Source: Fistulifera solaris | Lineage: Eukaryota | NCBI GenBank assembly: GCA_030295235.1 | Contig: AP026134.1 | Coordinates: 1,054,001 to 1,118,000, forward strand | DNA length: 64,000 bases | Direction of reading: 5' to 3' | Part shown: in pieces, positions 1-64,000 of the stretch | Numbering within the stretch: position 1 is the first letter of the stretch | How the letters are laid out: the number at the start of each line of letters is the position of its first letter | Translations under genes and position numbers: made by a program | Notes under the pieces: generated by a model | What the model saw: the letters and a program-made list of their open reading frames with translations, nothing else | What the model was told of the DNA's origin: nothing | The model's database searches: none

Positions 1-136
1 GGGATGCTGGTGTTGTCTACAGCTCTTTTCTATGACTTGGATCCCACTGCCGGCCTCCTTTTACTCCCCTACCTGTGCATGGGTGATGGTAGCCACGGCG
101 CTGAACTTTGAAATCTATCGTCTAAACCAAAAGTAA
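1..136 (+). CDS. TSPO: TspO/MBR (translocator protein) family, 3' end only; 1-nt frameshift near 73-76
   Basis: Frame 1 reads ...DPTAGLLLLPY. After a 1-nt shift it continues AWVMVATALNFEIYRLNQK*, matching the TSPO C-terminal LLLPYxAWxxxATxLN...RLN motif. Confidence 0.75.
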   Translation, partial: GCWCCLQLFSMTWIPLPASFYSPTCAWVMVATALNFEIYRLNQK

Positions 137-217
137 AAGGCACTCGAAACAGTTATTGCATTCTTTCTATTGCACACGGATTAGGTAAACTAAGTAAGCT
201 TGCATCGTGTCTGTAGA

Positions 218-3200
218 TTATTCGCAAACACTACTTTCTACGCCTGCCGCGCTTCGAAGCAATCGCTGCATTTTGGGGGCAATATCGGAGCCAGAAGGAT
301 CGAGAGAACCGAGAACCATGTTTTCGATCCGGGGGTTGCGGAACGAAATACGTTCCAGATCGTCAGACTGATCATCATCAACCAACTCTAATAGTTGCCC
401 GAACACCGTATCAGAAAATACCTTTTCGCGAAGCGTGCTATCAAAAATATCAACTTGCTGATTCAGTAGCCTTCGCCATGCTGCTTCGTTGGATACAATA
501 GATTTGCACCAAACGGATGTAGCTTTCTCTTCCATTTCAGAAATACTTTCAAAAGCTGTTGCGATGGCCAGTCCAATCATGCATGCATGGGCCTTATCGG
601 CCGAGTCATTAACCTGGTCTACTTTTTGCAGAGCAACCTGAAGCAATCGATGCGGTGGCTGAAGTGGATTCTCGGTGTCCCCCATCAGCTCCTTCTGAGC
701 CATAACCAGCTCCCTTTTCTTCTCAATATTGCGATGAAGTTTCATGGATTCATCTGCCTGTACAAGAGACTCCATCATCACAATTCTGTTACTCAGATTG
801 GCAGCACTCAACGTATTTAAGGTGTCCGACAGTGCAGCATTTCCTCCACTGATCTTCTGCAGTAACGAAGCAGTGGCCGAGCTGTAGTCCTTGTTCTGAA
901 TGTCATTTATCCATTTATAGGGAGCAAGGGCTGTCTCATTCTTCATCCAGTGCGCGAGAGCTTTAGGACAGTATTTGCCATACCTCAGCGTATGACCGAA
1001 AAGGCGGCGGTCAATAAACCATTTCAAAACTCCTGATCCAAAGAACAAATTTGTTGTCTTGTCCACTTGTGCAGAATTTGCTTCAAATAAAGGCTCTAAA
1101 GCAAAACTTGCACCATCGCCTCTCTGCTCATGGTCGTAAACAATCTCACATAGTCCATCGATGTAGATATGTGCCACGCACAGTTCGAACAAGAACAGAT
1201 CGTTTTTCCATGTGTTAATGCGGCGTAGTAAGGAGAAGGCCTCTTTCAGTGCTTCGGTGTAAGAAGACCTTGTATCGTCATTCGGAAAAGCCATCAGGTT
1301 ATCCAAGCAAGTTTGAAGCCAAAATTGTACAATGGATTGGGCGACAATAGACGAAGCGACAGAATGAGACCCCCAGAATAATACCTGACGCTTCAGAATA
1401 TTCTGTAACGAAGGGCGACTGGTCCAAACGGGGACATCAGTCAAGGATTGTACCTGAGGAAGCACGTTAGGTGTAACATCGTAGGTCGCGTTCGCACGCT
1501 CGGCACGGAACGCCAATGCTGCATCGATTCCTTCGCAGCACCATCGCAGAAATGATTCTTGCCGATCTTGTCCTCCACCAGTCAAACAAATTTCCTGCAA
1601 CTCCTCAAGCCATTCTGCAACACTACCTGCTCTTAGCTCCTTTATTTGATCTCGTTCCCATCCAATGGTGTGCTTCGAGGCGATCACTTGCAAAGCGCTG
1701 GCTTCTTGTCCCATGGCAAGTAACTGCCAGCGACATAGAGCGGAAAGATCACGATAGCGTGCAGTTTGCTGTAAGAACTCAATAAGCGCAAGATGCAACT
1801 CGACAGGCCGTGATGGCGATGTAATGATTTCCCGCTGTTCTTGCAACAACTGTTTTGAGAAGGACATGACTGCTTGTTCGAGATCACCGACACTCGCATC
1901 GAGAAGTGACGGCGGTAAGCGAGGTACCTGGTCCGGGTGACTATAATTTTCCCAAAAAGCTGCCTTAAGATGCATTTGCAACGTTTTGCCTTGAATTCGG
2001 TTGCCACCAGAAGATGAGCTTTTGATAGTTTCATCGCGCAAGGTAAAGCGTAAACCGATCCCGGTAGCATCCCAAACAATGATGCCGTACTTGACCCAAT
2101 CTTTGGTAAGCGTTTCGGGTAGAATGGTAGCGACTGTTCCAGGAACGTGCACATCCAATTCGTGGACACGATCACCACTCAACGCTAGGACAACGGTAGT
2201 TCGACCTGCTTGTCCCACCCCCAATCGTACTCGTCCAGGATCCACATGGGTCGATACGATGGTGTAGGCAATATTGTTTTCGGCAACTTCCAGTCCAGCA
2301 ACTTGAGCCTCCTGCGCAGGATCCACAAAACGATTGAGCCGTTGCATCACTTGGAGCTCTCCGTCGAGAAATCGAGCCCAATACAAGCGCGAGTTCTCAT
2401 GATCGGAAACCACCAAGAAGAGCATGTGCAACGCCTTTCCTTGATATGCCGCTTGAATGACTTTGAGCATTGAAATTCCGCTCGCGTTTTCTTGCGCCTG
2501 GTAGACGGGCCACAGCTGGAGTACCTCTCGGCATTCGAACAACACGCGGCGGGACTCGGTATGATTCATGGTCCATTCCAAGACAGAACCGTCGGCAAAT
2601 ACAACTTGAAACGTTCGATCGGTACAAGGACACACCGCCACAACCGCTTCCGAGGGTGGCGGCAATGTTGAAGAAGAAGTCCATAACGGAAAGAACGAAG
2701 ATCTCTTCTCCTCTTGTACAAGTTGCGCATGAATACTCATGGGGATGGTAGTCTGTGACACCCAATAGACGTGTCCCTGTGATGTTCCTACCCAAATACG
2801 AGGAGCCTGTCCTGCCGCAACTTGGAGGGTTGTAATAGAATCACCCTCTGGCAAAGGAATCGAAGTATAGGTAGCGGGTTGTTGACGTTGTTTTAAGGAA
2901 CGCGCATCGAGTTGCCACACTAGGAAATCTCCATTATCTTTGTTTACAGCATACACAAAGGCAGCTCGGGGAGATTGTGGGTCGGTGTGTAACTTGACAA
3001 TGGTTTTGTCGTACGCTAGTTTTGGGTGCACTAAAGAAAGGGTAGCCAGAGAGAGCTTTTGATCCCCAAGAGTTGCCTTCGGCGGAGCGTACCAGACTTT
3101 TAATTCCGTAGATAAAACAAGGCAGTTCCAGCGCAATCTTGCAGCTCCTGCAATGTAATAACTGTCCTCGGATAAAATACTTTCCGGCAAAGGGAAACAA

Positions 3201-3409
3201 CATCCATCGACCAAGGCAAATCCGCGGTCGGTGTTTGAATGTTGCGATGGGTTTCTGTTCCCTGCAGCATTCCAGGCGAAGATAGAGCCATTTCTATTCT
3301 TTTTTCGTGCAGCGTTTTTTGTGGGGGAAGGTTTGTTCGACAACGTTATTGACCCCACTGCTATCCTTTCGACCTTCACACCATCATTAAACTCCGTATT
3401 TCTTTTCAT
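218..3409 (-). CDS. NUP133: Nucleoporin Nup133-like (N-terminal beta-propeller, C-terminal helical solenoid)
   Basis: Uninterrupted ORF of about 1060 aa with first ATG at 3409. Beta-rich N-half, then a helical half with YKWINDIQNKDYSSATASL and TLSAANLS segments resembling the Nup133 C-terminus. Confidence 0.6.
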   Translation of the reverse strand: MKRNTEFNDGVKVERIAVGSITLSNKPSPTKNAARKKNRNGSIFAWNAAGNRNPSQHSNTDRGFALVDGCCFPLPESILSEDSYYIAGAARLRWNCLVLSTELKVWYAPPKATLGDQKLSLATLSLVHPKLAYDKTIVKLHTDPQSPRAAFVYAVNKDNGDFLVWQLDARSLKQRQQPATYTSIPLPEGDSITTLQVAAGQAPRIWVGTSQGHVYWVSQTTIPMSIHAQLVQEEKRSSFFPLWTSSSTLPPPSEAVVAVCPCTDRTFQVVFADGSVLEWTMNHTESRRVLFECREVLQLWPVYQAQENASGISMLKVIQAAYQGKALHMLFLVVSDHENSRLYWARFLDGELQVMQRLNRFVDPAQEAQVAGLEVAENNIAYTIVSTHVDPGRVRLGVGQAGRTTVVLALSGDRVHELDVHVPGTVATILPETLTKDWVKYGIIVWDATGIGLRFTLRDETIKSSSSGGNRIQGKTLQMHLKAAFWENYSHPDQVPRLPPSLLDASVGDLEQAVMSFSKQLLQEQREIITSPSRPVELHLALIEFLQQTARYRDLSALCRWQLLAMGQEASALQVIASKHTIGWERDQIKELRAGSVAEWLEELQEICLTGGGQDRQESFLRWCCEGIDAALAFRAERANATYDVTPNVLPQVQSLTDVPVWTSRPSLQNILKRQVLFWGSHSVASSIVAQSIVQFWLQTCLDNLMAFPNDDTRSSYTEALKEAFSLLRRINTWKNDLFLFELCVAHIYIDGLCEIVYDHEQRGDGASFALEPLFEANSAQVDKTTNLFFGSGVLKWFIDRRLFGHTLRYGKYCPKALAHWMKNETALAPYKWINDIQNKDYSSATASLLQKISGGNAALSDTLNTLSAANLSNRIVMMESLVQADESMKLHRNIEKKRELVMAQKELMGDTENPLQPPHRLLQVALQKVDQVNDSADKAHACMIGLAIATAFESISEMEEKATSVWCKSIVSNEAAWRRLLNQQVDIFDSTLREKVFSDTVFGQLLELVDDDQSDDLERISFRNPRIENMVLGSLDPSGSDIAPKMQRLLRSAAGVESSVCE

Positions 3410-3754
3410 GGTGGTCGTTGCTCCAGTGCGTGCTCTTGGCTCGCTTGGATCTGTTTTTTCTCTTAAATTTTCAAGTACCGCAAAGGCTTCCAAGCAACTA
3501 AATACGGTACTGCATTAAGAGCAACACCTGGTAGCAGGTGCGGTACCGGTACCGCACCGGTACCGCATGCGAAAATATGAACTTGCATTTTTATTGAACA
3601 TTCGTTGGCTTTTCTCGTCACGTGCATCAACTTCTTTACCATCATCTAGTCATGAAACTCGACTAATACACGGCTTTTTGTCGTCAAAAATCTGTCTTGA
3701 TCGTGCTTCTCTTGTTGCGTTGAACACTGCTCAGAGAACACAATTCCTGCAAAA

Positions 3755-5233
3755 ATGGCCCTGCGAACGATACTTGCTTATTTGTTGCTGTTCACGCATT
3801 CCTCCACGGCGGGTCCGTTTGGCGTTTCAAACAACAAACAAACTTCTCTTCTAGCAGATTCAAAAACGAATGTACCGCAACCTTCCTTACACGCACCTTT
3901 CTCTGTGGTATCGACCATTGTTTTGACGCAAAGGACGAATGGTGCCGACGGCATTTTGGCTCCAACGACAGTTTCATGGGATATTCAGTCGGGTTGTATG
4001 CTCGTACCGAACGGAGACGCTCGTGAAGCTCCTTTATGGTGTGGACGCGCCCAGTGGTCACCACAAAGTCTGCCGCTCTGGAATACACTGGCGTTACTCA
4101 GCGATTTGCTCGTTGTGGTCGTCGAATCGCCCGACACGACACCCGATCTTCCATCCGACTGTATTCTGGCATTCGTGGATGGCTTGCGACAACGCGTGCA
4201 TGCGGCAGGATTACCGAAGGGAAGATTGATCATACTGCGGAATCATCTGGCGACACCGGAAGAAGTAGCAGAATGGAAGGAACATTTAGACACATCACTG
4301 GGACTTTCTTCTTCCTTGTCAACGGATTTGCTGCAACTTTTCTTTGTTTCCTCGGGAAACTCGTTTCAAGAAGCATTAAAAGATACAACATGGGATGCTG
4401 TGCAAACGCAAGGTGTTTGTGCAATTTTGAGAAATGACGTGGAAGCATTTGCCCCTTTATTGCAGCGAGTCTTTCATTCCAAAGGTGGTCTGCAAGAAGC
4501 GAACGTGTTGGAAAAGCAGGTATCAAGATCACTCTTTCCCCCGAGGTTAATGAAAGAAATTGAACTCACGCCGTTTGATTTGGGAGTGCGCGAAAGTGCT
4601 ATGGCTGCTTTGCAAATAGTACAATCGACACAAGAACAGGCATGTCTCGATTCGGAGAAAAATCTGCTCGATTTTTCGTCTTTGGTAGACCCCCTTTTGG
4701 ATGATTTTGCTCAAAATTTGAATCTACTCTCATCACCACAAGCCCAACGAGTCACTGAAGGGCAAATACGCGAGAGAGTAGTACATCTTTACGAAAAACA
4801 CCTGCAATCGTTAAGGGACTATTTTGGCACGATGTACGAAGATCTACTCGATGAAAACTTACAAAAGCCTGCTCACTGGCCGGAATTTGCCAGAATTGTG
4901 AAGAGCGCTTTCTTAGAACGCGCAACAGATGCTGTTCCACAAAAGGCGCGAGAAAATGGGATCTTCCACTACTGGCAATTGGACTACAGCAAAGCCTCGG
5001 AGGGCCTGTTGCAGGACATGACGGAAATCACAGAATTCAGGAGACAAGATGACGAAGAGCTACTACTCGGAGTAGAACCAGAGGAACGTCGAATTCCAAA
5101 ATGGGCCGAGCAACTTGGTGCCCGAGCGTTAATGTTGGGAGTGAACTACTTGCAAGGATGGCTAGCCTTACAGGGACTTCGACAGGCCGCGTTGGAGCGC
5201 GAGCGAAATTTACCAAAATTTCCATTGTTTTAG
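3755..5233 (+). CDS. Signal-peptide protein with degenerate Sey1/RHD3-like domain
   Basis: 492-aa ORF with a hydrophobic N-terminus (MALRTILAYLLLFTHSSTA). LALLSDLLVVVV and RLIILRNHLATPEE resemble Sey1 strands. No P-loop. Confidence 0.55.
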   Translation: MALRTILAYLLLFTHSSTAGPFGVSNNKQTSLLADSKTNVPQPSLHAPFSVVSTIVLTQRTNGADGILAPTTVSWDIQSGCMLVPNGDAREAPLWCGRAQWSPQSLPLWNTLALLSDLLVVVVESPDTTPDLPSDCILAFVDGLRQRVHAAGLPKGRLIILRNHLATPEEVAEWKEHLDTSLGLSSSLSTDLLQLFFVSSGNSFQEALKDTTWDAVQTQGVCAILRNDVEAFAPLLQRVFHSKGGLQEANVLEKQVSRSLFPPRLMKEIELTPFDLGVRESAMAALQIVQSTQEQACLDSEKNLLDFSSLVDPLLDDFAQNLNLLSSPQAQRVTEGQIRERVVHLYEKHLQSLRDYFGTMYEDLLDENLQKPAHWPEFARIVKSAFLERATDAVPQKARENGIFHYWQLDYSKASEGLLQDMTEITEFRRQDDEELLLGVEPEERRIPKWAEQLGARALMLGVNYLQGWLALQGLRQAALERERNLPKFPLF

Positions 5234-5355
5234 AAACTTTTCTGTTTATTAGCGTATTCCAGTTGTGGAGTGTGAATTACAAATTACATTTACATGGTGT
5301 CACTTAGAGATGCGATACAGCATTGTTGTGAAGAAGCACTACCGATCTTGTCACC

Positions 5356-6476
5356 CTATCTCATCAACAGATCATCACGATCCTCAAATGGCTGGAAAGC
5401 GTAGGATCCAGAAGGATCACGATGATGAATCTGACCTGCCCGAGATGGGGGTTTTACATTCGGCACTTGTTGGGTGTCAGCAATGTTGACTTCGTCCATG
5501 TGCCGGATTTGGCGAGGTCGTTTTTGAGACGACCGAAACTGCTCACTCCTACGCGGACCCGGTGGTATCCAGTAATCAAGAATATTGTAGCCCAAGCAAA
5601 AACAAGCTTCGTGAGCCCCGGTGCTGGGGTCATTCTCTTCCGACAAGGAGTTGTCTGTTTGCGAAAGTCGTCGATCACGCATGTGCTCAGGTCGTCGATC
5701 CGACATCATGGTTCCATTACCAGTACCTCGGCGAGGGTTGGCCATCCTTCGACTGTACGGTCGTTGTTGTGTCTCCACAGTATCATGCGGGGTGACACCG
5801 CAGTCATAAAGAGGGAATTCCGCCTGGCATTTTTCTTCCGCCGGATGTTCATTGGTCGACATGGCCCCTCGGTGAGAATACCTCGATCGAGAGCGCTGAC
5901 TTTCGTGACGAGCTAAATTCTGGGGAAGACAATGAACATCTCCAGCCGATATATTTCCGGTCGAATCCAGTCGATAAATGGTTTGGTCTTTGGTGGTGGG
6001 ACACGAGCTGCTAGTGGCCGTGGCCAGAGTAATATCATCTTTCTCAACAGCATAAGCGAAATCACGAGACTCAGCATGACCGAGCACCATCAACTCTGGT
6101 TTTCGTTCCGGACGAACCTCAAGACCGTGGTCCAGTTTCTCTAATTGAAGCAGCATGGATCGCTGCCAAGGTTGCGTCAAGTCAATGTTGATACCTCGGT
6201 TTTTGACAACGGATGCGTACGAATATCGATTTTTGTTGTGATTCCCATGAGGGGCGGCTGTATAGTCTTTGTGATCCGACTTGCTCTTTTCAAATCGCTT
6301 GGATTGGAATCGGTTGTGTGAAAAGAGGGTTCCTCTTCAAAGGCATCCGTTTCATCTTCCATTGTACCGAGGGCTGTCATGGATGCTGTAGTATCATGAT
6401 CGCTATCGAGACTGTGAATAACAGCATGATCGTCCATTATTTCCATAGAAACAGCTTCTGCACTTGTGTGTTTCAT
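5356..6476 (-). CDS. Hypothetical low-complexity protein (two abutting ORFs, probably one gene with a frameshift near 6200)
   Basis: ORFs 6177..6476 and 5356..6180 overlap on the same strand with similar hydrophilic composition. No recognisable domain. Confidence 0.45.
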
Positions 6477-7196
6477 TGTTACGTGTCAGTGAGTGCAACA
6501 GGCAATACTATTTTAATAAAACCTCGGAACGAATCAAGAAGAAAGGACGAGTTGTGACATCCGTTGTGAAAATAATGGCATGTCATCAAACGAATTCGGC
6601 ATGACCGCAGTCAACGCATGATGTTATAAAAATAAATCATCTTCCGCTGTAAGTTTCACTCGTTCTTTCTGGTGCGTTGAGGCGTTGTGGGATTGCATAG
6701 TAATTAATAAATCAACATTTAGACGCTTGTTATTCGCGCACCTCGTGCCGTCACGGTGATGTTTCGTTGCGAATGAATTGCAAGTGCAAGGCGGTTTAAT
6801 TATTCGAGTTGGGCGAGAAAATCTTCCGTGCACTGGTTCTGTCGGTTAAACAACGGGCGAACGGAAATAACACTATAGGGGAAAATCTTACTATCTTGAA
6901 ATAAGAAGTAGGAGAATCTTTTCTCCGACTCAACCAGTTTTCAGTCGCGAAAACGTCCGACCGCAATTTTTTCAACCAAGTGCTGGAAACAGCGATAAAA
7001 TTCTGCCTCATCATGGACGCTACGTAGAATCCTGTACTGGGAGGCAGAATTTTAACGTCCTTCCCTGTGCAGCGACTAAATGAGATTATTTAGTCACGAG
7101 TCCTATTTTCGTTGAAAGTTGTTTGATGCCGTCTGGTCAACTCAACAATATTATTGATTGCTGACATATGATTTCTATGACTTGTATCAGTAGAAG

Positions 7197-8764
7197 ATGA
7201 TGAATGCTCCCACATCCATTGTTACACGCTCCGCAGTGATGGCGTCGCTCATTCTGTTGGCCCTTTTACTACACTCAAACGCCCTCCCATTGCGACCGAT
7301 ACGCGGCATACGACAAACGCTGAGAAATCGTGTCTACCGTCCCGTCAAACAAATACTCTGGCCCAATACACTCTCCGATCTTTCCCGAGTAGAGCCGCTT
7401 CCGCCCGGTCCACTGGGCTGTCCTATTCGCGGTCTCAATACACGTTTGTCAAGTCCCTCGTTCGGGCCCGGTCTGTTGTTTTATCAAGTCTCCAAGAAAG
7501 TCAAACATGCGCGAGTCTTCAAGATTTTTAGTCAACGAAAAGGTATAGCCATCGTGTCGGGCTATCAGAATACCAAAACGGTCTTATCACAAGAATTCTC
7601 GGCCGTCGTTCCTCAATCGGTTCCATTTACTGCCAAAATTGTAGGAACTCACTCGTTGCGATGTGCCGACAATAAGCAACGACACGGTGAGTTACGGCAA
7701 TTGGTAGGAGCCGCTGTGCAATCCAACCGTGTGCGGGACATGGTCCCGGCCTTGCAACACATTGCCGAGTCTGTTCTCGAGCAACAGTCTTCTACTATGC
7801 AAATGGAAGATGTGTGTACCAGTTTTGCTTTGGACGTTGCGTGGAGACTCATCATTGGCTTACAAGACATGAATCAAACTTCAAGCTTTCGATATCATGT
7901 GAAAGCTTGGTTGAAGGGGATTTATCCAGGAGCGAACGACGATTGGCAGACATCCCGACAATTTCTGGTCGAGCAAATTGAGAAGAAGTTTCAATACTTG
8001 GAACAAAATGGACCCGATGAATCCACAGTGAGTGGTATGTTGTTTGCAACGGAAGAAAATGAAAGGAAAGCCACCAAGGAAGAAATCATTGATAATATTT
8101 TATTGTTGATCTTGGCAGGAACCGAAACATCCGCGGCAACTTTGACCAATTGCATGCTTCTTGTCGGCCTGCGACCGGATGCATGGCAAAAGGTGGTGCA
8201 AGAGCAGCAACAATGGATCAGAAAACATGGTCCTCAACTTTCGTACGAGGCTTTGGAGAACCATTGTCGCTACACGGACGGTGTTGTTCGTGAATCACTG
8301 CGAATCAAACCCACGACGGGCGGTTCCATGCGTGGAACGGCTTCCACAATTGTTGTCGATGGATATCAGATTCCTGCCGGCTGGGGGATTACGTACGATC
8401 GATATTTGACGCACCTGTTGGATCCTATCTCTCGAGAAAAGACGATCTTCACATGGACGTTCGCCAGGGATTCCGACCGGAACGATGGCTGGATGAAGCT
8501 ACGCGGCCGGGTCAAGAGTTTCTTCCTTTCGGAGTAGGGCCACGATACTGTCTCGGGGCTGAGCTTGCCATGTGTGAGATGAAAGTTTTCTTATCAGTTC
8601 TAGCTAGACAGATGCCCACTTTTAACCTGATCTACCCTGCCGTGGACGAGAGAATACGGTGGCGCCAAAAAGCTATTATACCTATTCCTGAGAAGGGTGT
8701 TCTGATACGCCAAAGCAATTTGTCTTCGGCGCTTACAGCACAAGAAAAGGTAACGTCTCTTTGA
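7197..8764 (+). CDS. Cytochrome P450 (frameshift in the A-run at about 8437-8440)
   Basis: N-terminal anchor, PPG hinge, I-helix LAGTETS and ExxR (ESLR). The next frame carries the PERW motif and the heme signature FGVGPRYCLG. Confidence 0.92.
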
Positions 8765-8915
8765 GCATGTTGCCTCTTTGAAAGATATATGATGAATGGA
8801 GACATCTTCAAGCAAAAGACACTGCCTGTTACATCCGATTGCAGAATACTCAGACACACAAACAATTAAATTAAGCTGTTCCTTATAGTTTCATCATACT
8901 CCATACTTGCTCCAA

Positions 8916-9586
8916 CTACTTCGCCTCCATACCTCGACGGATTTTCTCGGCTGTATCCGCATTACCATCCGGACCCATGGGATCTTTTGACGGATCTGGC
9001 TCAAAGATAACTTCGGGTGTTCCGACCATTTCCCACATGCGAACTTCTAAATAAGCATCTAAAGCCACCATTTCATCTTCTGCCATTTCAATTAACTCTT
9101 CCACTTGTCCCATGCGACAAGCATCTTCCACTGCCTCCGGATCATCCGGATTTGCCTTGGCTTGCGCAATTACGTAGTTGCACCATTTCGTCACATCAAT
9201 TCGATATTGGGCCGTACTAGGCATATCCGATGCTTCCATTTTATCCAAAAGTGCTTGAAACTTCTCTAGCATTACATTGTACCAATCTGGCTGCACAGCA
9301 AGGCCGACCTGTCAAAGAAAAACCAACAACAACTCGAAACGTAAGAAAAAAGGTAAAAGTATCTTTGGCGTTTTCATGCCTACTGTATTGCACGAAAAAC
9401 TAGCGACCGTCGATCAAAACTTACGTATCCTGTAGAAGTTTTGCCCTTATTAATGCCCGGAACGATTGATTCACGAGACGCCGCAACATCCGAAAACCGC
9501 TGTACCGTAATAACCGGAGGATTGCAGGGAAGTCTTCGGCAAATTGTCGCGCGCATCAGCGCCGGAAAAACTCGTCGACTCATCAT
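8916..9586 (-). CDS. NDUFA5: NADH:ubiquinone oxidoreductase subunit A5 (B13); intron 9309..9424
   Basis: Splicing GTAAG...CAG joins KTSTGY to VGLAVQP. Also has the GQVEELIEMAEDE motif and an Arg-rich mitochondrial presequence. Confidence 0.88.
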
Positions 9587-9822
9587 TCTTATTATTATTA
9601 TTCTATAAACACTTTATTGACGGAGCTACGAGCAAATACTTTGAACCAATGAGTGAGTGTATTGTTGTTACTATCCGCCTCAACCGCGTTATTGGCACTT
9701 TAGGCGTTGCGGTGTAATGCGAAGTGGTTTGGTGCGAGCGGTGGAAGGCCAGATCGTTTCGATTGTGACGTTGACAGTGACGTTGGCGTAGTGAGACTGT
9801 ATACCCAAAGTGTAAGCTTCAG

Positions 9823-9853
9823 TTCACCACGACTGCATTTCAGTCATGAGTAT
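9823..9853. promoter_or_regulatory. Recurrent palindromic intergenic element (copy 1, reverse orientation)
   Basis: The reverse complement reads CTCATGACTGAAATGCAGTCGTGGTGAA. It matches 42003..42026 exactly over 24 nt and 35375..35402 with 2 mismatches over 28 nt. Confidence 0.55.
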
Positions 9854-9872
9854 CAAATTCCATTCATCCGTT

Positions 9873-10129
9873 TTGTAACATGTCCGACTATTGCAACATG
9901 TCCGACTATTGCAACATGTCCGACTATTGCAACATGTCCGACTATTGCAACATGTCCGACTATTGCAACATGTCCGACTATTGCAACATGTCCGACTATT
10001 GCAACATGTCCGACTATTGCAACATGTCCGACTATTGCAACATGTCCGACTATTGCAACATGTCCGACTATTGCAACATGTCCGACTATTGCAACATGTC
10101 CGACTATTGCAACATGTCCGACTATTGCA
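9873..10129. repeat. Tandem minisatellite, 18-bp unit TTGCAACATGTCCGACTA, about 14 copies
   Basis: Directly visible. Units are identical except the first (TTGTAAC...). No spacers. Confidence 0.97.
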
Positions 10130-10242
10130 CACTGAATTCACAACTTGAGATGATTAATTTTCTTATTCATTTTATCAAAATCATCATTGTATCGAGGGAT
10201 TTTTATTGCTCTGTTATCTTTTCCACTCCATAATCCACATTC

Positions 10243-10643
10243 ATGCCATTGGTAAAGCTATTTGCTCACAGACATCTTATAAAGGTGGTGCTTTTGGCCA
10301 GCATTCAAAACAAACTTTGTGAAATATGGGGGACCACGCCCAACACAACAAAACTCATGTTGTTCCGCTGTGAAGATTGGACTGACGAAAGTTTTCAGGA
10401 GGATATTTATGTCAATATTTGGGCTTACGGTAAGAGGTGTCTGATTTTGCTCGCAATACAAGTGCTTCAAGGCTCACGAGCTTTGTATTACATTATGTAG
10501 GCAAGCCAGAGCACTCGGAAATGGTTCTGAATGGAATGAAAGATGTTCATAAAGCCTTTCGTGATCACAATTTAATCGCCAACATTCGATTGGAAACATA
10601 CGAAGGCAATCGTTACTTTCATTTACCACCAACTAAAGTCTAG
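10243..10643 (+). CDS. Small Pro-1 tautomerase/MIF-like protein, 109 aa; intron 10430..10500
   Basis: A GTAAG...TAG intron joins ...NIWAYG to KPEHSEMV...RLETYEGNRYFHLPPTKV*. The MP start and size fit the tautomerase/MIF superfamily (inference). Confidence 0.6.
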
Positions 10644-10796
10644 ATTATTGAATGTGTAGGCAACTACTAAAATAACTTTGTTCTAACTGAACAGAACCTA
10701 ACGGAGTAGACGCCTTTGGGACCCCATCAGTCGCATTATTTGAGTCATTCTAGTTGAACAACTTAGGCCAACGGAGATGATACAAATCATTACACA

Positions 10797-13700
10797 TTAA
10801 AGCCGGACCTTCAGATGATCCTTCTTGCTTTTAGAACCAATCTCGCTGCTGTCAGCTCCTTTTGTTTGGGTCTCTACCTCGTTACTCTTCGTCTTTTTAG
10901 GACTTTTCATAGCCTTTTCGGCCTTGGATGACTTCTTTGGACTCTTCGGTGATTTGTCTTCCCCAGCCTTCTTACTCTTCTTTGGAGACTTACGCGATGG
11001 ACTTTTCATGTCTTCTACTTTCTTTTTGCTTTTCGTCGGTGAGTTCAGTGTCTCATCCGTGTTCTCAATCTTAATCTTACTCACTTTCTTAGGCGATTTA
11101 TGAGTCGATGCTTTAGCTGTGTCGCTGCTCTTCTTCAATCTCCGTGGTGACACCAATCCATGATCTTCAAGTGTTCCCTGAGGTTTCTCCCTTGCCTTTT
11201 TCTTTGTTGTCCCTCTTTTGGCCGCCGCCTTACCCTTTACGCGAGCCACCTCTGCTGATGTATCGCTACAAACCGTCTCGCTTGAACTCGGATCTGTATT
11301 GACAATATATGCCGATGCATCCGGTCGTTTTCGTACTCTTCGCGTTTGCTGATCTACACTGTCTTCCGAAGAACTCGAATCTGAAGAGCTTGAATCAAAC
11401 GGTTCAGCAGAGGATGCCATTTTATCGTGACCAGCTGAGCCAATACTATCATTTGAGCTTTCGCTTTTGTCGCCTACGCTATCTTTATCGCTACCACTGC
11501 TGTCGCTGTAGAATGCCTTCTTCTTCAGTGGCTTTGACTGTCTCTGTGCTAACTTGATGGCTTCGGCTTCCTTTTCTTTTTTCCTCAAGGTCTCTTTTTG
11601 CCTCCCGCTTCGCGCCTCTCCCTGGCTTCCTGCAGTCTTGCCACCCTGAGCTTCTTCTTCTCTTCCAAAGTAAGCCCTTCCCTAGATTTCTTTTGTCGTG
11701 CTCTGACTTCTTCTTTTGCGGCTTTGAGTGCAAGTAATGCCTTCTCTTTGCGTTCTCTTGCCTCCAGGATCCATTGCGACACTGGGACACTCGATCCCCC
11801 GTCCTTTTCGTGAGACTTTGCGTCTTCCTTCTTGTAATCTGACAAAGTTGACGCATTTTCGTGCACTGAAACCTTTGAATCTTTTCTAGACTTCTTGTCC
11901 TTGCTCTTCTTTTCCTTCTTCTTGCGACTCTTTTTTTTTTTTGGCTTTTGAATTCGAGCGGCGCATGTTAGCGGAATCGTCTATTCGTTTTCGCGCCTCA
12001 AGAATCCACACCGTTGGGTCAGGTTCTTCTGGTAGACTAATCACCTTGCTCTCGTCTCTTTCTGCACGCTGTTGTCTGTACTTCTTTTCCAGCGCCATGG
12101 CCTTTTGGACAACATATTTAAAGAAATCTGAATCGTCGTGTGCTCTATTGACCTTGACAGCTGAAACACTACCCATGACCTCGGATTTCGATTCGGCGTC
12201 GACGCGCTTGGCTGCTTCAACGAAGGTAGCTCTTCTCGCTCCATCCATTTTATCGTCGTCATCGCTTTCGGATGAGGAGCTATCTTCGTACCATTTCTTC
12301 TTAGAAGCTCTCATGGGATGGAGTTTGCGCGTTTGAAGAAGTTGCTTTCTTTTTCTAGCAGCTTGGATCCAATGAGAAACGTCATCCATTTCGAAGCCGT
12401 CATTGTCAGCCTCCGACTTTGAGCTAAATTTCAGTTGTTCGCGTATGTATTCCCGGCGGAGCTGTTTTGCCTCTTTAACGATTTGTACGTCATCGTTTAT
12501 ATCGGCCTCACCTTCTTCAGCGCCATGATCCCCTGCTTCATTTTTGGCAAACGCCTCCGCTACAATTCGTTTTGCTTCGACTAACCAAACATCTTCATGA
12601 CTATTTTTCTTCCTCCGCTCTGCTTCGTTCACTCCGGCCTTTTGAACCCACATCGATATTTCTCCCTGTGAACGAGTACGTTGACGTAAAGATTCCCGCG
12701 TTGCATCGTCGCTTCGGCACAGTCTAAGCGCTTTCAGTGCAACCTCCTCATCGAGTTCATTATCGCTTAAGCAGCAACTATCTTCCGGTCTTTTGTCTTG
12801 TCCCAACATTGTTTCCTCACGTAATCGCTTTGCTTCATCAACCCAAGCTTGCCTTTCTGGATCGTCGAGGTCGCACCTGCCCTTTGCCTTGATTTTACGG
12901 GCTTCCGCTAACCAGAAAGACCGATCTACATCATCCTCACTGCTGGTGCGCTCATCCTCGTCACGATGCAACGAGGATTTCCTTTGATTATACTTGTTCT
13001 CCAGTTCCATCGCTTTTGTAAGGACATCAGAGTAATAGGAGCTTTCTGAACTCTCTACAACATAAGATTCGGCGTCTACCGCTACTTCTTCGTCTAGATC
13101 TCCCTTGCTTGCTAGTGCTCGTTCTTTCATCAACCGAGCTTCTTCTCGCCATAAGTAAACAGAATCGCTGTCTTCGGAGTCATCAAAATCGTCCGAATCA
13201 CTAGAATCACTGACCAATTCTCGGCTGAGGTTACGACTAGAGTTTCCTTCGTCATTTTCGGCCATGGAGCCATCAATATTCTCATAATCGAAATTGCTGC
13301 TGTCAGCTGCCGCGCTCGAGTTGCTACCAGTGAATGACAAATGCAGTTTCGAACGAGACAACTGCTTGAGTTGCCTCGCCTCAGCGATCCATTTCGTGAT
13401 GTTATCAACATCATCATCCTCTTCAGATTCAGAGTCCGAGTCTTTTTGGTTCGCTAAATGTCTGATATAAGCGCGCCGTAATCGCTTTGCCTGGTCAATA
13501 ATGTCATCGTCTTGATCGCTACCTTCTTCAAGGTCGTCATGTTTCGACACCTCGTCACTAGCAACTTTTTCTCGATGAGCAAGTCTTTGATTTCGCGCCT
13601 CTTCCGCCCATCGATTGTTATCGTCAATGTTCTCCATCGTGTCGTCTTCTGGAACGATTACTAACGAGAATGACGATGCTGATTCTTGCTGCAAACGCTC

Positions 13701-14720
13701 GGAGTTCTCTTCCTTCATACTGTCTTCTAAAAGAAGCGTTTGTCGCTTTAATTCAGTCCTTTCCTTATACCTTTGACGATTCTCATTTTCAACAGCCATG
13801 GTACGGGCTGATTCGACGCACGCAAGGAGACTATCGTCACCTTCTTCCGCCGTCGTCTCTCCTTCACCATGCAAAATATCGTCTACAACTTGCTCGGCAA
13901 GGGTCGCCCATTGCACTGAAATATCTGTTTCGGTGGCCTTTATTTTCGTTTCGACCTCTTTGTCCTGAGCGGTCTGTTCGTGAGGTGGGGGACGAGCTTT
14001 CTGTTCGTAAAGATCCCACGCATCTCGAATATTTACATATTCTTCGCGCTTGTGCCCGTCTTGACGGAATATAGCCAAACGTCTTTCTTTCGAGAGGTCC
14101 GAGACATCGCCATAATCTGGTATCAAGGCGAAGATGGATCGCAAATATCGAGAACGAAGGTCACTAAAGCTTTCTTTCGTATCGTCTTCGGCTTGTTTCA
14201 TCTCTTCGACCGAAGAATAATTGGCCAAGGCATTGACGAAAAGACCGCGCAACTCTGATTCATCACGCGTCCCCACGCTCCCTTGGTTGCTCGACATCTC
14301 CAGCTTACTCATCGGAGGACTTTGAAATCCCTTCATAGGACTTCTGAATCCTTTCATCGGACTGTGATATCCTTTGACCGGGCTTTGCAGAAGACCCATG
14401 CTCGCCATGCTCGCATTCAGATTTCCACTCACATTAAAATCTTCGAGGAGGTTCGGATCGAGACGGTTGACCATATCGGCAGAAACTGTCGTTGCTTTCC
14501 GATTCGTGACAGACTCGGCGCGAGAATACTTGGAAACATCCGTCATCGAGCGATCCAGCTGGCTGACCGACAACTGTTGCTTCTTCTCGTATTCCTTTTG
14601 TTTCCGTGCATTTTCCTGATATTGGAGAAGACGATCTTTCAAAGTTAAGCCACTTTTTGCGAGTCCATGACGCGTGAAGAAATCCTCTATTTCATGAAAA
14701 GAAGAATAAAAAAGTTGTGC
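10797..14720 (-). CDS. Very large acidic/basic low-complexity protein with WxxEA(R/K) repeats and a KSPK tail (ORFs joined across homopolymer shifts at about 11931-11942 and 11575-11610)
   Basis: The 947-aa ORF continues after a shift in the T12 run as KSRKKKEKKSKDKKSRKDSKVSVHENAST, and then into 10797..11588. A splice acceptor (ttttgttaccag) precedes 14720. Confidence 0.6.
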
Positions 14721-15044
14721 TGGTAACAAAATGGATGAGTGAAAGAGTGAATACGTTCTTCTCAGCGACGAACTTGTGTCAGTCTCATATTTTGCGGTCT
14801 TTCAAACAAGACCCCAACATTTGCGGGTCACGCCCACAAACAAAATGACCCTTTGCGCGGCGATGCCACTTTTTAGATGACGTGACTGAAATCAAGTTGA
14901 GTCGGAGAGATGCCAAACGATACCTTCTGATACCTGGTAACATATCCAGCACTACCAAAGACAAAGCCAATAAACTATGAAAGGTTATTCCTTCTATCGG
15001 ATTTCAGAAACTATGAGCTTTATCCTTACATTGGTCACGACCCT

Positions 15045-16271
15045 CTATTGTTCGTAAATAAAACTGCGAACCGCAAAGAAACCCTCACCGTTATCGACCT
15101 CATCTGGAGCATTATCCAAGATGTTTATCGAAGCATCGTCGTCATTGTCAGAGGCAGTACCGAGAGATTCTAATTTCTTCTCCTTTAATGACGACTTTGA
15201 TTTCCGTGGAGACTTACTGTGTGAAGTGCGCGCGGCCGATCGGCTCTCTTTCGACACCGTATCCGCTACCGAAGCACTCGCCAGTCGATGACCTCCATTC
15301 GATACATTCCTTACGGCTTCAGACTGTAATGGAACGTGTTGCATGGAAGCCGAACGAGATCTACGTCGACTCGGTCTTCGTTGTCGCGGAGATACAGATT
15401 GGCTGGAAGTATGTGTCGCTGATTTGGATCGCCGATTCGTAACCGGGGATTCCACAACCTTCTTGGCTGATTTTGAAGAACCGACTGCGGACGCGCGTCG
15501 ATCTGTTTTTATTCTCTCTCGGGGCTCTTCTTCGGCGACTTTTTTCTTGGCACTCGGTCTCGCAGCGAACACTATCGGTTGTTCCTCACTGGAGCTATCC
15601 GTTTCCACTCGGCTCGTTGCTAATGTTCGGCGACGACGCATGCGCCGAGGAGTGAGTAATTTATTCAAATCATCTTTCTCGGAAATGGTAAGCAGGGGGG
15701 CTTCCGAATCGAGCTTAAGTGTTGTATTCATCCACGTACTATTCGAAAGAGAAGGTCTGCGCTCTCGTGATCGTTTAAAAGGAGAACGGACACTGGCGGC
15801 AGATGGAAGAGAAGAACGTCGCTCTCTCATTTTGATGACAGGAGATGCTACCACAGAAGCTTCGGCTGTTTTCGTGCAGCGTGGTCGGGCGCTCCGAGGC
15901 GAGTCTCTACACGACGGAGCTAAAGCACGTGCGGACGACGAAGCCCCTTCTCTTCGAACCCTTTGCGGAGATATTACGTCCGACTGCATTCGGCGGGATG
16001 AACCTTGACGGCTACTCCGGAAAGGCCGCGGTGTTTGCTTTCACGCCACTCCGATGGCACTGGAGATGGCTGGTTCCCTGTACTCCGTCGACGAGGCTGC
16101 CGCGCCTGACGTTTCCCGACCTCGCCGTCGTCTTTTCGCCGTACTACATTCCCTCTAGGATCCGCATCTTTTCGTCTCTCTGATTTCTTTTTGCTCACAT
16201 CAGCGGCATCAACATCAACATCTTTTGTTTGTCTTTTGCGGTGTTGTCGTCTTTCCGAATTGCTCCGGCAT
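15045..16271 (-). CDS. Ser/Arg-rich low-complexity coding region, probably 5' exons of the 10797..14720 gene
   Basis: 314-aa SR-rich ORF plus an upstream overlapping ORF, with a candidate ATG at 16271. The link to downstream exons via 14785..14970 is not resolved. Confidence 0.45.
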
Positions 16272-16920
16272 GATGCTTTAGCTCCTGCTGGGCTATTCCG
16301 CCGAAAAAGAAAACACTTGCTAATTATTGTTCTCGAGCAGCAACGAGCGCGATGTTTCATTCGGGTTTCACAACAACGCTACCGGTAACGGTAAACACGA
16401 TGATAAATGTCAACCTGCTTATCATTTATTGACGAGTTGCATGCTGGCGGCGCTTTTCGAGTCCGTCGGCCCATAATAACGAAACGCATTCAGTGAGCTT
16501 TGATTACATAGGCAAACCAGGTACGGTACTACCTGGTGCTAGACGATGATGATTACTTAAGGGGTCCGGTCGTGCCTCAATAATCCCATCTACTTCCTGT
16601 ACAATATTTGTGGAATGTGAAACGACGAAGTGACAAGTGACCGGCATTCCTTCTTGAAGGGGAAACAGCGACCAAATATAATTCAATCGCACCGGTACCA
16701 ATGGATTTCAGTCCAACGCGCGTTTCAACAAGGAGATACCAAGTAAAGTGCCATCGATCATGTCGAAACACAGCATAAATAACACAAACACACATGCTGT
16801 TGTTGTAGAACCACAAAAAACGTAACGCAGCGTTCAAAAAGAAGCCATAGGGGCGACCGGAATTCGAGACTGCCAACTACTTGTTGATTTACTTTGCTTT
16901 TCCGCACACCCCGATGATCG

Positions 16921-17898
16921 ATGTCAGATCCATCGAAATCGCACAAATTACAAAAATGGCGGCGCGAGCTCATCACCAAGGATGACCCAGTGCACTTACA
17001 TAAAACGTTGGGTTTTCTTTGTTTGATTTCTTATATCTGGAGACTCAGTCAATGGGGACCCGAACGCGATATGGGATTTGCCACGCATCCCCAATTCACT
17101 CTACCGACCATCTTCCTGCATTTACTACTGAATCTGTCATCCTTCGAGTTTCAATTGCCTCCTCGTCGCATCGACTCTGGCTATCGAATTTGGCCGGAAT
17201 ATCGGGCACATTCGCTGGTATTCTTGTGTCGCTCGTTGGCCACAATGCTTCTCACGTATTACGAACAAGTCTACCACAAACCACCCAACTACTGGATGAA
17301 TTTGGTCATTGTTTTGGTGACCATGGCGGCCGCCGACACCGGATCGCGTTTCACCGATCATCAATCGGGCTTTTCGAGGAAACTGCAAGTCCCCAATATG
17401 GTAAAATACTACTTTTCGGTGGCACAACTGTGGGCGACCGCCGGTATCATCTACGGAATTCGTCGCTATTCGGTTCAACTGCTGTACTGTTTGATCATTC
17501 AAGTAAACGCGTTTCTCATGACATTGCGAAGAAAGAATTTGGCCGGTCACTATCTATTAGTGTCTGTGTATGGGTTCTTGTTGGTATCGGGAATTTTGAC
17601 TTGCACGATAGAACTCTTCCTTTGGGATGGATGGAGAGCGGTTCTGATTTTTGGTATTGCCGCAAATACAGCGTCTGTCATACGATTGGCACCCAGGAAG
17701 CATCCCCTAATGGATAACAAGTATTTGATGTGGATCTTCATTGGCTGCTTGGTTAGCAAAATGCGACAATCGTTTCGAGAAACAGACAAATGGATGATCT
17801 CCCTGGCAACAATATCCATGGTAGCAATGGTTTCATTGGGATTTTACAATGGCAAATATGGATACGGCCGTAGTTTCAGCACAATCAAAATTTCGTAG
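16921..17898 (+). CDS. Multi-pass membrane protein of unknown function
   Basis: Intact 325-aa ORF with about 8 hydrophobic segments and motifs DPVHLHKTLG, IWPEYRAHS and AFLMTLRRK. Confidence 0.75.
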   Translation: MSDPSKSHKLQKWRRELITKDDPVHLHKTLGFLCLISYIWRLSQWGPERDMGFATHPQFTLPTIFLHLLLNLSSFEFQLPPRRIDSGYRIWPEYRAHSLVFLCRSLATMLLTYYEQVYHKPPNYWMNLVIVLVTMAAADTGSRFTDHQSGFSRKLQVPNMVKYYFSVAQLWATAGIIYGIRRYSVQLLYCLIIQVNAFLMTLRRKNLAGHYLLVSVYGFLLVSGILTCTIELFLWDGWRAVLIFGIAANTASVIRLAPRKHPLMDNKYLMWIFIGCLVSKMRQSFRETDKWMISLATISMVAMVSLGFYNGKYGYGRSFSTIKIS

Positions 17899-18675
17899 TA
17901 GAAAGTCAGCACTTTTCGAATAATCAAGGAGCGAGCTCAACCTTGCAACCAGTACGCAATCCGAAAACGCAACATTCGAACGAACCATTCGTGAAGCTAC
18001 CTGGTAATACAGCTAGTAACTTCACGAGATTCGGGATGCAACAAGCAGCTCTCCAAAGGAAAGGTATACGACATAACCCCTTGGTGCTATAGCAAGTTCA
18101 CAACAAATATTCAACTTGAAGGCCTGAATATTAGAAATCAGTCAGAGCAAATAGTATTTGGATGGGTAGCGGAGCCGACGACATAACCAGTAATGCATGG
18201 AAATAATGAAGGCGAGCAATTGTCAATGGGACTGCCAATCGCCCGAGTCGGAAGTCCAAAATACCCCTCTCTATTAGACTCTTAGTACGCAGTAATGAAA
18301 TGATTGCAAACTCAGCATCAAGCTAGAATTGTCTTAATGACCCCTCTTTTTCTTTCAACTTTCAAAGCCTAATTATTATGAGGCATACGCCAAGCTCGAA
18401 TTCTCATCGTTTATGAACGTGACGATCCCGTCGTTCATCACACGCGTGACTGGTCATCGACGTGACTGACGTGTTATTGTGTTCGTCGTCTCGCCATGGC
18501 ATTTTCTATGTTCGTTGTTTGATACCGCACTACACTGCGATACGATGATGACGATGAAGGAGGAAGTAGTAGTAACATGCCCTCGTGCTTCGTTGTTTAA
18601 ACCTTGTGTCAAACTAGCAAGGATTACAGAATTGATTCAAACAGCACGACTTTGAAGTGAGAGTTAAACAAGAAT

Positions 18676-20540
18676 ATGCATAGATTTTTAGGATTTATTC
18701 TATTCCAGCCCCTTCTCCAAGGCACTCCAAGTTGGTCCTTTTCTCCTCCGAAAAATCTTAGCACTCGCAAAGCAACAGTCTCTATTCAAGCAGTAAACGA
18801 TGTTAGTAACGAAAGTGTAGAGACAACAGATGCGGTGGTATGCGGAGGAGGACCAGCGGGTCTATTGACAGCTATCATGCTCGCCGAAAAGTTGCCTCCT
18901 TCTCGGAAAATCCGTTTATACGATCGTCTGTCGGCTCCACCCGATGCGGATGACGATCGAATATGGGACAACGATGTGGCTCGATTTTATCTAATCGGTT
19001 TGGGAGGACGAGGTCAATCAGCGCTGCAAGAGTTTGGTGCTTGGGAGGGAGTTGTGAAAGATCGATGCGTTTCGGTGGTGGGTCGACGTGATTGGCAGCC
19101 CGGTGATCGGGAAGGGACGGAACGCATTTTTACCAAAGCCGAGAAACGAGTTCCAACCGAAGTCTTGGCACGCGACAAACTGGTCGGTGTTCTTCACCAG
19201 CATATTCTCGACAAGTACAAAGGACGAATTGAGTTGAACTATGGTTTCGAGGTACATCCTGTAGACTTTAACCACGAAAATGGAAAGTCTGTTTTGGTCG
19301 AAATTGCTCAATGCACGTCGGAGCTTGTGCCTTTGAATCGTTTGGAAGTCAAGACTTCACTGGAGAACCAGGAAGAGATTCTTTGCAGTACAGAAGACAC
19401 GAAACTTCTGAAGGTGAATGGTCTACTTGTGGCAGCTGATGGGACAGTCCGTACTGTGGCGAATGCGATGGAGAGAGAAGACAGGAAACGCTTCGATTCG
19501 CTCCATCCGATCCAAAAGTATTTTCCCCGAAGCCATTTCGGGTGAAGCGCTACGAGGATGACAATCAGCGCGTCTACAAATCCTTTCCTATCAACGTCCC
19601 GAAGGACTGGCGCTTTGATCTCAACTATTCGGCCCGCGCCAAACGCGCCACTTTCGACGCTTTACCCGCTAACCGAAAGGGAAACTATTGCGGACTGCTA
19701 TTGCTAAAGAAAGACGATCCTTTAGCGGTAGAAAACAACGACCCGAAGGAATTGAGAGCGATGATGGATAACTCTTTTCCGTACTTTAGCAAGTTGATTG
19801 ACGACGAAACCATGGCCACCGTGGCCAAAAAGCCCGTTTCTTATTTGCCCTCTTTCCGATACGCTGGGCCGCGCCTCTTTCAAGGCAACAATTGCGTGAT
19901 TCTGGGAGACTGCGTACACACAGTGAAACCGTATTTCGGGCTAGGCGCAAACAGTGCCTTGGAGGACGTTCGCATCTTGGGCCAAGCCATTGACAAACAC
20001 AAAGACGAGAACGGCGAATTTGACACGGCCAAAGTTGTCCGTGAATTTTCAAAAAGGAGAGCCAAAGATTCCAAGGCACTGGTACGAGTGTCACGTGACC
20101 TAGATCGTCCAGGAAAGCTAGGGGTATTCACATTTTTGATCCCTATCATTCTAGACTCGATTTTTAACAAGTTCCTGCCGGCTATCTTTACTCCGAATAT
20201 TATCAACATGTTACAGCGGGAAGGGTGGACATTCAGTGGCGTCGCAAGAAGAAAGAGACTAGAGCGCATCGTACAAATTGCTATGCTGACATCTGGTTTC
20301 TACCTTGCCGGAAAGGTTGCGACTCGCGCTATACTGTGGACTGCCACTAAGCTGTTCGCGGTCTGCCAGAGATCTGCAGCTGCTCGATATGCTATCCCTG
20401 CTGCCGCACTTTCTTTTGTTGGTACCTTTTTGGCTTCCAGGTCGAATAAGACACGTGAATCATCTAAGGATCTGCCAGCGGTAGCTGATGTGATTACGAA
20501 GTTCAGCAAGAAAAGTGAAGAGAAGCAAGTAACTAAATAA
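18676..20540 (+). CDS. FAD-dependent monooxygenase, kynurenine 3-monooxygenase-like; likely plastid-targeted; frameshift at about 19521-19528
   Basis: Has GGGPAGL, AADG and LGDCVHTVKPYFGLGANSALED motifs, plus an N-terminal signal followed by SFSPP. One extra C fuses the two ORFs (FPPKPFRVKR). Confidence 0.85.
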
Positions 20541-20610
20541 TGTCAACGATTCTATCAATAAAATGACGTAAAGCTCCTCCCATTCTACCGCCGCTAGATT
20601 GTAGAGTCGC

Positions 20611-21452
20611 TCAGTTTGTCCTTAGCGACTGACGACGAATAGTTATGGTTAAAGCACACACAGAACTAAATCCATTGACTACATATTCTTTAGAAAAAGG
20701 CCCACTCTGCTGATGCTGCTGAGGATACGAATTCCCCGAGACTGGCGGAGTATGATGTACTGGTGCTGAACCCATACCTAACAAATCATCGTGATGGTGT
20801 TGCTGGTGAGGCGTATGCGACATTCCGCCAAGTAAATCGGCACTATGGTGATGCTGGGGCGCCGCTGGCGCGGCATCGAAAAAAGTCCATGGTGGGAGCA
20901 GCCACCGGTGCAGGCGGAGGAGCGTGGTGTTGGTGATGTTGCTGCTGCGGTGGAGGAGCTGTGGTGGCTGCAGCTGGTCGATGGAAATCGTCATCATCAT
21001 CGTCTTCTTCGTCATCTACAGCAATGCGCGTCACTTTTGCAATGACTTGGTTCTTCCAAGTGGGAACGGGCTGACGATCATCGACACAATCCATCCACAC
21101 GGGCATAGCTCCCTTTTCACGGTCTGTTCCAGGTATTAAGGGTGATTTGAAGCGAAAGTGATAGCTTCCTGAGAGTGGAAATGCATTTTTAATTTCCCCG
21201 AGAGACGGAGGATAACCTGCCTGGCGCGGCTTTGGGGCCAAAAATACATTCGGTTGAGACTCTAAGTCTCCATCTTCCGGAATGAAGTAGCTTTGATTGT
21301 TGAGTGTGAAATAATTGATTGCATAATACCCGAAAATAAAAAGAAAAGATTGTTTGTTGGTGAGAACCAGCAAGATGAACACCGCAAAGAGTCATCCACG
21401 CAATAAGGTCGCAACGAGAAAGCGCCTCTATGACTTACCGTACAGTTGTCAT
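20611..21452 (-). CDS. DIX-domain protein with Pro/His/Gln-rich tail; intron 21291..21438; frameshift at about 20879-20884; 3' end uncertain (possibly about 20690)
   Basis: The spliced N-terminus MTTVRYFIPEDGD...PSLGEIKNAFP..YHFRFK...VWMDCVDD..PVPTWKNQVIAKV follows the DIX pattern. Confidence 0.7.
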
Positions 21453-21719
21453 AGTCTACAAGATCTTGATAGAAGGTCTGATGGACTTAAGCACAACACC
21501 GACTTCGTTATGGAAGCAGAGATAAGGAGCAATACAAGCAATGTTTACTGTCAACGGATCAAAAATTTACGCGCCGTCGCGTCGTGCTGCGGCCAAACCG
21601 GGTCGGTCTGTCACACCGTTTATGAACGTTTCTTCATTGAAAGTGTCCACCAAGTATTATTGCACACAAGACTAATTGCTGTCGTCTACCAGGTATATGC
21701 ATTGTATTTGTATACATAA

Positions 21720-23472
21720 TCACCCCCCAAGGTTGAAACTCATATTATTATCAGCGACTTCCAAGGCAACTTCCGTAAAGGAATTGCATTTTGGTAAATC
21801 GGAAGAGAAGTTTCTCAAGTCGTTCGCCAACCAGTCTACGACACTAGGATTCTCGAAGCAACGTGACACGGCAAGTTGCCATGCATCTCGAACAATGGTG
21901 CGCTTTACTTGAGCATCTTGCTCTTGATCACGAGGTTCGAGCCCTGGAAATCGATTGACTTCTACAAGCCATGGTCGAAGACTGTCGTCGACAACAAAGT
22001 CCAGTCCTAGTATCTTGGGAACCATCATTTTTGATACCATCTTTCGCGTGCTTGACATTTCATGATCCATCGCTGAAACAGCAAACATATTCTTGTATAT
22101 TACGAACACTTGACGAGTAGCTTCACGTAGAGCCGAAAACAATGCATCCCAGCTACCTGATTCACGCTGTGAAAGCTGATCCTTCAGATATTCCAGTGTT
22201 TCCTGCCGCATAAAGCGCTCTCTTCCTGAATTTGTCATGTGAGATCTCGCATTGATAACTTCAGCAGTGACAGGTTCCGCAGCGATTTTTACGAGACCAA
22301 CATCGGACAAGAAAATTCCATCGCCGATCATAGCTACATAAATTCGTAGGGAAAACTTGAAACCACCCGATAGTAGGAAAGGATTCTCGACCATTCTCTG
22401 CACAAGGATTTGCTCTTCATCCTTTACAAAGGACGCAACCTTTTTCTGGACATCAGATGAACCCTTCGCAATCAAATTTCCATGTGATCCATACCCGGCT
22501 CTGCGTTTCAAAATGAATAGTGACGTAGGATCATCAGCAAAGACCCCAAAGCTATTCACCTCCGATCCAGACGAACTTATGATCCATCCTTGAGGCCAGA
22601 ATGCTCGTGTCTCCTCTGCTACGTTTGGCGTAGACGTAAGCATTCGGTGCAACATGACTTTGTCATCCACGTGCAACAGCATAGGATCGTCAAAAGGACC
22701 AGTATTGACTGCGCAAAAGTCAAGAAAAGTCAAATAGAGGCAGATCATTCTTTGAGATCATATGACCAACGGAAGAACTATCTTTTGATGCAATCCAAGT
22801 GCCACGCAGAGGAGCCATCGACAGAGGAGCGAAGAGTTGGACGAAGAGCGAAGGCTTTGCAAATCGTCTCCCCCTCCCGCTAAAATGGTTGATTGCGTCT
22901 TTGAGTGCAGACACTTCCAGGAAGCTTGACGGACACTTCATAATTTCATTTGCTGCGGAAAGATTTCCTTGCCGAAGGGCACACGTTACCGCGCCAAGAA
23001 TTCCTTCCCCCTTCTCTGTAATGCGAAACTCATGGTAAGCCTCAGGGTAACGAAGCAGTCTCTGTAAGGACTTGGCCTTTTGCAAGTGAAGCCGATGCAT
23101 GAAGTTATCCAGCTGGTGTTGCTGTGAGAATTCTAAAGCCTCATCCAAGACCATTAAAGCCCTATCGTCATCACCAACTCGAACCAAGCAAGCGGCATGC
23201 AACTCGAAGCAAAGAAGGATTGCCGACTCGGAAAGCTCGTTTCTTTCTTCAAATCTCAAAATATCATCCCACTGCAAGCACGCCTCCTCCGCTGCTGTAA
23301 TATTTGATGTCCCTTGCTCCGAAAGGTTCATCGTCAAGCGGACACGGTCCAAGAAAGACAGACCTGTTCCAGAGAGAGCGTGTGCGACATTGTTTGTCAA
23401 GGAATGAAGCCAACAACAAATGGTGACAAGACCTATTGCTCTCCGCAACTGCCGCCTCGTTTTTGAGGTCAT
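21720..23472 (-). CDS. TPR-like + tubulin-tyrosine ligase (ATP-grasp) family protein; frameshifts at about 22720-22875
   Basis: TTL motifs LVQRMVENP, KFSLRIYV and LGLDFVVDDSLRPWLVEVN, with helical TPR-like repeats upstream. Confidence 0.7.
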
Positions 23473-24004
23473 AGTTGGCAGATAAACTTCATTCTTGTCG
23501 CCAAGACATGCCTTTTCGAACAGCGACGACGCGTCCCCAACGTTTGTTCTTTGAAAAGCGACCCTGTACAGTTACGTGCGCGATGACGACGAAAGATCGT
23601 GATGTTATTATATTATTTGGCGGGAAATGTTGCCGTCGCACTTTTCTGCCACCAAAGGAAACAACCAGATGGCTTTCCTACAGAAAGCTCATTCTGGTTA
23701 ATTCGTAATGGCACTAGCACTATGGTAAAAAAGCCACTAAATAAAAATCGACGGCCACGAAGCGCATACGTACTTCATTGGCAGTTTCAAAAGACACAAC
23801 ACAGACAAAAAGGAAGTGCGTGGTCTGGTTTGACAACGTCCGGTACACTTTAATCCAGTGTGTTGTCGGAAATTTCCCCCCAAATCCGAACGGAAGGTAT
23901 CGTCAGTCAAAATTTGATCCGACGCCATCGATTTACAAGATTCTTGTTTCGATCATAATTTCCAAGAAGTTTTGTCTCTTTCATTCGAATTACAATCTTT
24001 TACC

Positions 24005-24508
24005 ATGGTACGTAAAAGCCTTCGTGGTTGCCGGCTCGGCGGCAGCTATGGCTTGAATTCTCATAGCCGCTGCACTTACGATGACCCGTACTGACGCTTG
24101 TTCTTTCTGAACGACACAGCTTTCCAAGTCGACCATTCTTTTCTCCCTCTTCGCTGTCGCCACAGCTTTCGCACCTTCCCGACCGGCCTTCGGTGCTCGC
24201 TCTGCCACTAGCTTGTTCAGCTCGCCTTACGGAAAGTATGACGAAAAGCTTTGGGATATGACTGCCAAGCTCGATGTTTACAACGCCTGGAACCCGGCTG
24301 CCCCCGTTCTCCCCAGAACTTCAACCCTTTCGAGACCTTCGAGGGTAACAGCCCGGATGCTTCTGGATTCTACCCTGGTGAGGGACGCTACAAGGACCCC
24401 ATCCGCCCGGATGTCAACTTCACCACAATGATGGAAGAGCGCAAAATCTTGGAAGAAATTGCTGCCAACCCCAAGGCCGCCCCTGGATGCCCTGGATGCC
24501 GCAATTAA
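24005..24508 (+). CDS. Small plastid-targeted protein with C-terminal CPGC; intron 24008..24119; frameshift in the C-run at 24301-24305
   Basis: ATG|GTACGT...CAG gives MLSKSTILFSLFAVATA-FAP (ASAFAP-type presequence). Codon use is strongly C-ending. Confidence 0.75.
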
Positions 24509-24991
24509 GCGTCAGTAGTATATTGCCCTTGCTGACTCAATATTCAGCCAGAGTCAATTAATATACAGTTTGTTAACTTGCAAATCATGATATTAGTGTT
24601 GCCTCGATACCCGTAGTGTAGGAGTGACGCATTGTCCTGAAAATACAGTGCATCTTTTGATAGTTTTTCTATTACCTCACATCAAGATCCCCTCACACTT
24701 ACACCCCAGCTCCAATTCATGATTGTGTCAAAACATTTGATCGTAGACCGATCTCGACAATGAGTTCCCATGCAATTAAAAAAAATCAATCGGAATAGAA
24801 GAACGCAATAGTGAAAAGACTCGTGGGCGCACAAATCAACAAGCATACCTGGTACATCGGCCAGAGCAATCATGTTTCTAACTTTAAAGGTTTAAAATTC
24901 TCACCTAAACGAGTAAAATAATTGTAATGTACCCCGTCCGTCAATAGCAAACAGTTGTGTCGTGTTATACAAATTTCGAATTCCAACATCT

Positions 24992-25879
24992 CTACGCTAC
25001 GCCAAAGAATCGGCGAGCTTCTTCGCTCTCATCATCGTCCATTTCGTCCACAAGCGCCTCTACTTTTTCATCAATGTGACCCAAGTCCTTGCCTGGTGCC
25101 AGCCTATCTCGAATCATCCTTTTGAGTTGTGAAACCTCAGGGAATCCTCCTTCCCGTTCTCTGTCCCAGATGACCTCATCATCAAGAATGATTATGAATT
25201 GTCCCCCTTTATTTGGCGGTCGACTGGGAATTAGTGAAAACGAATTGAGTTCTTGATCAAATGTCGTCAAAACTTCAAGTCCAAAATAAGCAGCTCGATA
25301 GAGCCAACGGCACCCTGTACAGTAAGTTATCGAAAGAGAAGGCGTTTTCGTCCCAGAAAGAGAAACCTGAGTGATAATTTGGTCTCCTCTTTCTATGGAT
25401 TTGCTGTCATCTTGTATTAAAGCAGACTCTTGACTTTCCTGTCGATCTTTGGTGTCACTATGCCCCAAGAATTTTTTTTGGACTAATTTCATCGCGTAAC
25501 AGCTGTTTGAGCTCTTTCGAATCGGGGAAAGAACCCTCTTCGAATCGATCCCATAGTACTTCCGCGTTGCGTTTGTCTTTCCAACACTGCACAAAGAACA
25601 TGCCTCCTGGCATAGGTGGACGACAAGGAATTAACGTGACCGCCTCGAGCGCTGCCTCATCTTGAAATGTAGTCAGTAGCTCTTGCGCCAACCAAAAGCT
25701 TCGCAGTCCCCACCGGCAACCTGTGCAATACTCGATCGTTACCTGATCCATCAATCGTGATTGTCGATTGCGTGACAGCATTACGGAATTCGCCGGATTG
25801 GGAGTCAAAAACCATCTGTCGAAAGCACTCCAACGGTCGCTATCGCTCCTCCCATAACAGAGACACAAGTGATTCTCAT
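24992..25879 (-). CDS. Rdx (SelT/SelW/SelH-like) protein with two tandem CxxC domains; likely plastid-targeted; frameshifts at about 25807-25811 and 25472-25479
   Basis: IEYCTGCRW...LWDR..EGSFP and ITYCTGCRW...IWDR..EGGFP...LGH. The reconstructed N-terminus is MRITCVSVMGGAIATVGVLSTDG-FLTP. Confidence 0.8.
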
Positions 25880-26357
25880 TTCAAAGGCGAGATAAAGGAA
25901 TCTTCCGTGCTTGGGTGTGTGACGCTCAAATTGCGTTTCGTTCAAATCGAATGTTTTGTAGAAAGATAGAACTTCCTTATTGTCTTGTCGACAAGAAAAG
26001 TTGTGAAAGCTTTTGCCTCTGTTGACGACTCATGACTGCTGAAAATTCCAGTCATGCTGAAAACCAAAAGACTTTGGGTCTTATTATGGGCGAAAAGCGA
26101 AAAGGGAAAAAAGGCAGAACATTCTAACTTTTCTTGCGGTTGGGAATAAGTCAAGGGGAATCCAAAAGTATACGAATTGCTTGTAAGGGTTGGAGCGATG
26201 TCCGTCGATGAAGTCCAACACTAGCAGTCCATTTTCTGGGAAAGTATCAAAGAAAAGAAGTATAATATTTGTATTTATAAATATTGTACAGCATTAACTG
26301 ATTGCGTTTGCCTATAGCGCGTTTGTTTTTTTAGCAAGCCAAAGATACTTTGAGCAT

Positions 26358-27293
26358 TTAATACAGACATTTCAGTCGGCGATATACTTCGGCGTATTCT
26401 TCTTCATCCACTTTCATGAAAGGCTCTACTCGATTGAGCAATTCTTGAATGGAACACTCGCTATAGCCCCGATATCGGACACAAAGAACCAACACAGCCA
26501 AGGCCACGACGCTGTTTCGACATTCGAGAAACGATGCACTGGCTACAGAAACTTCCGCAATTGTTGCACACAAAGCTTCGAACTCATTCCAAGACTGGTT
26601 CGTTGGGAAAAACTCCCAAAGAAGACGGCAGTACTCGATGGTAGTCGGTGGTGTTACTTGCCATTGAAGCGTCTTGAGAATATCATTCTCAGTGGCGATG
26701 ATATCTTGCGGTTTGTAAAAGCCTCGAGACATGAGGACCAATGCATCGACTGTTAACTTGTGTCCATCCATGATCTTGATACTGATGTACAGACAAGTCA
26801 TACTAAAGAGTTGAAAGTCTTCGCGAGTGATTGGTAACGAATTGGAAGAAAGCTCCGAGTCAACGTAACGGTCCAGTAGATGAAAGCTATTTGCAATTAC
26901 AGCAGTTCGGTCGATGACACCATAGCTATCCGCCACCATACAAGACCAATCGAACATTTGTTCTCGCCAAAATTGCAGTGAATCTGTGGATGGGTACGGA
27001 GGATACTGTTGCGCACAGGTGCAAGTATTCTCCAGACGAGATTTTTCCTCAAAATCCTGCACGCATGTGACAGAAGGAACTTTATTCACAGTCGCTTTCG
27101 CTGGAGGAGAAGCTACCGGATCTGTTACCATCCACGCGCATTCTTCCAACAGATGGAGAGCCGCTTGTTGAGATTCCGTCATTATGGTGCCGCATGAACA
27201 TCTCGAATTTGAGGCTTGTATGTAATCACGACGACGATAAGCTTTCTCCTCGCGCTGCATCATGGCAATGATTGTATCTTGAGCAGCATCCAT
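26358..27293 (-). CDS. Cyclin, diatom-specific cyclin type
   Basis: Cyclin box WREQMFDW...FHLLDRY...FQLFSMTCLYISIK...ENDILKTLQW..PPT. ATG at 27293. Confidence 0.88.
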   Translation of the reverse strand: MDAAQDTIIAMMQREEKAYRRRDYIQASNSRCSCGTIMTESQQAALHLLEECAWMVTDPVASPPAKATVNKVPSVTCVQDFEEKSRLENTCTCAQQYPPYPSTDSLQFWREQMFDWSCMVADSYGVIDRTAVIANSFHLLDRYVDSELSSNSLPITREDFQLFSMTCLYISIKIMDGHKLTVDALVLMSRGFYKPQDIIATENDILKTLQWQVTPPTTIEYCRLLWEFFPTNQSWNEFEALCATIAEVSVASASFLECRNSVVALAVLVLCVRYRGYSECSIQELLNRVEPFMKVDEEEYAEVYRRLKCLY

Positions 27294-27487
27294 GATTAAT
27301 AGGGCCAGCAATCTTCTCAAAAGCTCTGATTTATAATGTATCTTTACTTCAAAAACCCGCCGGAAAAGTGTGGTTGATGGGAAATTTGAACACGGAAGAT
27401 TTTGCCGTGCAAGCTGCAAGTGCAAGTTGGTTGGTGGACGAGTGAACGGACCAATCAAATTCTGCGGCAAAAGCCGATGTGGTCAAA

Positions 27488-27820
27488 ACGTCAATACACT
27501 AACTACTATAGAAGATTATGTGCGTAATCGACTTCTTGAGTACCGGTATCGGGCAACCTGTGGAAAACGGAACTCAAGACTACTGTCATGATCAATGTCG
27601 AAAGGCTGACCGCTTGCCGTCCAGTCGATGTCATCCATTTCTGTGTTTCGCATTCGTTGTTGCTAGTAGAGTGTCTCTTCTGTTGAAGAGTTCTATGACG
27701 TAAGCCAACAACGAGTGAATATGGAGTAACGAGTAACGAGTATTGAGGCAAGTGACGTAAGATAATATGAGATCAATCGTGGATTGTTTGGTTCAACATT
27801 TTATTCAACATTCAACGTCA
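27488..27820. promoter_or_regulatory. Cluster of four TGACGT (bZIP/aureochrome-type) sites upstream of the cyclin
   Basis: ACGTCA at 27488 and 27815, and TGACGTAAG at 27696 and 27753. Confidence 0.4.
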
Positions 27821-27995
27821 ATGATGATGATTCGTGACTGCAGAACCCAAATCCTAAACTCGAATGAGATTCGAAAGTTTTTTCTATGCAGCGAGGACGA
27901 CGACAAAAAAAATTCGAAAAAGCATGACAGGGTGTCATAAAACTTTCCACGCATAACTTTTGAGGCCGCTGCTACTCAGAACACCTCAAAAAGTG

Positions 27996-28835
27996 ATGTA
28001 CTTGATTCGTGTTACCCGTCTCCTTGCCGGGAATAAGCGGCCACGATGGTTTAGCAGTGAGCCCCAAGTAACTTCGACCTTGACTTCCTCGGAGATCGGT
28101 TTAATCACCTTGAACCATCCTCCTGCCAACGCCATGGGAAGAGTCTTTCTACAACAGCTGAAACACGAAATGAAATCCATGGAAGACGCACGCTGTATTA
28201 TCCTTCACTCGGCATTAGCTCCCAAAGTATTTTCGGCGGGGGCAGACTTGAAAGAACGAGCCACCATGACAATGGAAGAGGCGGAAGCATTTGTTGTCCA
28301 ATTGCGCACGACTGTGCAGGAACTCAGCGATCTTCCGGTACCAGTCATTGCCGCAATCGATGGTGTTGCGGTCGGAGGAGGTCTCGAACTGGCCCTGGCA
28401 GCGGATTTGCGCGTCATTTCCGCGAGGTCGAAAGTCGGATTGCCCGAAACATCACTTGCGATTGTTCCTGGTGCGGGCGGGACACAACGATTGCCTCGAC
28501 TGATAGGAGAAGGTCGTGCAAAAGAGCTTATTTGGACGGGTCGACGTCTCAGTGGAGTCGAAGCGGCAGAATATGGACTAGCAACGCGGTTGGTGGAAAA
28601 TGAAGAGTCGACCTTGGAGACAGCCATGAAGTTGGCGGAAGAGATAGCGAAGAAAGGCCCGGTGGCTATACGAGCATCCAAATGGTCAATTCATGAAGGA
28701 ATGAAAGAAGCTTCAATGGAAAACGCATTAGAAGTTGAGCGTCAAGCTTACGCTCGAGTACTCCCGACAAAAGACCGTCTCGAGGGTCTGGCAGCCTTTC
28801 GGGAAGGAAGAACGCCCAACTATCGAGGCGAGTAA
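27996..28835 (+). CDS. AUH: Methylglutaconyl-CoA hydratase / enoyl-CoA hydratase, mitochondrial
   Basis: Motifs FSAGADLKER, AVGGGLELALAADLR, GLPETSLAIVPGAGGTQRLPR and DRLEGLAAF. Confidence 0.88.
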   Translation: MYLIRVTRLLAGNKRPRWFSSEPQVTSTLTSSEIGLITLNHPPANAMGRVFLQQLKHEMKSMEDARCIILHSALAPKVFSAGADLKERATMTMEEAEAFVVQLRTTVQELSDLPVPVIAAIDGVAVGGGLELALAADLRVISARSKVGLPETSLAIVPGAGGTQRLPRLIGEGRAKELIWTGRRLSGVEAAEYGLATRLVENEESTLETAMKLAEEIAKKGPVAIRASKWSIHEGMKEASMENALEVERQAYARVLPTKDRLEGLAAFREGRTPNYRGE

Positions 28836-28880
28836 ATTAAGTACACAATTCACTACTCAATTAAGTTTTAAAGCACTAAG

Positions 28881-29612
28881 CTAAGACAATCGCACAACAT
28901 TGGTATCCAATTTACGTTCCAGTAAGACATAGGCACATCCCGCTAGCCCGAGAGAACTGGTGGCCGTGTGCAACGAACTCGTGTATTGCAATGGCACGAT
29001 CGAGTCAATGACCCCCGAACTGATCGACAAGAGTCCAATCATAACGGCTATCCTGGGTCTCATTTTCTGCCAATAACGCTGATGATATTGCTCTGCTTGA
29101 TAAAACGACTGCAATGGTTCAATTTGTGTAAGACGAGCCGGAACTCCATCGGGGCGAACCGTATCGGCATTCTGTTGCAACCATGATTGTGCTATTCGTT
29201 CCTGCTCTGTGTTGTGTGGAAAAATGAATGATGCATATTGTCGGGATCCATTGAAGGCCGGTTCTTGGCAATGAAAGAAGGCATCCAGTAATTGTATGTA
29301 GGAAATTTGTGAAGTGTCGTAAATGACGCGCACCCCTTCCACCCATTCTCGCGAAAAGCAAACGGAATCATAGGTAGGCGCTTCGGACGATTGCTTTCCT
29401 GTATATCCAACGACAGTATCGATAACACCCGGGATTTTCAGTAATTCTTCCGATGGTTTCCAGAAACATCCCATTCCAAAGGTCGCTTCTTCTTGGGCCA
29501 AGAAGCGTGATGTGGAGAACAGCGTGCGACAAACTTTCGGCGAGGGAGTAAACGCAGTTGCAACCCCGCACAAATAGAGGAGAGAAACAATGTGACGACT
29601 CATGAATGTCAT
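28881..29612 (-). CDS. msrA: Peptide methionine sulfoxide reductase MsrA, plastid-targeted, with hydrophobic C-terminal extension
   Basis: GCFW, VGYTG, PTYDSVC and FYQAEQYHQRY motifs, with an ATA-FTP presequence. Confidence 0.85.
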   Translation of the reverse strand: MTFMSRHIVSLLYLCGVATAFTPSPKVCRTLFSTSRFLAQEEATFGMGCFWKPSEELLKIPGVIDTVVGYTGKQSSEAPTYDSVCFSREWVEGVRVIYDTSQISYIQLLDAFFHCQEPAFNGSRQYASFIFPHNTEQERIAQSWLQQNADTVRPDGVPARLTQIEPLQSFYQAEQYHQRYWQKMRPRIAVMIGLLSISSGVIDSIVPLQYTSSLHTATSSLGLAGCAYVLLERKLDTNVVRLS

Positions 29613-30259
29613 GTTTTATTTGTGCAAAGATCCATTCCATAGTCTAGTACTGGTCCTTATTATTTGGGAGTGCAAAGCCAACAATACTGGTAACACGCGA
29701 ACTAAAGAAAAACGGAGTTACTTGCTACGACGTATATTTCGTGACAGAACTGCAGTCGTTCGTGGTCAAGTTGAGAGTACAATTTAGCCTATAGAACACG
29801 AGGATGACAATGATCCGCGAGCAATATTGATAGAGAGATAATCGAGGTGTGCCATGAAATTCAACTGTTCATTAATGTTTCGCTATGAAGATGGATGCAA
29901 CTTACCAAGCTAGCAAGAAGAACGGAATTATAAGGAGCAAACTCGCTGGGAAAAATACTACTTCGTGACTGAATTGTAGTCATGCGAGAAGGTCGCTTAC
30001 TCATCAGCGCTATAGCCGTGACGGAGCGGTAACCAAACTTTTTTTGTGAATACTTTGTACTTTGTAGCTCTTTGCCAGGGACAGCAACGAGTGGCTCAAA
30101 AGAGGCCGTTGTGGGCGCCGGAGGAATGAAAATAAACAAAGGCAACATTACCTAGGCAGCTAAAGTTGCCAGGAGTAGATTGAAAGGAAAGTTTATCGTC
30201 CTTTTATAGATAGACATTTGAAGAAGACTCATTCCAGCGGTAAAAACTCGAGCGCAAGC

Positions 30260-32459
30260 ATGACGCAACAAGACAACAAACAAGAACTGCAAGATCGCTT
30301 AGACGCGTTGAATGCCCAAATCACCAAGCAGGGCTCGCATGTCCGACAACTCAAGAAAGACGGAATTGCGGATGCCATCGGAGAAGCTGTAGAACAGTTG
30401 CAAGCTTTGAAACTGGAAGCTGCTACTCTGCAGAATAAACTACAAGCGGGCGAAACGCAATTCAATCGCAAGTCATTCGATGATTTGATTTTGCGAAAAA
30501 TGTTTGTCATTCCGAGTTTCGAGATTCACGGTGGTGTCAAAGGTCTGTTTGATTTGGGTCCTCCGGCTTGTGCTCTCAAGGTACGTTTATGATTGTGACG
30601 CTGCTGTAACAAGTACAAGTATCTATATGTTCTCATGCGTACACTTTTCTTTGCCGTAGGCCGCAATGATCGACATGTGGCGCAAACACTTTGTTCTGGC
30701 CGAGAATATGCTGGAAATGGAGTGCACTTGTTTGACTCCACAAGTTGTTCTCAAAACAAGTGGTCACGTTGATCGATTCACGGATCTCATGGTGAAAGAC
30801 CCGGCAACCGGCGAGTGTTTCCGTGCCGATAAGTTGTTGGAAGATGCGATTGATGATTTAATTGAAAAGAACCCCACTATGCCAAATGCCGAAAAGGAAG
30901 AACACTTGAAAATACAACGACAAGCCGATGCTTTCTCGCCTACTGAACTAGACGAGCTTTTGGTCAAATACAATTGCAAGGGACCTTCGGGTGAAGCTTA
31001 TTCTCCCTCATTCCCCTTCAATCTCATGTTTCAAACCAGCATCGGACCGGAAGGTACGTCGGTAGGATACTTGCGACCCGAAACAGCCCAGGGTCTCTTT
31101 GTGAACTTTCGTCGATTGTTGGATTTGAATGCCGGCAAGACACCGTTTGCGGCGGCACAAATTGGTTTGGGATTCCGTAACGAGATTGCACCACGCTCGG
31201 GGCTCTTGCGCGTGCGAGAATTTTGCATGGGCGAGATTGAACACTTTGTCAATCCGAATGATAAGTCGCACCCGAATTTTGCATCCGTGGCTACCAAAGA
31301 ACTCGTCTTGTTTGGTCGTGACGATCAGCTGGGATCGGGTAAAACCAAGACGGTAGCCATTGGAGAAGCTGTTAAGAGTGGCTTGGTAAACAATGAAACT
31401 TTGGGTTATTTCATGGCACGAACGCAACTTTATATGGAAAAGATTGGTATGGATCCGAAGCGTTTGCGTTTCCGTCAGCATTTGACGACCGAAATGGCGC
31501 ATTATGCTACGGATTGTTGGGACTTGGAGATTCAGTCGAGTTATGGTTGGGTCGAGTGCGTGGGCCATGCCGACCGCGCTTGTTACGATCTAGAGGTGCA
31601 CAGTAAAGCGACCAAGACGCCCATGGTGGCTACCGAAAAAGTGGATCCACCTGTCGAGATTGAATATGCCAAGATCAAGTTTGATCGTAAGTTACTCGGT
31701 CAAGCATTCAAGCAAGACCAACGTGTTGTTTCGGGACTTTTGGATGGACTAGCTGAAGATTGGAAGAATTTTGAACCTATTGCCACGGCACTGGAAACCG
31801 ATGGTAAGACGACCTTAGACAACTTTGTGATTACTAAGGAAATGGTTTCGTGGACCAAATCTTCCAAGAAAGTTCACGAAGTGAAATTTACCCCATCTGT
31901 GATCGAACCCTCATTTGGCATGGGCCGAATCTTGTACTCCTTGCTGGAACATTCCTTCTACACGCGCGAAGGAGACGAGCAACGAACGGTGATGCGATTC
32001 AATCCGCAAGTGGCCCCTCAAAAATGTGCTGTGTTCCCTATCAGCAGCAACGCCGAGTGCAATGCGGTTGTTGACGAAATTGCCGCTGACCTTATGGACA
32101 GTGACCTCGCCACACGCGTCGACAAATCGTCCGCCGCTTTGGGTAGACGATATGCGCGCACGGATGAATTGGGTGTCCCTTTCGCTGTCACTGTTGACTT
32201 TGAAACACTAAAGATAACACCATCACGCTTCGAGAGCGTGATTCCATGAAAACAGGTGCGCTTGCCGAAGTCGGAAATCACGCCTTTATTGATGCGTATT
32301 GTACATGGCAAACTTAACTGGGATGCAGTCACAAAGAAGTATCCTTTGGTACAAGTGGATGAAGGTGACGGAGTCGTCGCTGAAAGCACCGAGAAAGGGC
32401 CAACCGTCGTGGAAACAACATCTCGTGGACGATTTAGACGACCTGCCCCCCAGAACTAA
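30260..32459 (+). CDS. GARS: Glycine--tRNA ligase (WHEP + class II catalytic + anticodon domain); intron 30581..30659; frameshift at about 32210
   Basis: Motifs YLRPETAQG, FRNEIAPR..LLRVREF, EPSFGMGR and RRYARTDELG. One extra A restores KDNTITLRERDS. Confidence 0.96.
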
Positions 32460-32520
32460 AAAACGATAGCTTGTTTACGTTGCTAAAGTAACAATGGGTT
32501 TTTCTAGGTCAAAAGTTGTA

Positions 32521-34848
32521 TTACTTAAGAGACTTTAGTGCTGAAAGAATCCTTTCACACACCTGAATGCAATAATCTCTCGTTGCAGTTGTTGGCGAGA
32601 CCATGGCACAAATAATGTTATCGTGTCGAATCACGTTCAAACCACCTCGACGCAGCAAAGCAACCGCCATGTTGGTTCTTTTATACTCATCGTCATACGG
32701 TTCGATTAGAGCTACCTTCATTACGCTCCCAAACGTAGCAACACTTTCGACATGAGGTAGAAGTGAAATTTCAGATACCTGTTTCTCATCAAACGCCATA
32801 AAAGAGCCCGGCTCGTTCTGGATGATGGCTTTACTAGCTTCTAGCTCGTGAACAGTTCGAACACACTCATCTGGCTGTGCTGCATTGAGATGTCCGAACA
32901 GCAACGCTTCGCCTGGTTCGTCACCAAGAAATGTTTCAAAAACTTCGTTTGTTGTCGCAATAGTAGAAGGTGCATCGCCCATTCCACCACCATAGCACAA
33001 AATATCTGCTTTCACCTGAAGCAATCTTTCAGCATTTAGCAGTCCAAAGCGATACATTCCGGACATTCTTTCGTCAAAGATTACAGGGACTCCTCTCGAT
33101 GCGGCCACATCCACCAAAGCGCGCTGCCATAACGGGTCGACAAAATTGCAGACTAGACCAGCCATGACTGGTTCTAGTATGACTCCGCCAATCTTTCGGT
33201 TGACCCCACTGTGTTCGTAGACCAACCACTGCATTTCAATCATTTCTTTGTACTGCGAGTGGAGCTTCCGATGCGAAATGAGTCGTGTGCTGATATCCAT
33301 TATCGAGGGAACACTCTCGAACTCAAACTCAGTTTCAATCTGATACGATCCAGGTATAGATACTTTTAATGTTCCGTCTTTATACGCCCACGTCGGCGTC
33401 TCAAACAAAAGGCTATTAGACGAATACCAAGGATGCTGGTCTTCCACAAATGTTTGGCGAGGTCCTGCTACATTGAGTGCACCTAGCGTATCGCCATGGT
33501 AGCACCCTTCTTGCGCAGCTACCGCCCAATCATATTTTTGCGGATCAGAAACGTCCTTGCGGCGATGATATGTCCGTAGTGCCATGTACAGCGCTACTTC
33601 GACATGATTACCTGCGACATATAAGACCTTATCCGCACCAAGTGAATGGGCTAATGCCAAGCCAGGCGAGGTAACAACCGGATTCAAATCAAGACGCCCG
33701 TAGCGACCGAGTGCTGCCAAGGTTGCAAGATTTTGTGTTGACTCTGCATGCCCTAATATTGTGGAAGCAACGCTCATATCGTCAGATTGAACGCATTCAA
33801 GCGTGGCTCCTCCTTCGCTAAATTCCAAAAGATGGTGCCGATTCTTCGTCGCGCTATTCACGATGGCGACCTCGCTTTGCTTTATATTCTTGTGTTGAAT
33901 GTTGGGATACCATAGGACACTGCTAGCATCTCTGGGCATGGATCGCCAGTCGTGCACTTGTCCTTCGTGCCAGTTTTGCAGATATTCATCCAGTTCTGAA
34001 AATTTTGCGCTGGTGGATTCGTACCACTCGAAGAGAGGTACTTCTGGATCTTTAGGAATGGGAGGCAACGAAATAATAGACTGCAATGGTAAAGGAAATA
34101 GCCTTTCTCCGGTACCTGATCGAAATGGTAATGCCTTTCGCTCCGCTAAAGCTCGAATAGCGGACACATTGTCGTAACCATTTTCCAAAAGAACTAAAGC
34201 AGCAACATCATATCCACGAGCAATCACCACCTCTAGAGCCGCTAAAGTAGCACTGATCCCACCCAGACGACCATCACCTACTAGAACAACAGGGGCTACT
34301 CCAGTTAGCTCCTGATACAGATCGGCCTGAGGGATCCAGCCCCACTGATTTTTTGTCAATGCATGACGAGGTGAACAATTTTCCGGTGACGCGGAAGCTG
34401 GACTCAAAGCTCCCCCAGCTGTTTCAATGTAGGATGTGAGATGATCATACTGTTGCTGTTGCTGCTGTAGTGCTTCCGTCAGAGCCGAGAGTATCTGTGC
34501 ATCACCGACTGGCTTGTTTTCCCGAGTGCAAGCCGTGTGAGGCGACGCGGGTGTATCCCACGAAAAAAGCGTTTGAGCCGTCAATTGACTTTTGTCTTTC
34601 ACATGGCGCTCCACAAAATCCTGATCACTTCCTCCACATTGCAGCGGTTTAATGTAATGCACTGGGCGTTGCTTTAAACTAGCCTGAACGAGCCCCGCCG
34701 AAATCACTGTTTTGCCGACATCTGTATTCGCACCAAAGATTATGTTCGTCCTCTGTTTCGGGGTTATTCGCCACCTCGACGAAGGGGCAACAGACGAAAA
34801 GAGTCGCTTTTGGAATAAGAAAGCGCGATAAACGAGAGTTGGGCTCAT
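32521..34848 (-). CDS. BIO3-BIO1: Dethiobiotin synthetase / DAPA aminotransferase fusion (BIO3-BIO1); aminotransferase half degenerate
   Basis: BioD motifs GANTDVGKT, YIKPLQCG, ETAGG and GDGRLGGIS. BioA-like YHGDTLGA, ILEP and VIFDE are present, but the PLP lysine is absent. Mitochondrial-type N-terminus. Confidence 0.85.
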   Translation of the reverse strand: MSPTLVYRAFLFQKRLFSSVAPSSRWRITPKQRTNIIFGANTDVGKTVISAGLVQASLKQRPVHYIKPLQCGGSDQDFVERHVKDKSQLTAQTLFSWDTPASPHTACTRENKPVGDAQILSALTEALQQQQQQYDHLTSYIETAGGALSPASASPENCSPRHALTKNQWGWIPQADLYQELTGVAPVVLVGDGRLGGISATLAALEVVIARGYDVAALVLLENGYDNVSAIRALAERKALPFRSGTGERLFPLPLQSIISLPPIPKDPEVPLFEWYESTSAKFSELDEYLQNWHEGQVHDWRSMPRDASSVLWYPNIQHKNIKQSEVAIVNSATKNRHHLLEFSEGGATLECVQSDDMSVASTILGHAESTQNLATLAALGRYGRLDLNPVVTSPGLALAHSLGADKVLYVAGNHVEVALYMALRTYHRRKDVSDPQKYDWAVAAQEGCYHGDTLGALNVAGPRQTFVEDQHPWYSSNSLLFETPTWAYKDGTLKVSIPGSYQIETEFEFESVPSIMDISTRLISHRKLHSQYKEMIEMQWLVYEHSGVNRKIGGVILEPVMAGLVCNFVDPLWQRALVDVAASRGVPVIFDERMSGMYRFGLLNAERLLQVKADILCYGGGMGDAPSTIATTNEVFETFLGDEPGEALLFGHLNAAQPDECVRTVHELEASKAIIQNEPGSFMAFDEKQVSEISLLPHVESVATFGSVMKVALIEPYDDEYKRTNMAVALLRRGGLNVIRHDNIICAMVSPTTATRDYCIQVCERILSALKSLK

Positions 34849-35374
34849 TGCGCAAGAGGATAATGAATTCAATCGAATACACGTCGTGTTTTTGTGTGAG
34901 TTTTGTGATTTGTGATGGCAAAAATTTGTGAAACGACAGGTGCGCCGCTGACGTCATAGATCCGTCACCTGTGCGTGGTGTGTCGGCTCACAATTGCGAG
35001 AAGGAATCTTAGAGCCAATGGCGGTCTGTAAACGAACTTTTTCGCCCTGCTCGAAATAAAAGATCTTCAATTCTATGATGATTAATAATTACTCTATTAG
35101 GGGGTGATACTTTGTAAACAATAATAAATCTATACTCATGACTGAAATTGTGCAATAATGGCGGATTGCCCCCTAAACATAGGGTAATAGTACGTGAAAG
35201 AGAACGATCCGCACCGCATTTTGCCATACATCATCGAGCAGTGAAATGTAAATGCTGCAAAAGACGGTTATAACCTGCATAATGCGATTTTGAGCTTATG
35301 AATATGCGTGCAAAACGGATGGAAGGTACCTGGCAGTGAGTACGGAACCTTGTCGGAGTAATATTTTTATTTAA

Positions 35375-35402
35375 CTCATGACTGATATGCAGTCATGGTG
35401 AA
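35375..35402. promoter_or_regulatory. Recurrent palindromic intergenic element (copy 2); half-copy at 35132..35148
   Basis: CTCATGACTGATATGCAGTCATGGTGAA contains a perfect CATGACTG-N5-CAGTCATG inverted repeat. Confidence 0.55.
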
Positions 35403-35579
35403 AAACGGCTAACACATTGGTGCTATAGTGATTCTTCTGCAACAGTGCACAACCAGATACTATTGTCGGCACCGCGGAAAAATGAACAGCCAACCATCAT
35501 CTTGTAACATTTCATTTAGATGATTGCCCAATCACTTTATTTTGCTCCGTATTAATAATATTTTGCTCCGTACGACAGA

Positions 35580-36213
35580 ATGAAAAGAGGGCAGCTTGTT
35601 TTCAAAGGTGAGGCGACAAAAAAAGCAAAGAAAAAGGTGAAACACGATCGCAGACAGGATGCAAACGACGTCGGCGCAGTTGTGCTAAAAAATCCGCTGC
35701 CGAAAAATGAACGAGATCAAGACGTCGCGAAAGCTAAAAATGCGTCTTCAGTTCCATCTCCTACAATTCAAGATGGGATAGGGCAAATCACGTCATCTGG
35801 AACGGTGATTATGGGGCACGGAACGTCATTTATGAATACACTCTCCGTGGGCGACGCGATCTTGGTACAAATCGATGAGAACCAAGCGCCAGAGATGCGT
35901 GTGATCACCATGTGTCTTTCCAATACTTCCATCAATCTTAGCAGTTCTTTCTCACGGAGCTTGACGACGCCAACGTCGTTTCAATACATTCGAAAACCGC
36001 AAGTGCCTGGGCAATCACGAGCAGCCAAGACGAAGCTTGAACAAGACGATCATGAAAGGGCGAGTGGTTTTCAGGGTAGCAATGTACTAGTGTATCGAGA
36101 AAGTACTGAAACTGGATCCTATAGAATTAAAAAAAGAAACAGTGGCAGGTGATGTGTCTCGGACGCATTTGTTGGAGATGCGAGCCAAGAAGAAGAGCGA
36201 TAAGTATTGCTAA
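35580..36213 (+). CDS. FRG1-like small nuclear protein; frameshift in the A-run at 36129-36135
   Basis: N-terminal LVFKG+KKAKKK and a reconstructed C-terminus LLEMRAKKKSDKYC* resemble the FRG1 termini. Confidence 0.5.
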
Positions 36214-37069
36214 GAACGCCTTTGCTATTTCCAAAACTTGGCCTGTGACGAATATGACACCACATGGGTACTTTCGCAAAGATTCATGCAACAGGCGTAG
36301 TGCCCTTACTCAATGTTCTTTTTTATGTGCCATCCTCACTGCTGTCGACTGACTCTTACATAACCCAGCATGGGTATTCTGCAGCTTACCCGCTTGGGCA
36401 TCGCTGAGACGTCCCGCTTAGGTGTTTCTCGTCATGAAAACAATAGACCTTGGGACCATCACAAGGGCGCAACGATCGCATTCTTTGACCTCGACTCTCT
36501 ACACCATGACGGGTCGGTATTACAGTTTTTTTAGAAAGTTCATTCATTTCCCCAACACCTGAATATAGACTCTAAGAATTGATGTCAAAGAGCTAATTTC
36601 CCTATTTGTTGACTATGAACAAGATGCGAGATTTCATTCTCGTTTGATCAATGCTTGGCAAGATGTCATTACAAGCTTTACCTCGTAGTCGTCCACGACC
36701 AATAGAAAATGAAAACAAGAGGAGAACAATACCCGTAAGCCATCAATAACCTTAGTCTAGCTAGAAAGTAAGTGCCGGTAAGACCAGGGATGTTTTTAAT
36801 TATGCGGTGAAAAGTTTATGCGGAGAGGAAAACACACGATGATGAACGCGATGAACGCTGAATGCAATCGATGCACGGATACTGGATACGGGTTTCAGGA
36901 TGCTTCTATTGATGCCAAAGCATCGAAGCAACCCCTGATCTTGCTGCTTCTGTCTTCTTTTCCTTTGATTGTCGCTTCTGTGGATCTCGGAAGATTTACC
37001 TTTTGATGATTTCTGCATTAATTCGGCTATCTTAACGACGCTCGATCACATCCTACGAACGCAAACATC

Positions 37070-37723
37070 ATGGAAGGAGTTCATTTTCCAGCACAACAAT
37101 TAGCACTTACATCAACTTCACAAGGTCCTTCACTATTTGGGGTAGTCATTTCAGGTTTACCTGTACGAACTGGCTTTGTTCAAGTTGATTCGAATAAATA
37201 CGCATGTCGTCTAACGTGCCCCGGTGACATTACAGTCCCACTGACATCCGTCACGGAGCTTGTTATCTTTCTGTTTCAGCCTCTGCCGCCCCAGCAAGGT
37301 ATACTATGCTACTGGCAAATGGCGGCGGCGACTGGTTCACAGCAAGAGGCAACAGGCTTCGAATTACTGGGGTCACTAACACCCGACCATCCGTCAAGAA
37401 TATTTCACACGGGATGGGGCGAACACGAACAAATGGTGCAAGTATCTTCATCCAATACACCCGTGATTCTCACCTTGGGTTTGTCGGTGGAACCGATGGA
37501 CACGATCCAGAACGTGCAGCAGAATAACAAGGAATCCCACCGACTGTTTGTCGCCCAAAAAATAGCGACCGATTTGTATCGATTTCTACAAAGTTTTGAT
37601 ACGGGATCGGCTGGATCGGGTCAAATGGTGGTCCCGAAGAATGTTTTTGATCTTTGGTATCAGAGGTTTGAAAGTAGACTGAAAAGGAATCCCAACTTCT
37701 TTCTCAAGTCGGAGGACGATTAG
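37070..37723 (+). CDS. Hikeshi/OPI10 (DUF775) family protein
   Basis: Motifs FGVVISG, FELLGSL...PSRIFHTGW, LGLSVEP, LYRFLQSF and FDLWYQRFESRLKRNPNF. Confidence 0.85.
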   Translation: MEGVHFPAQQLALTSTSQGPSLFGVVISGLPVRTGFVQVDSNKYACRLTCPGDITVPLTSVTELVIFLFQPLPPQQGILCYWQMAAATGSQQEATGFELLGSLTPDHPSRIFHTGWGEHEQMVQVSSSNTPVILTLGLSVEPMDTIQNVQQNNKESHRLFVAQKIATDLYRFLQSFDTGSAGSGQMVVPKNVFDLWYQRFESRLKRNPNFFLKSEDD

Positions 37724-38042
37724 TGACTCTCTTAGAGAAGGAATGCTTTATGGACGGCTTTCGCGAATACTTTGTTCTCGCAAGTTAGATTATTCAAAAT
37801 GGATTTAGGATAAGCGTAGATAATAGCTTTAGAGTGTAGATTTACAATTGATGAAGTGCTTCGGTACACCTAGAACGGTCGTAAGAAAATGACTGGACCT
37901 GTATAGTCAAAGCTGAATTGTCTGGTTAGTTTTATATGACTATGAACAAAGTGATATAAATCTTGTTCCAGGTAGTTGTTCCTGAAAAACTTCCAGATCA
38001 AATGGATATGCGGCGGTATGCAGAATAAAGGGACAATGCTTT

Positions 38043-38522
38043 TTACCCAAAGATAGACAATCGTTTGCGCAGACGGCTAAATTTAGAAACCTTCACCGGA
38101 GCAGCGGCCTCCTCCGACCGAGGAAGAGTTCCTACAGTGTCAACCGACTTGCTGTCGGTAGAGCCTTCCGACGGAACAGCCGACGGGACACCTCCGCCAT
38201 TGCGGAATTGATTCATTATTTCTGCTGCTTGCAAGTTCTTCACCATCTCAGCCTCGGCTCCTCCATTCTCGGCAGCCGAAACTAGCGAGTATTTTGTCAC
38301 CGAGCATCGTCGCTTGGGTGTTCGGCGTTTGGGAGCAATCTCTTCAGCAACGGTATCCTGCTCGTATCCCATGTCTTCAATTGGAGCCGATTCATCCGGC
38401 TCTGCTTCACCATAGCCGTAGTCCCCGGCATCATCTCCGTAGCCATAGTCCATGTCCTGTTCACCGTACTGGTAGTCATATTGTTGATCGTCATCGTACG
38501 GGTAATCTTCATAGTCTGCCAT
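38043..38522 (-). CDS. Small acidic Tyr-rich protein with RRCSVTKYSL motif (paralog A)
   Basis: 159-aa ORF with DYGYG repeats. Shares motifs with 42801..43233. Confidence 0.75.
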   Translation of the reverse strand: MADYEDYPYDDDQQYDYQYGEQDMDYGYGDDAGDYGYGEAEPDESAPIEDMGYEQDTVAEEIAPKRRTPKRRCSVTKYSLVSAAENGGAEAEMVKNLQAAEIMNQFRNGGGVPSAVPSEGSTDSKSVDTVGTLPRSEEAAAPVKVSKFSRLRKRLSIFG

Positions 38523-39371
38523 GGTAAAATTTGTAATGCAGTTTGAAAAGGGGATCGTTTTGTTGTTTACTATGCGAGGAGGGGATTTTGCTTCCGTCGA
38601 TCGATCTTCCCCTTTCCTGCGGTCATTTCGCTCGGTATTTCATGACTAAACAAAGTTCGAAGGGCCTACAGGCATATCTAAAGGAAGAAAAATCCTACCC
38701 ATTTCATTACTCACAATTGGAGTTATGACTCCCAGATAGGCATTCTGTACTGAAATGACTAAGCTCTCGGCAGAATTATGACTAACACGCTCTGGGGCAA
38801 TACTTTTTATTCGGTAAAAATCAGCCTTTCGCGAACGGACAATTTTTGACAATTTTCAACGGTTTGATCTCGTAATATCGTGTCTCCAACAGCCGTAGAA
38901 CATGGTTTAGCCGGTATTGAAAAATGAAACGGGTCCCGGTACCAGTACCCATGAGATTACGTTCTTGTTCCCGCAACATTGCCGCGCCGACGTGGGGTTT
39001 TTTCGCCCTTTGATAAGATAAGTAGATCTACAGTAACTGCATAGAGTTCATTCATCTCGAACAACGAGGAAACGATGCTGTCATGATTTCATGATGATGT
39101 GGTGCAGTTTTTCAAACAAGGTTCAAACTTCAAAATAGGATGGATTTCTTCGATCCCTATCTCTATATTCCGTCCGAAAAAGCGAGGGGAACATTATTAT
39201 TTTAATTTTTTCGTCTTTTTTTCTTTCTTGTCCTTTCTCGTTCCCTTCGCGTCCTTGTGCTTGTCATTAATAATTAAATGGTCATTCTGCCCCTCGAGCT
39301 CATAGTAGACGGTTGTACCCGGGTCGTCCACTTTTCCGAAGATAGAGCGAAGACTCCCATCGCAAATTTCC

Positions 39372-40451
39372 ATGGAAGAGGAGTGCAATTTCGAAAATGA
39401 GGGGACATCGTACACTATTCGTGGACTCAAACACAACGAATTGGAGGCGTGGGCCGACTTTTGTGCCTCGGTTTTTACTTACAAGAAGAACCCACCTCCA
39501 AGTTCGTATTTCTTGCGACACTTCCTTGCGGATCCAGATCGTCAGAGTTCTCCCTGGATTCGAGTGGCTTTGCTAGACGGCAAACAAATTGTTGCTTCAT
39601 GCCGAGTACTTTTCCGACGGGTTTCTGCCGGTGCTACTGTATTGACAGGAGCAGGAATCGGTGAAGTATGCACAGATATCGCACACCGAAGGCGGGGACT
39701 TTCGACAAAACTTCTTCAGAATGCCTTCTCCATCATGGAAAATGAATCCATCTCCTTTGATTTTTCGTTCTTGCACGCGTCGGAGATCTTTTTCAATTTT
39801 TATCGGAGTAAGGGATATACTGTAAATGCAAAGTCTCGTTGGTACACGGCTCATGTCGACAGTAACATTTTGGCATCGTATGCAACACGGACTGCGCATT
39901 CCTTCTCTATTCGAATGGCACAATTTCCACATGATGCGGACCAGCTTATGCGAATGCACTGAAAATACTCGGAGCAAAGACTAAGAGGGACAATCGTTCG
40001 ATCTCGCGACTACTGGGTCAATTATGTATCTGGAGAGTTGAAGGGAAGCCTTTATCTTTTATGCGAAAAGCATAGCGCAGAAGGCAAAATTATTGGGTGG
40101 TTATCGTTACGCCGACGAGACGACGATGAGGCTACAACAAAGTTGCAACTAAAAGAGTTTGGCTGTGCAAATCCGATAAAGAACTGCTATTCGGTTCTTG
40201 CTCATTTAGTGCGTTACGCAGCTATCGAGTTGTCCAAGGAAGCGGAAATAACACCTCAGTTTCGGCTTCAGTTGCCGCAATTGGTTTGTGAAGACGCTAA
40301 GCAGAGTTGCATAGGCGAATCATTCCTGTCAGAAATTCTCGAAGAAGACGATCATGGATGGATGTACAAACGTTCAGCGGACCCCGACCTTGTTACACAA
40401 ATTGTAGATCCCGACAGTCATCATCTCATTTGGCCAACCGATTCATTTTAA
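39372..40451 (+). CDS. GNAT acetyltransferase, Eis-like; 1-nt insertion at about 39960
   Basis: Motifs GIGEVCTDIAHRRRGLS and FYRSKGY. Removing one base gives HEKYSEQRLRGTIVRSRDYW, leading into the 40038..40451 ORF. Confidence 0.8.
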
Positions 40452-40476
40452 AACGTTCGTTGCACCTTAAACCGGA

Positions 40477-41871
40477 TTACAGCGCTTTCGTGGCTGAGGT
40501 TTCGTACGACCTAAGTTCCGCTTGAGCTCGGTCCCTCACCACGTCGAAGAAGCGATGCTGCATTGCTTGCTGCGCGGTCCATCTTTCCTCGTGATCGTAC
40601 ACAAGAAGACGATCGAGAAGATCCAAGGCATCTTCCGTAAGTAGGCTCGGTGACGATGCCTCGTTTCTTTTCTTATGCGGGGCAATTGAATGTAATGCTT
40701 GCCAGTAATCATTCCAACGAACTCGTTGCGGGCGGTTAGATAGAGAAAGATTCGATTCGGGACTGTAACTGGTTTCTAGCTCACGTCGTAAGCTCTCCGT
40801 TACTTCGATACTGTATTTGTTGATGTAGGCCCACATGTCTTCAATTCCCAAAACAGCAATTATTTTGTGGAGTTGCTCCACATTGTCACGACCACGAAAG
40901 AAGGGCTCACGATGAAATAGTAACCCAGCGAGTATGCAACCGACACCCCACAAGTCTATAGCATAATCATAGTAGCTGTTTCCTAGCAATAATTCAGGAG
41001 CCTTGTAGTGACGACTTGCGACTCTGACATTGTAAGGAATGGATGGATGATAAAAATCCGCCAAACCAAGATCAATTAGTGTCAGAGGCGAGCGGTGCAT
41101 CCCATCGTCTCCTCGGCGGTTGATCAATACGTTTCGTGGTTTGACGTCGCGATGCATTATACCCGTGGCATGAAGACCGTCTAACGCGGCCAGTAAATGG
41201 TATAAATAATATCGAATTTCATAATTTGTCAAAAAGGAATGGGCTTGAGGAGACGTTGAACTGAGATTGTTATCTGCTGAATGACAGAACCATTGCGATT
41301 GGGGACCAGCGTGCTGCATAACTAGAGCCGGCATACGAGGGAGGTCTGTAGAACTACCTCGATACTTTTCAAAGTAGTCGGGTGAAACCACGACGGCAAT
41401 AAGGCGGACAATGTTGGGCACTTGCGCGGCACGCTCCAGAACCATGATTTCACGGCGAATTTTGCGTTCGGCGACAGGTTTCAAGCATTTCACTACCACA
41501 AGAGTCCGTGGATCCACAACCGAGGGAAGTTTTTTTGTTGCGATCTCTTTCTCCAAATTGACATCTACAGCTTCGAACACATCTGAGAACTTCCCTGTAC
41601 CCAACCGACGCGTCAATGCAAAATCGTCGACAGAACGGACGAGAACAGTTTGCGAAGGGAATTGGTTATTCTCGTAATCGTAATACGACTGAGGCTTTTG
41701 GGAGCAACCAAATGGATATGCTTTCTCTCCTTCGGTACACCGTAATATAAGAGTACAAAATGCGTGGACGATCAGAAAACGACCTTGACGTCGGGGAAAT
41801 GTGATTCTTTGACCTTCTATTCGCCGTTTCGATCTATGTGGCCGCCGCCGTCCCAATTCCCGATCAATCAT
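40477..41871 (-). CDS. Casein kinase II alpha-like Ser/Thr kinase
   Basis: Motifs LGTGKFSDVF, KCLKPV, IMHRDVKP, IDLGLADFY.P..YNVRVASRHYK and LLVYDHEER. Confidence 0.9.
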   Translation of the reverse strand: MIDRELGRRRPHRSKRRIEGQRITFPRRQGRFLIVHAFCTLILRCTEGEKAYPFGCSQKPQSYYDYENNQFPSQTVLVRSVDDFALTRRLGTGKFSDVFEAVDVNLEKEIATKKLPSVVDPRTLVVVKCLKPVAERKIRREIMVLERAAQVPNIVRLIAVVVSPDYFEKYRGSSTDLPRMPALVMQHAGPQSQWFCHSADNNLSSTSPQAHSFLTNYEIRYYLYHLLAALDGLHATGIMHRDVKPRNVLINRRGDDGMHRSPLTLIDLGLADFYHPSIPYNVRVASRHYKAPELLLGNSYYDYAIDLWGVGCILAGLLFHREPFFRGRDNVEQLHKIIAVLGIEDMWAYINKYSIEVTESLRRELETSYSPESNLSLSNRPQRVRWNDYWQALHSIAPHKKRNEASSPSLLTEDALDLLDRLLVYDHEERWTAQQAMQHRFFDVVRDRAQAELRSYETSATKAL

Positions 41872-42002
41872 TATCTCCTTGCCATTTCAAAACATCAATT
41901 TTCTCATTTAATTAGCTTAGTTTCATTCGTCAATTTGTCGTATATCATTATTTTCTTTCGTCTACTTTGTTGGTTGCCGTGATGACGTCACACAAACATG
42001 TT

Positions 42003-42026
42003 TCATGACTGAAATGCAGTCGTGGT
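42003..42026. promoter_or_regulatory. Recurrent palindromic intergenic element (copy 3)
   Basis: TCATGACTGAAATGCAGTCGTGGT, identical to the reverse complement of 9826..9849. Confidence 0.55.
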
Positions 42027-42800
42027 AATCTACGATTCGTGTGTATAAGTATAATGCTGTAGTGAAGAAAGCCACTTGCCATAACTGCTGCTTTACACAT
42101 TTAAATGACATCTATCAAAGGACGGCCGAAATATATCGGCATCGACCTCGACAGACTATATAAAATAAGTGACTTTAGAAATGTTGTGATTAGTTGTATC
42201 GTTGTTGGCTTGCTATACGAACAGATCTTACAAATAGCTGGAATGCCATCAATTTTGCCTTTGCTAGAGAGTCGTTGCACTATGTTGCGGTGTTCTTACA
42301 AGACAAAGATTAAACGGTGCAGCTAGTAATCGTTAATGGGTTGATAATCCTGGAACGTGAGGAAATATCCTTGGGAGTGAGAGATACAAAAAGCGTTAAA
42401 TATCATGAAAACGAAACGACAATCAACACATTCAACCTTCAAATCTCCAAACTTGTACAAGTAGAGACCTAAAAAACCTAACCAACTTTACTTAGCAGTA
42501 AAAGGACTACCGATAAGACATCATCGTACAATCATTGATTGTAAAGATGCCCGTTGGGCAAACTCCGAGTGTCCGAGTATCTACGCTTCTGTACTTTGGG
42601 TGCATACCAGTTCTCACTAATTCGGAGTCATTGATATTTGACAGTGAAGAGCGAAGATTGGCGACTTTTTACTCCAAAACCCCGATTAAAAAAGTCTCTC
42701 CTGCATTGTCTCACAACTTGAGCCAAGTGCTCGACTCCTAGAGCTTCTCAATTACTTGTTCTTATTCTTCGCCTTGCTTCAAATCTCTTTGCACCACAAA

Positions 42801-43233
42801 ATGGCAACCGCGGCTTGTGAAATCGGTCAAGATCTCTCCGAGACTAATTACTCATACGAACAGAACGAATACCAAGACATGGGCTACTCGTACGAACAAA
42901 ACATGGAATACCAAGATATGGGCTACTCTTATGATCAAAATATGGAATATCAAGATATGGATTACGGCGATAGTGAGGACTATGGCTATGGGGATCAGTC
43001 GGATCCACCGAATAGCAGCGAGCCGGTGGATATGGGGTATGAGTATGAGGAAGACTGCTCCCCGCCCCCTGAACCTGAAAAACCCGAACCAAAGGCTCGT
43101 CGGCCTCGACGTCGCTGCTCTGTGACAAAGTATTCCCTGGAAGAAAGTGCTCAATCCGGTTCCCCCCGAAGCTGAGATGGTGAAGAACCTCCATGCTGCC
43201 GAAATGTTGCAAAAGTTCCGACAGGGATTTTAA
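42801..43233 (+). CDS. Small acidic Tyr-rich protein with RRCSVTKYSL motif (paralog B); frameshift in the C-run at 43162-43167
   Basis: 13-aa repeats (EYQDMGYSYEQNM) and RRRCSVTKYSL. The shifted tail EAEMVKNLHAAEMLQKFRQGF* matches paralog A. Confidence 0.75.
42849..42965 (+). repeat. Coding 39-bp tandem repeat, about 3 copies
   Basis: The unit GAATACCAAGAYATGGGCTACTCKTAYGAWCAAAAYATG repeats. Confidence 0.8.
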
Positions 43234-43587
43234 AAAGCTTCTCGTCAGCTTCTTCATAGCTTCGCTCGTCATAAACTTCCAGCATATGGGAGATCGTTTA
43301 ACTTCAGTACTGGTAACATAGATCATCTTGTTTTCGAACAAATTGATATGATAAAAACGAATTTGAGTTGCGAGGAGAAAGACAAAGATGCATGATGAGC
43401 TGTTTTTGTGTTGAATGATTTAACCTGAACTTTAACGGGATACGTTTGTGCATCGCAGCGACAAAGAAGCACAACGGTCCCCAATAAAACAGCACGCACC
43501 ATGGCAACCCGGCACCGCTTTTTGAATAACAGTCCTCGTCAAGTCAGTTATAAGAGTAGCAAAAGGCCATTTTTGTTTCGCATTATC

Positions 43588-44786
43588 ATGATATCACTTT
43601 CCTTGTACTTACTGGCGCTTGTTCTCGTATCCTTTGGTTCTCCTGCTCATGCCGCTCTCACTCGAGCTAAACTCGAAGAGCTTCTCTTTGATCTGCGAGA
43701 TGAAGATTTGCGCATTGTTCGATGGGATGCTAGTGAACACACAGCTCAGCGGCAATACGCTGGTGGATGTGATTCTCTTTCCGCTGCTTTAGACGTTATC
43801 ATCGATAATAGCGAGTCTCACAAAATCAAAGCGATCGCCGCCGAATACGCCACTTTCTGTATTACAGACAATCCGGAGCATCGTCAAATCTTATCGAAAA
43901 AGGACCTTCCATCTACAATGCCGTGACTGACCTTATTGCATCCAACAACAACAAAGCTTCCGCAATGGCCAGTCATCTTGTTTACATTGCCAGTTTTGCG
44001 AATGCTGACAATCATTCGGGGTTTTTCAAAGCCGGTGCGGTTGCGAAGCTCTCTTCTGTCATTCAAGATAGCGTGAAAGAGAAATCAGATGTTATTCCTT
44101 TTCAGGTCATGTGGGCTGCTGCAGCTTTACAAAATCTAGCCGCGAGTTACTGTAACACGGAAAACAATGGAAGGTGCTTTTGGGAGTGGCCCAGGAAAGG
44201 TGACGATGTTGCTCTGAGCGAAGAATCTCTGCCTATGATCTCCAGTGGCGAAGCTGTACGAAAAGAGATTGTCGAAGACCCACAACTGATTGAAATACTC
44301 GTGGAATACGCGTGTGAGGGTCCAGTGCAAGGCGAAATGAGCGAGCAAAACCCATTCCCCGGTGAGAATGCCAAATTAGGCCGTCATGAATTGAATCACA
44401 ATATTATCGCCTGGGCTGCTACCGGTGCACTCAAGAACATTGCTCTCGAGCCATCCGCGAAAAATCGGGTCGAGATTGGTTTGCCGTGCTATTGTCGCAT
44501 GGCTCGTTCGCCAGACTGGCTAGAAGAAAACAAAGGATCCGGCCTTATGCATCATCTTCGCCGAGACGATCCTTGTTGGTTTTCGGACGAAGAAGATTTG
44601 AATGGTCCTCTCTGCCTGGATCGCGCATTCGTGGATGCAGAGGGATATACGTGTACGGACTACGGCAGCGCCACAAACGAAGAGTGCAAAGCCACTGATG
44701 CAGCTGGAGTTCCTGCCAGTGTCGCCTGCTGCGGATGTCGTGGAGGAGACTGGGAAGACACTGATGACAGCGGCGATGAACTTTAA
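43588..44786 (+). CDS. ER-luminal ARM-repeat protein with Cys-rich C-terminal domain and GDEL; frameshift at about 43897-43901
   Basis: Signal peptide MISLSLYLLALVLVSFGSPAHA, ARM-like AAAALQNLA and ATGALKNIA, ACCGCRGG, and a C-terminal GDEL. Confidence 0.7.
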
Positions 44787-44837
44787 ATGGTAGATAGGTA
44801 CATAAAAAGTAGTCCAGTAGAAGTAGCATGTTTATAA

Positions 44838-46134
44838 TTACAAAGAAGCAAAAAATTCATCCAAATCTTCATCATCATTCGACTTGTTGACCGCAGTCTG
44901 GGGTTCCTTCGTCGCGGAAATTACTCTTTCGGATATAGAATTCTTCTGTAATTTTGAATTAACGGATTTGGCCTTTTTGTTCGACAACGATGGCTCCACA
45001 TTCAACGTCGTTCCACAAGGTAGCTGAACACCGTTCATCTTCCGTAAAAGAACAGCTGAGAGAAAACGAAACAAGAGAGCAACGCGAGACTGCAAACGCA
45101 CAACAAATTCAATTACTTCTATAAACCAAATTCGCGCCACTCTATACCTCATCATGCTACTAAGCATTAACACGTACCTGTTGACAAACAGTGTCCAGGA
45201 ACTCTTCTGTATTCTGACAACCTTCAAATATAATCAAACCGTCACCTTTCATGTTCCCTTGTATTTTGTCACGATATAAGTGTATCTTTTCGATATTTCC
45301 GTATGTTCTGAAAAGATCCCGCAAGACATTTTCATCAACCGATGACGAGTCTTCAAAACCTGATACATAGACTGCAATCGAATTGCGCACACCACCCCCT
45401 TTTTGAAATTGCCTATCCACGAGATTCTTTCGAAAGCTGGCACCTATTCCTGCTTGAATCGCAATGTAATCCTTTCTTTGCTTCTGTGTCTCATATCGCT
45501 GCTGTTGACGCTCTTCTATTATCGCCAGGTATTCTCGATTCCATTCTTCGGCAGCCGAAAGTTCAGCAGCTTGTTGGTGCATTCGTTGTTGTTCCCGTGC
45601 TGAAACATACTTCAAATTTTTCTCAAGGAAGCGTTGTTTTCGTTCTTCTTCTTTGGCCAGACTGATTCGACGAACGGCAGCAAAGACAGATGTGCCTGTC
45701 GTAAAGCTTTCGGGTGGCTCCGACAAAAAGTGTTGCTGTTGCTGCTGAAATCGTGATATAATTTCCTGAGCTCGGTCACGAGCCACCTGGATTTTTGTTG
45801 CATCATCGACGACAGTCGACGATGGCGGTTCGGTTTGCCTAACGGCCATTACGATTGATGTGCCTTTCATTTCTTGATGAATTAGTTCGTCATCCTCTTC
45901 CACTTGCATAGCTTTGACGAAATGAGGAACGGTATCAGCCGATTGTAACTGCTGCTCGTGGTATTCGAGACATTGTTGTAGATGACGCTGCATCATCTCG
46001 TCCGCAAAAGAAGCCCCTGGTTGAGGAGCTGCTTGTGGCAAAAAGCCGAGTCCTGCCACTCGCGAGTACTCGGTTTCTTCCTTTCCGCGTTCATCGAAAA
46101 CTTCTTTGTCAAATACTGTTATTTTCTGTTCCAT
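44838..46134 (-). CDS. Coiled-coil + RRM protein (Tat-SF1-like RRM); intron 45039..45177
   Basis: RNP2 VYVSGF and RNP1 KGDGLIIF. A GTACGT...AAG splice joins VCQQ to MNGVQL. Confidence 0.7.
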
Positions 46135-46821
46135 CAACACCGTTTTGGTCTTAATATAGAGCGAATGAAGTTGCGATTGTGACGGGCCGTTCTAATAATC
46201 ATGATGGTACTGATAGCACAAAATAAGCCACAGTGGAGCAACCTTTTTCTCATGACTGGATTATCGTGAGTCATCATGAAAAAGTACAATGGCTGGGATT
46301 TACTTCGTTACCTACCGGTAGGTACCGGTAGCGGTACGTCCCTAATACAACATGACAAGTTTCATTGTTTACGTCAATAATCCTTTAGATTAAGTCATTA
46401 CAGTAAGGTCTAACTAAGGTTAATCTCGCCTTTGGGTTTATTTCCCCATTAAGGTTAATGGATCCCATAGTCGTATTCTCTTGACGGTCGTCGGACGTAC
46501 GGTACCCTTTTACCGCTTTACTTGATCGTTTGTTACGTCCTTCCAATCGATGCAACATCTCGTTGTTGATGCTGTAATCACTGCTTTTGTAGCTCTGTAA
46601 TTATCAAGGTGTGTGCTTGAAATTGTGCTATCCTAAGTAAAACGATAAATTTACTGCGGTGCGGAGAGACTTGTTGGCCACCTTTCATAGTGCATTACGG
46701 ATTGTCTGGTTTGTCTCTTTGAAGAAACCGAGAAACAATTCTGTTACTTTGCCGAGATTTCCGACTCAACTGGTTTATTGTTTCTTTCTCTTCCCACAAC
46801 AGAATAAATCAAAAATTAAAA

Positions 46822-47189
46822 ATGGTCAAAGCATACGAACTTCGCAGTTCCAGCAAGGAGGAGCTTCTCAAAACCTTGACTGACCTCCGAAAGGAACTTT
46901 CTGAATTACAGGTTGCCAAAGTAACAGATGGAGCCGCCTCGAAAGTTGCCAAGATTAAGGGAGTCCGCAAATCGATTGCCCGAGTTTTGACTGTTCACAA
47001 TCAAATGCAAAAGAGGGTCTGCGCAAGGCCGCCGCTGGAGCCAAGTATTTGCCCAAAGATTTGCGTCTCAAGCAAACCCGTGCGAAGCGCCGCGCTTTGA
47101 CCAAGGCACAAAGAGCAAAGAAAACACACAAGCAATGCCGAAAGGCCGCCGCTTTCCCCAAAATCAAATTTGCCATCAAGGCTGAGTAA
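46822..47189 (+). CDS. RPL35: 60S ribosomal protein L35 (uL29); frameshift in the A-run at about 47010; probable 5'UTR intron 46609..46802
   Basis: VKAYELR...[21 protein letters not shown]. The shifted frame reads [19 protein letters not shown]...AFP..KFAIKAE*. Confidence 0.95.
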
Positions 47190-47883
47190 ATAAATAAACC
47201 ATTAGGCGCAGGTTTTGCCAGCAAGAATGCCGAGAAATTCGAATAATCCATTTTGTGTCCTGGAGGTCAATGAATACCAATATTTTTGAATCGAAGCGGT
47301 TTCTTTTCACGCGATGGAGCTTGTTGTAGTTTCATCGTTGATATTCATCTCGGCTGTTGGTTGCTTTGTTTCGTATGGACTAATTGTTTCATCGAACCAG
47401 CGACCCTTACCTATCGTAGAAGAATATACTCCGGAGAAGTTTCGATCAGCATAAGTTCAAAAAGCGCATGTGCCTTTCTTCGTCATTCGTGTCATGGTCC
47501 AAAGGATAGAGCCAAGGATAGAGTTTCGACGTTTGACTTTGTGGAAACCAACACACGATCTTTATGTCTAACGGATAGTGGCCCTTTCTTGTACAATAGC
47601 TTCGTATCTAATGGTTGCTTAGGGATTGTATGGTCAACGGAGATGACTTAAGCTACCTCTTTTTAATGCAATTAAGTCAATTTCTTGTTATTGTTTTTTT
47701 GTTGGGCAGCGACATCCTTAGCTCGTTGGGAAAGGGAAAAGTAGCGTCTGTCGTACGACGCGACAGAAACGGCATTATTTTCGCATTCAACGACAACAAT
47801 AGTCACAACAAACATATTCGATTTATTGCTTTTAGAAACAGTTGTTTTTCAGTTTATCGGGATATATTGATTACACGTAACCA

Positions 47884-49024
47884 ATGGTCACACCATCGTC
47901 TCGACGTACAACACGCGCGGCTCGTACATCTCTTTCGAGTCGAGGCCGCGTGCAGAAAAAAGCAAAAGAAAGTGACGGACAATACCCCCGCCAAAAGGTG
48001 GTTTCGAGTGCAGCGAGCTCCGTCCCAAGATTGCGGGTTTGTTGTATGGAAGTGGAAGCCCCTCGATGAATTGACGGAAGAAGAAAAGGACCGGTTCTTC
48101 CCGAAAGCAGAGAATGAAATCGTTGCAACTTCAGAGCAGAGCACAACCGCAATGCACGAATCGCTACAGGCGCAAACCTCTGGAAGCCATTCGGGGGTAC
48201 CCACTATATCTACCGATGGAAATACTCAGCGAATCGCATCACATAAAGTAACTGCACCCATATTGTCGACGAACTTTCAAACGAGCACCGATCTGCCGAC
48301 CAATGAACCTCCCATGAAGAGAGCGCGAATTGAGACAGACCCTGCCCCGCTGCAACAATCGTTATCGACTAACCTTGAAAGGTCGCATCAGCCACACACA
48401 TCCGACGAAGAGACACAACGCGCATCTCAGGCTAAGGATAAATCTTTGGATAAGGAACAGATGCCACCCGGCGAGAATGAAACAAGGATTCACGAAGAGG
48501 CACTCGACACATCCATGGATCTAGATACTGAATTCGAGCTGTCGTCTCTTCCAACAGATACTTCAGTAGAAACTGCTGCTCCTATAAAAGTTGAAACCAG
48601 TACGGTTGATGAGTCGGCAATCGCTTCTTTTGCTGGAGATCAGACTTCACCTGTTGAGGAGAAAGATACCAATGTCCCTATTTTGCAAACATCCGATGAA
48701 GCCCAAACAAACCTTGAACTGGAGTTGAGTAGCGAAACTGCAAAAAGTTACAGCGACTTGGTGCCAGAGGCTCAAGCTGGCTTGGCATCAGCAGACCTGC
48801 CGACGTCGTCGATTCCTAGCAACACGGACATGAGTGATCGGAACGAATCGGCAGTGCCTCCACAAACAGGAATGATGGACGCAACAGAAGACGAGACACA
48901 ATACGAAGAGGCTACGCGATCCGATATTGCAAAGCAGCAGAATGCTGAGAGTGAGGCAGCGGCGGCACTTAGTAGTCTCGCAGATATTTTCGCCAGCGAA
49001 CCGAACGCGCCCGAAACTAGTTGA
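47884..49024 (+). CDS. Hypothetical nuclear protein with BCL7-like N-terminus and long acidic disordered tail; frameshift at about 47966-47971
   Basis: MVTPSSRRTTRAAR...KRWFRV...FVVWKWKP followed by an S/T/E-rich tail. Confidence 0.5.
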
Positions 49025-49073
49025 TGCAAAGTGTACATAAGCTTCAAGACTTTGAATGATTACTAATTTCTAT

Positions 49074-50297
49074 TTAAACCTTGCTATAGTCTAGTTTAGA
49101 CTCCAATTTCTTCGTGTCCAAAATCTTTCTTGCAGCTTTCATAAAGTCTTCTTCCAAGACATAGTCGCGATCATTACGAATCGCAAAGAGCCCCGCCTCG
49201 GTACAAATATTGCGCATATCGGCTCCATTCAATCCATCTGCTAGTTTGACAACACTTTCGAAATCAATATCGCCTCGTTTCGTAATTGACGCGGCGTGAA
49301 TCTTAAGGATTTCTAAGCGTTGCGTTTCGTTAGGTTCAGGGATCTCAATCTTGCGATCTAAACGTCCCGGACGAAGCAACGCCGGATCCAAAATATCAGG
49401 TCTGTTTGTTGCCATAACCATCTTCACTTGACCGTGCGTCTCGAACCCATCCATCTGGTTCAACAACTCCATCAGCGTACGTTGGATCTCACGATCAGCA
49501 GAGGTACCTTCGCTAAATCGGCTACCACCAATAGCGTCAATCTCGTCCATGAAAATCACGCAGGGCTCGTGATCGCGTGCAAAGCCAAACATTTCACGAA
49601 TAACTCTCGCAGACTCTCCGATGTATTTGTCAACAATAGCAGACGCTACAACTTTCAAGAAAGTGGCGTTAATGTTCGATGCCAATGCCCGGGCCAGTAG
49701 AGTCTTTCCAGTCCCCGGAGGTCCGTACAAAAGCACACCTTTCGGAGGTTTGATACCCACTCGAATAAATAGCTCTGGGTTGGTCAGTGGTAACTCGATC
49801 ACCTCACGCAGTTCTCGGATTTGCTCACCCAGGCCACCGATATCCGAAAAGCTCACCGATCCCTCCGTTTCGCTCGTTTGCATGTGAAAGACCGTAGGAT
49901 CGACTTCGCGGGGTAGAACTCGCATGATCGTCAATGTCGTCATATCCAAAGCTACTCTCGTTCCCGGTTTTAGATTGTCATGATTCAATCGGGCTCGGCA
50001 ACCGACAACATATCGAGGGCCGGAACTTGCCTTTACAATGAAGCGCTCTGAGTCAAGGCGCTTCAACACGTCACCAATGATCTGACCCACCGACTGCAAA
50101 GCGGATAAATCATCTTCCGTCTTTTGAAAGCGCTTTTGCAAGCCCTTGACGTCTTCTCGCATGCGTTTGAGGCGCGCTTCGACCTCTCGATGTTCTCGGA
50201 TCTTGGCGCGATATTGCTCAAGTACTTGCTCGCGTTCCGACCGCTCTTGCTGCTGCAGAGCCGGTGCGGTGCTGCCACTTTCTGGTTGATCACTCAT
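49074..50297 (-). CDS. RPT4: 26S proteasome AAA-ATPase subunit RPT4
   Basis: Motifs [55 protein letters not shown] and [15 protein letters not shown] at 50297. Confidence 0.97.
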
Positions 50298-50924
50298 TGA
50301 TTGTTGTAATGGGAAGAAAAGTAGAATGCATAAGCAAAAGACTTGAAAGCATTGATTCAATCTCAACGCTGAGAGGCGACTTTGTCGTCTTTGTTCGGAA
50401 CGTCTCGGCGAGCTTCCTGACGGATGGTGGGACAAACCATTGGAAAACGCACAGAAAGTCCATATACCAGACAACCTATGCGACACGTTTCTGAAGCAAT
50501 CACGAGTGATACTATTGAGACTTTCGGTTACTTCCGCCGATGTTAAACAGCATCGAAAAGATCCTAAGCTGTTCACCGTTAAAGCAAAAACGATAATGTT
50601 GATAACTGTTGATAACTCTACGAATATGATAAAACCAATGCAAACACGCAAATACGAATTTGAGTTTCGCTGCCATTGGCCCATTCTCCCTTTTGATGAA
50701 ATTGGTTCAGACAGTCCGAGCGCTCACTTTCGAGTAAAGAAAGCAAGTCTCAACACTTTGGTAAGAGTCGAAGTTTGAGTCCCCTTACCCGAAAGTTAGC
50801 ACGCGCACCGGCTGAACCAATTTCATCAACAAGGAGAATCGACTAGCTCCAAGCAGCTTCAAGGACACATCTAGCGACGCACTATTCCATCTGAACAGAA
50901 CATGAGAAATAATTTTTGATACAG

Positions 50925-51497
50925 TTAAGAGATGAGTTTGCTGGCCGTACCTTTGATTTTGCTTGCCACTTTCGTCTTGGTCGCAACTTTGTCCTTGTTA
51001 TATTTCGTTCCTATTTTTGAGGCGTTCTTCTTTCGTGGCTTGCACGAACAGGGATGCGTTTCGTGTAGTGAAACGCTTGCCATGAGAAAGGCGTTCAGAG
51101 AGGAACCGTCACACTTCTCTTTTGGAAGATGTAGCGGGGAAGGGATCGTTGAGAACAGTAAAGGGAGAGGGATCTTTCCCTTGCAATGGCGACAAGTTTT
51201 GAAAGGATGCTCTTCATGAGGTTTTACAGGTAATGCACAAACGTCTTCAACATGGGCCGACCCGTTCAAGTCAGTGCCTTCACTCATACTTGAGGAATCT
51301 TCCGACACGCTGCATCGATCAGGGCATTCATCTTGCATAATCTCCGGCAAACTGATACCGTACATCTCTTCATCCAACATCGACTCGACCAAAATGGACA
51401 TCTCGTCGTCGTTTAAGGGCTGCTCGGCTTCAAGAAAGAACAGCTCTTCCTGCACAGTGTTGTAAACAATCATGTTAATTTGTTCCCTTGTGCTCAT
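50925..51497 (-). CDS. Hypothetical protein (acidic N-terminus, Cys/His-containing middle, Lys-rich tail)
   Basis: 190-aa ATG ORF occupying a gene-sized gap. No family recognised. Confidence 0.5.
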   Translation of the reverse strand: MSTREQINMIVYNTVQEELFFLEAEQPLNDDEMSILVESMLDEEMYGISLPEIMQDECPDRCSVSEDSSSMSEGTDLNGSAHVEDVCALPVKPHEEHPFKTCRHCKGKIPLPLLFSTIPSPLHLPKEKCDGSSLNAFLMASVSLHETHPCSCKPRKKNASKIGTKYNKDKVATKTKVASKIKGTASKLIS

Positions 51498-52121
51498 CGT
51501 TTTGATTTCGCCTTGGCCGATTGCTAAACGTTCGTCTTGAAGAAATGACGAAGGATTTGTTCATCGATCTGCGGCTTCCCCGCGAAAGGTTTTGAGGAAG
51601 TCATGCGATTGCTTCTCATGAAAGTCTCACGCAATCGATGCCGTCACCTACATTTTTCGTGAAGGTGCAGCGTGTGATGTTTCTGTTTTGTTGTTTTGTT
51701 GAGAACTTTAGTTCGGCCGGCGAACACGAACCGCAACTACGGTACGCTTGTCTCAACACTTTCGCGATGGCGCCGATCGATTGAATAACGTTTATTGCTG
51801 CCATACAAGTAGCTTATATCTTTCGTAATTGATTCATTATCTTTTCATTGTTTTAAGACCGTTTGCCTGCAGCAAGATCCGCCGTGCTGCTTTGCGTCCC
51901 CGCCCACAGGTTAGCCGCAGTGAGCACGCGAGAGCAAGCGGACGAGTTTTGTCGTCGAGTTCGTGAATGACCCATTTTCAGGTCTGTCACTCGTCGTCAC
52001 TTTTTCTTCCTTTCCTAACAAACAAAATTGCGTTGTAAATTACATGGGGCTCCTTTATATGATTGCCTTCTTTGCGTTTGTTATTGACAGCCCTCGCACA
52101 AATAGATTGATCGCACGCCAA

Positions 52122-52971
52122 ATGACCGCACACTCAGAATTTCACAAACTCGTTTCTCCAGCGACAACGACGGCACGCAAAGGAAAGGTGTTGATGATAC
52201 ACGGATGGGCTCAGAATGCATTCGTCTTTCGACAAAAGACTAAAGGCTTAACCAAGTACGTATTCCTATTTGACGTGATCAGCCTTCTCGTTAAGCTCAT
52301 ATCCAACTCTCACTCGTACACAACTTGTGAAAGCAAACTCAACAAAGCCGGATACGACTGTGTCTTCCTCGAGGGTCCTCATCTTTGCCCCTCACTAGTA
52401 TGGTTCAAATTGAAGGTGTTGATGTTCAAGTGGAGAATGGGAAACGCGAAAATGCCCGTGCCTGGTTCCTTTTGTCGGAGACGGATCCGGCGGATGCCAG
52501 TGAAAGCCAGTCCGGTCGTCCTTTGACCTATTTTGGTTTAAATGAAGCGTTGGATAGAGTGCAACATGAATTAGAACAGGAAGAATCGTCTGTAGCTCTC
52601 ATGGGATTTTCACAAGGAGGAGTTTTTGCACACATTCTGTCTCGGTTGGCCGATGCAGGACATCCACCTTTAAAAAGATACGGGCAGCGATACTAGCCAG
52701 TGCTTTTGCGGCTCAGCACGTGGACACCTCTCCGTCGCGTCCTTACGGTCATATTATCGGAAAAATGCCAGATCGAGAAACGATTTCGCTTCCTTCGCTT
52801 CATATCATAGGAAAGAACGATACCAGTGTCCGACCGACGCTCAGTGAAGACTTGAGTGTCCTATTCAACGACCGGCAGTTTTTGTACCACGAGAAAGGAC
52901 ACATCTTACCGCAAACGAGCGCAGCATGCCAGGAAATGATCGGATTTCTAGATCAGGTGTTGGTTTCCTAA
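52122..52971 (+). CDS. FSH1/OVCA2 serine hydrolase; intron 52256..52333; frameshifts at about 52384 and 52670
   Basis: Motifs LMIHGWAQN, nucleophile GFSQG, PSLHIIGKND and HEKGH. Confidence 0.85.
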
Positions 52972-53036
52972 TTTTGGAGTCTGAGTATCCGGATGGGTAG
53001 ATGAGACTATTTACATTTTGTTCTAAGTGTTCCCCG

Positions 53037-54299
53037 TTAGACAAGGCCAAATATGTGCTCTAATTGATATCCAGCATAAAGCACGGGCCACATAGCTATC
53101 AGTGGCCAGGCAGAAGATAAGGCACATTTGGTGAGCTGAAAAGCATGCTTCGGCTCCAGATCCTTTCGTCGCAACTCTTGTGCAAAGGTCAATTCAATTT
53201 CTAGAGGCGGGCTCAAAGTCCTCGAATCTTTGACCTCGACCATGAGCAGATCAGGCTCTACTTTCAATTTCGCATTCTTGTCTTCGTTCGCCACTTTTGA
53301 CAAAATTGTAACCCATACTACTTCCATAGCATCCACCCACAGCAGTTTTAGGTCGAGAGGCACCGCGTGGGAAAAAGAAATTGTATGCACAAACGGCCAG
53401 AATCTCCAAGCCGAGCGTAATGCCGGCCACGAAGTGGTCTTGACATCTTCCCATACCTTCTGAGGATGACGCATCGCCAGTGTCCCAATAATGAAGCTGT
53501 AGGCCGCATTCAAGAAGACCGCCCAAACGGTTAAATCTGCTGTAACTTTAATTCCGGTGGCCCACCAAGCTCCGTTAAAGTCCAGATGCGCCTCCATGAA
53601 GTTCAGCCAGTGGTGACACAGAGGACCATGTCCAATAAAACCAGCAGCACCCGAACGAAAGGAGCGTGGTAAGTCGAAATTACTGAGCGTCCGTCCTTGA
53701 TAAATTTGCGAGATGAAATCACCCAAAGCGTACGCTACTCCGGAAGTGCATGCCTTGTATAAGATTGGATTGGTCAGTACTAATGCTTCGTACGAGTGTA
53801 TGAGATCTAAAGGCAATCTGGCAAGAAGATCGATCGCCACTCCCACTTTGGTCATGTCTTCCGTCATTTCGCCGAGTCCGTAAGTCCAGAGAGCAACCAG
53901 TGCTTCAACTTGCACGTGAAAAAGCTGATACACGATGGAAAGAAAAATAGACCCAAGTATAGCGCCATTGACCCAAACTATATTATCGATACGCTTGGTC
54001 CGTTCAAGTTGAAGTTCTGCTTTTGTTTTCTTGGGCGAGGACGAATACATTGCAATACCACGTTGAAACTGAGGGGCACTGTGAGTGTCGCCTTTGGGGG
54101 CAGTGCGATGCCATCCATACCGTCTCGCGCTTCGACATGCAGCCCTTTGATGATAGGACGTTTGAAAACAGGCAGTAATAACAAAACTACAAAGCAGAGC
54201 CAAAATTGCAGATTGCACGCGAAGAAGCTTCATCTTCAAGTGCTTTGGGCTGCACGTAAGCTGTGCGAATGCCTTCCGGACAGGCAAATGAAATGCCAA
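53037..54299 (-). CDS. Mpv17/PMP22 family membrane protein
   Basis: Motifs PILYKACTSG..ALGDFISQ, GPLCHHW, ADLTVW and WRFWPFVH. Confidence 0.88.
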   Translation of the reverse strand: MAFHLPVRKAFAQLTCSPKHLKMKLLRVQSAILALLCSFVITACFQTSYHQRAACRSARRYGWHRTAPKGDTHSAPQFQRGIAMYSSSPKKTKAELQLERTKRIDNIVWVNGAILGSIFLSIVYQLFHVQVEALVALWTYGLGEMTEDMTKVGVAIDLLARLPLDLIHSYEALVLTNPILYKACTSGVAYALGDFISQIYQGRTLSNFDLPRSFRSGAAGFIGHGPLCHHWLNFMEAHLDFNGAWWATGIKVTADLTVWAVFLNAAYSFIIGTLAMRHPQKVWEDVKTTSWPALRSAWRFWPFVHTISFSHAVPLDLKLLWVDAMEVVWVTILSKVANEDKNAKLKVEPDLLMVEVKDSRTLSPPLEIELTFAQELRRKDLEPKHAFQLTKCALSSAWPLIAMWPVLYAGYQLEHIFGLV

Positions 54300-54630
54300 A
54301 GCAAAATCAATATTTTCTTTTAATAAGATGGGATATATTGCCGATGATGAGCGATTCTTCGCTCGAGGAAAAGGTACTCAAAAACAATTTCGAATGGCGT
54401 AAAGAAGAATTCCATTACACGTCGAGAATTTTTTCCAGAAAAAGTGAGGGCGCTCTATGACTTTGTCATTTTCTACTCTATACTAATCTGTAGAGTTGTG
54501 CCGAACCGACATAGCGATTGATGTGTAACACGAGACATCCGTGAATGACATTTTGTTTTGTGATGGGGTGCTGTTTTCATAGATTGTAGACCTACATTGT
54601 TATGTTTCAGAGAATATTAATGCTCAAGTC

Positions 54631-56094
54631 ATGACCACATCCTCCGGAGAGATCATCATTCGCGAATACAGCGAACCCCCACGCTCAAAACGTGCGCAGT
54701 ATCGCCAATTCGCTCTGGTTGACAACCAGATTCTTTCGCGCGACGAGGACACTTCGTTTCATTTGCGTTCTACCGTTATCACGTCGATCTTGTCGTTATC
54801 GCGGTCACTCCAAGATGTTTTTCTACCGGTTGGTTTCCCGCAAACGGTGGGTCCTGGCTACAGGGAGTATCAAATGTACGATAGTCTTCAAGGGATTTGC
54901 AGTTATCTGCGAGGCGTTGTGAGTTCTGCCCATGTTCTACACGCGGCGGGTGTAGGCAACCGAGAAGCTACTGCTTGGAGTGCTGCCTTGACGTGGGCTC
55001 TCAAAGATGGTATAGGAATGATGGGCGGTTTGGTCTTCTCGTCTTGGGCGGCACCTCTTTTCGACTCGTACGTGAAAGAGTTTCGATTGTTTGCGGACCT
55101 CATTAACAATCTTGGTCTCACACTCGATATGCTGTCACCACTGGTTCCCTCCCACCTATTTCTGTGGGTAGCCGCTGCTTCTACTTTGTGTAAGACCATG
55201 TGCGGAATGTCAGCCGGTGCTACCAAGGGAAGTATTACGCAACACTTTGCTGTGGCGGGGAATTTGGCCGACTTACTTGCTAAGGAAGGAACTCAGGAGA
55301 CACTCGTGTCGCTGATTGGGATGACGTTCGGTATTGCGTTGGCTAGATATTTTCAAAATCTGGAGGAAGCAGTGAATACTGATCCGGAATCGGCTGAATC
55401 AGCGTGGAAGATACAATGGATTGTTTTTGGGATGTTGACATGTCTGCATGTATGGGCCAATTATCGGGCTGTTAAAAGACTAAGACTGCGGTCATTGAAT
55501 CGACAACGCGCCGAGCGTGTAATGAGACCTCTTGTCGAGCGGTTGTGTAACGATCAACCGGTCCCAGAAAAACGAATATCCATCATGAAAATACTGGATC
55601 TGATCGTCGGGCCACAGGATTTGCAAGAATCACTTGCAGTATTCACCTATCACATGCTTTGGCCCTCCCGATGGAGCAGACTGATACTTGGATGTCCTTT
55701 GACGCAGCTAGTTACTAGTGACATTGGGACGGGTCAAGCGAAAGACGTTCTAAATTTATTTCGAGACAGTGATTACGTGCTGTGGCCATCACGGAATGGT
55801 CAAATTTTAGTGACTCTTCTTGCCCGAGCGGACAATGAAACAGAGCTCAGAGCCTTTTTTCACGCATTACTGATTCAAGAACTAGTATCGGTGCGTACAA
55901 CTAGTGGGGATACGGTTTTTGATATTGTAACACGCACGTACATGTGGGTTCAATGGTTCTTTGACAATAAAGACGGCGAGAGCGAGATTACCTTGTACAG
56001 TAGGCTAAAAGAAAAAGGATGGGATATCCAGGAGCGCGTTTATATCGGCTTCACAAAATCTCGATCTTCGTGGATAAACACAAAATCCGAGTAA
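54631..56094 (+). CDS. RUS1 / DUF647 (root UV-B sensitive) family protein
   Basis: Motifs FLPVGFPQTV..Y..YQ.YDSLQ, WALKDGIG, FRLFAD, HFA..GNLADL.AKEGTQET and SLNRQR. Confidence 0.9.
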   Translation: MTTSSGEIIIREYSEPPRSKRAQYRQFALVDNQILSRDEDTSFHLRSTVITSILSLSRSLQDVFLPVGFPQTVGPGYREYQMYDSLQGICSYLRGVVSSAHVLHAAGVGNREATAWSAALTWALKDGIGMMGGLVFSSWAAPLFDSYVKEFRLFADLINNLGLTLDMLSPLVPSHLFLWVAAASTLCKTMCGMSAGATKGSITQHFAVAGNLADLLAKEGTQETLVSLIGMTFGIALARYFQNLEEAVNTDPESAESAWKIQWIVFGMLTCLHVWANYRAVKRLRLRSLNRQRAERVMRPLVERLCNDQPVPEKRISIMKILDLIVGPQDLQESLAVFTYHMLWPSRWSRLILGCPLTQLVTSDIGTGQAKDVLNLFRDSDYVLWPSRNGQILVTLLARADNETELRAFFHALLIQELVSVRTTSGDTVFDIVTRTYMWVQWFFDNKDGESEITLYSRLKEKGWDIQERVYIGFTKSRSSWINTKSE

Positions 56095-56460
56095 TAGCAA
56101 TCGTTTTGAAGTTAGTTGAGACTTAGCCCGTCTTACAAATACAGACTTATCTGTATTAAACAAGACTAATATTCCGTTTTAGTCGCTGCAGATTAAAGAC
56201 CATACTTTTTGATAAAGATCCGAGAATCTTGAATACATTTCATGGGACTGCGAGTTTGTTCATTCCCGAGGAAGACAAGTTCATAAAATTCCAGTGACCT
56301 TACTGGTACGTAGTACGTAGCATAGTAAGGTTAGAGTTTTTGCCCGCGCCCGTTGATGATTTAAGTGTTCATGTCAAAAATTCCTGGAACTGTTTTGTTG
56401 TGACATCTGACATCTTCAACAAATATTGTAAGTGATCTTCAATCATAGGTCTCAATAGGA

Positions 56461-57666
56461 ATGACGGAAAAGAGTAACAGAAGCAATATGAAGCACTCCG
56501 CAGATATTACAAAAATCGAAGCGCGAAAACGCCGGCGTCAGTTTTGCCTCGTCGACATATTTAGGTCAATTTTGGAGATTCCTTATAATTGTTCCTTAAC
56601 GCCTCATCAAGGAGGTTTCGGCAGCGTAAATGGCAACTTCACTTTTCGTCTTACTCATCAGGAAAGTGGCTATGCCGCTAGAATTCTCGGAGAAGAAAAG
56701 ATTCTTATTTTTCGGTCCGATCGTCCTGGGGCGATCGCCAAGATCGTCTTCTCGTCCCTTCTACCGTCTAGCTCCAGCGACGCCGAGGATACAATTGAGG
56801 CCAAGATAAGCTGCCTACATGTGAAAGCACAATATCGAGGATACGATCTTGGTGGATTGCTTTTTCGCAAGGCCATAGCAACAATACAATCTCGGCATGG
56901 GAAGAAATACGTATCCAGCGAAGACGAGAGTGTCACCCGTCATGAAACATCCTTACGAAGCACCAAGTACCCAGCAATTATCAAGTGCTACATCGACGCG
57001 GAGGAAGATGATGACCGCCACAATAAACTCGTCCGATTTTACGAGAGACTGGGCTGCTTTGTGAAACCGGGGGCGAGGATTCAGTATCTCAGTGGGTCCG
57101 ATGGTCGAACGTACCGGAAGGTCCCAATGCAAATAGACCTCAAAGCGCAAAGCTGTATGAGAGATACATTTTCAGATCACTCTCTGATGTCCACTTTTCT
57201 TCCTGTTCTTCTTTGCTTCAATGAGAGGCGGCTTGTCTCCGTAAAGACGACGAGAGACCCTGTGCGATGGTTGTTATCACAGAATGGCAAAGGTGATACT
57301 CAGCTCATTACTACGTCCGGTTTCTATTTGGTTTCTCGAAAGGACGTTCATTGCAGTGAAGGACTATCGCTGGAGAAGAGTGATCATATCGTCGAAATGC
57401 AATCGATGCTCGCGTTCGAATGCGACACACTACGATATTTTGCTTCGCAATCTGATGATTGGACGATACGATTCGTATCAACAGGAATGTATCTCTCCGT
57501 GGACCTGGCTGGTGGCAACTTAATCTGCTCGAAGGATCCCTCTTACTGGCGCGCAGATAAACAGGAATTGAGTCTTACTTGGATGGGTAATTGCTATCAT
57601 GAAACGGGGCTCGTCGATTCAGATTCCGACCATCACGGGTCCACATCGGGAGTATCTACGGTATAA
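56461..57666 (+). CDS. GNAT-fold protein with C-terminal beta-trefoil/fascin-like region
   Basis: Motifs LHVKAQYRGYDLGGLLF and KLVRFYERLG, plus trefoil-like TTSGFYL and STGMYLSV. Confidence 0.65.
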   Translation: MTEKSNRSNMKHSADITKIEARKRRRQFCLVDIFRSILEIPYNCSLTPHQGGFGSVNGNFTFRLTHQESGYAARILGEEKILIFRSDRPGAIAKIVFSSLLPSSSSDAEDTIEAKISCLHVKAQYRGYDLGGLLFRKAIATIQSRHGKKYVSSEDESVTRHETSLRSTKYPAIIKCYIDAEEDDDRHNKLVRFYERLGCFVKPGARIQYLSGSDGRTYRKVPMQIDLKAQSCMRDTFSDHSLMSTFLPVLLCFNERRLVSVKTTRDPVRWLLSQNGKGDTQLITTSGFYLVSRKDVHCSEGLSLEKSDHIVEMQSMLAFECDTLRYFASQSDDWTIRFVSTGMYLSVDLAGGNLICSKDPSYWRADKQELSLTWMGNCYHETGLVDSDSDHHGSTSGVSTV

Positions 57667-57762
57667 AAGCCTCATTACAATAATTGCAACTTGCAAAACA
57701 TTACTGTGTTTGCTACATGTCCTTTATTCTTGCATAACATAAGAACAGTAGCGCGTGTCTAT

Positions 57763-59650
57763 CTAATCAACTCGACGCTTCTTGCTGGCTTTCTCCGAGT
57801 TAGATACTTTCTCCAATTCTTCAAGTGTGCTTTCGAATCTGTGTTCGAGACTCATGTGATTCTCTGGAGCTAGTCCCAGACAAGCACGCAAAATGTTTGT
57901 GATAGCCTGGCGCTGTGCAAATAAAGCATTTACAACTGGTGCGCCGTTCGGAACTAACGGGGCCTTCAACATGTAAGATAGCAAAGACAAAACTGGGTGA
58001 AATGCTTCCCATGGTTCCATGCCTTCCTTCCTCATGGTGATGCGTTCACATAACTCACCAAGTATCACAAGATCATAAATCAATGGAGTCGCGAGGAGTG
58101 AGTCTTCGCAAGTGTTGTGCATGACAATCGTATTCTTTCCTCCCATAAAAATCTCTGAAGTGTATTCATCCATGGCTCGCTTCGAATCAGCAACGTGAGG
58201 TACATATTTGATCACAACAACGTGGTCGGGATGTTCGTCTTTCTCAAAAAGAATGTTGTTTGATGCCACCATGTCATCGACCACATTCGATTTGGAAATT
58301 TCCTTTGATCGAAATTGATTCGGCGCGCTCAAGTTCTTGCCGTCGTTGTTGCCTAAATGGTTGTAGCTGACGATCGACACCGGCTTGATTCCGGCAGAAA
58401 CGAGAAAGTCAACGAGTACACTCTTCATCTTGGTCTGACCGCTCTTAAAGTCGTCGCCCGCGAGAAAGACCCGTTGTTGACGAGCGAGTTCGATTACTCC
58501 CGGAACAAATGTGTTCTGTGGAGAACCGTTGATGAATGTGCAACCTTCTAAAATAGAAGCCACGGCGAAAACAGTAGATGCACTAATCTCCGGTTCATCG
58601 CGCTTGATACTATTGAGTACAGTCGTGGCACGGTCATTCACTCCTTCTTCGACACTAGCAAAACGTTCCGTGTTGGCCGTCCACAGAATGATGACCTTGT
58701 CCAAGTTGTTCGTTGATTTGAAATCTCGAATATCTTTACGTAATTGTTCCATTTGTTCCTGCTTGGTTCCAGTGAGAACATTATTCGCACGCTCATTTTG
58801 ATTGGAAGCGATGAAATCCGGGAAATAAACCGACGGCAAAGGAACAATGTCCTTCATGTGAGGGTACAGTTGTTGCTGCAAGTCGTAATCGAGTACCTTG
58901 GCACGCTTCATCGCGTCCCCCAGATTCATGTTGTTGATATCCCATCCACCCCACACAATGTCATTGGGATGAATCATGGGGAGCATGTTGGATATGGGTG
59001 TATGAACAGCGTTTCCCATGGCGTCGTTGCCCAATTTGACCGTCGATGCCAACATGACACTTCCCCAATAATTAGCTTTCTTTTCTCCTTCCTTTGTTTG
59101 CCAAGTAAGTTTGAGTTTATTCGCTATTGCGCCAGCAATGCATGTGCTGCGACGAACAAGTAACAAAAATATTGTATCCAGACGTGAGTCCAACGAATGC
59201 TAGGTAGAAAATGTCGTCGATTTCCTCCTTCGTTCTTTTCTTACCATCCGTTGTTTCCTCCCATTCCCACCAACATGACTCCGAGCTAAAAAAAAAACAG
59301 CACAAACAAATGAGACAGCTTATCAATACGACTGAAGCAAAACTCTTCTTCCTTCCATGTCTTTACCTTGGGGACTTTTTCGTTCCGTACGAAACTGCAA
59401 TTTCGTTTCTACCGGTCGTACAACATTGCCTTCGACGAGAGTTGTTTCATAGCTGCAGTATCGCGTTGGAAGAAGAGAATGATTGACGATTGTTGATCGA
59501 CGATATCAGTATGTTGCTTTGTGTAAAAGAACGAATGCTAAAATGTTGCAACATGACTTACTTGAAATTCGCAATAATCGCATCCGATTTATACTGACAT
59601 TTACTCGATTGCACCGTAAATTGCTGATTCAAATTTGTGCAGCTCGACAT
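57763..59650 (-). CDS. INO1: myo-Inositol-1-phosphate synthase; introns 59453..59561, 59286..59366 and 59147..59244; 1-nt shift at about 59376-59380
   Basis: Spliced [13 protein letters not shown], plus [37 protein letters not shown] and [10 protein letters not shown]. Confidence 0.97.
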
Positions 59651-60135
59651 TCTTTCGAATCAAGTTTTTAAGTCTTTCTAGGAGCAACAAACACAAAAGG
59701 AAAACAACTATCTATTGTTTTCTCTATGATTCGCCACGAGAATTGGATCGGAAGGGCAGATAGCACTTTTCTCTTGGTACTTGTAAACGAAACAAGTAAC
59801 AAAAATGACGACGCCGGCACTGGCCATTTACTTTGTATTGCGCCACGAACAAAAGGCCACGAACCACTCGTCTCCTCATCTCAATCGTACAGTACTGGTT
59901 CGCTGCACTCTTTGAAGGACACATCACTCATCTCATCGGGTGTTCCAGCTCGTGACTCGCTTGAAATGCGAATGACCAGCTCGCGAGCGAACTTACACAT
60001 CATCGGAGTCACGTGTTAATCATGCTGCGACATTACCATTACTCGAGATGGCCGCTCGTGCGTCGTACGAAACAACCGGGTTCTTTTCTCCGCCGCGTTT
60101 CTTTTTTTGGCTTCGATGCTTCGATCTTTTTGCAA

Positions 60136-63124
60136 ATGATTTTGCGCACCTCGCGTCTTTTCCTGGTTTGCATTCTCTTTTTACGAATGCACGATATGAT
60201 TTCAAATCATACAAGCTTTTTATATAATATTACAACATGCAACTTCGCGCTCGAAATGAATCATCATCTTCGCGGCAAGATTTTCACCCAAGAACGGCGG
60301 CGGAAATGACTCTCGACGAGAAAATTGCACAAATGGCGCAAATCGACATTAATACAATGATTCGCGATGACGGAAACGGCGGAAAGGAGTTGGATCCAGA
60401 TGCCGTCGAAGAATGGATTGGAAGAAAAGGTGTCGGGTCGGTTCTGAACGTCGTGATTGGAGGATTCTGGACCGCTCCACAGTACCGACAAGCCGTCATT
60501 GACATTCAAAAGGTCGCGAAGCAATATCGTCGCCCGCCCGTGATTTGGGGTATTGACACTGTACACGGAGCCAATTACATTCGAGGCGCGGTGGTGACAC
60601 CGCAGGCTATCAATTTGGCGGCTACCTTTAATCGAACGGCGGCCTATCAAGCCGGAAAGCTCGGAAGTCGTGATACGCGTGCCGGAGGGATGCCCTGGTT
60701 GTTTTCTCCTTTGCTGGGACTTTCTTTGGAGTCCAGATGGGGGCGTGTTTATGAAACATTCGGAGAAGATCCGCTTTTAGTTGGTGAAATGGCGTCCGCC
60801 ATGATTCATGGGATTCAGGAACCCACAGGTGTGGGAATTCCTTCGAGAGCGGCAGCTTGCGGCAAGCATTTCGTTGGATATTCACAGTCACACAATGGAC
60901 ACGATCGCTCTCCCAGTGCTATCCCTAGACGTCACTTATATCAGTATTATGTCCCGCCCTGGATAACTGCCATTTCAAAGGCAAAAGTTATGACAATTAT
61001 GGAAAGTTACGTGGAATACGATGGAGTTCCGAATGTGGCGAATCACGAGGCACTGGTTTACTTGTTGCGGAATCGCCTGGGATTCAAAGGAATGCTGGTG
61101 ACAGATTATAGAGAAATCAAGAATTTAGAGGAATGGCATCACGTGGCGAAAAACTACCAAGACGCTGTTCAAAAGACGCTGGCGCATGGTAGTGTTGACA
61201 TGAATATGGTTCCTGCCGATTACGATGAGTTTCAAAAAGGTATCCAAGAAGGAATTGCTTCGCACATTTTAACTGAGGATCGCATTACTGTCAGTGCGGA
61301 CCGCATCATCAACCTGAAGCAAGATCTTGGCATGTACGATGAAGAAGTCACTATGGATGATGACAACCTCCCACTTGTTGGAACAGATGTAGATGATGTT
61401 TATGCGACGGTGGTTCAGTCGATCGTTCTTGCGAAAAACAATAACGCGACTCTCCCACTGAACACTACGAGAGGTGGTACAACAGATCGGATAAAAGTAC
61501 TTGTCACCGGTCCCACATCTTCTTCGCGAATTTATTCCACGGGAGGATGGACTGGTGAGTGGCAAGGGAGTTCCGATAGAGGCCGAAGATAAATGGTTCT
61601 CTTATGGTAACTCGTTGCTCGAAGCATTTCAATTGGAATCGTCGATGGATGTAACCTTTCGATGCGGCGTAGATATTCTAGGTGACAATTGCGAAGATAA
61701 GAATGTCAGTACAAGCCTCTGGAATGAGGCGGAAGATGAGGTGAGAGACTGGATGGGAATTGGCCAAGACACAGAATCGATACAAAGAGCTGCAGAAGCG
61801 GGCTCTGTTGCTGATGTTATTGTTGTTGCTTTGGGTGAAGAGCCGTATGCGGAGAAGCCAGCTGATATCCGATCACTTGATTTACCTGCTGGTCAGTATA
61901 GTCTTGTCAAGCAACTTCGTGACAGTGCCCCTCAAGTAAAAATTGTTCTTGTTTTCTATGGGGGTCGTCCACGTTTGTTGCGTCCGGTAATTGAATCGGT
62001 TGACGCGGTGCTGATTGGCTTTCTCCCTGGACCTAGTGCCGCGCGAGCCGTCGTCGATATCGTCACCGGTCGCGTAAACCCAAGTGGACGTCTTCCAATC
62101 ACCTACCCATCATTTGACGACGGAGGTGGTGTACCTTACTTCCGTGCTGTGTCAGATCAGTGCACGTTAGGAGAAGGTCTCTTGCCGCATTGGCAGTATG
62201 GACCATGTGAAGTTCAGTGGCCGTTTGGTCACGGACTGAGCTTTACGGAGTTCGAGTACAGTCAATTTCGTGCAACTGGTGGAATCGATAGGGATCTCAA
62301 CCTCTCCATTATCGTCAAGAATAGTGGAGACAGAGCTGGCGCGGAAACTGTGATGTTCTTTACGTTTGATGACTTCCGTCCAACCACACCCGAATATAAG
62401 AGATTGCGAGCATTTGAAAAGGTATTTCTGCACCCCGGTGAGGAAAACAACTGTCGAGCTGACCGTTCCGTTGGACAGTCTACGATTCGTTGGATCTAGC
62501 GATGATAGTCATTATGTGATTGACCCTTCAATGACTTCCTGGGTTGGCGTGGGACACGACACAGACTGTCGGTATGCGAGAGAAAAAGATAGCGAACTTT
62601 GTATTCATCTCGTGGCACAAAACCCCCGTGCAACCTACAGTGGTGCATGCGAAGCTGCCTGCAATGTTTGGCGTGAAAGCAACTGTTCCATCGTCTTTGG
62701 TATGGTGGCGGATCGATGCGTTGACATGTGCTTTGACGACGGACGCTATCTCTCAAAAGAAGACGGTGGTGATCACGAAGGTTGGGGTTGGAACTACGTA
62801 AAGTGCATAGAATCTGTCGTTTACGGCTTTCAGGAGTCCGGATCAAAGGACCAATGCTGGCAGATGACATCTTTGTGCCGCGATATTTTTCATACCAGTA
62901 GCTTGTACGAGTCTGGATCAAGCTGGAGACATGATCGATCGTCATTTCAACAACAAGGCGTACCCGAAGCCAACTATGTTGCTTTGGTAATTGGATTGGT
63001 TGCCAGTGCTGTCGTGTTTGTCTTGATGCGTGGAGGTTGGGGCAGTTTTAAAAGGCAACGGCGAGAACCCGGGAACGCAGAGTTGGAATTTATGGCAGTT
63101 AATACCCAAGAAGTGCCTGCCTAG
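60136..63124 (+). CDS. Glycoside hydrolase family 3 beta-glucosidase with FnIII, Cys-rich domain and C-terminal TM; several frameshifts (about 60200-60300, 61566, 62446); start uncertain
   Basis: Motifs GIDTVHG, GRVYETFGEDP, KHFVGY, nucleophile LVTDY, LGEEPYAE, PFGHGLSFT and KRLRAFEK, with TM YVALVIGLVASAVVFVLM. Confidence 0.9.
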
Positions 63125-63437
63125 GAAGGAAAGATGTTATGTACAAGTAGATCGATATTTATTGTAAGGTCTTAGCAACAATACAGTGGTCAGGCGTCCT
63201 CAAGCAACATTTGTCTCGAAAGCGTATACTAGCTTGTAGTGCATCTGGAGAAGCAATGAGAAGTATCGCATCGTCACCAGCACTTCTTGTATCAACGACT
63301 AAACAGAAGCTTTTTTGTGACCATCTCTCAAACGAATTCGAATGACCTAATCGGTAGTTGCCATCATTCTGTACAATATTGTGTTGCAATTGCTCGGCAT
63401 TGTATGGCGGGACAGCGATAAAGAAGAATGAAACTTA

Positions 63438-64000
63438 TCACTGTGCTTTCTCGCACGGGGGCGGTGGGAGCAATATTTCATTGAACAAGGATCTCGGAAT
63501 CTGTTCAAAAATAGGTTCAAGCGGAGGTGGAAATACATCGTCCCAAATCTTCCAGCGATCGGAACAGCAATAAGCAGGGCATTTCCCCTGTGCTGCCTTT
63601 ACCAGATCGGATGTTCCTATCTTGTTTACAATATACTCGCTCGTAACGCAATCACAGCCCACCAACACCAACTGAATGTTGCCATTTTTGACGCTTTCTA
63701 ACATTTTAGAATCTGAGAGACATTTAGATCTTTCCAAGTCTCCCGCCATCAGGATACCTTCGTCTCCTGGAGTACTCCGACTACAAACGACTTGAACACA
63801 ATAGTGTATTTGTTGAATGCGTTTCAGAGTCGCTAACAAGGTTGAGGAGCGACTGAACACGCCAATTACAAAGGACTCCCCATTGTATTGTTGTATTTGC
63901 TCAGAGATCCGACGCACGGCGAGTTCCACCGCTCGATTAGCTTCTCTATCCAGCGACGTCTGTATTTCAGCCAACATCGCTGATAGTTCTTGATCGGACG
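63438..64000 (-). CDS. eIF-2B alpha/beta/delta (IF-2B) family protein, 3' part
   Basis: Motifs FSRSST, STPGDEG, VLVGCD..IVNKIGT and FEQIP. The frame is open to the window edge. Confidence 0.75.
   Translation of the reverse strand, partial: SDQELSAMLAEIQTSLDREANRAVELAVRRISEQIQQYNGESFVIGVFSRSSTLLATLKRIQQIHYCVQVVCSRSTPGDEGILMAGDLERSKCLSDSKMLESVKNGNIQLVLVGCDCVTSEYIVNKIGTSDLVKAAQGKCPAYCCSDRWKIWDDVFPPPLEPIFEQIPRSLFNEILLPPPPCEKAQ

Follow-up and report, generated by a model that had tools for sequence, protein, structure and literature searches.

A BIO3-BIO1-type fusion gene of Fistulifera solaris with a conserved DTBS half and a decayed DAPA-aminotransferase half

A two-domain fusion gene on the reverse strand

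The window analysed here is a 64,000-nucleotide stretch of the diatom Fistulifera solaris (contig AP026134.1, assembly GCA_030295235.1). An open reading frame at 32521..34848 on the minus strand encodes 775 amino acids plus a stop codon and is unbroken over its whole length, as an earlier note on this DNA had stated. The frame has the domain order of BIO3-BIO1 proteins, in which dethiobiotin synthetase (DTBS) is followed by a class-III aminotransferase in a single ORF, and encodes a fusion of DTBS with a DAPA-aminotransferase-like half. In BIO3-BIO1 the two enzymes catalyse consecutive steps of biotin (vitamin B7) synthesis. Pfam assigns residues 34-151 to AAA_26 (DTBS family) and residues 511-771 to Aminotran_3. 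Among solved structures the closest is that of Arabidopsis BIO3-BIO1 (4a0f/4a0g, E 4e-71), which aligns over the full length. The protein was found letter for letter in the protein collection, inside a 90% cluster that also contains a named Fistulifera solaris protein. Because of this shared cluster, the ORF is very probably the second homeolog of the named protein.

The N-terminal 29 residues (34762..34848, minus strand) are rich in Arg and Ser, contain no acidic residues and are predicted with pLDDT below 50 at residues 1-23. They may form a mitochondrial-type presequence, a targeting role that we assume by analogy with plant BIO3-BIO1. The two halves are joined by a long linker helix (residues 273-311; 33916..34032, minus strand), which appears in the AlphaFold2 model and aligns to the Arabidopsis linker.

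Conservation of the DTBS half

The DTBS half spans residues 30-295 (33964..34761, minus strand), belongs to Pfam AAA_26 and is modelled with pLDDT above 90. The earlier note had described this half, under the name BioD, as retaining its motifs, and alignment to E. coli DTBS (1dts/1a82) agrees. The P-loop GANTDVGKT lies at 34708-34734, KPLQCG at 34633-34650, ETAGG at 34411-34425 and RLGGIS at 34252-34269, all on the minus strand. The motif set of P-loop G..T.VGKT, KP...G, E.AGG and LGGI is thus present in full. For a wider comparison, columns were called near-invariant if identity across 48 canonical rows reached 95% or more, which gave 124 columns, 36 of them in the DTBS half and 88 in the other half. 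Of the 36 DTBS columns the query retains 34, and other decayed rows retain 35-36. Among the retained residues are K46, T47, K67, P68, G72, D75, E142, A144-G146 and L195-I198, which show little or no variation across 72-73 rows. The NCBIfam bioD model scored the query at 64.6 bits, under the cut-off of 83.3.

Identity between the query and canonical DTBS halves amounts to 59-62%, the same range as among canonical halves, and the DTBS half evolves at a normal rate. Within the clade of decayed sequences described below, the DTBS half is 89-94% identical and the aminotransferase half 77-93%, an order that is reversed in canonical pairs. DTBS closes the ureido ring of 7,8-diaminopelargonate using ATP and CO2. 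Judged from its sequence, the DTBS half is probably still an active enzyme.

Loss of the catalytic apparatus in the aminotransferase half

Residues 300-775 (32524..33951, minus strand) make up the decayed DAPA-aminotransferase half, in which the class-III fold is predicted to be retained and the catalytic apparatus is lost. The query keeps 46 of the 88 near-invariant columns of this half, compared to 87-88 in canonical forms, and the asymmetry with the 34 of 36 columns in the DTBS half exceeds chance (Fisher p 2.8e-6). Profile scores agree, with 57.9 bits for Aminotran_3 against 152 for a canonical diatom protein, and 85.5 bits for NCBIfam bioA against 271.6.

The PLP Schiff-base lysine of the AKLLTGG motif, expected of a bifunctional BIO3-BIO1, is absent. 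At the former lysine loop ADILCYGGGMGDAPSTIAT (residues 614-632; 32953..33009, minus strand), a four-residue deletion takes out the Lys. The segment ADILCYGGGMG (residues 614-624) aligns to PDIACFAKLLTGGM with a four-residue gap at the Lys. The earlier note had reported this Lys-less segment correctly, with coordinates (32981-33010) that are off by up to 4 nt from the actual 32977-33009. The Lys column holds G in the query, its homeolog and three relatives (P0001-P0005), and 10 of 73 rows lack the Lys. Residues 622-624 of the loop are predicted with pLDDT below 50.

Alignment to Arabidopsis and canonical relatives also bore out the other replacements that had been listed, all on the minus strand. 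WYPNIQH (33892..33912) stands in place of WWPFTQH, and FGHLN (32884..32898) in place of HGHSY. DDMSVAST (33760..33783) replaces FDACASWWTQG with both Trp residues deleted (SV--AST against ASWWTQG), and the corresponding SWW-region loop (residues 354-369) has pLDDT below 50. Three further changes were not on that list. DGST has become A-G-N, the GGM following the EP motif has become -VC, and the Arg of RPLGN is aligned to I740, the last being an ambiguous case as R741 lies one position further. WWPFTQH, SWWTQG, DGST and HGHSY are motifs that we take to bind KAPA/SAM or the PLP phosphate, with DGST presumably forming the PLP-phosphate loop and the Ser/Thr of HGHSY binding the phosphate. All four are replaced or deleted here.

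Some residues remain, as had been claimed for YHGDT (33487..33501, minus strand) and FDE (33070..33078, minus strand). YHGDT, EP and FDE, the PLP ring contacts, are kept in all five close relatives. The Asp of FDE presumably contacts the PLP pyridine nitrogen in active relatives. Taken together, the sequence argues for a pseudo-enzyme half that would neither form the PLP Schiff base nor hold KAPA/SAM.

A diatom clade with graded decay

In a tree of the full-length sequences, 24 of the 73 rows form one clade (SH-aLRT 100), and the decayed group was named after inspection of this first tree. In 14 of the 24 clade rows the Lys is kept and both WWPFTQH and HGHSY are changed. If only DTBS columns are used, a tree constrained to group 32 decayed rows is 22 likelihood units better than the free search (p-AU 0.815). 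In the free DTBS-only tree, which is too poorly resolved to show one origin by itself, the decayed rows do not come together in a single clade; there are 9 changes, with the starred branches forcing at least two. The decayed sequences, which are of the pennate type, probably share a single origin.

Aminotran_3 scores across the family descend from 152 over 110, 100, 80, 58 and 22 bits to none. The metagenome locus L001 carries a DTBS-only gene, and the 10 kb downstream of it contain no remnant of an aminotransferase. The relative P0076 has an extra N-terminal TPR region. Within the group the aminotransferase half ranges from forms with the Lys kept and substrate residues changed, through forms without the Lys, to an unrecognizable or absent half. 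Such graded decay across many diatom sequences, rather than an oddity of one gene, had been overlooked in the earlier note.

Predicted fold, homodimer and a candidate scaffold role

The AlphaFold2 model of the protein (pLDDT 83, pTM 0.76) dips in confidence at the former active-site loops. Foldseek matched the model to 4a0g (E 1.8e-53) and to M. tuberculosis BioA (TM 0.72, normalized by target length). The class-III aminotransferase fold is hence predicted to be retained. Two copies of residues 296-775 were predicted to pair with a score of 0.81, compared to 0.01 for the best of three controls. The dimer runs share at least 50% of their contacts, with a partner pLDDT of at least 74. Of 30 proteins solved as same-chain pairs, 21 attained this mark, compared to none of 23 solved as single chains. 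For eukaryotic proteins the figure was 17 of 29, but only 1 of the 7 without an older solved relative. Because the dimers of BioA and BIO3-BIO1 are already solved, the predicted homodimer shows likeness only, and the score may reflect memorized structures. The lowest expected error was found at the interface pairs of residues 454-456 with 454-456, which places YHGDT on the two-fold axis of the predicted dimer. Conservation at the predicted interface (37 of 49 positions invariant) did not differ significantly from the rest of the half (276 of 427, p 0.15).

We suggest that the protein combines one working half, the DTBS, with one dead half, the DAPA aminotransferase, in a BIO3-BIO1-type fusion. 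The dead half would be retained as a homodimer core that, together with the long linker helix, places the two DTBS domains as in Arabidopsis. This state is old, being common to both F. solaris homeologs and their relatives. A working DTBS on a dead but retained aminotransferase scaffold is, as a whole explanation, reasonably probable in our judgment. The reading as a pseudo-enzyme scaffold had already been proposed in the earlier note, and it gains support from the loss of the Lys and most contacts, five intact frames, a mostly synonymous sample of homeolog differences, the normal rate of the DTBS half, and the predicted fold and dimer. The scaffold idea is weakened by the DTBS-only relatives (L001), which manage without the aminotransferase half in some lineages and argue against an obligatory scaffold.

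A role outside biotin synthesis

The gene might instead be a neo-functionalized paralog outside biotin synthesis, which we consider rather unlikely. The DTBS-like half would then perform another ATP-dependent job, and the aminotransferase remnant would act in ligand binding or regulation. In species with a canonical BIO3-BIO1, that protein would do the biotin work, and F. solaris would be a plain biotin auxotroph. The decayed sequences do form one old clade beside canonical pennate-type ones, as expected of an ancient duplication. The 14 Lys-keeping members with altered WWPFTQH and HGHSY resemble enzymes of altered specificity, and the TPR region added in P0076 also fits a new role. However, the DTBS half of the query and the other decayed rows retains nearly all near-invariant columns with no sign of an altered substrate pocket, and its rate equals that of canonical DTBS halves. 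Named genomes, moreover, show one form each, canonical in Mayamaea and Epithemia and decayed in Fistulifera.

The same alternative would be consistent with the outcome of searches for an active partner. No canonical copy was found among the named F. solaris proteins in three protein-database searches. Among short BioA-like proteins, the best 120 of 2166 carry no F. solaris name, in a list dominated by fragments. A set of 20 clusters (10 canonical and 10 decayed representatives), whose entries carry no organism names, yielded no canonical F. solaris copy either. Aminotransferase-only proteins of 504-590 amino acids were considered as stand-alone active partners and rejected, as their first residues lie within the linker or the last part of the DTBS half and they look like gene models cut at the 5' end. 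It speaks against the reading with a working DTBS that this enzyme makes no sense for biotin synthesis if it has no source of DAPA, and no such source was found for F. solaris among named proteins. The earlier note had proposed a split-function paralog pair or dependence on external DAPA or dethiobiotin, either of which may apply. According to the accessible part of one study, the f/2 medium used to grow F. solaris contains biotin (PMC5408240), so routine cultivation is uninformative on a biotin requirement; this too is compatible with auxotrophy.

Residual catalysis in the aminotransferase half

Returning to the working DTBS on a dead scaffold, the second half of this reading would fail if the aminotransferase were still catalytic in an unconventional way, using another lysine or free PLP/PMP. 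The retained YHGDT, EP motif and FDE Asp could speak for such activity, as could the predicted retention of the fold. Yet the position of YHGDT on the predicted dimer axis would account for its retention, and besides the Lys the DGST segment is gone, together with the Ser/Thr of HGHSY and the two Trp of SWW. The loop expected to carry the lysine varies among the five close relatives: of the 14 positions at 619-632, only 3 are invariant. No Lys was seen in this loop in the five-sequence alignment, and the adjacent K613 is Thr in P0005. At canonical-invariant columns, the only lysines gained are K335, found in four of the five sequences, and K407, where Lys conservatively replaces an Arg. Unconventional catalysis is thus highly improbable.

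Probable maintenance of the aminotransferase half

The Lys-less state is common to the homeolog and three relatives at 81-89% identity. The ORF is intact at full length in P0001, P0002, P0004 and P0005, and P0003 (728 aa) has a cut N-terminus and an unbroken aminotransferase half. Across the five sequences, 313 of 476 positions in the dead half are invariant. Variable sites counted in blocks of 25 residues drop to 2 (426-450), 1 (526-550) and 1 (576-600), which amounts to near-perfect islands. Homeolog nucleotide differences were sampled inside the ORF as the 15 best-supported ones from two short stretches, with a further 107 differences outside the sample, and 14 of the 15 are synonymous (8 of 9 in codons 697-756). 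The sole amino-acid change in the sample, T756S, agrees with P0002. Codons 607-690 show 14 nucleotide differences in the homeolog contig and 8 residue differences between the proteins, and look nearly free of constraint. A metagenome scan for the DNA of close relatives returned one locus of 37% identity, too distant for a codon test. From these patterns we infer that the core and the dimer-contact helices of the dead half are probably under purifying selection, with the former active-site loops free to drift.

Stops, frameshifts or gene-wide neutral substitution would mark a pseudogene; neither the two homeologs nor the three relatives show a break in the frame, and on these marks the gene is not a pseudogene. 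A related possibility is that the gene is heading for loss, with both halves functionless and the open frame a leftover. The aminotransferase half does change faster than the DTBS half, and in some relatives it is unrecognizable or absent. An unbroken frame in all five lineages, down to 81% identity, the preponderance of synonymous homeolog differences and the retained near-invariant DTBS positions make such a course very unlikely. The Lys-less state has also persisted for long, because it is shared with P0009, which is only 58% identical in the DTBS half.

Reliability of the sequence

Contigs of read run X1, which may be the assembly's own data, match 32780-33030 with no differences, and the Lys codon is not restored by these reads. 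The homeolog P0002 and the relatives P0003-P0005 are also Lys-less and provide support separate from the X1 reads. Run X3 yielded a single contig of 213 bases at low depth. X4 and X5, presumed RNA runs, reach only 32000-32499, which is the end of the neighbouring gene and lies outside this ORF. A sequencing or assembly artefact, with homopolymer errors behind the odd motifs, has a negligible probability: read contigs disagree by indels just downstream in the neighbouring gene (32208/32209 and 32249), but no indel is listed within the ORF, and the changes are in-frame substitutions, as had been argued before, plus a 12-nt deletion, recurring in the homeolog and three independent relatives from other sources.

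Implications for biotin autonomy in diatoms

Lipid synthesis begins with acetyl-CoA carboxylase, which has biotin as its cofactor, and F. solaris is of interest as an oil producer. Surveys of genomes judge vitamin self-sufficiency from the presence of genes. The database name of the gene would overstate the biosynthetic capacity of the alga, with the second enzyme apparently intact and the chemistry of the first lost. Should many pennate diatoms have no copy other than the decayed form, surveys overestimate their biotin autonomy, and such an overestimate would indicate a missing enzyme or a link of bacterial cross-feeding. We tentatively raise the possibility, doubtful as it is, that a large and old group of pennate diatoms including F. 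solaris has no BioA-type DAPA aminotransferase at all and runs a working DTBS on a dead scaffold. DAPA would then come from an undescribed non-BioA enzyme or as a bacterial intermediate. Gene-presence calls of biotin prototrophy would in that case be wrong for such diatoms, because its annotation presents the gene as an active aminotransferase. A natural experiment on why a fused domain is retained after losing its chemistry may also lie in the graded series, which runs from an intact aminotransferase half down to DTBS alone. Literature on diatom biotin or dethiobiotin, BIO3-BIO1, F. solaris and biotin, and dethiobiotin pseudoenzymes, mostly titles and the openings of abstracts, contained no description of such a case; in two F. 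solaris papers biotin figures only in the medium or as a reagent for libraries.

Comparison with known systems

The BIO3-BIO1 protein of Arabidopsis thaliana (4a0f, 4a0g, 4a0h, 4a0r) has the same domain order, linker helix and DTBS motifs as the query, at an overall identity of about 27-30%. It is the best match in both sequence (E 4e-71) and fold (E 1.8e-53), and the query is likewise predicted to be a homodimer. A structure paper of 2012 reportedly described the dimer architecture and substrate channelling of the Arabidopsis enzyme. In contrast to the diatom protein, which lacks all four, the Arabidopsis enzyme has the AKLLTGG lysine, WWPFTQH, SWWTQG and HGHSY. The same fusion is found in canonical BIO3-BIO1 of diatoms and stramenopiles (Mayamaea pseudoterrestris P0017, Epithemia P0035 and Chaetoceros tenuissimus P0170), which share the block LxSQYKEMIEMQWLVYEHSG with the query. 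The aminotransferase is the better-conserved half in canonical pairs, whereas it is the worse one in the decayed clade.

Arabidopsis RIBA2 and RIBA3 are bifunctional riboflavin enzymes that, according to the accessible part of the source, have lost one of two fused activities (PMC3509567). Like the query, they keep an inactive domain in a fused two-enzyme polypeptide. They differ in pathway and folds, and an active paralog, RIBA1, is present in the same genome, whereas no active partner was found here. BioU carries out the step from KAPA to DAPA in cyanobacteria without BioA, the portion of the source available to us stating "either BioU or BioA" (PMC12903740). BioU demonstrates that DTBS may receive its substrate from an enzyme with no relation to BioA. 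For the diatom protein BioU is a lead only, pointing to one way in which the DTBS half could still work.

Gene identity and neighborhood

The BIO3-BIO1-type gene is an unbroken ORF of 775 codons on the minus strand (32521-34848). Pfam assigns residues 34-151 to AAA_26, a domain of the dethiobiotin synthetase (DTBS) type, and residues 511-771 to a class-III aminotransferase domain. The closest solved relative is the Arabidopsis bifunctional DTBS/DAPA aminotransferase (4a0f and 4a0g; E 4e-71 across residues 80-770), and a letter-for-letter copy of the protein exists in a public protein collection, where it shares a 90% cluster with a named F. solaris protein. Contigs from the X1 read run carry two versions of the ORF stretch, one identical to the window and the other ~6% different. 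The sole amino-acid change among the homeolog differences listed, T756S, agrees exactly with the residue in the named F. solaris protein P0002. The window thus very probably carries one homeolog of a pair in F. solaris, whose genome is termed allodiploid in PMC13276009.

A glycyl-tRNA-synthetase-like gene on the plus strand (ORFs 30260-30592 and 30666-32249; 3' end 32200-32460) is convergent with the BIO3-BIO1-type gene. All contigs from the read runs X1, X4 and X5 have one base fewer at 32249 and one base more at 32208 or 32209. The corrected frame would run via ...TLRERDSM... into the ORF ending at 32459, which suggests that the stop annotated at 32249 results from an indel error in the assembly, and the ends of the two genes would be only ~60 bp apart. 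Positions 10001-14000 show a strong strand asymmetry (AT skew -0.25 and -0.24, GC skew -0.15 and -0.17), with values near 0 in the remaining window.

Motif losses in the aminotransferase half

Alignments to the Arabidopsis enzyme and to relatives bear out all five motif statements of the earlier note. The motif ADILCYGGGMG is present as described, with the coordinates shifted by up to 4 nt (residues 614-624, window 32977-33009). Against Arabidopsis PDIACFAKLLTGGM, a 4-residue gap takes out the lysine, which we take from E. coli and M. tuberculosis BioA to be the PLP Schiff-base residue. WWPFTQH is changed to WYPNIQH, ASWWTQG to SV--AST with both tryptophans deleted, and HGHSY to FGHLN, while YHGDT and FDE are kept. 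The DGST segment reads A-G-N, and GGM after the EP motif is likewise lost. The arginine of RPLGN is probably lost, the aligned residue being I740, with some ambiguity due to R741 one place on. In the same BioA enzymes, the Gly-Ser/Thr loop presumably binds the PLP phosphate, as does the HGHSY Ser/Thr, and the tryptophan pair and arginine presumably bind the substrate. We compared the query with 48 canonical rows from diatoms, oomycetes and other stramenopiles, plants and fungi, which share 124 near-invariant columns (identity of 95% or more). Of these, the query matches 34 of the 36 falling in the DTBS half and 46 of the 88 that belong to the aminotransferase half (Fisher p 2.8e-6).

A sequencing artefact can be dismissed, because the lysine is also missing from P0002 and from P0003, P0004 and P0005, relatives drawn from other sources (89, 82 and 81% identical). 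The motif changes consist of substitutions and one 12-nt in-frame deletion, and the listed read-contig differences include no indels within the ORF. The X1 contigs show 0 differences to window 32780-33030, a match to what may be the source data of the assembly. The recurrence in P0002-P0005 is stronger evidence than this match for the earlier view that the changes go beyond homopolymer errors.

An intact DTBS half

The P-loop, KP..G, PxSPH and E.AGG motifs of the query align to E. coli DTBS. The NCBIfam bioD model scores the query at 64.6 bits and the decayed fusions P0016 and P0009 at 50.4 and 46.8 bits. The DTBS half is 59-62% identical to canonical diatom halves, and canonical pairs share 62-90% (more distant ones 62-64%), so that the query appears to fall within the canonical range. 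Other decayed rows scored keep 35-36 of the 36 near-invariant DTBS columns. Nothing in the sequence suggests altered chemistry or substrate, and we infer that the DTBS half is active. The main alternative, a less probable one, takes the entire decayed clade for a neo-functionalised paralog that left biotin synthesis; the intact DTBS pocket counts against it.

Graded decay across the family

The lysine is missing in 10 of the 73 full-length relatives aligned. Another 14 rows (P0016, P0018, P0032, P0033, P0038 and others) keep it in a YSKLLTGG context together with YHGDT and the DE of FDE, and have WWPFTQH and HGHSY replaced (e.g., NGNTY). Judged by these motifs, members of this subgroup may not be dead but may act as aminotransferases on a different substrate. 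In the full-length tree, the 24 decayed rows group as a single clade (SH-aLRT 100) surrounded by canonical sequences of pennate-type diatoms. Because common decay could group rows artificially, a second tree was built from DTBS columns only (72 rows, with more strongly decayed proteins added). The free tree was poorly resolved, with 9 state changes and starred branches forcing at least 2. Constraining the 32 decayed rows together, a group defined after the first tree was seen, gave a likelihood 22 units above the free search (p-AU 0.815). The DTBS half, which evolves normally, is thus consistent with a single origin and gives it mild preference.

Aminotran_3 scores are graded from 152 in the canonical P0006 through 110, 100, 80, 58 (query) and 22 to none, and in the most decayed proteins nothing but blocks like LYSQYKELIEMQWLVYEHSG and DPLWQRAL survives. 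One of these proteins, P0076 (948 aa, outside the window), has an N-terminal TPR repeat region before the DTBS half and an unrecognisable aminotransferase remnant behind it. The metagenome locus L001 carries a stand-alone DTBS gene of 334 aa (3151-4155) ending just past the linker. The next gene is Methyltransf_16, lysine-methyltransferase-like (4655-5650), and no aminotransferase remnant was found in the 10 kb downstream of the DTBS gene.

Maintenance of the decayed half

Of the five sequences compared (the query and P0002-P0005), four have an open frame from end to end, both homeologs among them; P0003 (728 aa) is N-terminally cut with an unbroken aminotransferase half. Identity within this five-sequence clade is 89-94% in the DTBS half and 77-93% in the aminotransferase half. 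Canonical pairs of similar distance mostly show the opposite ranking, with the aminotransferase half better conserved in 8 of 11 (e.g., 81.5 vs 71.4%). The aminotransferase half of this five-sequence clade has thus sped up, yet is far from free. Across the five sequences, 313 of 476 positions of this half are invariant. Windows of 25 residues hold as few as 2 (426-450), 1 (526-550) and 1 (576-600) variable sites, and as many as 13 (326-350), 12 (601-625) and 13 (651-675); the former lysine loop has 3 of 14 positions invariant. The homeolog DNA sample is small and local, drawn from a list of the best-supported differences that leaves out 107 others; of the 15 listed ones that fall in the ORF, 14 are synonymous at a synonymous-site share of 0.23. 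Codons 697-756 of the decayed half account for 8 synonymous differences out of 9. Codons 607-690 have 14 nucleotide differences in the homeolog contig and 8 residues changed between the proteins, which seems close to free drift. Taken together, the protein and DNA comparisons give a mosaic, in which the core is constrained and the active-site loops are released.

An AlphaFold2 model based on the 73-row alignment reached a mean pLDDT of 83 and a pTM of 0.76, with the DTBS half above 90 throughout. Values below 50 are confined to residues 1-23, 336-338, 354-369 (the former SWWTQG loop), 465-468 and 622-624 (the former lysine loop). The top Foldseek match is the Arabidopsis enzyme (E 1.8e-53), and bacterial BioA structures come next (TM ~0.7, normalised by target length). 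When residues 296-775 were modelled as two copies, the predicted pairing score was 0.81 (best of 3 controls 0.01), with at least 50% of contacts agreeing among runs and a partner pLDDT of at least 74. Among proteins solved as same-chain pairs, 21 of 30 pass the pairing mark, against 0 of 23 single-chain ones; the figure for eukaryotes is 17 of 29, with only 1 of 7 among those lacking an older solved relative. The score expresses likeness rather than binding, and the pass may reflect the BioA and BIO3-BIO1 dimers that have already been solved. The predicted interface includes residues 412-428, 433-441, 452-459, 464-478 and 644-654, among others, and residues 454-456 face their counterparts on the two-fold axis. 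The place of YHGDT on this predicted axis would explain its survival in a dead site. Invariant residues make up 37 of 49 interface positions and 276 of 427 in the rest of the half, a difference that is not significant (p 0.15).

Biotin synthesis in Fistulifera

The physiological reading of the earlier note, either a split-function paralog pair or a partial biotin auxotrophy, may hold in one form or the other, depending on whether F. solaris has another, active BioA. No second BIO3-BIO1 or BioA copy lies within the 64-kb window. In protein searches, where organism names are visible for cluster representatives only, the decayed homeolog was the sole F. solaris name among the best 120 of 2209 matches to a canonical Mayamaea query (43% identity) and again among the best 120 of 253 matches to the query protein. 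Proteins below 470 aa yielded no F. solaris name among the best 120 of 2166 matches, and 10 canonical pennate-type clusters opened had no NCBI-sourced member. Members of 10 decayed clusters, also opened, bear no organism names. An annotated canonical copy in F. solaris therefore seems unlikely. An active partner, if there is one, may be a canonical copy missing from the annotation, a BioA of bacterial type or an enzyme of unrelated descent; in cyanobacteria the role is filled by "either BioU or BioA" (PMC12903740). Among listed matches, each named genome shows one form, canonical in Mayamaea and Epithemia and decayed in Fistulifera, which fits both reciprocal loss after duplication and lineage-wide replacement.

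The algal pathway is given as BIOF, BIO1-BIO3 and BIO2 (PMC12458973), and a complete pathway is reported in an araphid diatom (PMC7287063). Biotin prototrophy in culture is put at about 90% of eukaryotic phytoplankton, and seawater dethiobiotin concentrations are similar to those of biotin (PMC9561691). The diatom isolates of an outdoor-cultivation study naming F. solaris in its abstract were grown in f/2 medium (PMC5408240), which includes biotin, making routine culture uninformative on biotin need.

A pseudo-enzyme half kept as a scaffold, as the earlier note proposed, is the best-supported explanation and a reasonably probable one, the scaffold role being deduced from conservation and from the fold and dimer predictions. 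No description of a BIO3-BIO1 with one dead domain was found in literature searches on diatom and Fistulifera biotin synthesis, BIO3-BIO1 and pseudoenzymes. The closest known kind is Arabidopsis RIBA2/RIBA3 (PMC3509567), where a bifunctional enzyme likewise has one dead domain.
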